DNA of 64,000 nt from positions 49,233-113,232 of the forward strand of contig CANQJH010000001.1 of the NCBI GenBank assembly GCA_947624195.1, given 5' to 3'. Of this stretch, positions 1-64,000 are shown one piece after another. Under the pieces are notes generated by a model, which was not told the origin of the DNA, did no database searches, and saw only the letters and a list, made by a program, of their open reading frames with translations. The position numbers and the translations under genes were made by a program. Source of the DNA: an uncultured Clostridia bacterium (GTDB lineage: Bacteria > Bacillota > Clostridia > TANB77 > CAG-508). Position 1 is the stretch's first letter. Every line of letters begins with the position of its first letter.

Positions 1-90
1 ATTAAATATAAGTAATGCAGAAGAATTGGAACAAACAATTAAATTTGTGAAAGGTATAGAGTAATTTATAAAGCAGAAGGGAGAATAATT

Positions 91-825
91 ATGAGTAAAG
101 TTGCATTAATCACAGGAGCTTCAAGAGGAATAGGAAAACAAATTGCTATAACTCTTGCTAAAGAAGGATTTGACATAGCTGTAAATTATAGAAGCGAAAA
201 TAGCGAATTACAAGAACTAGAAAGAGAAATTAAATCTCACAATGTAGAGTTTATAGCTGTGAAAGGAGATGTGTCAGTATTTGAAGATACTGAAAAAATA
301 GTAAAAGAGGTAATAGACAAATTTGGAAAAATAGATGTATTAGTAAATAATGCAGGAATTACAAAAGATACACTATTAATGAGGATGAAAAAAGAAGATT
401 TTGAAAGCGTAATTGATGTCAATTTAATTGGAACTTTCAACGTTACTAAAAATGTAATTCCTTATATGATGAAAGCTCGCTCAGGTAGAATAATAAATAT
501 ATCGTCAGTTGTAGGCATTGCCGGAAATGCCGGACAGACAAACTATGCTGCTTCTAAAGCAGGAATTATAGGATTTACCAAAAGTTTAGCAAAAGAAGTT
601 GGCTCAAGAAACATATTAGTAAACGCAGTGGCACCAGGATTTATCCAAACAGATATGACAGCAGTTTTAAAAGATGAAGTAAAAGAAAAAATAGCAGAGT
701 CAATCCCACTAAATAGGATGGGAACAGTAGAAGATGTTGCCAATGTAGTAAAATTTTTGGCATCAGAAGAAAGTTCATATATTACTGGTCAAGTTATTCA
801 CATAGACGGTGGGATGCTAATGTAA
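91..825 (+). CDS. fabG: 3-oxoacyl-ACP reductase
   Basis: N-terminal TGASRGIG Rossmann motif, a catalytic S...YxxxK arrangement and a GGM tail, in a fab cluster. Confidence 0.9.
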   Translation: MSKVALITGASRGIGKQIAITLAKEGFDIAVNYRSENSELQELEREIKSHNVEFIAVKGDVSVFEDTEKIVKEVIDKFGKIDVLVNNAGITKDTLLMRMKKEDFESVIDVNLIGTFNVTKNVIPYMMKARSGRIINISSVVGIAGNAGQTNYAASKAGIIGFTKSLAKEVGSRNILVNAVAPGFIQTDMTAVLKDEVKEKIAESIPLNRMGTVEDVANVVKFLASEESSYITGQVIHIDGGMLM

Positions 826-973
826 TTAGCTATCTAAGATTTAATAATTTATAGGGTAAAGCATTGAAGTATATATGCTAATTAAAAAGGATTAGTCATC
901 GGCTAACTATGCTTCAAGGATTGACAAAGTAAATCTTTGAAGTGCGGAAGCGAAGAAAGGAAAATATATAAAA

Positions 974-2209
974 ATGGAAAAGAGAGTTGTAATAACAGGA
1001 TTGGGAGCAATAACTCCAATAGGAAATAATGTAGAAGAAACTTGGAAAGGCATAGAAGATAAAAAATGTGGAATTGATAAAATAACAGCATTTGATACAA
1101 CAGGATACAAAACCACTCTAGCAGCTGAAGTAAAAGATTTTGATCCACTAGATTATTTTGAACCAAAACAAGCCAAAAGACTAGATCGTTCATCACAATT
1201 TGCTATGATTAGTGCTAGAGAAGCTTTTAAAGACAGTGGCATTACAAAGGAAAACACAGATTTTGACAGAGTAGGTATTTTTGTAAGTTCAGGAATAGGT
1301 GGACTTATAACTATACAAAACCAATGTGAAATTAATTTTACAAAAGGTCACTCAAGAGTTTCACCAATGTTTATACCAATGTCAATAGCAAATATGCCTG
1401 CTGGAAATATTGCAATTGATTTAGGACTAAAAGGTGAATCTATGTCAATAGTAACAGCCTGTGCATCATCAACACAAGCAATTGGCGAGGGTTACAAAAC
1501 TATAAAATATGGATATGAAGATGTAGTACTTGCAGGAGGAACAGAAGCAGCAATATGTGAAATTGGTATAGCTGGATTCGAAAATATGAAAGCACTATCT
1601 CAAGCACAAGACAAAACAAGAGCAAGCATTCCATTTGACAAAGAAAGAAATGGATTTGTTATGGGAGAGGGTGCAGGAACAGTAATACTAGAAGAATTAG
1701 AACATGCTAAGAAAAGAGGAGCAAAGATATATGCTGAAATAATAGGATTTGGAGCAACATCTGACGCATACCATATAACTTCACCATCACCAGACGGAGA
1801 GGGTGGTGCAAAAGCAATAATAAGAGCAATGGAAGACGCCAAAATAAAACCAGAAGACATTGATTATATAAATGCACATGGAACATCAACACACTTAAAT
1901 GATTTAACAGAAACTTTAGCAATAAAAAGAGCTTTAGGAGAAGCTAGTAAAAAGGTAATGATAAGTTCAAGCAAAGGAAATATAGGACATTTGTTAGGTG
2001 CAGCAGGAGCAGTAGAAGCAGTTATTTGCTTAAAAGCAATTGAAAACAAGCTAGTTCCACCAACTATAAATTATAAAGTAAAAGACGAAGAATGTGATTT
2101 AGATGTAGTTCCTAACGAGCCAAGAAAAGCAAATATTAATGTTGTAATGTCAAACTCATTAGGATTTGGTGGACATAATTCAAGCATTATATTTAAAAGA
2201 TATGAATAA
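974..2209 (+). CDS. fabF: 3-oxoacyl-ACP synthase II
   Basis: Condensing-enzyme fold with active-site C in TACASS, an HGTST motif and NSLGFGGHN near the C-terminus. Confidence 0.9.
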   Translation: MEKRVVITGLGAITPIGNNVEETWKGIEDKKCGIDKITAFDTTGYKTTLAAEVKDFDPLDYFEPKQAKRLDRSSQFAMISAREAFKDSGITKENTDFDRVGIFVSSGIGGLITIQNQCEINFTKGHSRVSPMFIPMSIANMPAGNIAIDLGLKGESMSIVTACASSTQAIGEGYKTIKYGYEDVVLAGGTEAAICEIGIAGFENMKALSQAQDKTRASIPFDKERNGFVMGEGAGTVILEELEHAKKRGAKIYAEIIGFGATSDAYHITSPSPDGEGGAKAIIRAMEDAKIKPEDIDYINAHGTSTHLNDLTETLAIKRALGEASKKVMISSSKGNIGHLLGAAGAVEAVICLKAIENKLVPPTINYKVKDEECDLDVVPNEPRKANINVVMSNSLGFGGHNSSIIFKRYE

Positions 2210-2340
2210 TTTTACATAAATATAGAGCTTAAGGTATGAGATAATTTTAAATATTATAAATTTGTAAAGTAGACTATACAAAATATGATATGAGAATATT
2301 ATCTTAAATTAAGAAAAAGATTATACAAGGAGGTATAAAA

Positions 2341-2907
2341 ATGGAATACGAAAAAATAAAAAAGCTAATGGATGATATGGGAGATTCTAAACTAACATCT
2401 ATAGATATAGATTTTCCAGACGGAACAAAAATAAGTATGAAAAAAGAAAAACAAGTTGTTGTTGAAAAAGGTAATTTAGGTGAAGTTTATTATAATGTAG
2501 AGACAACTGATAGTAACAACTTAAAAAACGAAGGCTTTGATAGTAGCAACTTGCAAGATGAAGGACATTATAGCGACAGTTTGAAAACAGCAAATGCCAA
2601 TTATAATAGCAATATGAAAAATGCAAGCAGTTCAAATGTAGAATGTGAAAATGAACTGACTGAAGAAGATGATGGCAATATAGTAAAATCACCAATGGTT
2701 GGAACATTTTATATAAAACCATCTCCTGACGCTAAACCATATGTTGAGCTAGGTGATGAAGTAAATAAGGGAGATACTTTATGCATTATAGAAGCCATGA
2801 AATTGATGAATGACATACAATCAGAGTACACAGGGAAAATTACCAAAATATATGTGCAAGATGGAGAACCTGTTGAATATGGAACAAAGTTATTTAAAAT
2901 TGAGTAG
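2341..2907 (+). CDS. accB: acetyl-CoA carboxylase biotin carboxyl carrier protein
   Basis: EAMKLMN biotinyl-lysine motif in the C-terminal lipoyl-like domain; sits between fabF and fabZ. Confidence 0.85.
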   Translation: MEYEKIKKLMDDMGDSKLTSIDIDFPDGTKISMKKEKQVVVEKGNLGEVYYNVETTDSNNLKNEGFDSSNLQDEGHYSDSLKTANANYNSNMKNASSSNVECENELTEEDDGNIVKSPMVGTFYIKPSPDAKPYVELGDEVNKGDTLCIIEAMKLMNDIQSEYTGKITKIYVQDGEPVEYGTKLFKIE

Positions 2908-3032
2908 TTCAATTGAAATAAAACTTTAAACATAAAATTTTAATTTATAAATTGTAAAGTTGTAAATTAATAAATTTTGAAATTGAGAACTCAGAAAGGA
3001 GTAAATCGTATAACGTTATACGATAAATAAAT

Positions 3033-3455
3033 ATGTTAAATAAAGAAGAAATAAAAAGGATAATTCCACAAAGAGAACCATTTTTAATGATAGATGAAGT
3101 ACAGGAATATGTACCAGGAGAAAGCGCAATAGCATATAAAAATGTAGATGAAAATGAATGGTATTTTAAAGGACACTTTCCCGGCAATCCAATAATGCCA
3201 GGAGTATTGATATGTGAATCTTTAGCACAAACAGGTGCTGTGGCTATACTTTGTATGGAAGAAAATAAAGGCAAAAATGCTTTATTTGGTGGAATAGATA
3301 AGATGAAGTTCAAAAAAATGGTTGTGCCAGGAGATAGATTAAAATTAGAAGTAAAAATTATAAAGAGAAAAGGACCAGTTGGAGTAGGAGAAGCTGTAGC
3401 AAGTGTAGATGGTAAAATAGCAGCAAAAGGCGAATTGACATTTGCGTTAGTGTAA
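3033..3455 (+). CDS. fabZ: 3-hydroxyacyl-ACP dehydratase
   Basis: Hot-dog fold with HFPGNPIMPGVL motif. Confidence 0.9.
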   Translation: MLNKEEIKRIIPQREPFLMIDEVQEYVPGESAIAYKNVDENEWYFKGHFPGNPIMPGVLICESLAQTGAVAILCMEENKGKNALFGGIDKMKFKKMVVPGDRLKLEVKIIKRKGPVGVGEAVASVDGKIAAKGELTFALV

Positions 3456-3529
3456 ACTATAAACAGCAAATCGTGGAGTCAGATAATTTATTGAAGTATG
3501 GAATCAAGTAAAAGCGAAGAAAGGAGAAA

Positions 3530-4903
3530 ATGCTAGTACATAAGCTAGCATTGATTAGAAAAATGAACAAGATATTAATTGCAAATCGTGGAGAAATCGC
3601 AGTTCGTATAATTAGAGCCTGCAAAGAAATGAATATAAAAACAGTTGCAGTTTGTTCAGAAGTGGATAAAGATGCAATGCATACAAGACTTGCAGATGAA
3701 GCGGTTTGCATAGGACCTGCAGAATCAAGTAAGAGTTATCTAAATATAAAAAATATAATAGAAGCGGCATACATTACAGGAGCAGACACTATACATCCAG
3801 GGTTTGGCTTTTTGTCAGAAAACGCACAATTTGCAAAAAATTGTGAAGAATCAAATATCAAATTTATTGGTCCATCATCAAAAGTAATAGAACTTTTAGG
3901 AAATAAATCAAATGCAAAAGAAATATTGAAAAAAGCTGACATCCCAGTAATACCAGGCTCAGATGGAAGTATAAAAGGACTAAAAGAAGCAGAGAAGATA
4001 GCAGACAAAATCGGTTATCCAGTAATGTTAAAAGCAGCAGCAGGTGGTGGAGGAAAAGGAATAAGAATAGTCCATAGTAAAGAAGAGTTAGAAAACAATT
4101 ATAACATAGTAAAACAAGAAGCAAAAATTTCATTTAACGACGACGAGATTTACATTGAGAAATTTATAGAAAATCCAAGACATATTGAAATACAAATCTT
4201 AGCTGACGAATACGGAAATGTAATTCATTTAGGAGAAAGAGACTGTTCAATTCAAAGAAGACACCAAAAAATTATTGAGGAAACTCCATCAACAATTGTA
4301 GACGACAAATTAAGAAATAAAATGGGAGAAACAGCAATAAAGGTAGCAAAAACTTTTGGATATACAAATTGTGGAACTGTAGAATTTCTGGTAGATAAGA
4401 ATAAAAATTTTTACTTTATGGAAATGAATACAAGAATTCAAGTAGAACATCCAATCACGGAAATGCGTACAGGATTGGATATAGTAAAAGAACAAATTAA
4501 AATTTCAGCAGGTGAAAAATTAAAATTCAAACAAAAAGAAATAGAATTTAGAGGTCACGCAATTGAGTGCAGAATAAATGCAGAAAATGCAAACAATAAT
4601 TTTATGCCCTGCCCAGGAAAAATACAAGGACTAAATTTACCTGGAGGAAATGGCATAAGAGTAGATACAGCGGTTTATGAGGGCTATACAATTCCACCAA
4701 ACTATGATTCTATGATAGCAAAAATTATAGCATATGGAAATAATAGAAATGAAGCAATAAGCAAAATGAAAAGAGCATTGGAAGAATTAGTAATTGACGG
4801 AATTGAAACAAATGCAGACTTTTTATTTAAAATTATAAAAAGCCCTAATTATATAAGAGGAGATTTTGACACATCTTTTATAGAAAAAAACGGTGTAAAA
4901 TAA
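3530..4903 (+). CDS. accC: acetyl-CoA carboxylase biotin carboxylase subunit
   Basis: ATP-grasp with KILIANRGEIAVRI and glycine-rich loop; true start may be the internal Met at 3563. Confidence 0.9.
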   Translation: MLVHKLALIRKMNKILIANRGEIAVRIIRACKEMNIKTVAVCSEVDKDAMHTRLADEAVCIGPAESSKSYLNIKNIIEAAYITGADTIHPGFGFLSENAQFAKNCEESNIKFIGPSSKVIELLGNKSNAKEILKKADIPVIPGSDGSIKGLKEAEKIADKIGYPVMLKAAAGGGGKGIRIVHSKEELENNYNIVKQEAKISFNDDEIYIEKFIENPRHIEIQILADEYGNVIHLGERDCSIQRRHQKIIEETPSTIVDDKLRNKMGETAIKVAKTFGYTNCGTVEFLVDKNKNFYFMEMNTRIQVEHPITEMRTGLDIVKEQIKISAGEKLKFKQKEIEFRGHAIECRINAENANNNFMPCPGKIQGLNLPGGNGIRVDTAVYEGYTIPPNYDSMIAKIIAYGNNRNEAISKMKRALEELVIDGIETNADFLFKIIKSPNYIRGDFDTSFIEKNGVK

Positions 4904-5039
4904 TCAATGAAAAGTGAATTACGAAAAAGTAATCAAACATAAAAACAGTATAAGAAAAGCAAGTAAAAAAGTAATCTGAATAAAACTAGTAAAACAAATT
5001 TCGAAAAGGCAATTAAAAAATTAAAGTGAGGAACAAATA

Positions 5040-5882
5040 ATGATTGTAGACAAGATTAAAAAGAGAGAGCCATCAGCCAAAAATAAAAAAGCGAATATTG
5101 ATATACCAGTTGGCAAATGGATAAAATGCGAAAAATGCAACGAGATAATATATAAAGACACCATAAAAGAAAATTTGAGTATATGTCCAAATTGCGGACA
5201 TTACTTTAGAATGCACATTAATAAAAGGCTAGAAACAATTATAGATGATGGCACATATAAAAGATTTGATTTTGATATAGAAACAACCAATCCACTAAAA
5301 TTAGAAGACTATCCTAAAAAATTAGAAACTTTAAGAGAAAAAACAAGTTTAAAAGAAGCAGTTGCGTGTGGAACAGGTAAAATCAATGGTCAAGAAGTAG
5401 TCATATGTATAATGGACAGCGGATTTTTAATGGGAAGTATGGGAATTGTAGTTGGAGAAAAAATTACGTATAGTATAGAACAAGCAATCAAATTAAAACT
5501 ACCACTTATTATTTTTTCCGTATCAGGCGGAGCAAGGATGCAAGAAGGTATAATATCATTAATGCAAATGGCAAAGACAACAGCAGCACTTACTAAGCTA
5601 GATGAAGCAGGGCTACTATATATATCAGTTTTAACAGACCCAACTTATGGAGGAGTAACTGCATCATTTGCAAGTTTAGGAGATATAATCTTAGCCGAGC
5701 CAGGTGCTATGATAGGATTTGCAGGACAAAGAGTAATTGAACAAACAATTGGCGAAAAATTACCAGAGGGATTTCAAACAGCAGAATTTTTGCTAGAACA
5801 TGGTTTTATAGACAAGATAGTTGAAAGAAAAGATTTAAAAGACACTCTTTATAAATTAATACTTTTGAATAGCAAAAGTTAA
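5040..5882 (+). CDS. accD: acetyl-CoA carboxylase carboxyltransferase beta subunit
   Basis: N-terminal Cys4 zinc ribbon (CEKCNEI...CPNCGH) followed by a carboxyltransferase domain. Confidence 0.9.
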
Positions 5883-6014
5883 GAAACAAAGATTTAATTG
5901 ATAATTAGCAAATTTAATTAACCTTAAATGTTAGAACTGAGTAAGAGGCTATTTATAAGCTTATAACAGGAGAGAACTAGAATAAATTAATTAAAGGAGG
6001 AGTGATAAATAAAA

Positions 6015-6824
6015 ATGAAAACAACAGCATGGGAAAAAGTCGAAATAGCTAGAAATACTAAAAGAAAAACGGCACTGGACTATATAGATGAAATATTTGA
6101 CGAATTCATAGAATTGCATGGAGATAGAAATTTTAAAGACGATAAAGCAATAGTATGTGGACTTGCAAGGATAGGAAAACAAAATTTCACAATTATAGCA
6201 GAGCAAAAAGGCAGAACAACTAAGGAAAATATTGAAAGAAATTTTGGTATGCCAAATCCAGAAAGTTATAGAAAAGCAATAAGGTTTATGAAACAAGCAG
6301 AAAAATTTAATAGACCAGTAATAACATTTATTGACACAAAAGGAGCTTATCCAGGAATTGGAGCAGAAGAAAGAGGACAAGGAGAAGCAATTGCAAAATC
6401 AATGTTTGAAATGGCTAAATTAAAGGCCCCAACAATAGCAATCGTAATAGGAGAAGGCTCAAGTGGAGGAGCTTTAGCAATTGGAGTAGCAAATAAAGTA
6501 TTAATGCTAGAAAATGCAATCTATTCTATATTATCGCCAGAGGGATTTAGCAGTATTTTGTGGAAAGACTCATCAAGATACAAAGAAGCTGCAGAAAAAA
6601 TGAGATTAACAGCAAAAGATTTAAAGGATTTAAAAGTAATAGATAAAATAATAAAAGAGCCAAGCGGAGATGTAGAGGAAAGCTTTAAAGCAGTATCAGA
6701 AAGCCTAAAAAAAGAAATAAAAACAAGCATTTCTAAACTAAAAGAAAAATCAGAGCAAGAAATCGTAGAAGATAGATATACAAAGTTTAGAAACATGGGA
6801 GAATTCGAGGTTATAAACGGATAA
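6015..6824 (+). CDS. accA: acetyl-CoA carboxylase carboxyltransferase alpha subunit
   Basis: Carboxyltransferase alpha motifs (FIDTKGAYPG, GEGSSGGALAIG); lies directly downstream of accD. Confidence 0.9.
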   Translation: MKTTAWEKVEIARNTKRKTALDYIDEIFDEFIELHGDRNFKDDKAIVCGLARIGKQNFTIIAEQKGRTTKENIERNFGMPNPESYRKAIRFMKQAEKFNRPVITFIDTKGAYPGIGAEERGQGEAIAKSMFEMAKLKAPTIAIVIGEGSSGGALAIGVANKVLMLENAIYSILSPEGFSSILWKDSSRYKEAAEKMRLTAKDLKDLKVIDKIIKEPSGDVEESFKAVSESLKKEIKTSISKLKEKSEQEIVEDRYTKFRNMGEFEVING

Positions 6825-6926
6825 TGCAGCTATACAAAAAATACTAGAGGATTATACAAAGTTCAAAAATATTAAATAAAAAAAGAAAGGAGAAAATGGT
6901 ATATAAATGTACCATGTAATTGAAAA

Positions 6927-7700
6927 ATGCTATTAAAAGATAAAAAAATATTAATAATGGGTATAAGAAATAAATGGAGCATAGCTTATGGAATAGCAAA
7001 ATCAGCATATGAAAATGGAGCAAAATTAATATTTACGTATATGGGAGAAGACAATAAAGAAAAAATAGAAGAATTAATAAAAGATTTTGAGGGAAGTAAA
7101 GCATATGTATTAGACGACGCAGCAGAAGATGATTTGGTTTCTGAAGTGTTTACAAAAATAAAAAATGAAAATGGCAAAGTTGATGGAATAGTACATGCAA
7201 TAGCACACGCAAATACAGAAGATTTGCACAATGATTTCATATATACTTCAAAAGAGGGATTTAGCCATGCAAACGATGTAAGTGCTTATTCATTTGTGCT
7301 AGTTGCAAGAATGGCAAAAGAGTTAGATATGTTAAATGAAAATGCAAGTTTAGTAACCCTAACTTATTATGGATCAACCAAAGTGCTAGAGGGATATAAC
7401 ATAATGGGAATTGCAAAAGCAGCACTAGAATCAAGTGTAAGATATTTAGCAGAAAACCTTGGAAAACAGGGGGTAAGAGTAAATGCAATTTCAGCAGGCC
7501 CAATAAAAACATTATCAGCAAAGGGAATAAAAGATTTTAGCAAGATTTTAACCATTGTGGAAGAAAAAGCACCATTACACAGAAACGTAACAATAGAACA
7601 AGTTGGAAATGTATCTACATTTTTGTTAAGTAACATGTCAGAAGCGATAACAGGACAAGTAATATACGCTGATAGTGGTTACAATATTATGGGAATTTAA
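6927..7700 (+). CDS. fabI: enoyl-ACP reductase (NADH)
   Basis: FabI-type short-chain dehydrogenase with IAYGIAK and GPIKTLSA motifs. Confidence 0.85.
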   Translation: MLLKDKKILIMGIRNKWSIAYGIAKSAYENGAKLIFTYMGEDNKEKIEELIKDFEGSKAYVLDDAAEDDLVSEVFTKIKNENGKVDGIVHAIAHANTEDLHNDFIYTSKEGFSHANDVSAYSFVLVARMAKELDMLNENASLVTLTYYGSTKVLEGYNIMGIAKAALESSVRYLAENLGKQGVRVNAISAGPIKTLSAKGIKDFSKILTIVEEKAPLHRNVTIEQVGNVSTFLLSNMSEAITGQVIYADSGYNIMGI

Positions 7701-7739
7701 GCATATAGACTTTTTATAAGGCAAAGAATATTCAATATT

Positions 7740-7840
7740 ACCGTGGTAAGAGTGATGTGAGGAACATTGATAGATTTCCAGAATATTATTTTGAAAAAAT
7801 CTATAAGAAGTGGAAAGCTGATAGAATTTAAAAATAAACT
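7740..7840 (+). repeat. diverged copy of the 3' end of the 144-aa gene at 11297..11731
   Basis: About 95 bp homologous to 11635..11731, including the near-identical run encoding KKS(I/V)RSGKLIEFKNK. Confidence 0.6.
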
Positions 7841-7871
7841 TAGTACAACTTTCAAGAAAGTTGTATATAAA

Positions 7872-7900
7872 ATGTCGTTAAGTAATGTACTTAACGACAT
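7872..7900 (+). terminator. palindromic hairpin followed by a T-rich run
   Basis: atgtcgttaagta-atg-tacttaacgacat followed by ttttatata; a related hairpin occurs at 9571..9598. Confidence 0.4.
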
Positions 7901-8033
7901 TTTATATACGTATTTTATACTAAAAAATAAACAAAATCAAGATATAAAAAAATTTTTTTATATAAATAAAATTTAAAATATAAAAAGTTCGCAAAGTGTT
8001 GATTTTAAAAGCTAATCTCCGAAAAATAAATTA

Positions 8034-8056
8034 TCATTAAGTACATTACTTAATGA
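8034..8056 (+). promoter_or_regulatory. perfect inverted repeat (10-bp arms, 3-bp spacer) 27 nt upstream of the start codon
   Basis: tcattaagta-cat-tacttaatga; the same arms recur at 9731..9753 upstream of the paralog. Confidence 0.5.
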
Positions 8057-8082
8057 TAAAAATTTGAGAGGAGCAAAAGATA

Positions 8083-9399
8083 ATGAAAAACAAAGGAATA
8101 ACACTAGTTGCGCTAGTAGTAACAATAGTAATTATGTTAATTTTGGCAGGGGTAACATTGAGATTAGCTTTAGGGGAAAATGGATTGTTTAATATATCAA
8201 AACAATCAGTTGAAAAGTATGAGGAATCAGTCCAAAACGAAGAAGAAGAATTAGATGAATTACTAGAAGAATTAAAGCATATAATGCCAGAAGAGGCAGG
8301 AAAAGAGGTAGAAGTACCAAAAGCAGAGAAAGATAAGTGGGATTTAACAAAAGTAACACCAACAGCAGACGGAAAAGGAAATACAATACCAGTACCAAAA
8401 AATTTTTATTATGTAGGAGGAGATAAAGACTCAGGATTTGTAATATCAAGTGTAAGTGGAGATGATCTAAACAATAGTAAAAAAGGTAATGAATTTGTAT
8501 GGGTACCAGTAAAAGTTATAAATGATATGGTAATGTGTAAGGAACATACAACAGCTACAATTACTTTTGATGGAGTAAATTTTTCTTGTGATGGAAATGG
8601 ACACCCACATACACCGAACAAAGAATACTTGGTAGGACAACTTTATACTCCGACTACGGATAATGGATTTACTGCAGGAATACCATATACAGAATATAAT
8701 GAAAACATAATAAGGGAACCAGGATTGACAACAGTGGATACAGATGAAAATTTATCTAATTTTTTACAGACTACATCAAATGAATTTTTACAGGAGTTAC
8801 AAGAAGAATTTTATAAAATGGCAAAAAGTGTAGCAAAATATGGAGGATTTTATATAGGCAGATATGAAACATCAGGTTTAAATGACGGCGAGGAACCAAA
8901 AGTACAATCGGGACTAGTACCAACGGGAAACATTAACTGGTATACAATCTACAAAAATAGTAAAAAAATAGCCCAAGAAGGTTCAAATGTAACAAGTAGT
9001 ATGATATGGGGAAGTCAATGGGACTATGTACTAAATTGGATGCAAGACATAGAAAATCCAACATTGACAGAAGAAAAGAAATATTACATTATGGACAGTA
9101 GAGGAATGGGTTGGTATTATGGAGAAACAGGAAACAATGAGCATAAAACAGGAATAGATTTGATAAAGGACGGAAAAGTAACCAATAAAGAAAAAAATAT
9201 TTATGATTTTGCAGGAAATTTTGAGGAATTAAATATGGCTTGCTCGGGCGGTACAGTACGTGCTTTACGTGGAGGATCTTATAAGCTGGAGGGAAATGTT
9301 CGTCCTGCTTGTAACCTTCGACTGGTAAGACCTGACGCTATATATGAGTGGGTTAGTAGTCGAGTTACACTTTGTATAAACTTGAATCCGGGGGAGTAA
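8083..9399 (+). CDS. pilin-like-anchored surface protein with a C-terminal FGE-sulfatase/C-type-lectin-like domain; candidate DGR target 1
   Basis: N-terminus KGITLVALVVTIVIMLILAGV resembles a type IV prepilin signal but lacks F+1 and E+5; a coiled-coil stalk follows. The C-terminal motifs IYDFAGNFEE, RGGSY and RLVR match the FGE-sulfatase fold. The 3' end is GC-rich and A-depleted. Confidence 0.8.
   Translation: MKNKGITLVALVVTIVIMLILAGVTLRLALGENGLFNISKQSVEKYEESVQNEEEELDELLEELKHIMPEEAGKEVEVPKAEKDKWDLTKVTPTADGKGNTIPVPKNFYYVGGDKDSGFVISSVSGDDLNNSKKGNEFVWVPVKVINDMVMCKEHTTATITFDGVNFSCDGNGHPHTPNKEYLVGQLYTPTTDNGFTAGIPYTEYNENIIREPGLTTVDTDENLSNFLQTTSNEFLQELQEEFYKMAKSVAKYGGFYIGRYETSGLNDGEEPKVQSGLVPTGNINWYTIYKNSKKIAQEGSNVTSSMIWGSQWDYVLNWMQDIENPTLTEEKKYYIMDSRGMGWYYGETGNNEHKTGIDLIKDGKVTNKEKNIYDFAGNFEELNMACSGGTVRALRGGSYKLEGNVRPACNLRLVRPDAIYEWVSSRVTLCINLNPGE
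9235..9396 (+). other. putative DGR variable-region-like patch in target 1
   Basis: Local GC far above the window background, depleted in A, with rare codons (TCG, GGC, CGT, CGA); coincides with the last beta-strands of the lectin-like fold. Confidence 0.45.
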
Positions 9400-9426
9400 C
9401 TTGATAGGTTCAAACTTATTTTTAAA

Positions 9427-9452
9427 CCAGAGCAGTTAGAGAGCTGCTCTGG
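9427..9452 (+). other. GC-stem hairpin just downstream of target 1, with no U-tract
   Basis: ccagagcagttagagagctgctctgg followed by gttgttgatg; positioned like a DGR VR-flanking hairpin rather than an intrinsic terminator. Confidence 0.45.
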
Positions 9453-9566
9453 TTGTTGATGATACAGTCAAATGAAAAAATATAAACGGAATAAAAGAAT
9501 TTCAATTATAGGAGAAATATTAGATAAAATAAATAATATTATAAAAAAATAAATTAAAAATTGTTA

Positions 9567-9783
9567 AATTGTCGTTAAGTAATATACTTGACGATATATT
9601 CATATATGTATTTTATACTAAAAAATAAACAAAATCAACACTTTATATAATTTTCTTTTTGAAATAAAATTGAAAATATAAAAAATCTGTAAAGTGTTGA
9701 TCCTCAAGACTAATCTCCACAAATAAATTATCATTAAGTATATTACTTAATGATAAAAATAAAAAATTGGAGAGGTGCGGAAG
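9567..9783 (+). repeat. duplicated 5' regulatory region (copy 2), including the operator-like palindrome at 9731..9753
   Basis: Homologous to 7870..8082; contains tcattaagta-tat-tacttaatga. Confidence 0.7.
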
Positions 9784-11076
9784 ATGATGAAAAACAAAGG
9801 AATAACACTAGTTGCTTTAGTAGTAACAATAATAATTATGTTAATTTTAGCAGGGGTGACATTAAATATTGCTTTAGGTGATAACGGATTAATAAAGCAA
9901 ACAAAAAAAGCAGCGGATTTAGCAAAAGAGTCTATGAAAAATGAGGAAGAAGATGTAGGAAAACTAGTTAATCAATTAGATGAAGTAATAAAAGAAAGTT
10001 TACCAAGTACAGTAAAAGAAGCAATAGAAACAGAAGAAATATTTACAGTTAATAAGAAAATAACGGATGAAAGTGGAAAAACAATGGTAGTACCAAAAGG
10101 CTTTAAAGTAATAGAAGAAACTAATATAGATAGTGGCGTAGTCATAGCAGACGGAGAAGGTAATGAGTTTGTATGGGTACCATGTGAAGATGGTGAATAT
10201 AAAAAACATGTATATGATGTAAAACAAATAGATGATGCTACTACTACTTTAGCTGATGGAGTAAACAAAGAAAAAGGTTGGACTACATTACAGTATAGAA
10301 AATATAGTGATTGGAAAGATGAAGTAGATGAAGTGGCAAATATAAAAAGTGTGGAAGATAATAAAGGATTTTATATAGCGAGATATGAAGCGGGTGTACC
10401 CAAGAATGCAGATTTTTATGTAGAGGCTTCTGCTGAAGGAGTTAAAAATAAAAATTATCCACAAAGTAAAAATGATATAAGTGATAATATAAAGCCAGTA
10501 AGTAAAAAAGGAGTGCAAACATGGAATTTAATAAGTCAAATAAATGCTAAAACCGTATCCGAAAGAATGTATAGCGGAGAATCTTACGGAGTAAGAAGTC
10601 AACTAGTAGATGGAACTGCATGGGACACTGCCGTAACATGGATGTCAAAAGAGTACGTAGGAATAGAAAAAAATAGTACAAATTATGGAAATTATAATAA
10701 CACACCTACAAAAGAAATAACAGGCTTATATGCAGCACATACTTATAGTGATGGTTGGCAATTAGCAACAAGTTATGGTTATGGAAAAAAAAGTATAGGT
10801 GGAAGAAGTAGTTTGAGAACTGAAATAGCGACAGGCTTAGTAAATGAGTTTAAACTAAAAAACATATATGATATGGCTGGAAATATGTATGAATGGACTA
10901 CAGAATATGGATATCATGATGGTGGAACCAGCAGTACAAAATATGTTGTTCAGCGAGGAGGATGTCCTACTGACGATGGTGGTGTCCACCCAGTTTCTGT
11001 TCGTAGTGGCTATTGGGCAGAAACGGTAGAAAATAATCCTGTATTTGGTTTTCGAGTTGTACTTTATGTAAAATAA
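9784..11076 (+). CDS. pilin-like-anchored protein with a C-terminal FGE-sulfatase-like domain; candidate DGR target 2, paralog of target 1
   Basis: Same N-terminal KNKGITLVALVVTIIIMLILAGV anchor and stalk. C-terminus carries IYDMAGNMYEWT, QRGGC and GFRVV. The ORF track starts at a GTG at 9775; the ATG at 9784 has a better RBS. Confidence 0.8.
   Translation: MMKNKGITLVALVVTIIIMLILAGVTLNIALGDNGLIKQTKKAADLAKESMKNEEEDVGKLVNQLDEVIKESLPSTVKEAIETEEIFTVNKKITDESGKTMVVPKGFKVIEETNIDSGVVIADGEGNEFVWVPCEDGEYKKHVYDVKQIDDATTTLADGVNKEKGWTTLQYRKYSDWKDEVDEVANIKSVEDNKGFYIARYEAGVPKNADFYVEASAEGVKNKNYPQSKNDISDNIKPVSKKGVQTWNLISQINAKTVSERMYSGESYGVRSQLVDGTAWDTAVTWMSKEYVGIEKNSTNYGNYNNTPTKEITGLYAAHTYSDGWQLATSYGYGKKSIGGRSSLRTEIATGLVNEFKLKNIYDMAGNMYEWTTEYGYHDGGTSSTKYVVQRGGCPTDDGGVHPVSVRSGYWAETVENNPVFGFRVVLYVK
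10920..11073 (+). other. possible variable-region-like 3' segment of target 2 (weaker composition signal)
   Basis: Moderately GC-enriched relative to the gene body; homologous in position to the patch in target 1 but with a codon indel relative to it. Confidence 0.3.
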
Positions 11077-11296
11077 ATTCTACCACTTTTGTAGTAAGAT
11101 GGAAGATTAAATGATTTTGGAGAGTTTTATATAGTGGAAGTGAAGAAAAACCATGGAGAAAGGGCAAGAATATCCAATACGGAGCCTTTAAGTTATTTTG
11201 ATAAAAATTAAAAAAATTGGCAAAATATGATAAAAAATGTTGCTAATTTTGCTATTAAGTTGTATAATCATTTAAATTACGTAAAGGAGAAACAAT

Positions 11297-11731
11297 TTGG
11301 AGAAATTAAACTTAGCAACAATAAATAAGGCTCATAGTAAAAACATAAAAATAGGTGAATTAAATGAGCAAGTTATAGAATTATTAAAATTAGATTTAAA
11401 ACCACAGAATATTAATATTTGGTCATCCAGATTAAAAGAACATTGTGAAAAACACAAAGATGAATACTCTAGTGTAAATGCATATAATCAAGCAATAAGA
11501 TTTATTCCGGAGATAATTAAAAATCCAGATTATGTTGGATTACATAGAAATGGTAATATTCAGTATGTAAAAAAGTTAGAAGACATATCTTTAGTCGGAA
11601 TACAAATTTTAAAAGGTAGTGGGCACTTATTATTTAGAACAATTTTCCCAATTTCAGAAACAAAGTTGAAAAAATCTGTAAGAAGTGGAAAGCTAATAGA
11701 ATTTAAAAATAAACAAAGAGAAAATACATAA
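11297..11731 (+). CDS. hypothetical protein, 144 aa
   Basis: Intact ORF whose 3' end is duplicated at 7740..7840; no family recognised with confidence. Confidence 0.5.
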   Translation: MEKLNLATINKAHSKNIKIGELNEQVIELLKLDLKPQNINIWSSRLKEHCEKHKDEYSSVNAYNQAIRFIPEIIKNPDYVGLHRNGNIQYVKKLEDISLVGIQILKGSGHLLFRTIFPISETKLKKSVRSGKLIEFKNKQRENT

Positions 11732-12148
11732 AGTATTTCCTCTTTTTAATTTTGGTTAATAGGTAGGACGGCGTACCCTACATCTACTTATAAGACCATC
11801 TCTGGCGTGATAGCTGCCACTTTCTATCCTCAATTAACCTACTATGAGTGTACTCATAATTTTAAAAATTATGCATTACCTATATGTAAATATATTACAA
11901 AAATCTCAATAAGTCAATAGGTTTTAATTATTTTTTACAATTGTTGAACTAATTATAACTATATTTTAACATATTATTATAATTATGTCAACGGCTAAGA
12001 TATAGAATTTTTTCGTTTGTGCCTTTTTTTACTTTTTAATTGTAAAAAAATTTACATACTTTATTTTAATATTCGCCTCACTTTAAATTATTTTTTGTTT
12101 TTTTGCTCCTTTCTATATTTTACCAGTACAAGATGACACAATCTCCCT

Positions 12149-12571
12149 GTGATAACTTTACATAATTTTTATGACTTTTTTATGCAACTAAACTCCTTAT
12201 ATTTTTTTCCTTATTTTTTATATGTCCTTTTGCCATTGTTAACATCACTACAAACGTTAAACTTAGCATTAAATTCATTTTCTTCAATCCTCGTATGGGA
12301 AAATAATTGGGATAATATTCAACCATTTTTCAAATATGGACCACAGACAAGAAAAATAATGTATACAACAAATGCGATTGAGAGTCTAAATAATTGTTAT
12401 AAAAGATTAAATAAAGGAAGACGAGTATTTCCAACGATTCAAGCACTAGAAAAAAGCATGTATTTATCAACTCAAATGATTATTGAAAAATGGACTAGCA
12501 GATATGCGAACTGGGGCGTAACATTGGCAGAATTAAATATTTATTTTCCAGATAGGGTAAATATAGATTAA
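12149..12571 (+). pseudogene. IS256-family transposase, C-terminal fragment only
   Basis: Residues IMYTTNAIESLNNCYKRLNKGRRVFPT...KWTSRYANWGVTLAELNIYFPDRV match the conserved C-terminus of IS256/mutator-type transposases. The catalytic N-terminal two-thirds are absent and the upstream part of the ORF is nonsense. Confidence 0.75.
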
Positions 12572-12833
12572 AAGAAAAAAGGCATAATTTAAGCCTGCTA
12601 AAATTTGCATTTTAGTAGGCTCAAAAATCATACCTTGACAAATGGAAATTTGTCGATTATATTAATTTTAGTAAAAAACATAAATAAATTTTTTCATATT
12701 TATGTTTAATATCATAAGAAGTTTAAAGTTTACACAAACTTTACGATACTCTCATCAAAATAGAATTTGAGTTTTATCAAATAAAAATATCATTTGTAAA
12801 GTAACATTAGTTATTTTGCTATTAAAATGCAAA

Positions 12834-12867
12834 ATATCGTCAAGCAAAGCAAATTACTTGACGATAT
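12834..12867 (-). terminator. uvrB intrinsic terminator (bidirectional hairpin)
   Basis: atatcgtcaag...cttgacgatat stem 3 nt after the uvrB stop, followed by a T-run on both strands. Confidence 0.6.
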
Positions 12868-12870
12868 TTT

Positions 12871-14826
12871 TTATTTAAAATTTTCCAATTCTTTAATTTT
12901 ATCTCTAACTTCTGCAGCCTTTTCAAATTCTAAGTTTTGAGCATAATTAATCATTTCATTTGTCAATCTATTAATTGCATCTTCCAAAGACTCATCTTTG
13001 TTAATAATAGAAGAACTTTTATCTTCAACTTCATAAGTAGCTTTAATTGTCTCTCTAATTTCTTTTTGAATAGTTTTAGGAGTTATATTGTTTTTTATGT
13101 TGTATTCTTCTTGAATTTTTCTTCTTCTATTTGTTTCAGATATAGCTCTATCCATTGATTCGGTAAGTTCATCTGCATACATTATAACTTTGCCGTCAGT
13201 ATTTCTAGCTGCTCTTCCTATGGTTTGTACTAAAGATCTTTCTGAACGTAAAAATCCTTCTTTATCAGCGTCTAAAATTGCAACAAGTGAAACTTCTGGT
13301 ATATCTAATCCCTCTCTTAAAAGGTTTATACCTACTAGTACATCAAACTTTCCTAAACGTAAATCTCTTATTATTTCCATCCTCTCTAGGGCTTTAATGT
13401 CTGAGTGCATATATCTCACTTTTATATCTAATCCAGCTAAGTATTTGGTTAAATCTTCTGCCATTTTTTTAGTTAAAGTTGTGACTAATACTCTTTCATT
13501 TTTCTTTGTTCTTTCGGTAATTTCTGCTATTAAATCATCAATTTGATTTTCAACAGGTTTAACTTCGATTTTAGGGTCAAGTAATCCGGTAGGACGTATA
13601 ATTTGTTCAACAACTCTATCTTTAGAGTGTTCTCTTTCATATTCTGCAGGAGTAGCACTTACGAAAATTGCTTGATTTATTCTTTGTTCAAATTCTTCGA
13701 ATTTTAAAGGTCTATTGTCAAATGCTGAAGGTAATCTAAATCCATATTCGACTAAAGTTTCTTTTCTTGCTCTGTCTCCATTATACATTGCTCTTACTTG
13801 TGGTATGGTGGCATGTGATTCGTCAACTAAAAGCAAAAAATCTTTAGGAAAATAATCAAATAGGGTAAAAGGGCTACTTCCGGGTTCTCTGCCACTGATA
13901 TGTCTTGAATAGTTTTCTATTCCTTGACAAAAACCAGTTTCTCTCATCATCTCTAAATCAAAGTTTGTTCTTTCTTCAATTCTTTGTGCTTCAAGTAATT
14001 TACCTTTTGCTTTAAAATAATTTATTCTTTCCTCTAATTCTTGCTGTATAGTAGTTATGGCTCTTTCCATTTTATCCTCTGTAGTAACATAGTGTGAATT
14101 AGGGAAAATCATAACATGGCTTCTAGTTCCTGCAATTTTTCCGGTTAGAGGATTAATTGCTTCAAGTTTTTCTATTTCATCACCCCAAAAGCTAACTCTA
14201 ATTGCAGTTTCACTTTCGTCAGATGGATAGATTTCTACAACGTCACCTTTGGCTCTGAAAGTTCCTCTTTTGAAATCTAATTCATTTCTGTTATATTGTA
14301 AGCTGATTAATTTTCTTAACAGTTCGTTTCTTTCTTTTTGCATACCAGGTCTTAGAGAAATAATCATATTTTCGTAATCAATAGGGTCTCCTAATCCATA
14401 TATACATGAAACAGAGGCAACAACTATAACATCTCTTGTTTCAAATAGGGAAGCTGTGGCTGAGTGCCTTAATTTATCTATTTCATCATTAATAGAAGCG
14501 TCTTTTTCTATGTAAGTATCAGAAGATGGGACATAAGCTTCTGGCTGGTAATAATCATAATATGATACAAAGTATTCAACATTATTTTCTGGAAAAAACT
14601 CTTTGAATTCACTATATAATTGTCCAGCTAATGTTTTATTGTGTGCTAAAACAAGAGTAGGCTTTTGTACTTGCTCTATGATATTGGCCATTGTAAAAGT
14701 TTTTCCGCTTCCAGTTACACCAAGCAAAGTCTGGAATTTCTTGCCGTCTTTGACTCCGTTACTCAAATATTCTATTGCCTGTGGCTGGTCCCCAGTCGGT
14801 TTGTAATTTGATACTAATTTGAACAT
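12871..14826 (-). CDS. uvrB: excinuclease ABC subunit B
   Basis: Walker A GVTGSGKT, helicase motifs, and a C-terminal UVR domain ([13 protein letters not shown]). The ATG at 14826 has an RBS; the ORF track extends to a TTG at 14841. Confidence 0.9.
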
Positions 14827-14939
14827 TTTATTCCCTTTCAAGTTTTTTACTAAATGAATTATAAGTATTTTAGCATTTTATCTAAAAAAATACAAGGTTT
14901 TAATCCCTTGTATTTATACAATAAATTTCTTAATAGTTA

Positions 14940-15272
14940 CTATTCATCTTTTAAATATCGTTCCCAATCCATAAAAGCATGTCCTATTCTTAAAATAAAA
15001 ACTATATTATTTTCTTCGTCAATAATATAAAATATTATATAATTTCTTACATTGACTTTTCTAATATTTTTATGTCCTGTTAATTTTTCATCAAGTATAG
15101 GCATACTTCCAGCGACATCTTCCAATTTTTTAAATTCTTGTTTAAATAAAATTTTATATTTATCCGCAATAATATCTTCACACAAATCATTTCTAAGATA
15201 TGAAATAATGTTTTCTAAGTCTTGCTCTGCTGTTTCTGAAATTTTTATTATATATTTTTTCATACTATTCAC
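14940..15272 (-). CDS. type II toxin, RelE/ParE family
   Basis: About 110 aa with the ParE-like C-terminus NYIIFYIIDEENNIVFILRIGH; immediately downstream of a small antitoxin-like ORF. Confidence 0.7.
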   Translation of the reverse strand: MNSMKKYIIKISETAEQDLENIISYLRNDLCEDIIADKYKILFKQEFKKLEDVAGSMPILDEKLTGHKNIRKVNVRNYIIFYIIDEENNIVFILRIGHAFMDWERYLKDE

Positions 15273-15281
15273 TCCAAATAT

Positions 15282-15539
15282 TTATATAATATCTATTTTT
15301 TCAAAGACTTCATCTAAAGAATAGACTTTATTAGCTTTTATATCATCTATCCCTTTTTGTAATTTTTCTTTTAAATCCTTTTTGCTCTGTATTTCTACAC
15401 TATTAGGTGCTTCTTTATCTATATGTGATAGTTTTAAATATTCGATAAAATCAATAACTTGATTAGTTAGTTCTTCTGGTAATGTATCTATTTCATTATA
15501 TAATCTTTGCTTTTCTATTGACATATTACTTACCTCCAA
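15282..15539 (-). CDS. type II antitoxin (RelB/ParD-like)
   Basis: 85-aa acidic protein 9 nt upstream of the toxin, in the classic antitoxin-then-toxin order. Confidence 0.6.
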   Translation of the reverse strand: MEVSNMSIEKQRLYNEIDTLPEELTNQVIDFIEYLKLSHIDKEAPNSVEIQSKKDLKEKLQKGIDDIKANKVYSLDEVFEKIDII

Positions 15540-15731
15540 ATTTCATATTTTGAATTTTTTCAATACACTATTATTATAGCACTAAAAAAGAAAAAATACT
15601 ACTAAAAATGGTTACATTTGTTGAAAATATTTTACAATTGAATTTCTTTCTTGGGTTTATTAGTTTTATAATTTTCCAATATTATATCACAAAGATATGC
15701 TAATGTACATATGCTACTTTAGGAGATAAAT

Positions 15732-15899
15732 ATGTTTAAGTGTTTTAGAGAATTGTACGAGGATGCTAAGAATATTGCATTCATAGACCCAGCATGTAAA
15801 AATATTTTTGAAGCAATGTTGTTATATCCTGGATATCATGCTTTAGTGATTCATAGAATAAGTCATTTTTTATATTATACGATTAGATGCTATAAATAA
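15732..15899 (+). pseudogene. cysE: truncated serine O-acetyltransferase (cysE N-terminal ~50 aa only)
   Basis: MFKCFRELYEDAKNIAFIDPA...YPGYHALVIHRISHFLY aligns with the CysE N-terminus, then a stop; the hexapeptide-repeat body is missing. Confidence 0.7.
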
Positions 15900-15962
15900 T
15901 CTTTATTATATTAATTAGAGTCTACAAATAATTTTTATTATTTTAATTTGACATTTACCATT

Positions 15963-17147
15963 TTAATTATTTGGGTTTTCATCTGGAGGTATTCTATCCT
16001 CTCTATTTGGAATCCTAGACTCATATTCTGCAACATTTATTATATCTCCGTCGGTTAAATGATCAAAATCCTTTTCGTCATATTCATCTCTTAATGCTTC
16101 TGTTAAATCTTCTGGGTCTATATCGTATCTTTCGGCGATTTCAGTAATTCTGTCCATGACGTCAATTTGTGGAGTATATTGTGTATCCATAATTATCTCT
16201 TGGCTTGCTCTTTCCTCATTATGCGTTCTTTGAGGAATTTGCTCAGCAATCATCTGCTCTGTAGATATAGCTCCTCTAGCATAAAATGTAGTTTTATCTA
16301 CCGTGCCATTATCACATAGACCTATAACTTGATCTCTATCTATTTCGCTTTGTGATTTTACTCTAAAAGCACATAATACAGGAGCCTGAACAACATCACC
16401 ATTTTCTTGCATTAAAGTAATAGCATTAGCACTTGTTAAATATTCCACTTTATCTTGGCCTATTTCTTCTGCATAACCATTATTGTCTATTCCCATTAAT
16501 TTGTATATTCCAGAAGAAGTTTTGATTATTTGATATGAAGCATAGTCCTCGTTAAGAGCATCATTTACATTGTAATGTGCACTTATTTTTTCAGTTCCTT
16601 GAATTCTATCATATTGAGAACCACCCAAACTGTCTGCATTGATTTTTAGGTTGTGATTAGCATCAATTGTAGCAGCATAAGTAACATCTTCTTTGGACAA
16701 ACCTAATGATTGAGCAGATGACTCAACTTGTTTATCAATTTCCTTTAACTCATTTAAAGAAATCTTATCAGGATTGTCTCTTAGTCCCTCTAACTCAGCC
16801 AAATCTCTTTCAATCAAAGAAGTATCATACATTAATTTATAAAAATTGATTTCATTCTTTGCAATATTAATTTTATCAAGGTTAATTCTATCAAGTTCTG
16901 TGTCATATAATTCATGATTGGTTTGACCATTTTCTTTATTTAATATCACAACATCAAAAACTACTTTTCCATCAGCAGTTTTGTTATATGAAATGTCTAT
17001 CACGTCCAAGTTACCCGTTCTAACACCAGCATTTAATTCATTTTGTATTCTTTGAGATATAATGTCATATGAGCCTTGTAATATTCTAATTTGCTCAGAT
17101 GAATTTAATTTTTCAAAATTTTCTTTCCAATTATTATTTTCTTCCAT
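15963..17147 (-). CDS. hypothetical protein (about 395 aa from the Met at 17147)
   Basis: Long acidic ORF with no recognisable domain. The upstream 42 codons of the track ORF overlap the uvrA promoter region and are probably not translated. Confidence 0.5.
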   Translation of the reverse strand: MEENNNWKENFEKLNSSEQIRILQGSYDIISQRIQNELNAGVRTGNLDVIDISYNKTADGKVVFDVVILNKENGQTNHELYDTELDRINLDKINIAKNEINFYKLMYDTSLIERDLAELEGLRDNPDKISLNELKEIDKQVESSAQSLGLSKEDVTYAATIDANHNLKINADSLGGSQYDRIQGTEKISAHYNVNDALNEDYASYQIIKTSSGIYKLMGIDNNGYAEEIGQDKVEYLTSANAITLMQENGDVVQAPVLCAFRVKSQSEIDRDQVIGLCDNGTVDKTTFYARGAISTEQMIAEQIPQRTHNEERASQEIIMDTQYTPQIDVMDRITEIAERYDIDPEDLTEALRDEYDEKDFDHLTDGDIINVAEYESRIPNREDRIPPDENPNN

Positions 17148-17368
17148 ACTATTTAAAACCTTTCTAACTTTATACAATACACAGTAAAAAGTTTTAAGTA
17201 AACCTACTAAAATTATACCATATGTACAAAAAATAGTAAATAGTTTACAAAAAGTATTGACTTTACAAAACAAACGTTTTATAATATATTTGCACTAAAA
17301 AGTTATGGTGTAAATGCAAAAAGTCATTTGATTTTTTGCTAAAGATTTATAATGTTTGGGGTAATCAT

Positions 17369-20191
17369 ATGGAAAATATAATTATAAAAGGAGCAAAAGA
17401 ACACAATTTAAAAAATATCGATATAACAATTCCAAAAGACAAATTGGTAGTAATTACGGGACTTTCAGGATCTGGCAAATCTTCTCTTGCATTTGATACT
17501 TTATATGCTGAGGGTCAAAGAAGATATATGGAAAGCTTGTCTTCATATGCAAGGCAGTTTTTGGGCATAATGGATAAACCTAATGTGGAGCAAATTGAGG
17601 GACTTTCTCCTGCAATTTCTATTGACCAAAAAACTACCTCAAAAAATCCTCGTTCAACTGTAGGAACAGTTACAGAAATCTACGATTACATACGTTTGCT
17701 ATATGCAAGGATAGGTGTGCCTTATTGTCCTAAATGTGGTAAAAAAATTGAAAGACAGTCTGTGGACCAAATTGTAGATGATGTTTTAAAGCTTGAAGAG
17801 GGTAGTAGAGTGCAAGTTTTATCTCCAGTTATTCGTGGCAAAAAAGGAGAATACAAGAAGCTTTTAGAAGATTTTCAAAAAGAGGGCTTTGTTCGTGCTA
17901 GAATTGACGGCGACATCGTTGAGCTCACAGATGATATTGATATAGATAGAAAGAAAAAGCATGTCATTGATATTGTTATTGATAGGCTTGTTATTAAGAG
18001 TGACATTAGAGCAAGACTTACTGAATCCATCGAAATAGCAATGAAATATGCAGATAATTTAGTTAGAGTCGAAAGCTCAGGGAAAAGTGAAAAAATTTAT
18101 AGTGGCAATTATGCTTGTGCAGACTGTGGCATAAGCTTTGAAGAGCTTTCGCCAAGGATGTTTTCATTTAACAACCCATTGGGTGCTTGCCCAGTATGTA
18201 CTGGAATTGGTTATTTGATGAAAATGGATGAGGACCTAATCATACCAGACAAAAATCTAACTTTATATAATGGTGTAAAAGCTTTTGGAGCTAGTACAAT
18301 GAAAAAGGGCGAGACCATGGCTAAGATGTATTTTGAAGCTATTGGTAAGCATTATGGGGTTGATATAAAAGTTCCTATCAAAGAACTTCCTAGATGGTTT
18401 TTGGAAAAGATATTGTATGGTACAGGAGATGAGCTTATAGATTTTGAGTACACCTCTCCATTTGGTACTAGAAAAATTAGATCATCATTCGAGGGAGTTC
18501 TTCCTACTTTAGAGAGAAGACATAGAGAAACAAAATCACAAGGTATGATGCAATTTTATGAGTACTACATGAGTGAAGCAGAATGTCCAGAATGTCATGG
18601 CGCTAGATTAAAGCCAGAAGTACTAGCTGTAAGAGTAGGTAGTAAAAATATCAAAGAACTTACAGATATGTCCATTGTACATATTAAGGAATTTATAAAT
18701 AGCTTAAAACTTACTGAAAAAGAAGCAATAATTGCTGACCAAATATTAAAGGAGCTAAACAAGAGATTACAATTTTTAATAGACGTTGGACTTGATTATT
18801 TAACATTGTCAAGAAGTGCAGCTGCCTTGTCAGGAGGCGAGTCACAGAGAATAAGGTTAGCTACTCAAATTGGTTCTGGACTTACTGGTGTAATGTATAT
18901 ACTAGACGAACCTAGTATAGGACTTCATCAAAGGGATAACGACAAACTTATAGCAACTTTGAAAAAGCTTAGAGATTTAGGCAATTCGGTAATTGTAGTT
19001 GAGCATGATATAGATACCATGTATGCGGCAGATCAAGTTATAGATATAGGTCCTGGTCCAGGAGTACATGGTGGAGAAGTAATGGCTCAAGGAACTGCCG
19101 ATGAAATAAAAGATGTTAAAGATTCGATAACCGCTCAATATTTAAGCGGTAGAAAGCAAATTACTGTACCAAAACATAGAAGAAAACTTACTGGGAAATA
19201 TTTAGAGATAGTAAAAGCAAAGGAAAATAACCTAAAAAATATTTCAGTAAAAATTCCTCTTGGTCAGTTTGTCTGTGTTACAGGTGTTTCTGGCTCGGGT
19301 AAAAGTACATTAGTAAATGAAGTTTTGTATAAAAATATTAATAAAGTTTTAAATAAATCAAATGAAAAAGTAGGAAAATGCCAAGAAATTAAAGGTATAC
19401 AAAATATAGACAAGGTTATAAATATTGACCAATCTCCAATTGGTAGAACACCAAGGTCTAACCCTGCAACATATACAGGTGTGTTTGATTTTATTAGAGA
19501 TATTTTTGCTACAACTAATGAAGCTAAAATGAGAGGTTATGAAAAGGGTAGATTTAGCTTTAATGTTGAGGGCGGTAGATGTGAGTCATGCCATGGCGAT
19601 GGAATAATTAAAATTGAAATGAACTTTTTATCGGATGTTTATGTTCCATGCGAGGTATGTAAAGGAAAAAGATACAACAGGGAAACTTTAGAGGTTAAAT
19701 ATAAAGGAAAGTCGATAGCTGATGTACTTGATATGACTGTTGAAGAAGCATTATCATTTTTTGAGAATATTCCTAGAATAAAACAAAAAATTCAAACTTT
19801 ATATGATGTAGGACTTGGATATATTAAGTTAGGACAACCATCTACAACTTTGTCTGGTGGTGAAGCTCAAAGAATTAAGCTAGCTACAGAACTTTCAAAA
19901 AGACCTACTGGAAAAACATTATACATATTAGATGAGCCTACAACTGGACTTCATATAGATGATGTTCATAGATTAGTTGATATTTTGCAGAGATTAGCTG
20001 ATAATGGAAATACTATTTTAGTTATTGAACACAACTTAGATTTAATAAAAACGTGTGACTACATAATTGATTTAGGACCAGAGGGCGGAGACAATGGTGG
20101 AGAAATTGTTGCAGTCGGCACTCCTGAAAAGGTTTGCAAAAATGAAAAAAGTTACACAGGCAAATTTTTAAAAACTTATTTAGAAAAGTAA
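17369..20191 (+). CDS. uvrA: excinuclease ABC subunit A
   Basis: Two ABC ATPase modules ([18 protein letters not shown]), zinc fingers ([23 protein letters not shown]) and two LSGGE signatures. The ORF track starts at an upstream TTG (17336). Confidence 0.9.
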
Positions 20192-20388
20192 TAGTATATA
20201 GTATGTAAGTTTTTAAAAAATAATGAGTATAGTATTAGCTAGAATGCAAATTTCTTTCTCATAAATAAATTAAAAGCAGTTTAGTTTGTTGAAAAATCAA
20301 CATTATTGAACTGCTTTTGCTTTGCTTAGTTAAATATTAAAAATACAAATGAACATAAATATTTTTTTTGATTAATTTTATATTCTAA

Positions 20389-20598
20389 AAAAATTATTAT
20401 TAATTATATAGTTTAATAATAAATTTTTTCACTTAAAGTATATGGTATTAAAATATTTTTGTCAATACTATGTTGATAAAAATTTTTTTATTTTTTTCAT
20501 CAAAATAATTCAAAAAGCCTGATATAACTGTGAAACAAGTATTTTTAAATTATTATTAAACTATATATTTAATAATAAATAAAAAATAGGAGGAAACC
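20389..20598 (+). repeat. 5' regulatory region of target gene 3, duplicated (about 95% identity) upstream of target gene 4
   Basis: Near-identical to 24787..24994 down to the RBS (ataggaggaaaccatg). Confidence 0.8.
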
Positions 20599-21807
20599 AT
20601 GGAAAAACAAAAGAAACAAGGAATTTTGAACATTAAAAACAGTAAAGGTATAACGTTAGTAGCATTAGTAATAACCATAATAATAATGCTAATATTAGCA
20701 GGGGTGGCATTAAGACTAGCATTAGGAGAAAATGGTTTATTTAAAATGTCAGAGAAAGCAGTAGAGAAGTATAAAGAGGAAGCAGCAAAGGAAGAAAATA
20801 CACTAGGGAATATGGAAAAACAACTAAAGTACATGATAGAGGGCTATGTGCCAGACAGAAGTATGCTAAAAGTAGGAGATGAAGTAAATTATACGCCCCA
20901 AACGGCAAAAACGACATATACTTTAGAAGGTAACAAAAGTGGATACGGAGACTATACAAGTAGTAAACCTAAAACAATGACAAAAGCAACAGACCAAGAA
21001 ATAAGTCAAGAGAATTATACATGGAAGATAATGGACATAAATAGTAAAACAGGAGAAGTAAAAATAATGGGCGTACCAACAAGTAGTATGCCTACAGTAT
21101 ATTTCAAAGGAGCATTAGGATATAACAATGGAGTATATCTTTTGGATGATATATGTAAAACATTATATAGTAATAGTGACTTGGGAGTAACAGCAAGAAG
21201 TATAGATATAGAAGATATTGAAAGTAAAATGAATGACAAAGGAAGAGATGCAAAAAATGATTATATATCAGAAAATCAAACAACCAAAGAATTTAACGGA
21301 AGTAATGCATATTACCCTAACATATATAAATATCAACAAGATTCAAATATAGATGGAACAGAAAAGACAGAAGGAATAAGTGAAAGTGATGATGGAACAA
21401 AAACAGAAGCAGGAATACCAATTGAGCATGCAACAAATGTAGAAGGATATACACAAGCAGAAACAAGTATCACAGTAAAAGGAACATACTATTATGCAAC
21501 GCAAAATGCAGGATATTTTGATGATGAAGACTTTTACAATTTAATGTTTAAAACAGGTACATATTATTGGCTTGCTTCGCGTTATTCTGGTTGCTTCTCG
21601 AGTAGCTCTTGTGCTGACTTTGGGCTTCGCATTGTGGCCAGCTCTAGCATCAACGGTTACAAAATGTTCAATTCGGATGGCGATTACGACGACGACAATA
21701 TTCGCGTTTGCCCGGTAGTTTCTCTAGGGGCTAATATCCAAATCACAAGAGATGGAAACGCAGGAGCATGGGACTTATCGAAGGACCCAAATTTTGGTGG
21801 ATTTTAA
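20599..21807 (+). CDS. pilin-like-anchored protein with a C-terminal DUF1566/Fib_succ-major-like (C-type-lectin superfamily) domain; candidate DGR target 3
   Basis: N-terminus KGITLVALVITIIIMLILAGV plus an ALGENGLFKMSEKAVEKYKEE stalk shared with the other three targets. The C-terminus has YYW...NIRVCPVVSL resembling the YWSS...VRCVR motif of DUF1566. Confidence 0.75.
   Translation: MEKQKKQGILNIKNSKGITLVALVITIIIMLILAGVALRLALGENGLFKMSEKAVEKYKEEAAKEENTLGNMEKQLKYMIEGYVPDRSMLKVGDEVNYTPQTAKTTYTLEGNKSGYGDYTSSKPKTMTKATDQEISQENYTWKIMDINSKTGEVKIMGVPTSSMPTVYFKGALGYNNGVYLLDDICKTLYSNSDLGVTARSIDIEDIESKMNDKGRDAKNDYISENQTTKEFNGSNAYYPNIYKYQQDSNIDGTEKTEGISESDDGTKTEAGIPIEHATNVEGYTQAETSITVKGTYYYATQNAGYFDDEDFYNLMFKTGTYYWLASRYSGCFSSSSCADFGLRIVASSSINGYKMFNSDGDYDDDNIRVCPVVSLGANIQITRDGNAGAWDLSKDPNFGGF
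21561..21735 (+). other. putative DGR variable-region-like patch in target 3 (strongest composition signal)
   Basis: The first ~90 nt contain roughly 10% A by hand count, against roughly 35-40% A in flanking coding sequence. Dense TGC/TCG/CGC/GGC codons; the composition falls back to normal about 80 nt before the stop. Confidence 0.5.
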
Positions 21808-21810
21808 ATG

Positions 21811-21840
21811 CGCCTTGGAGGCCTTAGGTCTCCAGGCGAC
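21811..21840 (+). other. GC-stem hairpin 3 nt after the target 3 stop, with no U-tract
   Basis: gcgccttggag-gccttaggt-ctccaggcgac followed by taaagagg. Confidence 0.45.
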
Positions 21841-21957
21841 TAAAGAGGGTGATTAAAATAAGTATAATAACAATAGTTAAAGAATTGAAAAAAAATAGTG
21901 ATTTTATTTTCGAAGAAAAGTTAAAAATCACTATTTTTGTTTTATTGTAGATATTGA

Positions 21958-22053
21958 TTATTTATTTGAGTCGTTATGGTTTTGATTGTTTTTAGAATTG
22001 TTGCTGTTTTGGTTATTGTTTTGATTATTTGACTTTTTAGAATCCTTTGACAT
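21958..22053 (-). CDS. small N/Q-rich hydrophilic protein (31 aa)
   Basis: MSKDSKKSNNQNNNQNSNNSKNNQNHNDSNK with a strong RBS (ggaggtg, 7-nt spacer); below the ORF-track length cutoff. Confidence 0.4.
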   Translation of the reverse strand: MSKDSKKSNNQNNNQNSNNSKNNQNHNDSNK

Positions 22054-22296
22054 ATAAAGCACCTCCATTCATTTTATAATATAATTGTTTCCTGAAAAAT
22101 AAAAAATATACATTAATAAATTGATAGCTTGTAAATATAAGTTTTTTATTATATAATACACTCTGATATTTAACAAAAAGATTGTAAAACAAAAATTTAA
22201 TAACTATTTAACAACAGATTAAAGGATAGTTTGACTTAAAATTTAAGTGCATACATAATAAAAATTGAACAAAAATATAAAAAAGGATATAAGATT

Positions 22297-22980
22297 ATGG
22301 AAAAAGAAAATTTTGTAATATGTGTTGAGGGAATGGTTTCATCGGGTAAATCTTCTATGTGCAAGGAATTAATAAAATTAATTCCAAATTGTATTTATAT
22401 AGATACTGGCTACATTTATAGAGGAATTGTTTTTGCATTAATTAAAAATGGCATTAGTTTGACTGAAGCTAAAGAAAATGTTCTTAAATACATGAAAGAG
22501 CTTGATGTTGAGTTTAATGTAGAAAATGGAATTACAGAAGTATATATTGCCGGTGAGAAAATTAAAAATGATGAAATTGAAAGTATGGAAAATTCAATGG
22601 GAGTATCTAAGGTGGCTAGTATAGCTAATAATAAGCCTTTGTACGCATTTGGAAAACAAATCATTGAAAACTACAAAAAGAATTTTAATGTAATATGCTC
22701 AGGTAGAGGAATGATAAATATGTATCCTGAGATGGATTGTCATTTATTTATTACCGCTTCACTTGATGCCAGAGTGCAAAGGAGATACAAACAATATGAT
22801 GGAAAGTACTCCCTTGAGGAAGTGCGCAAAAGTATTGAGGAAAGAGATAAATTGCATGAAGCATCTGGTTTTAATCAAACCTGTGATGTTACTCTGGAAA
22901 TTGATTTAAGTGACTGTAATTCTGCAAAAGAATCTGCTCAAAAAGTCCTAAATGAAATTAAAGCTAAGGGAATTGTTTAA
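22297..22980 (+). CDS. cytidylate kinase-like P-loop kinase
   Basis: P-loop EGMVSSGKSS followed by DTGYIYRG, which resembles the Cmk DxGxxYR motif. Confidence 0.55.
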   Translation: MEKENFVICVEGMVSSGKSSMCKELIKLIPNCIYIDTGYIYRGIVFALIKNGISLTEAKENVLKYMKELDVEFNVENGITEVYIAGEKIKNDEIESMENSMGVSKVASIANNKPLYAFGKQIIENYKKNFNVICSGRGMINMYPEMDCHLFITASLDARVQRRYKQYDGKYSLEEVRKSIEERDKLHEASGFNQTCDVTLEIDLSDCNSAKESAQKVLNEIKAKGIV

Positions 22981-23164
22981 ATGTGCAAAAGATTGACAAT
23001 TCATACATATATGCAACTAAGGATTAGCAATTGTGAATTGTAAAAAATGAGATAATTATTTTGTTATAAATAAGAATCGTAACAAAAGATAATAACTATT
23101 TGATTGTAAATAAGCATATAATTAATTAATTCCAATATTATTAAATGGGGGAAAAGTTTAGATT

Positions 23165-24613
23165 ATGGATAGTTATAAAAATTCTCAATTGGAAGAATTA
23201 AAAAATGATAATTATAAGAATGTGAAATTGGAAGAATTTAATAAGACTATATCTAACAAAAGAGTTGCCATTATTGGACTTGGTGTAAGCAACATCCCGC
23301 TTATTAATTACTTTAAAGATTTGGGAAGTTCGGTTTCTGTTTTTGATGACAGGGATGAAAGCAAAATAGAGCCAGATATTTTAGAAGAGCTAAAACAAAA
23401 TAATATTAAATTTTATTTAGGCGAAAATTGCTTAAAAGATTTGATAGGATTTAACTACATTTTTCGTTCGCCAAGTTGTATGCCATGGAGAGAAGAAATC
23501 CAAAAAGAAGTGAAAAATGGTGCTATTTTAACATCAGAAATTGAGCAAGTGTTAGAACTTAGTCCAAGCCATATTATAGGTGTGACTGGAAGTGATGGCA
23601 AAACAACAACAACTACTTTAGTGTATAAATTATTACAAGCTGAGGGATACAAATGTTTTTTGGGTGGCAATATAGGCACTCCGCTATTTACTCAAATTAA
23701 GGATATGGAGCCTGATGACTATGTTGTATTAGAGCTTAGCAGTTTTCAGCTAATGGATATGAAAGTAAGTCCGGAAATATCAATAGTTACCAACATTAGC
23801 CCTAATCATTTAAATGTACATAAAGATTATCAAGAGTATATTGATAGCAAAAAGAATATTTATTTACATCAAAGTCAAAATGGTATATTGGTTATAAACA
23901 AGGACAATGACATAACAAAAGAGTTTTACAAAGATGCTCCGGGAAAGGTTAGATTTTTTAGTCATAAGCAATTACTAAATGATGGTGTGATATTTGATGA
24001 AAATGATAGGACTATTAAAATATGCGAGGATGGAGTTAGAAAACATATTTTAAGGCAAAAAGATATGTTGATTAAAGGTGAACATAACTGCGAAAATGCT
24101 TGTAGTGCTATCTCTGCAGTGCTTGGTTTAGTTAAGGAAGACAATATAATTTCTACAATAAAAAATTTTGCTGGTGTTGAGCATAGGCTTGAGTTTGTTA
24201 GAGAAATTGATGGAGTAAAATGGTACAATGATTCTATTGGAACGAGCCCAACAAGAACTATTGCAGGACTTAATTCTTTTGATGAGAAAATTGTTTTAAT
24301 TGCTGGTGGATATGATAAGCACTTGGATTATACTCCAATTGGCAAGCCAATACTTGATAATGTTTCTAAGCTAATTTTAATGGGTGATACGGCAGAGAAA
24401 ATCTATAATAGCGTTGCTCAAGAAATGCAAGTGCAAAATAAGTCTATTCCTATTTACAGGTGTGCGACTTTACAAGAGGTTGTAAACAAAGCTAGAGAAG
24501 TTGCTACAAGTGGGGAAGTAGTACTATTTTCTCCTGCTAGTGCAAGTTTTGATTTATTTAAAAATTTTGAAGAAAGAGGAGAGAAGTTTAAGGACTTAGT
24601 GCGCGCAATTTAG
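23165..24613 (+). CDS. murD: UDP-N-acetylmuramoylalanine--D-glutamate ligase
   Basis: Mur ligase with GVTGSDGKTTTTTL P-loop and conserved middle and C-terminal domains. Confidence 0.85.
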   Translation: MDSYKNSQLEELKNDNYKNVKLEEFNKTISNKRVAIIGLGVSNIPLINYFKDLGSSVSVFDDRDESKIEPDILEELKQNNIKFYLGENCLKDLIGFNYIFRSPSCMPWREEIQKEVKNGAILTSEIEQVLELSPSHIIGVTGSDGKTTTTTLVYKLLQAEGYKCFLGGNIGTPLFTQIKDMEPDDYVVLELSSFQLMDMKVSPEISIVTNISPNHLNVHKDYQEYIDSKKNIYLHQSQNGILVINKDNDITKEFYKDAPGKVRFFSHKQLLNDGVIFDENDRTIKICEDGVRKHILRQKDMLIKGEHNCENACSAISAVLGLVKEDNIISTIKNFAGVEHRLEFVREIDGVKWYNDSIGTSPTRTIAGLNSFDEKIVLIAGGYDKHLDYTPIGKPILDNVSKLILMGDTAEKIYNSVAQEMQVQNKSIPIYRCATLQEVVNKAREVATSGEVVLFSPASASFDLFKNFEERGEKFKDLVRAI

Positions 24614-24786
24614 TACGTTACCATTATGTGCAATAAAAAACAACTATATTTATGTTATACGCAATGTACAAAACATAAAATAGTTGTTTTTATTAAATAA
24701 ATAGATTGAAGTTATTATTAATTATATATAAATTTAAACTATTATTAGTTAAATAGACTAGAATTATCAATCATTTTAAACAAATT

Positions 24787-24994
24787 AAAATTATTATTAA
24801 TTATATAGATTAATAATAAATTTTTTCACTTAAAGTATATGGTATTAAAATATTTTTGTCAATACTATGTTGATAAAAATTTTTTTATTTTTTTCATCAA
24901 AATAATTCAAAAAGCCTGATATAACTGTGAAACAAGTATTTTTAAATTATTATTAAACTATATATTTAATAATAAATAAAAATAGGAGGAAACC
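24787..24994 (+). repeat. duplicated 5' regulatory region (copy 2) upstream of target gene 4
   Basis: See 20389..20598. Confidence 0.8.
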
Positions 24995-25981
24995 ATGAAA
25001 AAACAAAAGAAAGAAAACAAGTTCAACTTAAAAGAACAAGGTATAACGCTAGTTGCGTTAGTAGTAACAATAATAATACTTTTAATCTTAGCAGGAGTAA
25101 CAATCAACATAGCTTTAAGGGAAAATGGATTATTTAAAATGTCAGAGAAAGTAGTAGAGAAGTATAAGGAAGAAGCAGGAAAGGAAGAGGAAACATTACA
25201 GGATTTAGAACAACACATAAAAAATAATACACCCGTTGAACCAGCAGAAGAACCTAAAGAGCCTATAGGAAAAACACCGTATGTAGGATATTATGCAAGT
25301 AGAGATGGAATAACAGTAGATGGAATAATATATGCAGACCAAGCAGTAGGAAATACAAACGGAACAAAATGGAGTGATGGTGATGGAACCTACACAATAC
25401 CAATAAAAGAAGAAGGCTTAAAGGAATACTATATAAGTCAAGAATCATACACAACAGAAGCCTTTGGACCAAAACCTGTGTTAACACCAATAAATGATGA
25501 AGGAGAAGACAGATTTTATATCATGTCACTTGAAGATTTTGGAGGAAAAGGACAAAGTTATTATTGGTATTATAGCGCATTTAAAAATATGAGTGATTAT
25601 AGTACAGCAACATCAACAAAATTTGGAACTGGAAAAACCAATACAGAGAACATGGTAGCAAAGTGGACGGCGGGAGAAAGTGAAGATGGTTATGGAAAGC
25701 AAGATGGGGGAAGCACATATAAAGATATATGGGGATACTTTTCAAGAAAAGAAATACCAGAAGGATGGTTTTTACCATCAAGAGGAGAATTAGCAGCATT
25801 TATGCAAGAATTAGGGATAAACAGCAGTAATTATTCTAATCAATTTCAATTATCTAGTTATTACTGGTCGTCGTCGCAGTTCAATTTTAACTACGCATGG
25901 CTCGCGTACATGCTTATTGGTTGTATGAGCAGCTACACTGTGAATTACGGCCGCTGCGTGCGCCTGAGTGCGACTTTCTGA
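24995..25981 (+). CDS. pilin-like-anchored protein with a C-terminal DUF1566-like domain; candidate DGR target 4, immediately upstream of the RT
   Basis: N-terminus QGITLVALVVTIIILLILAGV and a conserved stalk. The C-terminus SSYYWSSSQFNFNYAWLAYMLIGCMSSYTVNYGRCVRLSATF fits the YWSS...AW...R.VRCVR signature. Confidence 0.75.
   Translation: MKKQKKENKFNLKEQGITLVALVVTIIILLILAGVTINIALRENGLFKMSEKVVEKYKEEAGKEEETLQDLEQHIKNNTPVEPAEEPKEPIGKTPYVGYYASRDGITVDGIIYADQAVGNTNGTKWSDGDGTYTIPIKEEGLKEYYISQESYTTEAFGPKPVLTPINDEGEDRFYIMSLEDFGGKGQSYYWYYSAFKNMSDYSTATSTKFGTGKTNTENMVAKWTAGESEDGYGKQDGGSTYKDIWGYFSRKEIPEGWFLPSRGELAAFMQELGINSSNYSNQFQLSSYYWSSSQFNFNYAWLAYMLIGCMSSYTVNYGRCVRLSATF
25855..25978 (+). other. putative DGR variable-region-like patch at the extreme 3' end of target 4
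   Basis: Roughly 18% A by hand count over ~120 nt. Contains TCG-TCG-TCG, GCG, CGC, GGC and CTG codons that are rare elsewhere in this AT-rich genome. Confidence 0.5.
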
Positions 25982-26004
25982 TTTTGTAAAAAATCAGAAA
26001 AATA

Positions 26005-26075
26005 TAGGCCTACATTATGTAAATAATGTAGGCAATTCAAACCGAGATATTCTTCGTAAGAAGAAACTCGGTTTG
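26005..26075 (+). other. two consecutive stem-loops between target 4 and the RT, neither followed by a U-tract
   Basis: taggcctacatt...aatgtaggc (26005..26033) and caaaccgag...ctcggtttg (26038..26075), the latter with a nested ttcttcgtaagaagaa palindrome. Confidence 0.5.
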
Positions 26076-26178
26076 AATTAAAAGGATTAGATTGATAAAA
26101 GGAAATTTATTATAGAAAATGCGAGTTTCATTATATTAAGTTTAAATACTCTTCTTATGAAGAGTATTTTTATAAGAG

Positions 26179-27321
26179 GTGTATATGGATAATAAGCTAA
26201 CTTTTGAAGATTTATATGAAGCATATAATTTATGTTTAAAAAATAAAAAAAATAAAATAGGAACATATAATTTTGTAAACTATAATTTATGCAAAAATTT
26301 AATGGAGCTACTAGAAGAATTAAATAATAAACAATACATTCAAAGACAATCTAATTGTTATGTAGTTAAGGATCCAGCATTGAGAGAAATATATGCAGCT
26401 CAATTTTTTGACAGAGTAGTACAGCATTTTTATATGAAAGAAGTAGAACATATTTTAGAAGAACAATTAGTTGACGGTTGTTGTTCATGTAGAAAAAATA
26501 AAGGTAATGATTATGCTCTTCAATTATTAAAGAAATATCTTAAAGTAGTATCGAATAATGGGAAAAAAGACTGTTACTTTCTTAAAATTGATTTATCTGG
26601 ATATTTTATGTCAATAGATAGAAAGCAAATAAGTCAAAAGTTCTTAAATCTTATAAGCAATAAATATAAAGGACCATATAAAGAATTACTCATTTATTTA
26701 ACTCCAATTATATTTGAAAATAATCCGGCAGTGAACTGTAAGTATAAATGTAATGAAAAAGTAAGAAACCTAGTACCTGAAAGAAGAAAAATGAATCCGA
26801 AATCCGATTATGGAATGGCTATAGGTAATTTGACTTCTCAGGCAGGTAGCAATTTTAATCTCAGTGAATTTGATAATTACGTTGTATATAAACTAAATCT
26901 AGTTAATTATATTAGATATGTTGACGATATGGTGATAATTTCAAATAATAAACAAGAGTTACAAAATGCAATGCCGTATATAATAAATAAACTTAAAGAA
27001 ACTAATCAATCTATAAGTGAAAAGAAAACTAAAATAGATACTGCGTATCATGGAGTACCATTTTTGGGAAAAGTTTCTTTTCCATACGGTTATCAAAAAG
27101 CTAAAAAATCGACAATAGTGAGAGTATATAAAAGGGGTAGAGAAATTAGATATAAGGACACAGACAATTTATTAGCAAAAACAAATTCGCAAATTGGATT
27201 GCTAAAAGGATATAACTGCAGAAAACTAATATTAAATTATTCTAAAATTATACAAAACAAAACGGGAGACGAAATTTATTTGAATGAAGAAATGTTAAAA
27301 TTTTGTAAAAAGAATAAATAA
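26179..27321 (+). CDS. diversity-generating retroelement reverse transcriptase
   Basis: RT motifs ALREIYAAQFFDRVVQH (motifs 1/2), LKIDLSGYFMSIDRK (motif 3), AIGNLTSQ (the DGR-specific GxxxSQ motif 4) and YVDDMVII (motif 5). The likely start is the ATG at 26185 with an aagagg RBS; the track begins at a GTG at 26179. Confidence 0.85.
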   Translation: MYMDNKLTFEDLYEAYNLCLKNKKNKIGTYNFVNYNLCKNLMELLEELNNKQYIQRQSNCYVVKDPALREIYAAQFFDRVVQHFYMKEVEHILEEQLVDGCCSCRKNKGNDYALQLLKKYLKVVSNNGKKDCYFLKIDLSGYFMSIDRKQISQKFLNLISNKYKGPYKELLIYLTPIIFENNPAVNCKYKCNEKVRNLVPERRKMNPKSDYGMAIGNLTSQAGSNFNLSEFDNYVVYKLNLVNYIRYVDDMVIISNNKQELQNAMPYIINKLKETNQSISEKKTKIDTAYHGVPFLGKVSFPYGYQKAKKSTIVRVYKRGREIRYKDTDNLLAKTNSQIGLLKGYNCRKLILNYSKIIQNKTGDEIYLNEEMLKFCKKNK

Positions 27322-27411
27322 AGCTTGTTATATAGGAAAAATAAATAAATAGAAAAAATTGTAACAATACAATACCTCACTACATAAATTAATGTAGGAG
27401 GTATTTTTATA

Positions 27412-28338
27412 ATGTATGATGATTATTTTAAAAATATAATTGGTGGAAGTATAAAGTCTCCAGAATACTATGTTTCTACATATGATAACCATACTTATCA
27501 GCCTAGACAAGTAAGTGCTCTTCCAGGATACAATTATTCTGCCGATACAAATTTTAATGACAATGACATTGAAGATTTATATCCAGATATTTATAAAATT
27601 GTATCCCCAATGGTAGATAAACTTTTAGACGGAAAAACTTTTGATAATGTAAATGAAGACATGTTGGTAAAATGGACTGTGGAAATCTATGATGCTCTTG
27701 AAGTTGATGATGATAATACCAAATTAGTAAATGATAATGTTGCTAAAACTGGCAGTAGTGTTATTTCTAATGGTACTAGTAGATCAAATGTAAATCAAGG
27801 AGTTGCAGGTAATAGTAGCAATAATACTATAAGACCTGGCTCTAACTATGAAAGTGAAACTACTAGCGCAAGGACTGCACAGAGAACGGTGCTATCTAAT
27901 ACAGTTGCAAATACACCTTCTAATACTATGACTAAAGCGGGAATAACTACACCTTCTTCTACAATAAGTAGTACAGCGGTCAATACATCATCTAATTCGA
28001 TAACTAATACAGGAGTAAGCGCATCACCTAATACAGTAAATAATGCAACAGTCAATGCAATATCTAATTCTACAACAAATAAAGAACCAAAAGTGGTTGA
28101 TGTAGTAAGTAGATATAGAAATTATAAAAATCCGCTTCTAAGGGATTTAATAAGAATATTGATTTTAAATAAATTATATGGAAATCGTAGACCGCCAAGA
28201 GGTATGCCAAGACCTTATCAAGACTTTGAACCAACATTTATTCCTATGCCAGATTATAGTAGTGTAAACACAGAAGTTTATAAACCTTATACTAATTATT
28301 CTAAAGCTTACTTAGACACACCTTATCCAGAAGAATAA
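27412..28338 (+). CDS. hypothetical protein with an S/T/N-rich low-complexity core and a Pro/Tyr-rich C-terminus
   Basis: The RBS is embedded in a hairpin (cctcactacat...atgtaggagg). The middle third is repetitive SNT/ANT; possibly a spore-coat-like structural protein. Confidence 0.45.
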   Translation: MYDDYFKNIIGGSIKSPEYYVSTYDNHTYQPRQVSALPGYNYSADTNFNDNDIEDLYPDIYKIVSPMVDKLLDGKTFDNVNEDMLVKWTVEIYDALEVDDDNTKLVNDNVAKTGSSVISNGTSRSNVNQGVAGNSSNNTIRPGSNYESETTSARTAQRTVLSNTVANTPSNTMTKAGITTPSSTISSTAVNTSSNSITNTGVSASPNTVNNATVNAISNSTTNKEPKVVDVVSRYRNYKNPLLRDLIRILILNKLYGNRRPPRGMPRPYQDFEPTFIPMPDYSSVNTEVYKPYTNYSKAYLDTPYPEE

Positions 28339-28541
28339 GTATTTCAATTATTTAGTAATTTTGAAGATAACTTTTACGTAATAAATGTTGTATAAAGCTT
28401 GACAGAAAAGAATCTAATTCATATAATGTCTATAGGATTTTAAATAAAAAAAATTAATTAATTTTTAGGTAAATAAAAGTATAAATAATTATAAATAACT
28501 ATAAATAAGTCATAGGTAAACAAAGGGAGAAATAGAGTTTA

Positions 28542-29819
28542 ATGAAGTTAACAGAAGAAAAACGTAGAGAAATTTGTAAAACAAATATGAAACTATACCC
28601 AAATTATATAATGTTTGGATATGATTTGCTATTCTTTTATGGAATAAAAGTAATGTTTTTAAGTGAAGTTAAAGCCATGACAAATGCTCAGATATTGGTT
28701 TCTTCTTCACTTTTTGCATTGTTTACAATAATTATTCAATTTCCAGTAAGTGTTTTGGTTAGTAGAGTTGGCAAGCGAAATACAATAATTTTTGGAAATA
28801 TCATAAATATATTTTCAGTACTCGAATTTATGTTGTTACATTCTTTTTTAGGTTTGGTTGTGGCACAGTTGTTTTCTGCAATTGCTACATCATGTAAAAC
28901 TATATCTGAGGCAAATTTACTTACGATATCTATACCAGAAAGTGATAAGTCTGCTGAAATATTTACTTCAATAGACAAAAGGGCATATTCGAGATACTGT
29001 ATTTTATCAGCTATATCCACTATTATAGCTGGATTGTTATTTAACGTAAATGGCTATTTGCCAATGTTTTTATGCTTAATTTGTACCATTATTGCAACAT
29101 TGCTTTCTTTTAATTTTGGAGAACTTGAAAATGTAAAGAAAAATGGATTTACGTTAAAAGATTATGTTAAAGAATTAAAACAAGGATATAAATTTACAGT
29201 TAATTCAAAAAGATTGCGTGCTTTATTACTTGCAATTGGTTCTATTTGGGGAATATTAGCTTTAATAGATACGTACCAATTGGCATTAGTGCAATATATA
29301 GGAGCATCATCTATTCAGGTTGCTTTAGTTTTTGCTCTTTATGAAATTGCAAAAGCATTTTTCTCAAGAAGAGCAATAGAGTTTAATAACATTTTTAAGA
29401 ACAGGTCACTTACAAATATCTTAGCAGTATTTGCTTTTTGCTTGATTTTATGTGGTGCAGTTGCTATTATAAATATGTCATTTATATTTAAATTTTTATT
29501 AATAATTGTATTTGTTTTAATTATGGGTGCAATGAACGGTACATCACAGATATTGTCGAAAAAATATTTAAATAGTTTTACTAATTCTAAGATTTTAACT
29601 TGTATATATTCAGCTAAATCAATTTCGGATAATATCTCAAAAATGATAATAACTGGTGCGGGTTCATTTTTCTTATCTTTTGCCAATGTTGACATTGCAA
29701 TAATTATTGCAGGAATTGGTGTAATAATTTTAACCTTCTTTTTATCAATGTATATGAATGGAAGGGTTGGACTTGATCCAGAGGAATATACTCAAAAAGA
29801 TATTTACATAAGAAAATAA
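28542..29819 (+). CDS. polytopic membrane transporter (MFS-like)
   Basis: About 12 predicted hydrophobic segments; no diagnostic motif beyond the overall architecture. Confidence 0.5.
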   Translation: MKLTEEKRREICKTNMKLYPNYIMFGYDLLFFYGIKVMFLSEVKAMTNAQILVSSSLFALFTIIIQFPVSVLVSRVGKRNTIIFGNIINIFSVLEFMLLHSFLGLVVAQLFSAIATSCKTISEANLLTISIPESDKSAEIFTSIDKRAYSRYCILSAISTIIAGLLFNVNGYLPMFLCLICTIIATLLSFNFGELENVKKNGFTLKDYVKELKQGYKFTVNSKRLRALLLAIGSIWGILALIDTYQLALVQYIGASSIQVALVFALYEIAKAFFSRRAIEFNNIFKNRSLTNILAVFAFCLILCGAVAIINMSFIFKFLLIIVFVLIMGAMNGTSQILSKKYLNSFTNSKILTCIYSAKSISDNISKMIITGAGSFFLSFANVDIAIIIAGIGVIILTFFLSMYMNGRVGLDPEEYTQKDIYIRK

Positions 29820-29881
29820 ATTGAATAAAAACCACTTGTAAAGCATATAATAATAACGAGCTAACATTAAAGGAGAATACA

Positions 29882-30979
29882 ATGGTTACAGATATGAATT
29901 ATTGGAGTAAAGTTATAAAGCGTATATTCAGTCTTGCGCTAACAATACTACTCTTATTAGTAATATTTAAGTTATCTGTTTTCTATATACCATTTTTGAT
30001 ATCTTTTGTGTTGGCTCTTTTATTTGAGCCTCTTATTAAATTAATAATGAAAAAGCTAAAATGGACAAGGCGTATAAGCTCTATTGTTGTAATTTTTGTT
30101 TCGATTGCTGTTTTACTTGGAATTATTAGCTGGGGATTAGTAACGCTATTTAATGAAGCTACAAACTTACTTTCTAATTCAGGAGAGTATTTAGGGAGAA
30201 TTCAAGGCTTTATAAATAATTTTCTTAATAATAATGTTATACTCGAAAAACTTCCAATTGATTTGTCAGAAAGTATTGCAAATGCGCAAACTCAGCTTAT
30301 TACTGGAGTTACAACTTGGATAACAAATTTGTTAATTGGGATTAGAGATTGGATTTTGAAAATACCAAATCTAATTATGTCCATTTTTTTTGTACTTATT
30401 TCGTTATATTTTATGTGCACAGACAAAATATATATGATAGACCAACTGGAGCATCACTTACCAGATGTATGGACTAGGAAAATATCAAAACATTTACATT
30501 CAATTACAAAAAAGCTAGGTAGATATTTAAGGGCAGAGGCAACACTTGTTTTAATTTCTTTTTTAATATCTTTAATTGGACTAACTATATATAACATTAT
30601 AGGCTTAAATATTGGATTTCCGCTTCTTATAAGTTTAGGAATAGCGTTTGTTGATGCTCTTCCTATTTTAGGTTCGGGGACGGTTATGGCTCCTTGGGCT
30701 ATTATTGAGGTTATAAATGGAAATATAAAACTTGGAATTGCAGTTATAATATTATGGGCTATTATGGGCACAGTTAGAAGCGTTTTAGAGCCTAAGTTAG
30801 TTAGCAAGCATATAGGAATTCATCCAGTATTTACTCTAGTTGCTATGTATACTGGATATAGATTAATAGGTTTTTTTGGAATGATATTAGGCCCAATTTT
30901 ATTAATTGTTTTAAAGGAAATATATACTCCTTTAATTGATAAAGGAGTATTGCGAAGTATATTTGATAGAGAGGGGTAG
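29882..30979 (+). CDS. AI-2E family transporter / sporulation integral membrane protein YtvI-like
   Basis: UPF0118/AI-2E topology with the conserved LPILGSGTVMAPWAII region. Confidence 0.65.
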   Translation: MVTDMNYWSKVIKRIFSLALTILLLLVIFKLSVFYIPFLISFVLALLFEPLIKLIMKKLKWTRRISSIVVIFVSIAVLLGIISWGLVTLFNEATNLLSNSGEYLGRIQGFINNFLNNNVILEKLPIDLSESIANAQTQLITGVTTWITNLLIGIRDWILKIPNLIMSIFFVLISLYFMCTDKIYMIDQLEHHLPDVWTRKISKHLHSITKKLGRYLRAEATLVLISFLISLIGLTIYNIIGLNIGFPLLISLGIAFVDALPILGSGTVMAPWAIIEVINGNIKLGIAVIILWAIMGTVRSVLEPKLVSKHIGIHPVFTLVAMYTGYRLIGFFGMILGPILLIVLKEIYTPLIDKGVLRSIFDREG

Positions 30980-31054
30980 TAAATCAAAAATAATAAATTT
31001 ATTTGGAATAAATGTATATTTAAAGAGTATGTTTATTTGATTAAAGAGCTAAGT

Positions 31055-31576
31055 TTAAATTACTGAATTTTCAGAAGGTGGATATACATATTCATCTTCT
31101 GGAATATCACAAGTTTTTATCTCATCTACTTGAAGAACAGGCATTTCACCTTTGTAGTTACCTCTGACAATAGTGCCAGTTACCTCAACCCAGTCACCGT
31201 CTTTAAAGTCTTTTGCATTTTCGTATTGTGACAAAATTCCAACAACAACAGCAGTACTGCTGGAATCCATTATCATTGTTCTTGACATAACAAATTGGTT
31301 ATCATTAAAGTCAGGCATTCTGTATACGTATCCAGTTAGTTTTACTTTCATTCCAACATAGTCATCTATATTTTCATGTGCATTTTTTAGAAATGAAGTA
31401 TATTCATTAGTAGTTATTTCAATTATGTTTGAATCTATATTATTTTCAGTTTCATTTCCTGCCTTAAATATGGACATTACTGAGAATCCGATTACTCCAA
31501 CAATTATAATTCCTATAAAGGCTAATATTAGCTTTGATATTTTTTTGCTGTTGATTTTTAAATTATATATATACAT
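31055..31576 (-). CDS. membrane-anchored hypothetical protein
   Basis: Single N-terminal transmembrane segment followed by a beta-rich domain; no family assigned. Confidence 0.45.
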   Translation of the reverse strand: MYIYNLKINSKKISKLILAFIGIIIVGVIGFSVMSIFKAGNETENNIDSNIIEITTNEYTSFLKNAHENIDDYVGMKVKLTGYVYRMPDFNDNQFVMSRTMIMDSSSTAVVVGILSQYENAKDFKDGDWVEVTGTIVRGNYKGEMPVLQVDEIKTCDIPEDEYVYPPSENSVI

Positions 31577-31723
31577 ATGGATTCCTCACTTTCGTTTAGT
31601 TTAGTTTATTAGAAAAGTCTGTCCATTATGCATAAAGCACAAAACTTGAAATTTACATAATATTGTGGTATAATTAAAAGGTAGCGCAAAAAAATAAAAA
31701 TTTTAATGGTATGAGGGGTATTT

Positions 31724-34700
31724 ATGAATAAAATAGAACAAAAAAAATTGATGCAATTTTTGTATCAACATAAAGACGCAGTTTTTATTTTTAACTATAA
31801 TTTTATAGAAGATAGTCTTTTAGAAGAGGGAAAACATATAATAAGTCCACATAGAGATGGTGATACTATATTTAATTTTATTGTAGAAAATAGTGAAGTT
31901 ATAGATTTTAAAAAGTTCGTATTGTTTGGAGCATATAGTTCAAAAGTTGTAGTGTCATCACTAAATAATATTACAAATGATGGTATTTCAACACCATCTA
32001 AAGAATATTATGAAACTTTTTATAAATTTGCTAAGGAAAATATAAAAGAGAATGAAGACGTAACATTATTTGTATTCCCATCAGGTAAAAAAATGGGTAT
32101 TGTGGCTGTCAACTCAAAAAAAGAACTATATGGAAAAGAATATGTTCCAAAGAAATTAAGAATAAATCCAGAAGCTTATAAAGACTTAGTAGGAGCTGTT
32201 CAATTAGATAGTATAAAACACATATTTAAGGACAGCAATTTTGCATCTTTGGCATATGACATATTAGTCTATAATACGTTAACTCAGATGGGATATAAAG
32301 ATGCAGATATTGCTGGAATTATGGATAAAGAGACTGGAGCATTCGAATTTAGAACGTCTAAAGAATTTATAATGAATTTCCTTGATGCAAAGACACGTTT
32401 ATTCTTTGTTCCAGAAGTTACATCTCAAATTAATGAAGATAATTTATATATTACATCTGTTTATCAATTTATTGGTAAATTAAGTGCAGATATTAAAAGG
32501 TATCATGAATTAAATGAAGAAGAACGTAAATCTATGGATTTGTTTTCATTGAGAGAACTTGAAAGAGTGAAATATTTATTAGAAGAAGTTGAGAAAGCTA
32601 TAAACTTCAATAAAGTTACGGTTCTTATAAAAAATGTAGTTACTGGAGAGGAAGTAAAAGAAATATCTGCGAAAGTATATAGTAATGATTACAAAAGTGC
32701 TTTAAGTGAGTATGCTAAACTATTAATAGATAGAGACAATAAAAACATATTCAATCCTGACATACTTGCATTGCTTGATAAGAAGACAGCTTTACATTAT
32801 GCTGAGAAAATTCCAGATATGTACGCTGAGGAATTTAATTTCTTGTTATATGAAGCTAATTGTTTAACATTTAGTGAAGCATTAGAAAACATTAAAAAAA
32901 TTGGAATTAGTGATATAAATGAGGAATTTTTAAGGTTAAGAGCTGTGGATAGATACTTGACTGGAAGAAATAATACTTTAATGGATGTTGTAAATCAAAT
33001 TGGAATGAAAACAAGGAGAACTGATATAGGTGATACCTCGGCTCCGGAAAATGGTCAGCTTAATGTTACAGACGAAGCACAGGGCTCAGACATGGTAACT
33101 AATATTGAAAGACCTGAAGTTATGTTTGCGAAACCATTATCAGATGAAAATTTATATGAATTACTAGATGATACACTTAAAGCCATGTTTGTGAACGGTG
33201 CAATTAAAGAATATCTTGCCAAGGGCAAATACAGTGATATAGCTGAAAAAAATCTTAAATTATTCCATGCAAAGGGAGAACTACCTTTAGATGCATTCAT
33301 GACCTTTTATTCATATTTTGGAATGGATTTGGAAGTCATTGAAGAAATGTTTGGAAGCGAAAATGTTAAAAATACATTTAGTGCAGAACAATTGCTTTCA
33401 ACAGTTAACGATTTAATCGAGTATAGCAAAAAAGGCACTAAAACAGAGCAAGATGAAGAAAATCATACATACATTGTCAAAGATTATGAGTACTTAAAGA
33501 AAATATATCAAAAATATAATTTACTAAATGTCGATAATAATGAAGATAAAATATTAGAGGCATTTGATGATTTGATTTTTGATGATAATATTTTCAAACA
33601 ACTTTATGTTGATGGATTTATCTCAGGTAAGACTTTATATGATTTTAATAATGAACTAGCTAACAAACTTTACACTGAGGGAGAATTGAGAAGTGAAGAT
33701 AGACGATACTTTATTTTAAATTCGGGTATAGAACTTAGTGTTGGTGATATAATTAGATTAAATCAAGAAAAAGTTTTATCACATCAAGATGTTTTTGATT
33801 TTTATATGAAAGATAAAATCAATTTACAAGATTTAGCTAATTATGGCGAGGATATAGATTTTAGCGAAATTTTAAAAGATGATGAGTTAATAGCATTAGC
33901 GAAAAAATACAGCATGATAAGGAAAGATGATGCAAAAAATACATTTAACAAATACTTAGATGCATATATGAAATTCAAAAAGCCAGGATTGGACATACAA
34001 GAAAAATTATTAAAATCAATTGGAGGAAAAAATGCTAAAAATGAAGACTTACTAGAGCTATATTCTAAAGGCGTATTAAATATTGAAACAATTAATCCTA
34101 GTGATGATTTGCTTTTATTAATGATTAAACAGGGAAGATTAAAATCAGGGGATGAAGAACTACTATTTAAAGATACTGATATGCAAGGTACAAAGTATGT
34201 AAGATTAATGTCAATTTTGAGAAAACTAGATAGTGATGATGAGAAATTAAACTTACTAGCTGGTGTATACAAAACTGAAGATGAGGTATCATCAAGAAGA
34301 CTAAATATATTGGCAAATGAACTTTCATATGCATTTAACGAAGAGGGCGGCACAACATTGGGAGATGAATTACTTGACGATGATAATGCTAGCATAAAAC
34401 GTAAAGATAACGAAAATGATAAGCCTAAGTCAAAAGTTACAGTAGTAAGATCGCTTGCAAAAATGTTTGATACATTTAAGAGCATTAAAACAGATTATGA
34501 ACATATAATACTTTCTGGTACTTATGTAGTATTTTTAGATGATTCTGCATTAGTAGAAGAAGTATTTAGAAAATCAGCAGATGGCAAAAGTTTTGTTACT
34601 ACACATGCTACTTATAAAATTTCTGATGAATTTTTTAAACATTTCTTAAAAGATACATATAACTATGACTTTAGAAAAAATTTATCTGATTTCTTTATTG

Positions 34701-35044
34701 ATGTAAATAGAGAAGGTAAACCATATTTTAAATGGTCACTTTTAACAGCTGCAAGAAGAAGAAATATACCTGGAATTGATAAAGTTGTACATGGAAAAAC
34801 TTGGGCTGATAGATTAAAAGCAAAAGCAATAAAGAAGCCAGATATTGACGGACAAGAATTAAATGACGTGTTGGATAAAATTTCGAATTCAGCTCAAATA
34901 CGTGGTGTACATACAGATCTAGATGATGACAGCATTGATAAAAGTGCAATGAATAATTTTGATCCAGATGCAATGGTTGATTTAGACTCAAGTACAATGG
35001 GTGATTTTGACCCAAATGCAATGGTTGATTTTGAAGAAATATAA
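31724..35044 (+). CDS. large soluble hypothetical protein (1106 aa) with C-terminal FDP(D/N)AMVD repeats
   Basis: No transmembrane segment or known catalytic motif; a tandem DFDPNAMVD repeat sits at the extreme C-terminus. Confidence 0.5.
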   Translation: MNKIEQKKLMQFLYQHKDAVFIFNYNFIEDSLLEEGKHIISPHRDGDTIFNFIVENSEVIDFKKFVLFGAYSSKVVVSSLNNITNDGISTPSKEYYETFYKFAKENIKENEDVTLFVFPSGKKMGIVAVNSKKELYGKEYVPKKLRINPEAYKDLVGAVQLDSIKHIFKDSNFASLAYDILVYNTLTQMGYKDADIAGIMDKETGAFEFRTSKEFIMNFLDAKTRLFFVPEVTSQINEDNLYITSVYQFIGKLSADIKRYHELNEEERKSMDLFSLRELERVKYLLEEVEKAINFNKVTVLIKNVVTGEEVKEISAKVYSNDYKSALSEYAKLLIDRDNKNIFNPDILALLDKKTALHYAEKIPDMYAEEFNFLLYEANCLTFSEALENIKKIGISDINEEFLRLRAVDRYLTGRNNTLMDVVNQIGMKTRRTDIGDTSAPENGQLNVTDEAQGSDMVTNIERPEVMFAKPLSDENLYELLDDTLKAMFVNGAIKEYLAKGKYSDIAEKNLKLFHAKGELPLDAFMTFYSYFGMDLEVIEEMFGSENVKNTFSAEQLLSTVNDLIEYSKKGTKTEQDEENHTYIVKDYEYLKKIYQKYNLLNVDNNEDKILEAFDDLIFDDNIFKQLYVDGFISGKTLYDFNNELANKLYTEGELRSEDRRYFILNSGIELSVGDIIRLNQEKVLSHQDVFDFYMKDKINLQDLANYGEDIDFSEILKDDELIALAKKYSMIRKDDAKNTFNKYLDAYMKFKKPGLDIQEKLLKSIGGKNAKNEDLLELYSKGVLNIETINPSDDLLLLMIKQGRLKSGDEELLFKDTDMQGTKYVRLMSILRKLDSDDEKLNLLAGVYKTEDEVSSRRLNILANELSYAFNEEGGTTLGDELLDDDNASIKRKDNENDKPKSKVTVVRSLAKMFDTFKSIKTDYEHIILSGTYVVFLDDSALVEEVFRKSADGKSFVTTHATYKISDEFFKHFLKDTYNYDFRKNLSDFFIDVNREGKPYFKWSLLTAARRRNIPGIDKVVHGKTWADRLKAKAIKKPDIDGQELNDVLDKISNSAQIRGVHTDLDDDSIDKSAMNNFDPDAMVDLDSSTMGDFDPNAMVDFEEI

Positions 35045-35116
35045 GAAAATTTTATAATGTTAAAATAAGACTAATTTATAATTCTAAGGAAATAATAGAG
35101 AGAGGAGGAAAAGTAA

Positions 35117-35863
35117 ATGACTTTAAATGATATTATACAGTCCTTTAAAAATAATGAAGATAATATGAAAAAAGCAATTAAAATTGATAATACAGATTTT
35201 AAATTTAGTATGAATAAAGCCATTGACATACTAAATAGATTTAGAGAATTTGAAACTGGTTTTCTAAATAAAAAGTCATTAGTTGTAACAAATGGTAACC
35301 CATATATTACAATAATTCTTTGCATGCAAGCAATCTCTCAAAATATTTCCTTAACTTTAAATATACAAGACACAATGTTTGCACTTAATTCAGCAATTGT
35401 TAAAGTTTTTAATATAAACTTAAGAAGTGATGGACCACAAATAAAAAAATACATGTCTCCAAGAGAATTCATTAATTCAGACGCTGATGATATTATAGTT
35501 ATTGATGATAGAAGTAAATATTATTTCTTAAGAGATGAGTTAAAGATAAAAGCTAGATATGTTTCTTTATTAAATATAGACTTATACACAGATTCAGAAG
35601 ATTTATCATCCTTAACAGATACAATTACCGATTATTGCTCTCAGGAACATATTGGACTTGATATACACAGTGATGGCTCAATTGATGATTTCGTAAATGA
35701 AACAAATAAATATGATGGTGGAAACGTTGCATTAATACTAACTAAAGAAAAGGTAAATCAGATGGACATTTCTGATAAATTATCAGATAAAACGGTTTAT
35801 TTAAATTGCAATCCTTTTGCAAAAATTGAGGTAGATGTAGCACTTAAAAATATTTTAAAATAA
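35117..35863 (+). CDS. hypothetical protein
   Basis: 248-aa ORF with an RBS (ggaggaaaagtaaATG); no recognisable domain. Confidence 0.45.
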   Translation: MTLNDIIQSFKNNEDNMKKAIKIDNTDFKFSMNKAIDILNRFREFETGFLNKKSLVVTNGNPYITIILCMQAISQNISLTLNIQDTMFALNSAIVKVFNINLRSDGPQIKKYMSPREFINSDADDIIVIDDRSKYYFLRDELKIKARYVSLLNIDLYTDSEDLSSLTDTITDYCSQEHIGLDIHSDGSIDDFVNETNKYDGGNVALILTKEKVNQMDISDKLSDKTVYLNCNPFAKIEVDVALKNILK

Positions 35864-36147
35864 AAAGTTAATCCAGTATTTAAAATAGGGTACTTAAACA
35901 ATTAGAAACTTGGATATATACTGTACCTAATTATAAATACTGGATTAATTATTTTTGGTGTATTCTAAAATAATAATGTTTTAATGTAAAAAAATTGTAA
36001 TTACTTATAGTAAATTTATAAAAAATCATTGCCAAAAAGCTAATTAAGTGATATAGTACATATGTATATTTTATTGTAAATTAAACAAATGAAATTTATG
36101 AAATATGTAAGCGAAAATTTTAAAATTACAAGAAAAGAGGAAATTAA

Positions 36148-38895
36148 ATGAAACTATTTAAATCTTATAGTGAAAAAGAAGTAAAAAGAGTTATGCCTTT
36201 GGTTAACAAGATAAACTCTTTAGAAGCGGATATGCAAAAATTAACAGATGAAGAACTTAAGGGAAAGACAGATTATTTCAAAAAAGAATTAGAAAAGGGT
36301 AAAACTCTTGATGATATATTACCTGAAGCTTTTGCTGTTGTTAGGGAAGCGGCTAAAAGAGTTATAGGTATGAGACATTTCGACGTGCAATTAATTGGTG
36401 GAATTATACTTCACCAAGGAAGAATTGCCGAAATGAAAACTGGTGAAGGTAAAACGTTAGTTGCAACACTTCCAGCTTATTTAAATGCCTTAACTGGAAA
36501 AGGTGTTCATATTATAACAGTTAACGACTACTTAGCCAAAAGAGACAGTGAGTGGATGGGAAAGGTTTATAACTTTTTAGGTCTTACTGTAGGCTTAGTT
36601 ATAAATGGTATGAAACCTAACGAAAAACAAGACGCTTATAATTGCGATATTACATATGGAACAAACAATGAATTTGGATTTGATTATCTAAGAGACAACA
36701 TGGTTGTATATGAAAATCAATTAGTTCAAAGAGAACTTAATTATGCAATCGTAGACGAGATAGATAGTATCTTAATTGATGAGGCAAGAACACCACTTAT
36801 TATATCAGGACGAGCTAATCAAGCATCTGATATATACAAAAAAGCTGATAGATTTGTTGCAAAACTTGAAGCAAAAACATTAATTGAAGAAGATGTTAAG
36901 GATATAGCTCAAGAAGAAGACAACGAAAATTATGATTACATTATTGACTTAAAAGCAAAATCTGCTTCACTTACTCAAAAAGGTATAGCTAAAGCAGAAA
37001 AAGAATTTGGACTAGAAAACTTTAACGATATAGAAAACTCAGAACTTGTACACGCAGTTAATCAAGCTTTACGTGCACATGGTATAATGAAAAAAGATGT
37101 TGACTATATAGTAAAAGATGGGGAAGTTCTTATTGTTGATGAATTTACCGGTCGTATCATGTATGGAAGAAGATACAACAATGGACTTCATCAAGCAATT
37201 GAAGCAAAAGAGCATGTTAAGGTAGCAGATGAATCAAAGACTTTAGCAAACATCACTTTCCAAAACTACTTTAGAATGTATGATAAATTATCTGGTATGA
37301 CTGGTACTGCTATGACTGAGGAAGAAGAATTCCAAGAAATATACAGATTAGATGTTATTGAAATTCCAACTAACAAACCAATGATAAGAAAAGATCTTCC
37401 AGATATTATTTACAAAAATGAAGATGCGAAGTTTAGAGCAGTTATAAATGATATAAAAGAAAGTTATGCCAAAGGTCAACCAGTACTTGTTGGTACAGTT
37501 TCTATTGATAAATCAGAAAAGCTAAGTAAAATGCTTAACAAAGAAAGAATACCACACCAAGTTTTAAATGCTAAGTTCCATGAAAAAGAAGCAGAAATAA
37601 TTGCACAAGCTGGTAAGTATAAAGCTGTTACAATAGCAACTAACATGGCAGGACGTGGTACTGATATTGTATTAGGTGGAAATAGCGAATATTTAGCAAA
37701 ACAAGAAATGAGAGATAAATACACCTACGAAGAAATAGAAGAAGCTACAGCATTTAATGAAACAGACGACAAGGCAATTATTGCAAGAAGAGAAGAATTT
37801 AGAAAATTAGTTAAGAAATATGATAAAGGCATAGAAGATGAAAGACAAAAAGTTATCGAAGCTGGTGGACTAAAAATAATTGGTACAGAAAGACACGAAT
37901 CAAGACGTATAGATAACCAGTTAAGAGGACGTTCAGGAAGACAAGGAGACCCAGGAGAATCAAGATTTTATATTGCACTAGATGATGACTTAATGAAAAT
38001 CTTTGGCGGAAATACTATTACAAAATTATATAATTCTTTAGGCGTAAATGAAGATATGCCTATTGAAGTAAAACTAATTTCTAAAGCTGTTGAAAATGCT
38101 CAAAAGAAGGTTGAGGGCAGAAACTTCAGTATAAGAAAGAACGTTCTACAATATGATGATGTTATGAACAGACAAAGAGAAACTATTTACTTACAAAGAA
38201 GAGAAGTTCTTGCTGGCAAAGACTTAAAAGATAATATAATCTCTATGATTAATTCAGTTGCAGAAGAACTAGTTGAATCATACATTAATGGCGATTCTAA
38301 TGACGTAGAAGGTTTAATGCAAGAAGTTTCAAATACATTTGGAATTAACTCATTAGATAGTGTAAAAGTAGATGAAGTTAAAGAAGCTGATGTATTAAAG
38401 GAACTTCAAGACAAAGCTATAGAAATATATGAAGATAAGAACGAAAAATTCGGCGAATCTTTAAGAGAACTTGAAAGAGTTGTTCTATTAAAAATAGTTG
38501 ACCAAAAATGGATGGAACATATAGACAATATGGATGAACTAAAACGTGGTGTTGGTTTACGTGCTTATGGTCAAAAAGATCCAATTGTTGTATATAGAGA
38601 TGAAGGTTCAAATATGTTCGACCAAATGAGTCTAGACATTAGATTTGAAGTAGTTAGATTGCTAATGCATGTTACAAAAAGAGAAGAAAATCAATCAAGA
38701 AAAGAGTCAGCTAGAATTACAGATGCTAAATTACAAGAAAAATCAGCAATTGAGCTAGTTGATGGAAATCTTTCTCCAAAAGAGGGTGGAGTAAACAGAA
38801 CCATAGTAAATGAAACACCAAAAATTGGTAGGAACGACCCCTGTCCTTGCGGCTCGGGCTTGAAGTACAAGAACTGCCACGGAAAGAACGCATAA
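36148..38895 (+). CDS. secA: preprotein translocase ATPase SecA
   Basis: DEAD-like motor (MKTGEGKT), preprotein cross-linking domain, and a C-terminal zinc-binding [14 protein letters not shown] tail. Confidence 0.95.
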
Positions 38896-39010
38896 ATAGA
38901 TCATAACCATTCATACTAAAACCGTGGTTTAACTGTGAAGTGAATAAAAAAATAGCAAAAGTTTATAAGCTTTTGCTATTTTTAGAAACAGATAGGAGAC
39001 CTGAGTATAA

Positions 39011-40111
39011 ATGATTGAATTAGAAGAAGCTATAAAAATTAATGAGAATCAAATTAATAAAATAAAGGATATTGGAAAGTCAATTGACATAAATGCATTA
39101 AAAGACAAATTGGCTGAATTAGAGCAAAAGACTAATGAACAAGACTTTTGGAGCGACAGTGCAAATTCGGCTAGAATTTTGTCGGAGATTACAGAAATAA
39201 AGAAAAAAATAGCTAACTATACCGAGGTAGAAAAAGACGTAAATACCATATTTGAGTTAATTGAATTGTTAAAAGAAGAAAATGATAAAGATATGGAATC
39301 TGAACTTGAAAAACTAATCAGTTCTACTAATAATAAAATAGATGAATTAGAAATTTCTACTTTACTATCTGATAAATATGACAAAAATAATGCAATTGTT
39401 ACAATTCATCCAGGTGCAGGTGGAACAGAAGCTCAGGATTGGGCTGAAATGCTATATAGGATGTATACAAGGTGGGCTGAAGCTAATGGATTTAAGTTAG
39501 AAGAATTAGACTATTTAGATGGGGAGGAAGCTGGACTAAAAAGTGTAACTTTCCTTGTGTCAGGTGATTATGCTTATGGTCACTTAAAATCAGAACATGG
39601 TGTTCATAGATTAGTTAGGATTTCACCTTTTGATAGTGGTGGAAGAAGACACACATCATTTGCTTCTTTAGAAGTTTTACCTGAAATAACAGATGATAAT
39701 GATATATATATTAATCCAGATGATATCAAAATGGATGTTTACAGAGCGTCTGGCGCTGGAGGTCAGCACATAAACAAAACTTCTTCTGCAGTTAGGTTAA
39801 CTCATATACCAACGGGAATCGTTGTAAGTTGTCAAACTGAGAGAAGCCAGTTTCAAAACAAAGATACAGCAATGAAAATGCTTAAATCTAAATTAGTTAA
39901 TTTAAAAGAAAAAGAAAACAAAGAAACCATTGATGAATTAAAAGGTATACAAATGGATATTGCTTGGGGTAGCCAAATACGTTCGTATGTTTTCTGCCCT
40001 TACACCATGGTTAAAGACCACAGAACGGGTTATGAAGTGGGGGATGTGCAGAAGGTTATGGACGGCAACATCAATGATTTTATTTATGAGTATCTTAAGC
40101 AAAACCTTTAA
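39011..40111 (+). CDS. prfB: peptide chain release factor 2
   Basis: SPF tripeptide context and GGQ motif (ASGAGGQHINKT). Single continuous frame; no CTTTGAC frameshift site is present. Confidence 0.85.
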   Translation: MIELEEAIKINENQINKIKDIGKSIDINALKDKLAELEQKTNEQDFWSDSANSARILSEITEIKKKIANYTEVEKDVNTIFELIELLKEENDKDMESELEKLISSTNNKIDELEISTLLSDKYDKNNAIVTIHPGAGGTEAQDWAEMLYRMYTRWAEANGFKLEELDYLDGEEAGLKSVTFLVSGDYAYGHLKSEHGVHRLVRISPFDSGGRRHTSFASLEVLPEITDDNDIYINPDDIKMDVYRASGAGGQHINKTSSAVRLTHIPTGIVVSCQTERSQFQNKDTAMKMLKSKLVNLKEKENKETIDELKGIQMDIAWGSQIRSYVFCPYTMVKDHRTGYEVGDVQKVMDGNINDFIYEYLKQNL

Positions 40112-40137
40112 TTTACACCACCAATTATAATAGTGTA

Positions 40138-40716
40138 TTATAGAAGTACTGGCTCTAATTGCTCATTGTTTAAAGCAGTTTTTAAGGTCTGTACTATAAG
40201 ATTGCAATCTGATGAAATATAACAGGGTTTAGTAATAGGGTTTGGCTGTCTAAATGGTACTAAAAAAATATTTTTTCTATTAATTAATAATCCAATATTG
40301 CTAGCATTTGAACTTAAACCATCATCTGCATTTATCGATAAAATGACAGGTAACTTTTTCTTGGTATGACATTTTACCGCATAAGTTACAGAGGTATCAG
40401 AAATTGAATTTGATATTTTAGCAATTGTATTTCCTGTCGTTGGAGCAACTATCATTGCAGCTGAATTAAGTTTATCTATAAGAGATTTAACTTGTTCAAT
40501 TTTGAATATAATTTTTTTACCTGTAATTTTTTCAATTTGCTCAATATAATGTTTGTCTGCTTCAAGATGAACACTTAACTTATAAGCATAGTAAGACATA
40601 ACTGGATATATATTTGCTCCTAAGCTTTTTAATTCTTTTATTTTATTAATTATAATTGGAAAGGTGCTAATAGCACCAGTAATGCCGAAGACAATATTTA
40701 AATTTTTCAAACTCAT
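40138..40716 (-). CDS. flavoprotein, dipicolinate synthase subunit B (SpoVFB)-like
   Basis: N-terminal GITGAIS flavin-binding fold typical of the DpaB/CoaC family; occurs in a spore-former context. Confidence 0.55.
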   Translation of the reverse strand: MSLKNLNIVFGITGAISTFPIIINKIKELKSLGANIYPVMSYYAYKLSVHLEADKHYIEQIEKITGKKIIFKIEQVKSLIDKLNSAAMIVAPTTGNTIAKISNSISDTSVTYAVKCHTKKKLPVILSINADDGLSSNASNIGLLINRKNIFLVPFRQPNPITKPCYISSDCNLIVQTLKTALNNEQLEPVLL

Positions 40717-40927
40717 TATTACCTAATATATAATATGATTTTAAAACTATAAATGAAATATGAATTATTAAAAAAATGAGTATAGTTATTTTTGAAGAAA
40801 TAATAATCTAAAAAAAGAATATAGTTGTTTTTGAATAAGCCGCGCAGGGACCACCCGTATTGAATGGTAGCTTATTCCAAAATAACCTATATTCATTTTT
40901 TACTATAGCATAACTTATAAAACATTA

Positions 40928-41914
40928 CTATTTGTAATTGGCAAGAGGATTTGCTTCAACTGCTTTTCTTACTTGGTCATTATCAACGTGCGTGTATATT
41001 TCGGTAGTGGATATGCTTTGATGTCCTAGTAGTTCTTGGAGAGCTCTTATATCAACTTGTCCATATTTATACATTAACGTAGCAGCAGTATGTCTCAATT
41101 TGTGAGTAGAGTATTTAGTTGTATCTAACCCAGCTTTTTGCAATTCTTTAGAAACAACATTTTCAACTGTACGCTTGCTAATTCTTTGCCTGTAGGAACT
41201 TAAGAATAGTGCCTTATCAGAATTTTTGGAATCTTTTTTTGCATCAATTGGTCTGACTTTTAAATATGAATTAATTGCATCAATACAAGCTTTATTAAGA
41301 TAAATGGTACGTTCTTTGTTGCCTTTACCAATTACAGTAAGTTTGCAGTCATCAAATTTAATATCAGATATATTAATTCCAACAAGTTCAGAAAGACGCA
41401 TACCACAATTTAAAAATAGGGTAATTATAGCATAATCTCTTTCTTTATTTTTATTTTCCTCATCCTCAGATATAGTAGTAAGAAGTTTTTGACTGTCTTC
41501 TAATGTTAAATATTTTGGTAGCCTTTTATTTAGCTTTGGAGTCTCAATATTTTGTGCAGGATTATTTTTAATTGTGTTAGTAGTAACAGTCAAATATTTA
41601 AAAAATATTCTTATGGTTGAAATTCTTTTAGCGCATGTAGCAGGTCCACATTTTCTGTTTAGAGAAAGATATGAGATGAAAGTATGTATATCTTCTGGAG
41701 TTATTCTTTCTAAATCAGATAATTTATAATCATTTATTTTGATATCATCAAAATTCTCTTCATTTGTCAAATGAAAATGATATTTCATATATTTTAAAAA
41801 CATATTTAAATCGCAATTATACTGGTCCACAGAAGCAGGGGATTTTTTTTGATATGTTAGCGAATAATCAAGAAATGAATTTAAAAAGGTAGGATTTTCC
41901 TCAGTTTTTATCAT
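40928..41914 (-). CDS. tyrosine site-specific recombinase (XerC/XerD family)
   Basis: C-terminal catalytic box HKLRHTAATLMY...GHQSISTTEIYTHV with the nucleophilic Tyr. Confidence 0.75.
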   Translation of the reverse strand: MIKTEENPTFLNSFLDYSLTYQKKSPASVDQYNCDLNMFLKYMKYHFHLTNEENFDDIKINDYKLSDLERITPEDIHTFISYLSLNRKCGPATCAKRISTIRIFFKYLTVTTNTIKNNPAQNIETPKLNKRLPKYLTLEDSQKLLTTISEDEENKNKERDYAIITLFLNCGMRLSELVGINISDIKFDDCKLTVIGKGNKERTIYLNKACIDAINSYLKVRPIDAKKDSKNSDKALFLSSYRQRISKRTVENVVSKELQKAGLDTTKYSTHKLRHTAATLMYKYGQVDIRALQELLGHQSISTTEIYTHVDNDQVRKAVEANPLANYK

Positions 41915-42223
41915 AATTTTATCTCCATAATAATTTTTGTTTAATTATATCATAAAAACACAAAAAGAAAATAATTTCACGCAATTTTTTTGATAATTAT
42001 AAATAAAATTATTTATAAAGAACGTAAAAATATTAAATTGGAATATAACTATTTTTACGTTCTTTTAAAAATCAAACTGTAATATTTATAATAAATTGCA
42101 CAGTAATTATTATTTACTTTTAAGAGTTTTTATGGTAAATTATATATGTACTCAAAAAAAATATTTTTATAAAATCTATATTAAATAAACACTGTAAACA
42201 TATTGTACGAGAGGAAAATATTT

Positions 42224-43309
42224 ATGAAAAGAATCTTAATACTTACTGCAGAAAGGTCGGGGACAGGCCATAAATCTGCAGCAAATGCAATTGAGAGAAA
42301 ACTAGATAAAAGTAAATATGAAATAAAGCAAGTGGATTCATTTACATTAATGGGGAAGATTGGCACAATGCTTGAAAATTCATATATTCCAATTACAACA
42401 AAGCTTCCAATACTTTTTTATATATCTTATTTGTGGAGCCAAACATTTCCAAACACAATGCACTTTTTAATATACACTCAATTAAAAAGGAGACTAAAAA
42501 AAGAAATACAAGAATTTCAACCTGACTTAATTATTACAGTACATAGTATGTTTACTAAAGCGATTTCGCGAGTATTAAAAAAAGAAAATATAAATATACC
42601 ATTTTATATTGATGTTATTGATTTAGTTAGACCCCCTAAGGTCTGGTATGATGAAAATGCTGATATAATGTTTGTCCCAACCGAAGATGTTAAAAATGAT
42701 TATATAGAAAAAGGTTTCAGTAAAGATAAAATATTTGTATCAGGATTTCCAATTAGAGAAGACATAATAAGAAGAGATAGGGCAAAAGAAATAACAGATA
42801 AAATTAATATTCTGCTTGTTAATCCATCTGTTAATTTAAAAAGAAATATTAAGTTTGTTAAAGAAGTATCTAAAATTGAAAATGCTAATGTTACCATTAT
42901 ATGTGGCAAAGATAAGAGATTATATGAAAGATTAATTATAGAACAGAAAAAAGGTAATGTATCTAAGGCTGTACACATTTATGAGTTTGTAAATAATATG
43001 AACGAGTTTTTGGACAAAGCCCATATAATACTTGCCAAAGCAGGGCCTAACATGATACTTGAAGCTGCAAGGAGTGGAACAGCTATTATAGTTACTGACT
43101 ACATAAAAGGACAGGAAAATTACAATTATGAATATGTTGTAAAAAACCACTTTGGATTTAAATGTACTAACCCAGATGAAATTTATAAAAAGATAATTGA
43201 ATTTATTAATTCAAATGAACTTGAAAAATGCTTAAATAACGTAATTAATTCTGATTGCAACAATGGTGCAAGTTTTATTGCAGAATTTATAGATACAAAC
43301 ATTAATTAA
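42224..43309 (+). CDS. glycosyltransferase (MGDG synthase/UgtP-like, GT28 family)
   Basis: N-terminal ILILTAERSGTGHKSAANAIE resembles the diglucosyl-diacylglycerol synthase N-domain. The RBS-supported start is 42224; the track starts at 42203. Confidence 0.6.
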   Translation: MKRILILTAERSGTGHKSAANAIERKLDKSKYEIKQVDSFTLMGKIGTMLENSYIPITTKLPILFYISYLWSQTFPNTMHFLIYTQLKRRLKKEIQEFQPDLIITVHSMFTKAISRVLKKENINIPFYIDVIDLVRPPKVWYDENADIMFVPTEDVKNDYIEKGFSKDKIFVSGFPIREDIIRRDRAKEITDKINILLVNPSVNLKRNIKFVKEVSKIENANVTIICGKDKRLYERLIIEQKKGNVSKAVHIYEFVNNMNEFLDKAHIILAKAGPNMILEAARSGTAIIVTDYIKGQENYNYEYVVKNHFGFKCTNPDEIYKKIIEFINSNELEKCLNNVINSDCNNGASFIAEFIDTNIN

Positions 43310-43341
43310 CTTATAAACTTAAATAAAAGAAGGAAAAGAAA

Positions 43342-44829
43342 ATGTCGTTTACGTCTATTAAATTTTTGATATTCTTTACAGTAATATGCTTTGGATATTT
43401 TCTGTTAAAGAAAAAATATAAAATATATTGGCTACTATTAGGAAGCTATTTCTTTTATATGAGTTGGAATCCTAAGTATGCCTTATTAATGTTGTTTTCT
43501 ACTGTAGTAACATACTTAAGTGGAATACTGATAAGTAGGTCAAAAAGCAAGGGAGAGAAAAAGCTTTGGGTTGCATTATCTGTAATTATAAACCTATTGA
43601 TACTTGCTATATTTAAGTATTATTCATTTATTATTGATAATTTATCAAGTATTTTTACTTTTATAAATTTACCAAAAACACTCAATGTTTTATTACCAGT
43701 GGGAATAAGCTTTTATACCTTCCAAGCCTTGAGTTACACAATTGATGTATACAGAAATGATGTAGAAGTTGAAAAGAATTTTGCAAGATATGCATTATTT
43801 GTATCTTTTTTTCCACAGCTTGTAGCTGGTCCAATTGAGAAGTCAAAAGATTTATTAAAGCAGTTTAAACAAGAACATAAATTTAACTGGGACAATTTTA
43901 AATATGGACTAATACTAATGGGAATAGGATTTTTCTATAAGCTTGTTTTAGCAGATAGAGCTGCATTAGTTGTTAACCAAGTTTATAACAATTTACAAGA
44001 CTACACAAATGGTGGGGGATTGTACTTAATTATAGCAACTGTATTATTTGCTTTTCAAATTTATTTTGATTTTAATGCTTATTCAATTATAGCTAAAGGA
44101 AGTGCAAGAGTTTTAGGATATGAACTTACAACAAACTTCAATAAGCCATATTTTGCAACATCTGTAAAAGACTTCTGGAGAAGATGGCATATATCATTAA
44201 GTTCTTGGTTTAAAGAATATTTATATTTCCCACTTGGTGGAAGTAGAAAAGGATTTTTCAGAACACAGATTAATTTATTGATTGTATTCCTAGTTAGTGG
44301 ATTGTGGCATGGGGCTGCATGGACATTTGTGGTTTGGGGAATTATACATGGAATTTATCAAATTATTGAAAACATATTTAGAAAGATTGCAAGTAGCGCA
44401 AATAAAAATGCAGAGATGAACAATTCTAAACTAGATAAAGAGAGTTGTTCTAAATTAATGAACATAGCTATTAAAGGAACAAAAATGCTTGCTACTTTTA
44501 TAGCAGTAGACTTTGCTTGGATATTCTTTAGAGCAAACTCAATGCAAGATGCATTTACGGTAATTACTCACTTATTTGACTTTGGAGCACCATTAAATAA
44601 AAGCCTATTAGGAATTGACTTAAGTAATGCTGTAGTATTGGCATTTACCTTACTTGTAACTTTTATGTTGGAAGCTATATCTACAAAACACAGCCTTAGA
44701 GTATGGTTAAACAAAAGAAATATAGTCATAAGATGGACAATTTATTATTTGATAATTTTTAGCATTATAATATTTGGTATATATGGACCAGGTTACTCTG
44801 CACAAGAATTTATATATTTTCAGTTTTAA
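43342..44829 (+). CDS. membrane-bound O-acyltransferase (MBOAT; DltB/AlgI-like)
   Basis: Polytopic membrane protein with the conserved His in the WHISLS region and FYTFQALSYTIDVYR. Confidence 0.75.
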   Translation: MSFTSIKFLIFFTVICFGYFLLKKKYKIYWLLLGSYFFYMSWNPKYALLMLFSTVVTYLSGILISRSKSKGEKKLWVALSVIINLLILAIFKYYSFIIDNLSSIFTFINLPKTLNVLLPVGISFYTFQALSYTIDVYRNDVEVEKNFARYALFVSFFPQLVAGPIEKSKDLLKQFKQEHKFNWDNFKYGLILMGIGFFYKLVLADRAALVVNQVYNNLQDYTNGGGLYLIIATVLFAFQIYFDFNAYSIIAKGSARVLGYELTTNFNKPYFATSVKDFWRRWHISLSSWFKEYLYFPLGGSRKGFFRTQINLLIVFLVSGLWHGAAWTFVVWGIIHGIYQIIENIFRKIASSANKNAEMNNSKLDKESCSKLMNIAIKGTKMLATFIAVDFAWIFFRANSMQDAFTVITHLFDFGAPLNKSLLGIDLSNAVVLAFTLLVTFMLEAISTKHSLRVWLNKRNIVIRWTIYYLIIFSIIIFGIYGPGYSAQEFIYFQF

Positions 44830-44919
44830 TATGCATAAGTTTATGAAAACAATTAAAGAAAGGGAAAACATTCGTATAAATAATCTCTTAAATTGTAATA
44901 CGAGTAAAGATTAATAAAA

Positions 44920-45852
44920 ATGAAAAGATTTTTAAAAGTAATTTTATTCTTAGTAATTTTTCTAATAATTCTTAGTTTATTATGGAGAATTTTAATAAGA
45001 AAAGGAGATGGATTTGGCAGTGATGTATATTCTTTTTATAACCTTGAAGATAATTCGCTTGACATAATCTTCTTAGGCTCATCTCATTGTTATTCCACCT
45101 TTTCACCTTATGTAATCGAAGAAAAGACAGGATTAAAATCTTATAACTTTTCTACACAGCAACAACCAATAAATATATCTTATCATTTTATGGTAGAAGC
45201 TTTAAAAACTCAAAAGCCTAAATATTTTGTTTTAGAAACTAGAATGTTTGGTGTTGATGACGAGTATATGGAAGAGGGGGTTGTTCGTGATGCTTTAGAT
45301 AAAATGAAAATGTCGCCAAACAAAATAGAAGCAATAAACGAAAGCGTTGAGAAACCTGAAGATAGAACTTCATACTATTTTAACATAATAAAATATCACT
45401 CAAGATTTATGGAAATAGGGATAGAAGAAATTATGAATGCAATTAAGGGTAAAAGTGTAGACAATAAAGGATTTATAGGGTTGCCTTCTGGCAAAGATGT
45501 ATATATTGATAACACTAACGTTTTGGGCATCACAGAGACAACTGAATTGTCGAACAAGAATCTAGAATTTTTTAATAAGATCATAAATCTGTGCAAAGAG
45601 AATAACATAACTTTAATTTTGACAAAAAGTCCGTGCATTTTGTCAGAGGAAGATCAAAAACATTATAACAAGGTAAAGGAAATAGCAAAAGAAAATGATA
45701 TACAATATATAGATTATAATACAATGTTTAATGAATTAAATTTTACCTTTCCTGATGATTTTTATGATTATGGCCACTTATCTAAGAGTGGAGCTGAAAA
45801 AGTTTCAACTAATTTTTCAAATTATATAGGAGGTTTTAATTATGAAAGATGA
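44920..45852 (+). CDS. DltD/AlgX-like partner protein of the MBOAT acyltransferase
   Basis: N-terminal anchor and a FLGSSHCY block resembling the SGNH/DltD active-site region; gene order GT-MBOAT-partner. Confidence 0.45.
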   Translation: MKRFLKVILFLVIFLIILSLLWRILIRKGDGFGSDVYSFYNLEDNSLDIIFLGSSHCYSTFSPYVIEEKTGLKSYNFSTQQQPINISYHFMVEALKTQKPKYFVLETRMFGVDDEYMEEGVVRDALDKMKMSPNKIEAINESVEKPEDRTSYYFNIIKYHSRFMEIGIEEIMNAIKGKSVDNKGFIGLPSGKDVYIDNTNVLGITETTELSNKNLEFFNKIINLCKENNITLILTKSPCILSEEDQKHYNKVKEIAKENDIQYIDYNTMFNELNFTFPDDFYDYGHLSKSGAEKVSTNFSNYIGGFNYER

Positions 45853-47005
45853 AAATAAAAAAGTAAAAAAAAATAAACATATTTTATTAAAAATTATATT
45901 AATTCTTTTTATTATATTAATTATAGTTGCAGTTGCAGGATACTTTTATATAAAAAGTCAAAATAAAATAATAGCAAATAAAAATTTAAATGCTATTAAA
46001 GATGCTACCGAAAGTATTGAATATGGGAGCAGCATGAGTTATGAAACTATTGTAGAAACATTTGTTATAAGTGATGAACTTGTAGAAAATAGCACAGTTC
46101 AAATCGAAGTTAATAGTAATGTATTAAATCCAGGAGAGGAATATAATTTTACTCAAGTAGGAAACAATGTAATTAAGATAGTTATAACGTGTAATAAATT
46201 TTCATTTATTAATCACCCTATAACTGCTATAAACGATGTAAATATAGATGTAGTAGACACTAAAAAGCCTGTACTAAGTGGAGTACAAAATATAGAGATT
46301 ACACAAGGCGAAACTATAGATGTAAAAGCAAATATTACAGCAAAAGATGAAGTAGATGGAGATTTAGAGGTTACAATAGAAGGAGATTTTGACACTAATA
46401 CACCAGGTACTTATACATTAACCGCAAAAGCAGTAGATAAAAATAATAATGAAACTATTGAACAATTTACAGTTACAGTAAAAGAAAAAAAGGTGGCAAC
46501 CAATACTTCTAGCGGTACTACTGCAAATAATAATTCAAACAACACATCAAATAATAAAACAAGCAACAACGGGACAAGTTCCTCAACAGGAACTTCTTCA
46601 AGTGGAACAAGTTCAAGTTCTTCTTCAAATAGCAAGAGTGCGAAATTAGAGCAAGCAAGAGTAGTTGCACGACAGATAGCTCAAAGTATTACAGGAAGTA
46701 CGGATTTGGAAAAAGTAACAAAGGCAGCAGAAATTGTATCAAGCTATTACTATAGAGGTGTTCATAAGGAATCTGGAGAAGATTATAACACTGCATATGG
46801 AGTATTTATTAAGGGTGAAGCTTCTTGTGCTGGATGCACTAGAGCATTAGGTATGGTCCTAGAAATGATGGGATATTCTTGGACTCACGCAAATGAAAAT
46901 CAATGGACACATCAATGGGTAATACTAACAATGGATGGACAAATAGGTTATGCTGATGGTCAAGTTGGATGGGCAGGTTATGGCACACATCCACTTGCAG
47001 GGTAG
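45842..47005 (+). CDS. membrane-anchored protein with a bacterial Ig-like domain and an S/T/N-rich linker
   Basis: Transmembrane helix, then a DUF5011-like Ig domain (DVVDTKKPVLSG...TYTLTAKAVDKNNNE), a Ser/Thr/Asn linker and a Cys-containing C-terminal domain. Confidence 0.5.
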   Translation: MKDENKKVKKNKHILLKIILILFIILIIVAVAGYFYIKSQNKIIANKNLNAIKDATESIEYGSSMSYETIVETFVISDELVENSTVQIEVNSNVLNPGEEYNFTQVGNNVIKIVITCNKFSFINHPITAINDVNIDVVDTKKPVLSGVQNIEITQGETIDVKANITAKDEVDGDLEVTIEGDFDTNTPGTYTLTAKAVDKNNNETIEQFTVTVKEKKVATNTSSGTTANNNSNNTSNNKTSNNGTSSSTGTSSSGTSSSSSSNSKSAKLEQARVVARQIAQSITGSTDLEKVTKAAEIVSSYYYRGVHKESGEDYNTAYGVFIKGEASCAGCTRALGMVLEMMGYSWTHANENQWTHQWVILTMDGQIGYADGQVGWAGYGTHPLAG

Positions 47006-47049
47006 TAATATGAATGGTTTTCAAAAATGGGTGTAAAGGAAGATAGTAA

Positions 47050-48222
47050 ATGGATAAAATAGATGAAATATTTAAAAAAGTAAATTTAAAAGAAGGAAAG
47101 ATTGTAATAGAAAAGTTCTTATTAAATCTATATTTTTATGAAAGACTATCCACTAAAGAATTAGCAAAAATGTTACTTATACCAATCCCTTTAGCGACAG
47201 CAATAAAGAAAGAAGCAATAAAAGAAAAAATTGTTAAACAAGATAATGGTATATGCCTAACAGAAGAAGGAATTGAATATATAGAAAATAATATGGGATA
47301 TAAAGGAATTAACAAAAAAATATATATGAAGATTATGGAAAACGAAGATTTAATGGATTTTTACAATAAAATATATGATTCATTAGAGATAATTTTTGAA
47401 AATAGGGTGGAAGCTGATGTAACGATAGATCAATCTAAATGTACTTTGGATACGGCAATAAAGAGAGTTTTTATGGGGTTGAAAAATTTTTCAATCGTTG
47501 GTAAAAATATTGCTTGCGTTGGAGATGATGATTTAATTAGTATTACTATAAATGTTATTTTAAAAGAATTATACCAAGGAAACATCCAAAAGACAAGAAT
47601 ATATGTAATTGAGAAAGATAAAAGAATAATCGAATACATAAAGAAAATGGTAGAGAAATTTGAACTAAAAAACCTTATAATAATTGAAATGGATTTAAAA
47701 AATGAAATTAATCCAAAACTAAAAAATATTATTGATTGTGTTTATACAGATACACCATATACATATAATGGACTAAAATTATTTTTATCAAGAGCAATAG
47801 AAATTATGAAAAATGAAACAGGTTTAAATATATTTCTTTCATTCGAACATAAATCACAAGATGATATGTTAAGAATAGAAATATTACTATATAATATGGG
47901 ATTAGCAATATCAGAAATTTTTCTTGGTTTTAATAAATATGAGGGTGCTGAAATATTAGGAGGAGAAGGACAATTTATAATATTAAAAACAACAAATAGT
48001 ACTAAATCAATGATTAAAGGATTTTTTGAAGAATTAATATATACGGGAGAAATCAAAAGAACAAAGAGAAAATACAAATGTAAAAATTGCAATAAAGAAT
48101 ACTGGATAGGAATAGAAGAAAACTACAAAACCATAGAACAGCTTAAAGAAAAGGGTTGCGAAAAATGTGGGCAAAATATATTTGAATTGCTAGAAAGAAA
48201 ACATGAAAATGCCCAAAATTAG
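47050..48222 (+). CDS. aminopropyltransferase-like (BpsA/DUF43 branched-polyamine synthase-like), low confidence
   Basis: VGDDDLISI motif and a C-terminal Cys4 ribbon (CKNCNKE...CEKCGQN); positioned immediately upstream of speH. Confidence 0.4.
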   Translation: MDKIDEIFKKVNLKEGKIVIEKFLLNLYFYERLSTKELAKMLLIPIPLATAIKKEAIKEKIVKQDNGICLTEEGIEYIENNMGYKGINKKIYMKIMENEDLMDFYNKIYDSLEIIFENRVEADVTIDQSKCTLDTAIKRVFMGLKNFSIVGKNIACVGDDDLISITINVILKELYQGNIQKTRIYVIEKDKRIIEYIKKMVEKFELKNLIIIEMDLKNEINPKLKNIIDCVYTDTPYTYNGLKLFLSRAIEIMKNETGLNIFLSFEHKSQDDMLRIEILLYNMGLAISEIFLGFNKYEGAEILGGEGQFIILKTTNSTKSMIKGFFEELIYTGEIKRTKRKYKCKNCNKEYWIGIEENYKTIEQLKEKGCEKCGQNIFELLERKHENAQN

Positions 48223-48271
48223 AGGCTTTGAAAAACACATTACTATGAAATTAAATGTATGAGGAGAAAAA

Positions 48272-48643
48272 ATGGAACAAAGTATTGGTTATCAAATATT
48301 AATAGATTTATATGATTGTGATTATGATAAAATGGAAAATTTAGAATTTGTAAAAGATATGATGAAGAATTTGTCAAAAATTTTAGGAACTACAATAAAA
48401 GATGAGGCTTTTTACAAATTTAGTCCTTATGGAATAAGTGGAGTTTTAATTATTGCAGAATCACATTTAACTATTCATACTTGGCCAGAATATAGATATG
48501 CTGGAATTGATATATTTACTTGTTCAAAAAAAGTAAATACAAAAGATGCAATAGAATTTTTATGCCAAAGTCTGAATACCAAAAAATATGAAATAAAGGA
48601 AATAAATAGAGGAAAAAAAACGACGCACGAGAATCGATTTTAA
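48272..48643 (+). CDS. speH: S-adenosylmethionine decarboxylase proenzyme
   Basis: SpeH family with the processing-site region ESHLTIHTWPE. Confidence 0.8.
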   Translation: MEQSIGYQILIDLYDCDYDKMENLEFVKDMMKNLSKILGTTIKDEAFYKFSPYGISGVLIIAESHLTIHTWPEYRYAGIDIFTCSKKVNTKDAIEFLCQSLNTKKYEIKEINRGKKTTHENRF

Positions 48644-48827
48644 GGCGTTTTTATAAAAAGGTAATATAACTTGTTGTCTATAAAATAAGGCTAAATGCTA
48701 AAAAGCATTGATTTAAGCGAGATAGGACCTTATTAAAAAACTCCTATCTTTACTTGCGCGAAACAACAATTTCACGCAACTTTGTATGAATAAAGTAAGG
48801 AGAGTATTTGATTGACTCTCCTTTATA

Positions 48828-50228
48828 CTATAACTTTTTTAATCTTTCATTTAATTTTTTAATTAATAATTTATTATTAGAAGTTGTTATCATTTGATTT
48901 ATGACATCTTCAGTTATTTCTGCTTGTGGTTTTGATGATAATGCTTTTCTTAATGCATATATTGTTTCTAATTCTTCTTTTGAAAGAAGTAGGTCTTCCC
49001 TTCTAGTTCCAGATTTATTAATATCAATAGCTGGAAATATTCTTTTTTCTGAAAGACTTCTATCTAATACTACTTCCATATTGCCTGTGCCTTTGAATTC
49101 TTCAAATATAACATCATCCATCCTACTTCCTGTATCTACTAATGCAGTAGCTAAAATAGTTAAACTTCCCCCATTTTCTATATTTCTGGCAGCTCCAAAG
49201 AATTTCTTTGGCTTATGTAATGCAGCTGGATCTAAACCTCCTGATAAGGTTCTTCCAGAGGCTGGTACAGTTAAGTTGTATGCTCTTGCTAATCTTGTAA
49301 TACTATCTAATAATATAACAACATCCTTTTTATGCTCAATTAGTCTTTTGGCTCTTTCTAAGACCATTTCAGCTACTTTTACGTGATGTTCAGGTAATTC
49401 ATCAAATGTTGAATATATTACCTCTCCATTAATTGATCTTTTCATATCTGTAACTTCTTCAGGTCTTTCATCAATTAACAATACTATTAGTTCTATTTCA
49501 GGATTGTTTAGTGTGATACTATTTGCAATTTTCTTTAATAGGGTTGTTTTGCCAACTTTAGGCTGAGCAACTATCATACCTCTTTGGCCTTTTCCAATAG
49601 GACAAATCAAATCTATTATTCTCATAGCATATTCCTTAGATGTTGTTTCCATAGTGATTCTTTCATCAGGATATATAGGAGTTAAATCATCGAATTTTTG
49701 CCTTCTGTATGCCATTTCAGGTGGTTCTCCATTTACTTCTCCAACAAATATAAGAGCAGGAAATTTTTCCCCTTCTTTTGGATTTCGTGCTACACCTTTT
49801 ATTTTATCACCATTATCTAGTTTAAATCTTCTGATTTGAACTGGAGAAATGTAAATGTCTTTTGGAGTAGACAAATAATTTTCACCTCTCAAAAAGCCGT
49901 ATCCATCTGGCAATATTTCTAATATACCCTCTGCTATTCTGTCATTAGAGGTTAAAGTATATCCTTCCTCCATTCTAGTTTCTACATCCTCTATATCGTT
50001 TTCTTTTTTATTTTCATTATTATTTTCTGGATTACTTATAAAATTAGATTCTTCAGTATTATGTATATAATCTAACTTTTCTTGCTCACCTTGTTCAGAT
50101 TCTTTAAGAACCTCATACAATTCTTCTCTTTTTAATTTTGAAACATTTTTTATTCCTTTTTCCTTAGCTAATTGTCGTAATTGAGCTAAAGTGTATTCTT
50201 CATATTTCATATTTTTACTTCCTTTCAT
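48828..50228 (-). CDS. rho: transcription termination factor Rho
   Basis: N-terminal insertion, OB domain and RecA-like ATPase (P-loop GKTTLLK; arginine finger region). Confidence 0.9.
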
Positions 50229-50381
50229 AATATCTTAATTTTAACAAATCTGTAAATAATTGTCAACTTTTTTTGGTAGTTTATAGAAGATTTTTTTATT
50301 GTTATTTAATGTAAAATAATAATAAATCCTGATATTCCCTTTTTTATTAAAACAAAAAATAGCATAATTATATAAATTACA

Positions 50382-50648
50382 CTATTTTGACATATCTATA
50401 TAAACTCTTTCATTTGGTAAGTACATATCTAATTTGTCCCTAGCGATTTCTTCTATGTAATCAGTTGAATTTAAGCTTTGAAGCTTCTCATTTAATTCTG
50501 CTTGAACTTCATTAGCTTGCTCTATTTGATTAGAATATTCTTGACCTTCTTTAGCATAAGTGTTTAATAACTTTTGTTGAGAGATAAAAGTGTATATAAC
50601 ATATATAGCTAAAACAATAAATAAAATACGCTTAATTATTGCTTTCAT
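50382..50648 (-). CDS. divIC: septum formation initiator (DivIC/FtsB family)
   Basis: Single transmembrane helix plus coiled coil, downstream of yabQ as in the Bacillus yabP-yabQ-divIC operon. Confidence 0.6.
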   Translation of the reverse strand: MKAIIKRILFIVLAIYVIYTFISQQKLLNTYAKEGQEYSNQIEQANEVQAELNEKLQSLNSTDYIEEIARDKLDMYLPNERVYIDMSK

Positions 50649-50730
50649 TTTAACTCCTATATTTATAAAATTAGTAAAACAAAATTTACCCTATGATATT
50701 TTTCTACAAAAAAACTAAAAATCCTTCTTT

Positions 50731-51273
50731 TTATGTTGATTTTGTCGATTTTTTTCTAATTTTTTTGAATAATTTAATATGATTTTTTGGTCTTTGCATT
50801 TTTTTCTTTTTTGTTTCATTATATAGGGACTCTCCCCTTTTGGCGAGTTTCTTTATTTTTATATTTAAAAAATATATAGGTTTTCTTATCAATTTGTAAA
50901 TAGGATTTATTATCTTTAATATTGTAGAAAATATTGCTTTGGCATATACAATAATTCTTTTAACAATTTTCTTTATGAAATTTAAAATTTTTACATTTAT
51001 ATTTATAAAATATTTACTTACTGTTACCAAATACACTACTATACCAATTAAAAGTCCAATGAATATATAGCTTCTAAGCTCTCCATAACTTACAGTAAAG
51101 ATTTCCCATATTAAAAATAATCCAACAATTATCCCAAATATTGCATCCTCTATATATGTTATTAAATTAGATGTTTTAATTGACTTCCTTAATACTCTAA
51201 AAATATCAAAAAATATACTTATAGCAATCCCAGATACAATATAAATTAGAAACTGGTATAATTGATTATTCAT
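50731..51273 (-). CDS. yabQ: spore cortex biosynthesis protein YabQ
   Basis: Membrane protein with the N-terminal YQFLIYIVSGIAISIFFDIFRVLRK region typical of YabQ. Confidence 0.6.
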   Translation of the reverse strand: MNNQLYQFLIYIVSGIAISIFFDIFRVLRKSIKTSNLITYIEDAIFGIIVGLFLIWEIFTVSYGELRSYIFIGLLIGIVVYLVTVSKYFININVKILNFIKKIVKRIIVYAKAIFSTILKIINPIYKLIRKPIYFLNIKIKKLAKRGESLYNETKKKKMQRPKNHIKLFKKIRKKSTKST

Positions 51274-51281
51274 AGATGCTC

Positions 51282-51584
51282 CTATTTAAATATTTTGTTA
51301 AGTAACCCACCTGATGATTTGCCTGCTTGCTTTTCACTGTATGTTAGGCTATTTATATTTCCATCAATGATTACTTCCGTACTGTCTAAGCTTAACTTAT
51401 TTATTCGTAAATCTTCACCTTTAACAGTTAACATACCCAAATCTGTTTCTAGAATTACAATTTGATCATCAAAACTTAAAACATCCAAAACACCTGAAAT
51501 AGAAAGTTTTCTTCTATTTTCGAGAATAATGTTTTGGATGGTATCACCTTTTATTTGGTTTTTAGAATATTCTTCTGATATCAT
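51282..51584 (-). CDS. yabP: sporulation protein YabP
   Basis: ENRRKLSISGVLDVLSFDDQIVILETDLGMLTVKGEDL matches the YabP family. Confidence 0.8.
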   Translation of the reverse strand: MISEEYSKNQIKGDTIQNIILENRRKLSISGVLDVLSFDDQIVILETDLGMLTVKGEDLRINKLSLDSTEVIIDGNINSLTYSEKQAGKSSGGLLNKIFK

Positions 51585-51656
51585 AGATAACTCCTCCCTA
51601 TTTGTCTACAGTTCTCTATTAATTATATTCTGGGAAGTAGACAAATATGACAAGTT

Positions 51657-52319
51657 CTATTGTTTGATAGCAGAAACTATTGCAATTATTATTGATGTCA
51701 CAATTAATATAATAAACGAAACTGATATAATTGTTATAATTATCGTTTTTTTATTTTTTTCTTTTTCTTTTATTTCTTCTGCCTCATCTTTTAAAATCTT
51801 TGTTTCCAAAGTAGAAAATAATTTCATTAGTTGTTTTCTACTTGCCATTATAGTAGGAAGTGTAATAGCCATAGGTTCTTGGTTCACTAAGTATATAATA
51901 TTTAGAGAATAACTATATATAGGGAAGCCGAAGAATCTTATTTTTTCCCTTGATAAATATATATTTATTAAATCACTAGTTAGTATTTGAGTTTTTTGAA
52001 AATTAACTTGTAATTCTAAACATTTTTCATCTAATTTTAATTTATAGGTACAATTATAAATTGAAAATAAGAACAGTAATAATAGTAGTCCTAAACAATA
52101 TACCGCTATAATTAGATTATCTTTAAAGGTATAAACTAATAAGCAAAGCAATATTAGCATTAATACGATTATAAGGAATTTGTAATTAAATATAAAATTT
52201 TTATAATTTGATTTTAATTCGGACTTTCCGGATATTTGCGTTATTTGGCTATATTTATTATGATTTACTTTTTTGTAAATATCTCCTAATGTTCTTCCTT
52301 TATTAACATTTTTACTCAT
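51657..52319 (-). CDS. hypothetical membrane protein
   Basis: Two to three hydrophobic segments; no family assigned. Confidence 0.4.
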   Translation of the reverse strand: MSKNVNKGRTLGDIYKKVNHNKYSQITQISGKSELKSNYKNFIFNYKFLIIVLMLILLCLLVYTFKDNLIIAVYCLGLLLLLFLFSIYNCTYKLKLDEKCLELQVNFQKTQILTSDLINIYLSREKIRFFGFPIYSYSLNIIYLVNQEPMAITLPTIMASRKQLMKLFSTLETKILKDEAEEIKEKEKNKKTIIITIISVSFIILIVTSIIIAIVSAIKQ

Positions 52320-52424
52320 AATTAAACTCGTTCCTTTCTAAGGTCAAAAAATCTCTTGGAAAAGAATTAAATTTTAGCTAGGAAAACTGTAAGGGTTACA
52401 TTGATTGCAATTATTCTTTAAACT

Positions 52425-53615
52425 TTACTCCTCACCATTTACTAATCTTAACGTATCTCTAGCAATAACTAATTCTTCATTTGTTGGAATAACCCATACT
52501 TGTATTTTAGAATCATCGGTGGAAATTTTGATTTCTTCACCTTTTACAGAGTTTCTTTGATTATCAATTTTTACTCCCATATATTCTAAGTATTTGCAAA
52601 TATCTGCTCTAATGCCTACCTGGTTTTCTCCTACTCCAGCAGTAAATGTGATAACGTCAACTCCTTGCATAGCCATAGCATATTTTGCTATAAATCCAGC
52701 AACCGAGTATTTGTATTGTTTTAATGCTAAAATAGCTCTTTCATTTCCTTCTTGTGCAGCTGCTTCAATATCTCTTACATCCCTAGAAACTCCACTTATT
52801 CCATATAAGCCAGATTCTTGGTTTAGTATATTGTCCATTTCCTTTGATGTTAGATTTTCTTTTTCCATTAAAAAGGTTACGACTGAAGGATCTAAATCAC
52901 CTGAACGAGCACACATTGGTATACCAGCCACTGGGCTTAGTCCCATAGATGTTTCTACAGATTTTCCATTTTGAATTGCACAAATGCTTGCACCTTGTCC
53001 TAGATGGCAGTTAATTACTTTTAAATCTTTTCTATTTAAAATCTCTGATATTCTATTTGAAACATAATAATGTGAAGTTCCGTGAAATCCATATTTTCTT
53101 ATTTTGTATTGATCTTTATATTTATATGGAATTGGATAGGTATATCTTTCTTCAGGGATAGTCTGGTGGAAAGCTGTATCAAATACGGCAACCATAGGCT
53201 TTCCTGGCATAATTTCTTGACATGCTCTAATTCCTATAATAGCACAAGGATTATGTACTGGTGCTAGGCTTGAAATATCATCAATTGATTTTATAACATC
53301 TTCATTAATTAATACAGAACCTTTGAAAGTACTTCCTCCATGAACTATTCTGTGACCAATTGCGTTAATTTCATTTACATTAGATATAGACGGATATTCT
53401 TTGTTTAATAATTGTTCTATAACAAAATCTAATGCTTCCTTATGATTATTTACAGGATGTTCTAAAACATATTTTTCTCCGTTAATTTTATGTGTTAAAA
53501 AAGATTTCTCTCCTATTCTTTCATAGGTGCCTTTTGAAATTACCTCTTCATTTTCCATATTTATTAATTGATATTTTAAAGAAGAGCTTCCGCAATTTAT
53601 AACTAAAATTTTCAT
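52425..53615 (-). CDS. ackA: acetate kinase
   Basis: MKILVINCGSSSLKYQL N-terminus and conserved ASKHA-fold motifs. Confidence 0.9.
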   Translation of the reverse strand: MKILVINCGSSSLKYQLINMENEEVISKGTYERIGEKSFLTHKINGEKYVLEHPVNNHKEALDFVIEQLLNKEYPSISNVNEINAIGHRIVHGGSTFKGSVLINEDVIKSIDDISSLAPVHNPCAIIGIRACQEIMPGKPMVAVFDTAFHQTIPEERYTYPIPYKYKDQYKIRKYGFHGTSHYYVSNRISEILNRKDLKVINCHLGQGASICAIQNGKSVETSMGLSPVAGIPMCARSGDLDPSVVTFLMEKENLTSKEMDNILNQESGLYGISGVSRDVRDIEAAAQEGNERAILALKQYKYSVAGFIAKYAMAMQGVDVITFTAGVGENQVGIRADICKYLEYMGVKIDNQRNSVKGEEIKISTDDSKIQVWVIPTNEELVIARDTLRLVNGEE

Positions 53616-53696
53616 ATTTATTTTTCCTTTCTTGGCTTAAAATTTGCACGCACTTAACATTAAATTTAATCTATTAACTAATAATAATTCTAACAA

Positions 53697-54890
53697 TTAT
53701 GAGCATAGATGTTTTGTTTCATATGCAATAGCAAGTTCCTCATTTGTTGGTACAACATATACATGCACTTTTGAATCATCAGCTGAAATTTTGGCTTCAA
53801 CTGCAAAAGCATCTTTATTTGCTTTGCTATCTAGTTTAACACCCATAAATGATAGGTAGTTACAAATAGCTTCTCTTGACTGAGGGCCCCTCTCTCCTAC
53901 TCCGGCAGTAAATGATATAACATCTACACCGTTCATTGCCACAGCACATCTAGCTATATAACATGCAATTAGATAATGGTAATTATCAAGAGCAAGCTGT
54001 GCCATTTCATTTCCTTCGGATTGAGCTTTTTCAATATCTCTATTGTCAGACGAAACACCTGAAATACCATATAAGCCAGATTTTTTGTTTAATATTGTTT
54101 CCATTTGTTCTGGAGTTAAATTTTCTTTTCTCATAATATATGTAACAACTGATGGATCTAAATCTCCTGAACGAGAACCCATTGGAATACCTGCAACAGG
54201 AGTAAGTCCCATTGATGTTTCAACTGATTTTCCATTTTGTATAGCGCAAATGCTTGCACCCTGTCCAATATGGCAGTTTATAATTTTTAAGTCTTCAACT
54301 GGTTTTCCCTCAATTTCTGCCACTCTTTTTGAAACATACATATGTGATGTGCCATGGAAACCATATTTTCTTATTCCATATTTTTCATAATATTCATATG
54401 GAATTGGATAAATAAATCTTTCTTTAGGTATTGTTTGATGAAATGCTGTATCAAAAACAACTACATTAGGCTTACCTGGAATGTCGCGTTCGCAAGCTTC
54501 TATTACCATAGCAGCTGCTGCATTATGTAGTGGAGCTAATTCAGCACATCTCTTTATTTCTGCTAAAACACTGTCATCTACTAAAACAGATTTGTTAAAT
54601 TTTTCTCCTCCATGTACTATTCTATGACCAATGCTGTCGATTTCATCTAGTGATTTAATTACTCCATATTCACTATGTAATAATTGGCCTAAAACAAATT
54701 TTAATGCTTGTTCATGATTTTGAACTGGATTCTCAATTTTTATTTTTTCTCCATTTACCTTATGTGTTACAAATGAATTGTCACTTCCTATCCTTTCGTA
54801 ATTTCCTGATGCAAGGGTATTTGCAGTATCCATATCTATTAATTGATATTTCAATGATGAACTTCCTGCATTTAAAACTAAAATTTTCAT
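53697..54890 (-). CDS. acetate kinase paralog
   Basis: MKILVLNAGSSSLKYQLIDM; full-length paralog directly upstream of ackA, with an acetate-kinase-type rather than butyrate-kinase-type N-terminus. Confidence 0.85.
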   Translation of the reverse strand: MKILVLNAGSSSLKYQLIDMDTANTLASGNYERIGSDNSFVTHKVNGEKIKIENPVQNHEQALKFVLGQLLHSEYGVIKSLDEIDSIGHRIVHGGEKFNKSVLVDDSVLAEIKRCAELAPLHNAAAAMVIEACERDIPGKPNVVVFDTAFHQTIPKERFIYPIPYEYYEKYGIRKYGFHGTSHMYVSKRVAEIEGKPVEDLKIINCHIGQGASICAIQNGKSVETSMGLTPVAGIPMGSRSGDLDPSVVTYIMRKENLTPEQMETILNKKSGLYGISGVSSDNRDIEKAQSEGNEMAQLALDNYHYLIACYIARCAVAMNGVDVISFTAGVGERGPQSREAICNYLSFMGVKLDSKANKDAFAVEAKISADDSKVHVYVVPTNEELAIAYETKHLCS

Positions 54891-54937
54891 AATTATACCT
54901 CCTATTTAGTTAAATTTTTAAATTAATTATTTTTTAT

Positions 54938-55948
54938 TTATTTGTTGTTTTGAGCTTGGACAGCTGTTATTGCAATAACTCCTGCTACATCTTCAGCCGA
55001 ACAACCACGAGATAGGTCATTTACGGGTTTGGCCAACCCCTGACACAAAGGGCCATATGCTTGAGCGTGTCCAAATCTTTGAACTAATTTATATCCTATG
55101 TTACCTGCATTTAAATCTGGGAATATTAAAATATTTGCATGTCCTGCGACATTACTTTCTGGAGCCTTTAATTTAGCTACTTCTGGTATGATAGCAGCGT
55201 CAAGCTGGAGTTCACCATCTACAGATAAATTCGGTTCTTTTGCTTGCGCTAATTTAGTCGCTTCTACCACTTTATCAGTAAGCTCAGATTTTGCACTTCC
55301 TTTTGTTGAATATGAAAGCATTGCAATTTGGGGTGTAACTGTTTTAGAAACTAATTCATTAAATGATATACTTGAAGATATAGCTATATCTGATAACTGC
55401 TCTGCATTTGGATTTTCGTTCATACCACAATCAGCAAATATCAATTTACCATCTACACCAAATTCTTTATCTTGTAATATCATTATAAAAAATGCTGAAA
55501 CTGTTTTAACACCCTCTGCTCCTTTTATTATTTGCAAAACCGGTCTTAATGTATCTGATGTTGGATGACATGCTCCTGAAACAAATCCGTCAGCATCGCC
55601 ATGTTTAACCATCATGGTTGCGAAATACCTTGAATTCTCAGAAAGCAGCTGTCTTGCTTCATCTAAAGTCATACCTTTTGCTTTTCTTAACTCATACAAT
55701 GAGTTAGCATATTCTTCATATTTTAATGACTCTGTAGGATTAACTATGTTAGCTTGTTGTATGTCAATATTATTTTCATTTGCTAGCTTACTAATGTCAC
55801 TTGGATTACCAAGTAAAATAATATTTGCAAAGTTTTCTTTTAGTGCAATTTCAGCACCCTTTAAAATTCTTACATCATTTGATTCAGGCAAGACTATAGT
55901 TTTTATACTTTTCTTTGCCCTTTCTTTAATTTCATCAATAAAATTCAT
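54938..55948 (-). CDS. pta: phosphate acetyltransferase
   Basis: Pta/Ptb family. The Met at 55948 (MNFIDEIKERAK) has an aagagga RBS; the track extends to an upstream Met at 56005. Confidence 0.85.
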   Translation of the reverse strand: MNFIDEIKERAKKSIKTIVLPESNDVRILKGAEIALKENFANIILLGNPSDISKLANENNIDIQQANIVNPTESLKYEEYANSLYELRKAKGMTLDEARQLLSENSRYFATMMVKHGDADGFVSGACHPTSDTLRPVLQIIKGAEGVKTVSAFFIMILQDKEFGVDGKLIFADCGMNENPNAEQLSDIAISSSISFNELVSKTVTPQIAMLSYSTKGSAKSELTDKVVEATKLAQAKEPNLSVDGELQLDAAIIPEVAKLKAPESNVAGHANILIFPDLNAGNIGYKLVQRFGHAQAYGPLCQGLAKPVNDLSRGCSAEDVAGVIAITAVQAQNNK

Positions 55949-56136
55949 TTTATCCTCTTTTCTTTTTGATGTTTTAATTATATATAAAATAAAGAAAAAA
56001 TACAATACTAATTGATTGAAAAGTTAGTGCTTTTTTGGTTAAAATTTGTGTGTGGACTTAAAAAGTACAAAATTGACATTAAAATTCAAAATGGCCCTCA
56101 TTTGAGAGCCATTTTTTTGTAAGGTGCATCATGTTA

Positions 56137-57477
56137 TTACTGATGCAAAAAAGTACCACGGACAATCATGTCCTCATCATTAGGGCCAATGCCAATAAAG
56201 GCAATCGGAACTCCAACAAAGTTTTCGATAAATTCAATATAATCTCTAGCCTCTTTGGGAAGATCTTGATAAGTTTGACACCCATCAGGAATCCTCCAAC
56301 CGGGGAAAGATTTGTATTGATATGATAGTACTCTTACATCAGTTAAGTCTGTCGGCACATAGCTTATTTCTTGCAGCTGAGAGGCCGAAAGATAACTAGT
56401 ACAAACACGTATTTCTCCATGTTGCAAACCAATTTGACCAATTGTATCAAGATGATTGATGGCCAAACAGTTTTGACTATTGGCTTGAGCTACGTATTTG
56501 AGTTGAACAAGGTCGAGCCAACCACATCTTCTGGGTCTTCCAGTTGTTGTACCATATTCGTGTCCCATTTCTCTAATTAGATTGCCAACATCATCATTAA
56601 GTTCAGTTGGGAAACAACCATTCCCCACTCTTGATGTGTAGGCTTTGAAGACACCAATGCAGTATTTAGCATGAAGTGGTCCAATACATGCAGCTGAAAG
56701 AGTTCCAGAAGCATCAGGATTTGTAGAGGAACAATACGGATAATATCCATGATCCAACGATAAGGAGAAAGACTGGGCTCCCTCGAAGAGAATAATCTTT
56801 CCCGCTTCACAAGCTTCGTTCAAAATGACCTGAGTATTGCAGATAAACGGATCTATAAGTTCCGCATATTTCTTGCAATAATCAATACACTCTTGCTGGA
56901 TATTTGGATTTTCACGGATGATGTCATAGGGCACTGTGCGGAAGATTTCTTCAATGCGATTTTCAAAAGTATTTTTTTGTAAATCAATCATTCTTACCGC
57001 AATACGAGCAGCCTTATCTTCAACCGTAGGACCTATTCCTCTTTTTGTTGTACCAATACTGCCATCACCTTTGACTTTTTCTTCCCATTCATCTTTTAGA
57101 ATGTTGTAAGGAAGAATAACAGTAATGCGATCACTAATTTTGAGATTTTTGGGAGAAACTTCAATTCCATTTTTTCTTAGAAATTTGATTTCATCCCAAA
57201 GCACATTTAAATCAACGAGCATTCCTGGAGCCATAACACAGGTAGCAGTTCCTCTAACGATTCCAGTTGGCACCAAGTGCAACGGATACTTTATGCCACT
57301 GTAGACAACAGTATGCCCTGCATTGTTGCCACCTGTGGACCGAACAATTAAGTCAGCCCATTGTGCTAAAAAACAAAGAACTTTACCTTTTCCCTCATCT
57401 CCCCAAGCATCGCCGTTAACCGTAATAACGTTTTGAGTCATCGGCTTACTCAGAGGAACAAAGTCTAACATAAACAC
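56137..57477 (-). CDS. purA: adenylosuccinate synthetase
   Basis: GDEGKGK P-loop, GIGP, TTGR and GPxxxE motifs. GC content is visibly higher than neighbouring genes. Confidence 0.8.
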   Translation of the reverse strand: MFMLDFVPLSKPMTQNVITVNGDAWGDEGKGKVLCFLAQWADLIVRSTGGNNAGHTVVYSGIKYPLHLVPTGIVRGTATCVMAPGMLVDLNVLWDEIKFLRKNGIEVSPKNLKISDRITVILPYNILKDEWEEKVKGDGSIGTTKRGIGPTVEDKAARIAVRMIDLQKNTFENRIEEIFRTVPYDIIRENPNIQQECIDYCKKYAELIDPFICNTQVILNEACEAGKIILFEGAQSFSLSLDHGYYPYCSSTNPDASGTLSAACIGPLHAKYCIGVFKAYTSRVGNGCFPTELNDDVGNLIREMGHEYGTTTGRPRRCGWLDLVQLKYVAQANSQNCLAINHLDTIGQIGLQHGEIRVCTSYLSASQLQEISYVPTDLTDVRVLSYQYKSFPGWRIPDGCQTYQDLPKEARDYIEFIENFVGVPIAFIGIGPNDEDMIVRGTFLHQ

Positions 57478-57607
57478 ACCTTCTTTTTGATAGTATTATA
57501 TAAGTAAAGCACCTTACAGCTTATCATTTTATCATAAATTTACACATATATCAAGTTTTTAGGCAAATAAAAAATGTAAAGTTTTTGCACTTTACATTTA
57601 TAGTAAA

Positions 57608-57940
57608 TCTATAAGCCGGGTTCTGTCTAGAATGGTCATTTATCTAGGATATATATTGCTATATACCTCAAGCCACCAAATTTAGAGGACGACGAGCAGT
57701 CTTAACCCTCTAGTCTCGGTGTTGCTCCAGATGGGGTTTACACGGCTAGATGTATCACTACATCTACGGTGAGCTCTTACCTCGCCTTTTCACCCTTACC
57801 ATTTACATGGCGGTTATTTTCTGTTGCACTTTCCTTAAGGTTACCCTCACTTGACGTTATCAAGCATCCTTGCTCTACGGAGCCCGGACTTTCCTCATAC
57901 GCTGCCTTTCGGCCTTGCAATACGCGACCATTTAACTTAC
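57608..57940 (-). ncRNA. rnpB: RNase P RNA
   Basis: Minus-strand sequence contains GAGGAAAGTCCGGGCTCC, GGTAAGGGTGAAAAGGCGAGGTAAGAGCTCACC and the 3' ACAGAACCCGGCTTA. A hairpin plus T-run terminator follows. The track ORFs 57769..57960 and 57777..57977 are spurious. Confidence 0.8.
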
Positions 57941-57978
57941 TAAATTTAATTATACAATGATTTGCGTGCTTTGTCAAA

Positions 57979-60141
57979 CTATGAATTTACGTTCTTCATT
58001 GAGAGTTTTACTTTTTGTTTTTCGAAGTCTATGCCGATTACTCTAACTTTGACCACATCGCCTATTGAAACAATATCTGATGGTCTTCTTACAAACTTGT
58101 CGCTCATCTCAGATATATGTACTAATCCATCATGTTTAACTCCAACATCAACAAAAGCACCAAAATCAGTTATATTTCTAACTGTTCCTGTCAAAATCAT
58201 ATCTTCTTTTAAGTCTTCAAATTTTAGAACATCACTTCTTAAAATAGGCTTTGGCATATCTTCTCTAGGGTCTCTTCCTGGCTTGCAAAGTTCGCTAATG
58301 ATGTCACTTAGGGTTATATCCCCTACTTCTAATTCTTTTGCTGTTTTTTCAATATCTATTTTTGAAAGTTTGGTTTTGATTTCTTTTAATTTTTCTTTGT
58401 CCAATATATCTTCTTTTTTATTTTCAATTGTTTCAAGTAATTTCTCAGTTATTTTATAACTTTCAGGGTGAACTGCTGTAATTTCTAATGGATTTTTTCC
58501 ATTTGGTATTCTTATAAATCCTGCACATTGTTCAAAAGCATTTTTTCCTAGTTTAGGAACCTTTAATAGTTGTTTTCTTTCAGTAAATTTTCCATTTTCA
58601 TCTCTGTATTTAACTATATTTTTTGCAATTCCAGAATTAATACCAGAAACATATGATAGAAGCGATGATGTTGCTGTGTTAACATCTACACCTACTTCAT
58701 TAACTGCATCTTCTACAACTCCTGATAAGGTTTCTGATAATTGTTTTTGATTTACATCGTGTTGATATTGTCCAATTCCTATTGCTTTTGGGTCAATTTT
58801 TACAAACTCAGCTAATGGGTCTTGTAATCTTCTAGCTATTGAAATTGCACCTCTTAATGAAACATTTAAGTCCGGATATTCTTCAGTTGCTAATTTTGAT
58901 GCAGAATAAACAGATGCTCCTGCTTCACTAACAATCGTATAATAAACCTCAATTCCCGATTTTTCTTTAAGTTCTTTTATTGTATCTGAAATAAACATCT
59001 CTGATTCTCGTGAAGCTGTTCCATTTCCTATTGCTATCATATTTATATTGTCCTTTAGAATTAGTCTAGTTATTTCCTTTTTTGCTCCCTCAATGTCATT
59101 TTGTGGTTCTGTTGGATATACTACACCAGTATCAAGTACTTTTCCTGTCTCATCAATAACTGCTAATTTGCAACCTGTTCTATATGCAGGGTCAAATCCT
59201 AGTACAGTTAAGCCTTTTAATGGAGCACCTAAAAGAAGTTGCTTAGCATTTTTACCAAATACTATTATGGCTTGCTTGTCTGCCTTTTCAGTTAAATCTG
59301 AGCGAATCTCCCTATCTACAGATGGTTCAATTAATCTTCCCCAGCTGTCATCGATTGCTTCTTTTATTAAATTAGCTCTATCTCCTTGTGAACTAATCAT
59401 TTTTTTGCAAATTAGTTCTATTATCTTGTCTTCGTTTTTCTTTATCTTTACTTTTAAAAATTCTTCTTTTTCTCCTCTATTAATCGCCAAAATCCTATGA
59501 CTAGGAATTGTAGAAAGTTTTTCATTAAAGTCATAATACATTTCGTAAGGAGATTTTTCATCTTCTTTTGCTGATGTTGTTTCGATTGTGCCCTCTCTAT
59601 AATAGATACCTTTTATTTTTTTTCTAAAATATGGGTCATCCGATACTATTTCTGCGATAATGTCCTTTGCTCCTTGTATAGCATCATCAACGTCAGCTAC
59701 TTCATCTGTTATAAACTCTTTGGCGACTTCTCTTATATTATGTACATCTTTTTGCTCTAGTATATTTTGAGCTAATGGCTCTAATCCTTTTTGTTTAGCT
59801 ATTATGGCTCTCGTTTTCTTTTTTTGCTTATATGGTCTGTAAATATCTTCTACCTCTGCTAAGGTAACTGCGTTTTCCAATTCTTTGGCAATTTCATCTG
59901 TCCATTTTCCTTGATTTTCAATTGATGTTTGGACTTCCGACTTTCTTTGTTCTAGATTTCTTAAATAGGTCAATCTTTCAAATAATTCTCTTAGCGTTTC
60001 GTCACTTAAATTACCTGTTGCTTCTTTTCTATACCTAGCGATGAATGGAATTGTATTCCCTTCATCAATTAAAGATATTGTTTTTTGAACTTGATAGTCC
60101 TTTATGTTTAATTCATTTGCTATTATATTTGTTATATTCAT
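57979..60141 (-). CDS. tex: transcription accessory protein Tex
   Basis: YqgF/RuvC-like and HhH domains with a C-terminal S1 domain (GTVRNITDFGAFVDVG). Confidence 0.85.
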   Translation of the reverse strand: MNITNIIANELNIKDYQVQKTISLIDEGNTIPFIARYRKEATGNLSDETLRELFERLTYLRNLEQRKSEVQTSIENQGKWTDEIAKELENAVTLAEVEDIYRPYKQKKKTRAIIAKQKGLEPLAQNILEQKDVHNIREVAKEFITDEVADVDDAIQGAKDIIAEIVSDDPYFRKKIKGIYYREGTIETTSAKEDEKSPYEMYYDFNEKLSTIPSHRILAINRGEKEEFLKVKIKKNEDKIIELICKKMISSQGDRANLIKEAIDDSWGRLIEPSVDREIRSDLTEKADKQAIIVFGKNAKQLLLGAPLKGLTVLGFDPAYRTGCKLAVIDETGKVLDTGVVYPTEPQNDIEGAKKEITRLILKDNINMIAIGNGTASRESEMFISDTIKELKEKSGIEVYYTIVSEAGASVYSASKLATEEYPDLNVSLRGAISIARRLQDPLAEFVKIDPKAIGIGQYQHDVNQKQLSETLSGVVEDAVNEVGVDVNTATSSLLSYVSGINSGIAKNIVKYRDENGKFTERKQLLKVPKLGKNAFEQCAGFIRIPNGKNPLEITAVHPESYKITEKLLETIENKKEDILDKEKLKEIKTKLSKIDIEKTAKELEVGDITLSDIISELCKPGRDPREDMPKPILRSDVLKFEDLKEDMILTGTVRNITDFGAFVDVGVKHDGLVHISEMSDKFVRRPSDIVSIGDVVKVRVIGIDFEKQKVKLSMKNVNS

Positions 60142-60187
60142 ATATTTTTATCGTATAATAATACGAATTTCTCCTTTCACTATCTTT

Positions 60188-61150
60188 TTATAAATTTTCT
60201 AATTCTTGCATTACATTTTTATATCCCATATAGAAAATATCTCTATCACTTATCTGTGAAATTCTTTCTAAATTTTCTATGATAACATATGTTTTTTGTA
60301 ATGCGCTTTTTTGTTCTTCACTTCTGTCTGATGAAGAGACAATGGCTGAAAAATTACTTTTTGCCTCAGAGATACAAGATGTTACATCGTTCCATCTATC
60401 TCCTGTAGATACTAGCACGTAGGCATTTAGTATGTTTAATTTCGTGTAATATAAATTTAAAGTATAATTATCAACATTTATGCTTGATAAATATTTTGGT
60501 AAATTTATATACATATTATATAAATTTATTAAAGTATTTTCTTTTTCTTTATTTTTTATAGCTTGTACTGCCCCATCCATGGATAATGAAAAGCTATTAA
60601 TCAATTCATTTGCAATTCCTTGTTTTTGTAAATCCAAATTTATTGTTGGCCATGCTGAGTATAAATTTTCAAATGCAAAAGATATTTTAGTCCAGTCTAC
60701 TTCTGTTGAGGGTGACTCTAAAGTTGTGTTGGGAACCAAATCAGATACTGTAGTAGTATTTGTTTGATTTCCACCTTGAGACTGTGATTCACCAGATGAC
60801 TGAGATGATTGACTAGATGAGCCCTGCTCTTGAGAAGATCCTTGATTTGAGCCTTGGCTAGATTGTTGATTATTTGAGCTAGACGATTCCGAAGAAGGGT
60901 CATTTACTTCTTTAGTATAAACCTTGTATTTCGTTAGATAAATATTATTTAATTGATTCATTATATCAATTATATTTGAATCTATATAAGAAATCTCTTC
61001 ACTAATCTTACCTTTTAAATCCTTATCGCTTGACTGAGCATTTACGCTTGATACCTTTATATAAATTAGAGTAATCATAAGTATAACGCAAATTATTCCA
61101 AGAATTATTGCTATATATTTACCAATATTTTTTTTCATAAATTCCTCCAA
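60188..61150 (-). CDS. membrane-anchored hypothetical protein with a Ser/Gln-rich linker
   Basis: N-terminal transmembrane helix, an SSQGSNQGSSQEQGSSSQ low-complexity stretch and a C-terminal globular domain. Confidence 0.45.
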   Translation of the reverse strand: MEEFMKKNIGKYIAIILGIICVILMITLIYIKVSSVNAQSSDKDLKGKISEEISYIDSNIIDIMNQLNNIYLTKYKVYTKEVNDPSSESSSSNNQQSSQGSNQGSSQEQGSSSQSSQSSGESQSQGGNQTNTTTVSDLVPNTTLESPSTEVDWTKISFAFENLYSAWPTINLDLQKQGIANELINSFSLSMDGAVQAIKNKEKENTLINLYNMYINLPKYLSSINVDNYTLNLYYTKLNILNAYVLVSTGDRWNDVTSCISEAKSNFSAIVSSSDRSEEQKSALQKTYVIIENLERISQISDRDIFYMGYKNVMQELENL

Positions 61151-61202
61151 AATTAATTTTTATTTATTATTTCTATTTTAGAGAAATTTATTCTTTATAA
61201 GT

Positions 61203-62201
61203 TTATTCTATCTCAAATTTTAAACTTCTTGTCATTAATTGCTTTACAGCTTCTTTTGGGTCAAGTTTATTATTTAAAACTTTATATGCTGCATTTATTA
61301 TTGGCATGTCTAAATTATATTTTTCTAATAATTTTTTAGCGACTTCAATATTATCAATACTTTCAATAGTCATACCAATTTGACTTTTTATTTCTTCAAG
61401 AGATAATCCTTTTCCGATTAACTTTCCTGCTCTTCTATTTCTTGATTCATCACTTGTGCAAGTTAAAATTATATCACCTAATCCTGATAAGCCATAAAAA
61501 GTCTCATTCATCGCACCCATCTTAACTCCTAGTCTTGCTATTTCAGCTAGACCTCTAGTGATTAAAGCGGCTTGTGCATTAATTCCCATATTAAGTTCTG
61601 ATGCAATTCCTACACAAAGTGCAATAATGTTTTTGAATGTTCCGCCAACTTCAACTCCTGTAATATCAGTAGATTTATAGACTCTTAAATATTCATTTGA
61701 AAAAATGTCTGGAATTTCTTCAAGTATTTTTTCATCTTTTGAAGCTAGAATCACTGCTGTTGGGATATGATTTACAAGTTCCTCAGCATAGCTTGGGCCT
61801 GACAAAACAGCCACTCTTGCGCTAGGAAGCTCACTTAGTATTACTTTATCAAGTGTGCTTAAAGTTTCAGCTTCTATCCCCTTTGAACAAATTATTATTG
61901 GTTTATCTAAAACATATTCTTTGTATTTAATAAATGTCTCTCTTGTAAATTTAGATGGAGTTACATGTAAAATCATGCTACTATCTACTACAACTTCTTT
62001 TATATCAGTATAGCAATAGACATTTTCATTTACCTTCATGTTCGGAATAAATTTGCATGTATGCTCATTATTAATAATATCTTTTTCTTCTTCTGAAAAA
62101 GACCACACTTTAACTTTATTTCCTTTTTCACCTAAATGATTTGCAAGAGCCATGCCCCAGCTTCCGCTTCCCACTATCGCAATTGTTCTACTCATTTGCA
62201 T
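61203..62201 (-). CDS. gpsA: NAD(P)H-dependent glycerol-3-phosphate dehydrogenase
   Basis: N-terminal Rossmann motif IAIVGSGSWG and a conserved C-terminal domain. Confidence 0.9.
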   Translation of the reverse strand: MQMSRTIAIVGSGSWGMALANHLGEKGNKVKVWSFSEEEKDIINNEHTCKFIPNMKVNENVYCYTDIKEVVVDSSMILHVTPSKFTRETFIKYKEYVLDKPIIICSKGIEAETLSTLDKVILSELPSARVAVLSGPSYAEELVNHIPTAVILASKDEKILEEIPDIFSNEYLRVYKSTDITGVEVGGTFKNIIALCVGIASELNMGINAQAALITRGLAEIARLGVKMGAMNETFYGLSGLGDIILTCTSDESRNRRAGKLIGKGLSLEEIKSQIGMTIESIDNIEVAKKLLEKYNLDMPIINAAYKVLNNKLDPKEAVKQLMTRSLKFEIE

Positions 62202-62247
62202 TTGTTCCTTTCTCGATTAATTCATTAATTTAAAATGGCTAAAAAAC

Positions 62248-62892
62248 TTACTTTTTAAAACTAAGCTTATTTTCTGTTCCTTGAGCTAATCTTTTGATAT
62301 TTTCTCTATGGTTGAACACTACTATTATAGCCATTATTACTGCATATATAACATAGTTTATATGAGCTTGTTGTCCACCAACTATATAATTTACGTTTGT
62401 AAAAATGCATAATATTGGGTATAAAATTGCTGTAGCGATAGATCCAATTGACACCATTCTAGATAATGCAATAAGAATTAATGCATATACTAAGCAGATT
62501 AGACCTACTTCCCAATTGACCATCAATATAACTCCTAAAGCTGTTGCAACACCTTTGCCACCTTTAAATTTGAAAAATACAGGAAAAGTATGTCCAACAA
62601 TAACGAATATACCAGCTAATTGAACTAATATAGCTCTAACTTGTTCATCAGCTTTTATCATCTCACCAACAAGTAAAGCTACCAAAACTGCTGCAACTCC
62701 TTTCAATAAATCACATAATAAAGTAAGGGCTGCTAGTCCTTTTCCAGCTGTTCTTAACACATTGGTGGTTCCAGCATTTCCGCTTCCCTTTTCCCTTACA
62801 TCAAATCCAGCAAACCTTTTTGTAAAAATTACCGAAAAACTTACGCTTCCAATTAAATAAGCTACAATTGCTACTACAAAATAATTAATCAT
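62248..62892 (-). CDS. plsY: glycerol-3-phosphate acyltransferase PlsY
   Basis: FDVREKGSGNAGTTNVLRTAGK motif; polytopic membrane protein. Confidence 0.9.
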   Translation of the reverse strand: MINYFVVAIVAYLIGSVSFSVIFTKRFAGFDVREKGSGNAGTTNVLRTAGKGLAALTLLCDLLKGVAAVLVALLVGEMIKADEQVRAILVQLAGIFVIVGHTFPVFFKFKGGKGVATALGVILMVNWEVGLICLVYALILIALSRMVSIGSIATAILYPILCIFTNVNYIVGGQQAHINYVIYAVIMAIIVVFNHRENIKRLAQGTENKLSFKK

Positions 62893-64000
62893 CTTCTTTT
62901 TCCTTCCTTTCTCTAATTAATATTCTAATTGGTGTTCCACTAAAATCGAATTCTTGTCTTAATTTATTAATTAAGTATCTTTCATATGAAAAGTGGAATA
63001 ATTTTCTGCTATTTACAAAAACAGCAAACGTTGGCGGTTTTGTGCTAACTTGTGTCATATAATAAATTTTAAGTCTTCTTCCTTTGTCTGTTGGTGGTTG
63101 AACTATTGACACCGCTTCAGCCAATAATTCATTTAGATTAGATGTGCTTATCCTTAAAGAATTAAAATTTGATACCTTATTTATAAGTTCAAATATCTTA
63201 TCTATTCTTTGTCCTGTTTTAGCTGAGATAAATATAATTGGTGCATATGATAAATATGCTAATTTGTTGTATACATCCTTTTTGTATTGCTCTACAGTGC
63301 CATCATCTTTATTGTACTCGTCCCATTTATTTATTGCAATTATTATGGCTTTACCTGCTTCATGTGCCATACCTGCAATTTTAGTATCTTGCTCTGTTAC
63401 ACCCTCATTAGCATCTATCATAAGTACACACACATCAGCTCTTTCAATTGCTAAATTTGTTCGTAATATGCTGTATTTTTCAATGTCTTCTTCTATTTTG
63501 TTATGTTTTCTAAGCCCTGCAGTATCTATAAAAGTATATTTTCCATATTTATTTTCATAATCAGTGTCTATTGCATCTCTTGTTGTACCAGCAATATCGC
63601 TTACTATAAGTCTGTTTTCTCCTAAAATCTTGTTAATTAGTGATGACTTTCCTACATTAGGCTTTCCTATTACAGCAACTTTAATTCGCTCATCATCATT
63701 ATCTTCATCATCTTCTTTAGGTAACTGCTCATATATTATATCAAGAATATCACCTATACCTTTTGCATTTGCTGATGATATAGCATGTGGTTCTCCTAAT
63801 CCTAGATTATAAAATTCATAAATGTCATTTTCCGATTTTTTAAAATCATCAACTTTATTGCAAACTAATATTACTTTTTTATTAGCCTTTTTTAACATAA
63901 GTGCTATTTCTCTATCCAAACTCGTAATGCCAGTTTTAACATCTGTCATAAATATTACTAAATCAGCCAAATCAATTGCAATCTCAGCTTGTAGATGCAT
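62885..64000 (-). CDS. der: GTPase Der (EngA); 5' end lies beyond the window
   Basis: Second GTPase domain (GKPNVGKSSLIN), the tail of the first G domain, and a KH-like C-terminus. The ORF is open at the window edge. Confidence 0.85.
   Translation of the reverse strand: MHLQAEIAIDLADLVIFMTDVKTGITSLDREIALMLKKANKKVILVCNKVDDFKKSENDIYEFYNLGLGEPHAISSANAKGIGDILDIIYEQLPKEDDEDNDDERIKVAVIGKPNVGKSSLINKILGENRLIVSDIAGTTRDAIDTDYENKYGKYTFIDTAGLRKHNKIEEDIEKYSILRTNLAIERADVCVLMIDANEGVTEQDTKIAGMAHEAGKAIIIAINKWDEYNKDDGTVEQYKKDVYNKLAYLSYAPIIFISAKTGQRIDKIFELINKVSNFNSLRISTSNLNELLAEAVSIVQPPTDKGRRLKIYYMTQVSTKPPTFAVFVNSRKLFHFSYERYLINKLRQEFDFSGTPIRILIRERKEKEDD

What the first reader, a model, noticed from the sequence alone, without database searches (positions are those of the whole stretch)
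26179..27321. DGR-type reverse transcriptase embedded in a housekeeping region
The 380-aa protein has the full RT motif series. In motif 4 it carries IGNLTSQ, the GxxxSQ signature that separates DGR reverse transcriptases from group II intron (GxxxSP) and retron enzymes. It also carries the YVDD catalytic box. It sits immediately 3' of a gene whose terminal ~120 nt are compositionally aberrant. There are no phage structural genes nearby, so this looks like a chromosomal DGR rather than a prophage-borne one.
Basis: partly seen in the sequence, partly recalled or inferred. Interest (0 to 1): 0.9.

Follow-up and report, generated by a model that had tools for sequence, protein, structure and literature searches.

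The report
DGR reverse transcriptase missing its template
The gene is a genuine diversity-generating-retroelement reverse transcriptase sitting beside its hypervariable target gene, but a ~700-base deletion has removed the template repeat and an accessory gene, so this is most likely a switched-off remnant rather than a working mutagenesis system.

Summary
An intact RT ORF (best start ATG 26185, 378 aa) carries IGNLTSQ and YVDD. Its best solved-structure match is Bordetella phage bRT (E=9e-18). It follows a gene whose last ~118 nt are the most GC-rich stretch in the window, in a housekeeping, non-phage neighbourhood.

No template repeat (TR) exists anywhere in the 64 kb. Relatives (64-74% identical RTs from uncultured gut Clostridia) have target/VR, three hairpins, a 153-aa accessory gene, TR, then RT. 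The window keeps the VR, the hairpins, the last 10 nt of the TR (TGCGAGTTTC, with the TR-specific G), the spacer and the RT. About 705 nt in between are gone.

The VR shows past adenine mutagenesis. It shares register with relatives' VRs. It also differs from a paralogous VR (L196) mainly at sites where relatives' TRs carry A (p=3e-7).

Intact relatives show 27-32 VR differences between samples. The window's VR is identical in every assembly that includes it.

Several relatives are inactivated in other ways, so decay is common in this family.

Verdict: a decayed member of a known system, of modest interest. A TR elsewhere in the genome was not excluded.

The parts
24995..25981 (+). Target (variable-protein) gene, 328 aa. 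It has an N-terminal prepilin-like hydrophobic segment (KEQG|ITLVALVVTIIILLILAG) and a C-terminal Lcl_C/DUF1566-type C-type-lectin-like domain that carries the VR.
   Evidence: ORF. Lcl_C hits in the window protein (E=0.0024) and in 23 of 51 homologues; N_methyl in 10 of 51. AF2 model pLDDT 85. Foldseek top hits are the Bacteroides fimbrial protein 4eps and the Legionella Lcl C-domain 8q4e, then C-type lectins.
25846..25978 (+). Variable repeat (VR), 133 nt, in the same register as relatives' VRs. It ends in the GC-rich IMH-like ...TGCGTGCGCCTGAGTGCGACTTTC, with the VR-specific C at 25974.
   Evidence: Same codon register as the VR/TR of L005 and L009. Most GC-rich stretch in the window. Differs from the paralogous VR in L196 at 31 sites, 24 of which are sites where relatives' TRs have A (Fisher p=3e-7).
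25975..26000 (+). Post-VR hairpin 1 (TTCTGATTTT-GTAA-AAAATCAGAA). It contains the target stop codon. The window's TGA (relatives have TAA) is matched by a compensating change in the 3' arm.
26008..26033 (+). Post-VR hairpin 2 (GGCCTACATTAT-GTAA-ATAATGTAGGC).
   Evidence: Five of 9 consensus pairs keep pairing through changes on both sides across 16 loci. Fold.
26034..26079 (+). Post-VR hairpin 3, a long stem with an inner CTTC-GTAA-GAAG tip. With hairpins 1 and 2 it forms the presumed target-recognition (cruciform) or terminator element.
   Evidence: DNA fold of the window element z=-12.1. The same three-hairpin layout occurs with unrelated stem sequences in L005, L138, L143 and L166 (z -6.7 to -12.8).
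26080..26119 (+). Deletion junction. These 40 nt stand in place of about 745 nt that hold the 153-aa accessory gene and ~123 of 133 nt of the TR in intact relatives.
   Evidence: Alignments. The distance from the end of hairpin 3 to the TR's GAGTTTC is 750-755 nt in L005, L009 and L132 but 45 nt in the window.
26120..26129 (+). Remnant of the TR 3' end (TGCGAGTTTC). It matches the window's own VR end TGCGACTTTC except for the G/C difference that separates TR from VR in every relative.
26130..26184 (+). Spacer between TR and RT, conserved with relatives. It includes a hairpin (about 26144-26170, AAATACTCTTC-TTAT-GAAGAGTATTT) and the RBS GAGGTG.
   Evidence: Alignment; sequence.
26185..27321 (+). 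DGR-class reverse transcriptase gene, 378 aa, intact.
   Evidence: phrog_1423, E=1e-59.

Best explanation
This is the chromosomal remnant of a diversity-generating retroelement of a Clostridia-specific lineage. The working form of this lineage has, in order: a target gene with a C-terminal VR; three GTAA-looped hairpins; a basic 153-aa accessory gene; a ~133-nt AAY-rich TR; a short spacer; and the RT. In some relatives a MutS-like gene follows.

In the working form, the RT copies the TR RNA into cDNA while misincorporating opposite adenines. The cDNA then replaces the VR, rewriting the ligand-binding face of a pilin-like, C-type-lectin-fold surface protein.

In the window, a single deletion of about 705 nt removed the accessory gene and all but the last 10 nt of the TR. 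The RT gene, spacer, VR and target-recognition hairpins survive, but nothing remains to copy. Mutagenic retrohoming at this locus is therefore off, and the VR is frozen in its last state.

Shown: RT class, absence of a TR in 64 kb, the deletion junctions, the VR footprint, and VR invariance across assemblies. Inferred: loss of activity, the role of the hairpins, and the role of the accessory gene.
For: - RT class: SQ motif and YVDD. Best PDB match is bRT 8ub7 at E=9e-18, identified as bRT because the alignment numbering (I181, Q187, D138, D215/216) matches the bRT cryo-EM preprint. [quoted passage not shown]
- No TR in the window: an ungapped scan at >=55% identity, a scan penalising only non-A mismatches, blastn-short, and a 'VR base or A' pattern with up to 3 mismatches all return only the VR itself.
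- Intact relatives: L005 and L009 have TR/VR pairs with 25/26 and 22/23 mismatches at TR adenines. The single exception is the G(TR)/C(VR) difference in ...GA[G/C]TTTC.
- Junctions: homology to relatives runs from the VR through the three hairpins, then resumes at TGCGAGTTTCATTATA. The intervening distance is 45 nt against 750-755 nt. tblastn finds no trace of the accessory gene in the window.
- Past activity: the window VR and the paralogous VR in L196 share a 100% identical scaffold, while the rest of the two genes is only ~75-92% identical. They differ at 31 sites, 27 at codon positions 1-2, enriched at relatives' TR-A sites (odds ratio ~10, p=3e-7).
- Frozen now: the window is identical over up to 13 kb to contigs from 4 runs, and the two that span the VR match it exactly. 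The target protein is a singleton cluster.
- Controls: intact relatives with identical RT and TR differ at 27-32 VR positions between samples. Relatives with an RT nonsense codon have VRs identical or 1 nt apart in 6 samples.
- Mechanistic requirement: in the Bordetella system, cDNA synthesis needs the TR, flanking RNA and Avd (10.1101/2023.10.23.563531).
Against: - The RT ORF is fully intact. It has only one private substitution at otherwise invariant family positions (L224F), within the 0-3 seen in relatives. This fits a very recent deletion, but it would also fit continued use.
- Only the 64-kb window and 10 kb of L196 were searched for a TR. My scan of the genome collection failed, returning only poly-A runs.
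- VR invariance rests on the window plus two contigs that span the VR, from one accession series. The species is rarely sampled: SecA, MurD and RF2 are singleton clusters on 4 contigs.
- No read-level data were available.
Confidence: 0.8

Rival explanations
1. The DGR is still active because a cognate TR, with or without the accessory gene, lies elsewhere in the genome and is used in trans by this RT.
For: The RT ORF shows no decay. The VR, the IMH-like end and the hairpins are intact. A second target paralogue lies at a remote locus (L196), so this system has acted, or been copied, beyond the RT locus. The rest of the genome was not searched.
Against: The locus's own TR was demonstrably deleted in situ, leaving a 10-nt remnant at the canonical position. 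In every relative surveyed that still has a TR, it lies directly upstream of the RT. In the Bordetella system the TR must be flanked in cis by upstream and spacer RNA. No VR variation is seen. The accessory gene is absent from the window.
Confidence: 0.08
2. The orphan RT has been kept for a function other than mutagenic retrohoming, for example a defence-type or other cDNA-producing role, after the TR was lost.
For: The ORF is intact and all catalytic and family-invariant residues are conserved. The spacer hairpin and the TR 3' end are retained.
Against: There is no positive evidence. No partner genes or defence-island context are present. Other TR-less or accessory-less relatives have truncated or nonsense RTs, which suggests the RT is not maintained once the system breaks. 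An intact ORF is also what a recent deletion would leave.
Confidence: 0.05
3. The missing TR is an assembly artefact, a collapse of the VR/TR repeat.
For: VR/TR repeats can confuse assemblers. The Logan contigs break at 25960.
Against: A repeat collapse would place the junction inside the VR/TR homology. Here the full VR and about 100 nt of unique hairpin sequence precede the junction, and only 10 nt of the TR follow it. The same junction appears in contigs from 4 runs built by two different pipelines, with no differences. The Logan break at 25960 is explained by the L196 paralogue diverging at 25990, assuming k=31 (the k value is from my own knowledge).
Confidence: 0.02
4. The RT is not a DGR enzyme but a group II intron, retron or Abi/DRT reverse transcriptase.
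For: NCBIfam lists weak hits to group II RT/maturase (70 bits), retron St85 (48 bits) and Drt2-5.
Against: All those hits are far below their cut-offs (300, 235, 200-550 bits). The best structural homologue is bRT. Relatives at 64-74% identity sit next to bona fide A-biased TR/VR pairs. Rfam finds no group II intron or retron RNA in the window.
Confidence: 0.01

Closest known systems
Legionella pneumophila DGR and related 'Architecture D' elements with category 'd' (DUF1566/CLec2) targets (Wu et al. 2017, PMC5758913)
   Same: Chromosomal. The target has a C-terminal DUF1566/Lcl_C-type VR domain. A small basic accessory gene sits upstream of TR-RT, and the closest relatives carry a small MutS-like (MSL) gene after the RT.
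   Different: The window lacks the TR, the accessory gene and the MSL gene. The target carries a prepilin-like N-terminus rather than a lipoprotein signal. The relatives' 153-aa accessory protein has no detectable sequence similarity to Avd. Three post-VR hairpins are present rather than one.
Bordetella phage BPP-1 DGR (bRT, Avd, TR, Sp; Mtd target)
   Same: The RT is homologous from the N-terminal extension through motif 4 (IGSLTSQ against IGNLTSQ) to YxDD. The VR lies at the 3' end of a C-type-lectin-fold gene. A GC-rich IMH-like end is followed by hairpin(s) with 4-nt loops, as described for BPP-1 target recognition (PMC3240598).
   Different: BPP-1 is phage-borne, complete and active. Here the element is chromosomal and lacks a TR. 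The TR-RT spacer is only about 58 nt in this family, against 140 nt in BPP-1.
Apparently intact SQ-motif RTs without detectable TR/VR, and presumed inactive DGRs, noted by DiGReF (Schillinger et al. 2012, PMC3521204)
   Same: An intact RT with SQ and YxDD but no TR/VR pair. Those authors suggested that inactivation could fix a well-adapted target.
   Different: Those cases were mostly put down to short contigs or sloppy repeats. Here the contig is long, and the deletion junctions, TR remnant and frozen VR are defined explicitly.
Bacteroides DGRs that diversify pilus-tip adhesins (10.1101/2024.11.15.621889)
   Same: Gut-associated chromosomal DGRs with Avd-like and Msl accessory genes that diversify pilus-related surface proteins. 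The best fold match of the window's target is a Bacteroides fimbrial protein (4eps).
   Different: Different phylum and pilus type (a type IV-pilin-like N-terminus here). Those elements are demonstrably active.

Membership tests
Diversity-generating retroelement (DGR) | RT of the DGR clade: (I/V/L)GxxxSQ in motif 4, YxDD, and closest similarity to known DGR RTs | tested here: met
   IGNLTSQ and YVDD. Best PDB hit is bRT 8ub7 at E=9e-18, against 7e-6 for a group II maturase. phrog_1423 at 1e-59. Relatives at 64-74% identity sit in complete DGRs. No formal phylogeny was built.
Diversity-generating retroelement (DGR) | A template repeat (TR) cognate to the VR, normally next to the RT | tested here: not met
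   No TR in 64 kb on either strand by four methods. Only a 10-nt 3' remnant remains at 26120-26129. The rest of the genome was not searched (searches failed).
Diversity-generating retroelement (DGR) | VR at the 3' end of a target ORF that differs from the TR almost only at TR adenines | tested here: inconclusive
   A direct TR/VR comparison is impossible. The indirect evidence is strong. The VR is in register with relatives' VRs. The two paralogous VRs differ at 31 sites, 24 of them relatives' TR-A sites (p=3e-7) and 27 at codon positions 1-2, on a 100% identical scaffold. A retention of 15/37 is like that of active relatives.
Diversity-generating retroelement (DGR) | IMH-type VR end with downstream hairpin or cruciform target-recognition element | tested here: met
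   GC-rich VR end with the TR/VR-discriminating C at 25974. Three conserved hairpins show covariation, z=-12.1. Their function is inferred from the BPP-1 work (PMC3240598).
Diversity-generating retroelement (DGR) | Accessory gene (Avd or equivalent) in the cassette; present in most but not all DGRs | tested here: not met
   tblastn with the relatives' 153-aa and MutS-like proteins finds nothing in the window.
Diversity-generating retroelement (DGR) | Variable domain with a C-type-lectin-type fold | tested here: met
   Lcl_C (ex-DUF1566) in 23 of 51 homologues. Confident AF2 model. Foldseek hits to 4eps, 8q4e and then C-type lectins, although E-values are modest (>=0.003).
Diversity-generating retroelement (DGR) | Ongoing VR diversification between or within populations | tested here: not met
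   No VR differences among the window and the two contigs that span the VR, and a singleton protein cluster. Active relatives show 27-32 differences. The sample is small and no reads were available.
Group II intron RT/maturase | Match to the RT/maturase model above cut-off, and an intron RNA structure around the ORF | tested here: not met
   TIGR04416 scores 70 bits against a cut-off of 300. No group II intron RNA was found by Rfam in the window.
Retron and Abi/DRT defence RTs | Match to family models above cut-off, with an adjacent msr/msd ncRNA or effector genes | tested here: not met
   Retron St85 scores 48 against 235; Drt2-5 score 20-35 against 200-550. No retron RNA in Rfam. The neighbours are housekeeping genes.

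The most novel reading that the evidence does not exclude
Loss of the TR, with the RT, VR and recognition hairpins left untouched, may be a selected 'locking' event. It would fix one variant of a pilin-like adhesin once that variant is well adapted. It would also be one instance of a recurrent on/off cycle in this gut Clostridia DGR lineage, where at least five other independent ways of disabling the element were seen. A second possibility is that the undecayed orphan RT is still in use, either with a remote TR or for another cDNA function.
Probability: 0.12. Interest if true: 0.5.

Novelty: new member of a known kind. Interest (0 to 1): 0.3.

Why it matters
DGR surveys usually require an RT plus a TR/VR pair, so elements like this one are either missed or miscalled. 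An RT-only caller would score it as a DGR, and a TR/VR caller would drop it.

This locus is a cleanly resolved case of how a DGR dies. The deletion junctions are defined, a 10-nt TR stub remains, and the VR still carries the adenine-mutagenesis footprint.

Together with the relatives, it shows that inactivation is frequent in one gut Clostridia DGR lineage. The routes seen are TR deletion, RT nonsense codons, and RT truncations at either end. It also shows that VR variability between samples tracks the integrity of the element.

That makes the idea that DGRs are switched off to fix an adapted variant more concrete and testable. It does not change how DGRs are understood to work.

Tried and rejected
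1. Genome-wide TR search. I scanned genome contigs with a 79-nt pattern in which each VR base could be itself or A. Every position therefore accepted A, and the scan returned only poly-A runs (49,210 trivial matches, none real). A remote TR therefore remains untested.

2. Generic repeat finder on 24000-29000. It found only AT-rich chance repeats.

3. Self-templating or repeated mutagenesis of the VR after TR loss. Rejected, because A retention at former TR-A sites (15/37) falls within the range of active relatives (14-21/37).

4. VR heterogeneity as the reason the Logan contigs start at 25960. Replaced by a simpler explanation: the L196 paralogue shares sequence up to 25989 and diverges at 25990, which is 25960 + 30 for k=31.

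5. Identifying the 153-aa accessory protein as Avd. Pfam, NCBIfam, PHROGs, and PDB searches by single sequence and by a 12-sequence profile gave nothing significant. Only its position and a basic pI of 9.55 resemble Avd.

6. A remnant of the MutS-like gene downstream of the RT. None was found, and only the 72-74% subgroup of relatives has that gene.

7. Organism name. Exact look-ups of SecA, MurD and RF2 gave unnamed singleton clusters. Only 'Clostridia bacterium' labels on RT and target homologues are available.

8. A literature search for the PDB code 8UB7 found nothing. I inferred its identity from residue numbering instead.

9. The promoter scan around the junction found no more sites than shuffled sequence.

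Full report
**Observation**

The GTG lies inside the Shine-Dalgarno-like GAGGTG. The database gene call and all relatives start at the ATG at 26185, giving 378 aa.

The protein contains IGNLTSQ and YVDD, in columns that are invariant or nearly so across 35 family members. It matches Pfam RVT_1 at E=5e-15.

The upstream gene (24995..25981) ends in a segment of 50.8% GC and 17.8% A. The rest of the gene is 33.6% GC and 44.2% A, and the window is 29.7% GC. This is the most GC-rich 118-nt stretch in the 64 kb.

The neighbours are UvrB, UvrA, Cmk and MurD on one side and an MFS transporter, an AI-2E transporter, SecA and RF2 on the other. PHROGs gives no phage structural hit.

**RT class**

The best match among solved structures is 8ub7_A (328 aa, E=9e-18). 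It aligns from the N-terminal extension through IGSLTSQ/IGNLTSQ to the catalytic box. The next hits are another RT at 1e-8, a group II maturase at 7e-6 and a Cas6-RT-Cas1 at 1e-3.

I could not find the PDB code in the literature. However, the chain numbering in the alignment (D138, I181, Q187, D215, D216) matches the residues named for Bordetella bRT in the cryo-EM preprint 10.1101/2023.10.23.563531. On that basis 8ub7 is bRT.

NCBIfam gives only sub-threshold hits to group II, retron and Drt models: 70, 48 and 20-35 bits against cut-offs of 200-550. Rfam finds no intron or retron RNA in the window.

Schillinger et al. [quoted passage not shown] The RT is a DGR-class enzyme.

**The missing template**

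A DGR is defined by a TR/VR pair, and I found no TR. Four searches were run on both strands of the whole window: an ungapped scan at >=55% identity, a scan that penalises only mismatches at non-A template positions, blastn-short, and a 'VR base or A' pattern allowing 3 mismatches. All return only the VR itself. The gap between the target gene and the RT is only 203 nt.

**What relatives look like**

The RT has thousands of homologues. The closest are 64-74% identical and come from uncultured gut Clostridia. Their contexts show a consistent cassette:

- a target gene with a C-terminal VR;
- a structured spacer;
- a conserved, basic 153-aa gene;
- about 130 nt of non-coding sequence;
- a 133-nt AAY-rich TR;
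- about 58 nt of spacer;
- the RT;
- in the closest subgroup, a 127-aa MutS domain I protein.

In L005 and L009 the TR/VR mismatches are 25/26 and 22/23 at TR adenines. The one exception is a G (TR) against C (VR) in ...GA[G/C]TTTC.

This corresponds to 'Architecture D' with category 'd' (DUF1566/CLec2) targets in Wu et al. 2017, exemplified by the Legionella DGR. One caveat applies. The 153-aa protein shows no sequence similarity to Avd or to any family or solved structure, even with a 12-sequence profile. It shares only Avd's position and its basic pI of 9.55.

Close relatives are absent from the viral collection, which holds only RTs at 28-34% identity. That supports a cellular lineage.

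**The deletion**

Aligning the window with L005, L009 and L132 shows homology from the VR end through about 105 nt of hairpins, to around 26085. Homology resumes at 26120 with TGCGAGTTTCATTATA, which is the last 10 nt of a TR followed by the spacer and the RT start.

The remnant matches the window's own VR end (TGCGACTTTC) except for the G/C position that separates TR from VR in every relative.

The distance from the end of hairpin 3 to GAGTTTC is 750-755 nt in intact relatives and 45 nt in the window. About 705 nt are therefore missing. They held the accessory gene and roughly 123 of the 133 TR nucleotides.

tblastn finds no trace of the accessory gene, the MutS-like gene or the small upstream ORF anywhere in the window.

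The junction is not where a VR/TR assembly collapse would put it. It is also identical in contigs from four runs built by two pipelines.

**Evidence of past activity**

The VR is in the same 33-codon register as relatives' VRs.

The closest homologue of the target (P0122, 75% identity) lies on L196. That contig comes from the same accession series and has the same GC content (0.296 against 0.297). The gene there is a 5'-truncated paralogue beside a decayed serine recombinase, with no RT nearby.

Its VR shares a 100% identical scaffold with the window VR, up to TGATTTTGTAA, although the rest of the two genes is only about 75-92% identical. The two sequences differ at 31 sites, 29 of them inside the VR. 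Of the 31, 27 are at codon positions 1-2 and 24 are at positions where relatives' TRs have A (odds ratio ~10, Fisher p=3e-7).

Setting the differing sites to A reconstructs a typical TR: ...TAC AAT AAT AAC AAA GCA TGG CAC GCG TAC ATG AAT AAT GGT... The simplest reading is that one TR rewrote both VRs before it was lost.

The two loci diverge at 25990. This also explains why two Logan contigs both start at 25960 (25990 minus 30, for k=31; the k value is from my own knowledge). It implies that both loci are present in those samples. That L196 belongs to the same genome is inferred, not shown.

**Evidence of present inactivity**

The window is identical to L001-L004 over up to 13 kb. L001 and L002 span the VR and match it exactly. 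The target protein is a singleton 90% cluster.

Two controls frame this. Intact relatives with identical RT and TR differ at 27-32 VR positions between samples and at 1-14 positions in the rest of the cassette. A sub-lineage with an in-frame TGA at RT codon 146 has VRs identical or 1 nt apart in six samples. In this family, VR variability tracks the integrity of the element.

The window VR retains A at 15 of 37 core TR-A sites, within the 14-21 seen in active relatives. It looks like a single ordinary retrohoming product, not something produced by an unusual process after TR loss.

Caveats: the VR comparison rests on few assemblies from one accession series. The species is rarely sampled, since SecA, MurD and RF2 are also singleton clusters on 4 contigs. 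No reads were available.

**State of the RT**

The ORF is intact. At columns invariant in the other 34 sequences it has one private substitution (L224F), within the 0-3 range of its relatives. This fits a recent deletion, but it does not exclude continued use.

**Target protein and recognition element**

The target has a prepilin-like N-terminus. Ten of 51 homologues hit N_methyl, and one is annotated as a type II secretion system protein. It has an Lcl_C (ex-DUF1566) C-terminal domain, found in 23 of 51 homologues.

The AF2 model is confident, with pLDDT above 94 for residues 90-328. Its best fold matches are a Bacteroides fimbrial protein (4eps) and the Legionella Lcl C-domain (8q4e), then C-type lectins, all with modest E-values.

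Downstream of the VR lie three hairpins, each closed by a GTAA-type tetraloop. The first contains the stop codon, and the window's TGA is matched by a compensating change in the 3' arm. The second shows compensatory changes in 5 of 9 pairs. The layout is preserved with unrelated stems in divergent relatives (z -6.7 to -12.8) and is intact in the window (z -12.1). The L196 paralogue lacks it.

By analogy with the BPP-1 IMH and hairpin/cruciform (PMC3240598), I infer that this is the target-recognition element. A terminator role is not excluded.

**Decay is common in the family**

The survey found several other states:

- L155: accessory gene kept, TR deleted, RT truncated at 309 aa.
- L157-161: accessory gene truncated, TR gone, RT lacking its first 130 aa.
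- L183: an 83-aa RT stub directly after the hairpins.
- L180/181: only the first 87 RT residues, with TR and VR kept.
- L174: accessory gene truncated and RT matched in two separate pieces, with TR and VR kept.
- Eleven loci with the RT nonsense codon. Five of them also lack the accessory gene but keep a TR/VR pair, and two others (L147, L150) lack it and show no nearby VR.

The window is one more route. It is the only one seen here in which the RT is fully intact.

**Comparison with the literature and verdict**

Intact SQ-motif RTs without TR/VR have been noted before. They were mostly attributed to short contigs. Fixing of an adapted target through loss of DGR activity has been proposed (PMC3521204). 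Large surveys score activity only for elements that have TR/VR pairs (10.1101/2020.04.01.020958).

This locus is therefore a decayed member of a known kind. It is well resolved but not mechanistically new.

Its implication of a complete DGR is not.

The main open point is whether a TR exists elsewhere in the genome. My attempt to test that failed for a technical reason of my own making: the pattern accepted poly-A.

Noticed in passing
L141, L142, L144-L151, L162 (RT codon 146; e.g. L147 4086-4088): A sub-lineage of this RT family, seen in many human-gut metagenomes, has an in-frame TGA where the family has a nearly invariant Arg (CGA to TGA). The gene's real stop is also TGA, so this is a nonsense mutation rather than recoding. 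VRs in six of these samples are identical or 1 nt apart.
   Followed up: partly
L196 1-2300: A 5'-truncated paralogue of the target gene (P0122) lies next to a frameshifted serine-recombinase gene and an ABC transporter. Its VR scaffold is identical to the window's but it lacks the post-VR hairpins. It probably belongs to the same genome as the window (same study series, same GC, and it explains the Logan contig break).
   Followed up: partly
window 25975-26079 and the equivalent in about 20 related loci: Three consecutive hairpins follow the VR, each closed by a GTAA-like tetraloop. The first embeds the target gene's stop codon. BPP-1 has a single hairpin, so this is an elaborated version of the target-site structure.
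   Followed up: partly
L005 5219-5680 and homologues in about 25 loci: A conserved 153-aa basic protein (pI 9.55) occupies the avd position. It has no detectable similarity to Avd or to any Pfam, NCBIfam, PHROG or PDB entry. It may be a new accessory-factor family or a highly diverged Avd.
   Followed up: partly
L155, L157-L161, L174, L180/L181, L183: Other independent decay states of the same DGR lineage: TR deletion with a truncated RT, loss of the RT N-terminus, RT stubs, and a truncated accessory gene.
   Followed up: partly
window 11755-11838 (-): Skipping-rope sRNA (Rfam RF02924, 63 bits).
   Followed up: no
window 57596-57943 (-): Bacterial RNase P RNA class A (289 bits). It accounts for one of the GC-rich islands.
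   Followed up: no
window 31724-35044 (+) and 27412-28338 (+): A 1106-aa ORF and a 308-aa Ser/Thr/Asn-rich ORF directly downstream of the RT. The 1106-aa ORF has no Pfam or PHROG hit; the 308-aa ORF has no Pfam, NCBIfam or PHROG hit. The 308-aa gene sits where relatives carry the MutS-like gene but is unrelated to it.
   Followed up: no
window 24693-24824: AT-rich direct repeats of about 53 nt (3 overlapping copies, 66-74% identical) in the 380-nt intergenic region upstream of the target gene.
   Followed up: no
window 40928-41914 (-): A tyrosine recombinase (Phage_integrase plus SAM-like N domain) about 14 kb from the RT, among housekeeping genes. It is probably Xer-type rather than a prophage integrase.
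   Followed up: no
window-wide (SecA 36148-38895, MurD 23165-24613, RF2 39011-40111): These housekeeping proteins are singleton clusters at 90% identity, seen on only 4 contigs among about 15 billion proteins. The source organism is a very sparsely sampled, low-GC (about 30%) Clostridia-like lineage.
   Followed up: partly
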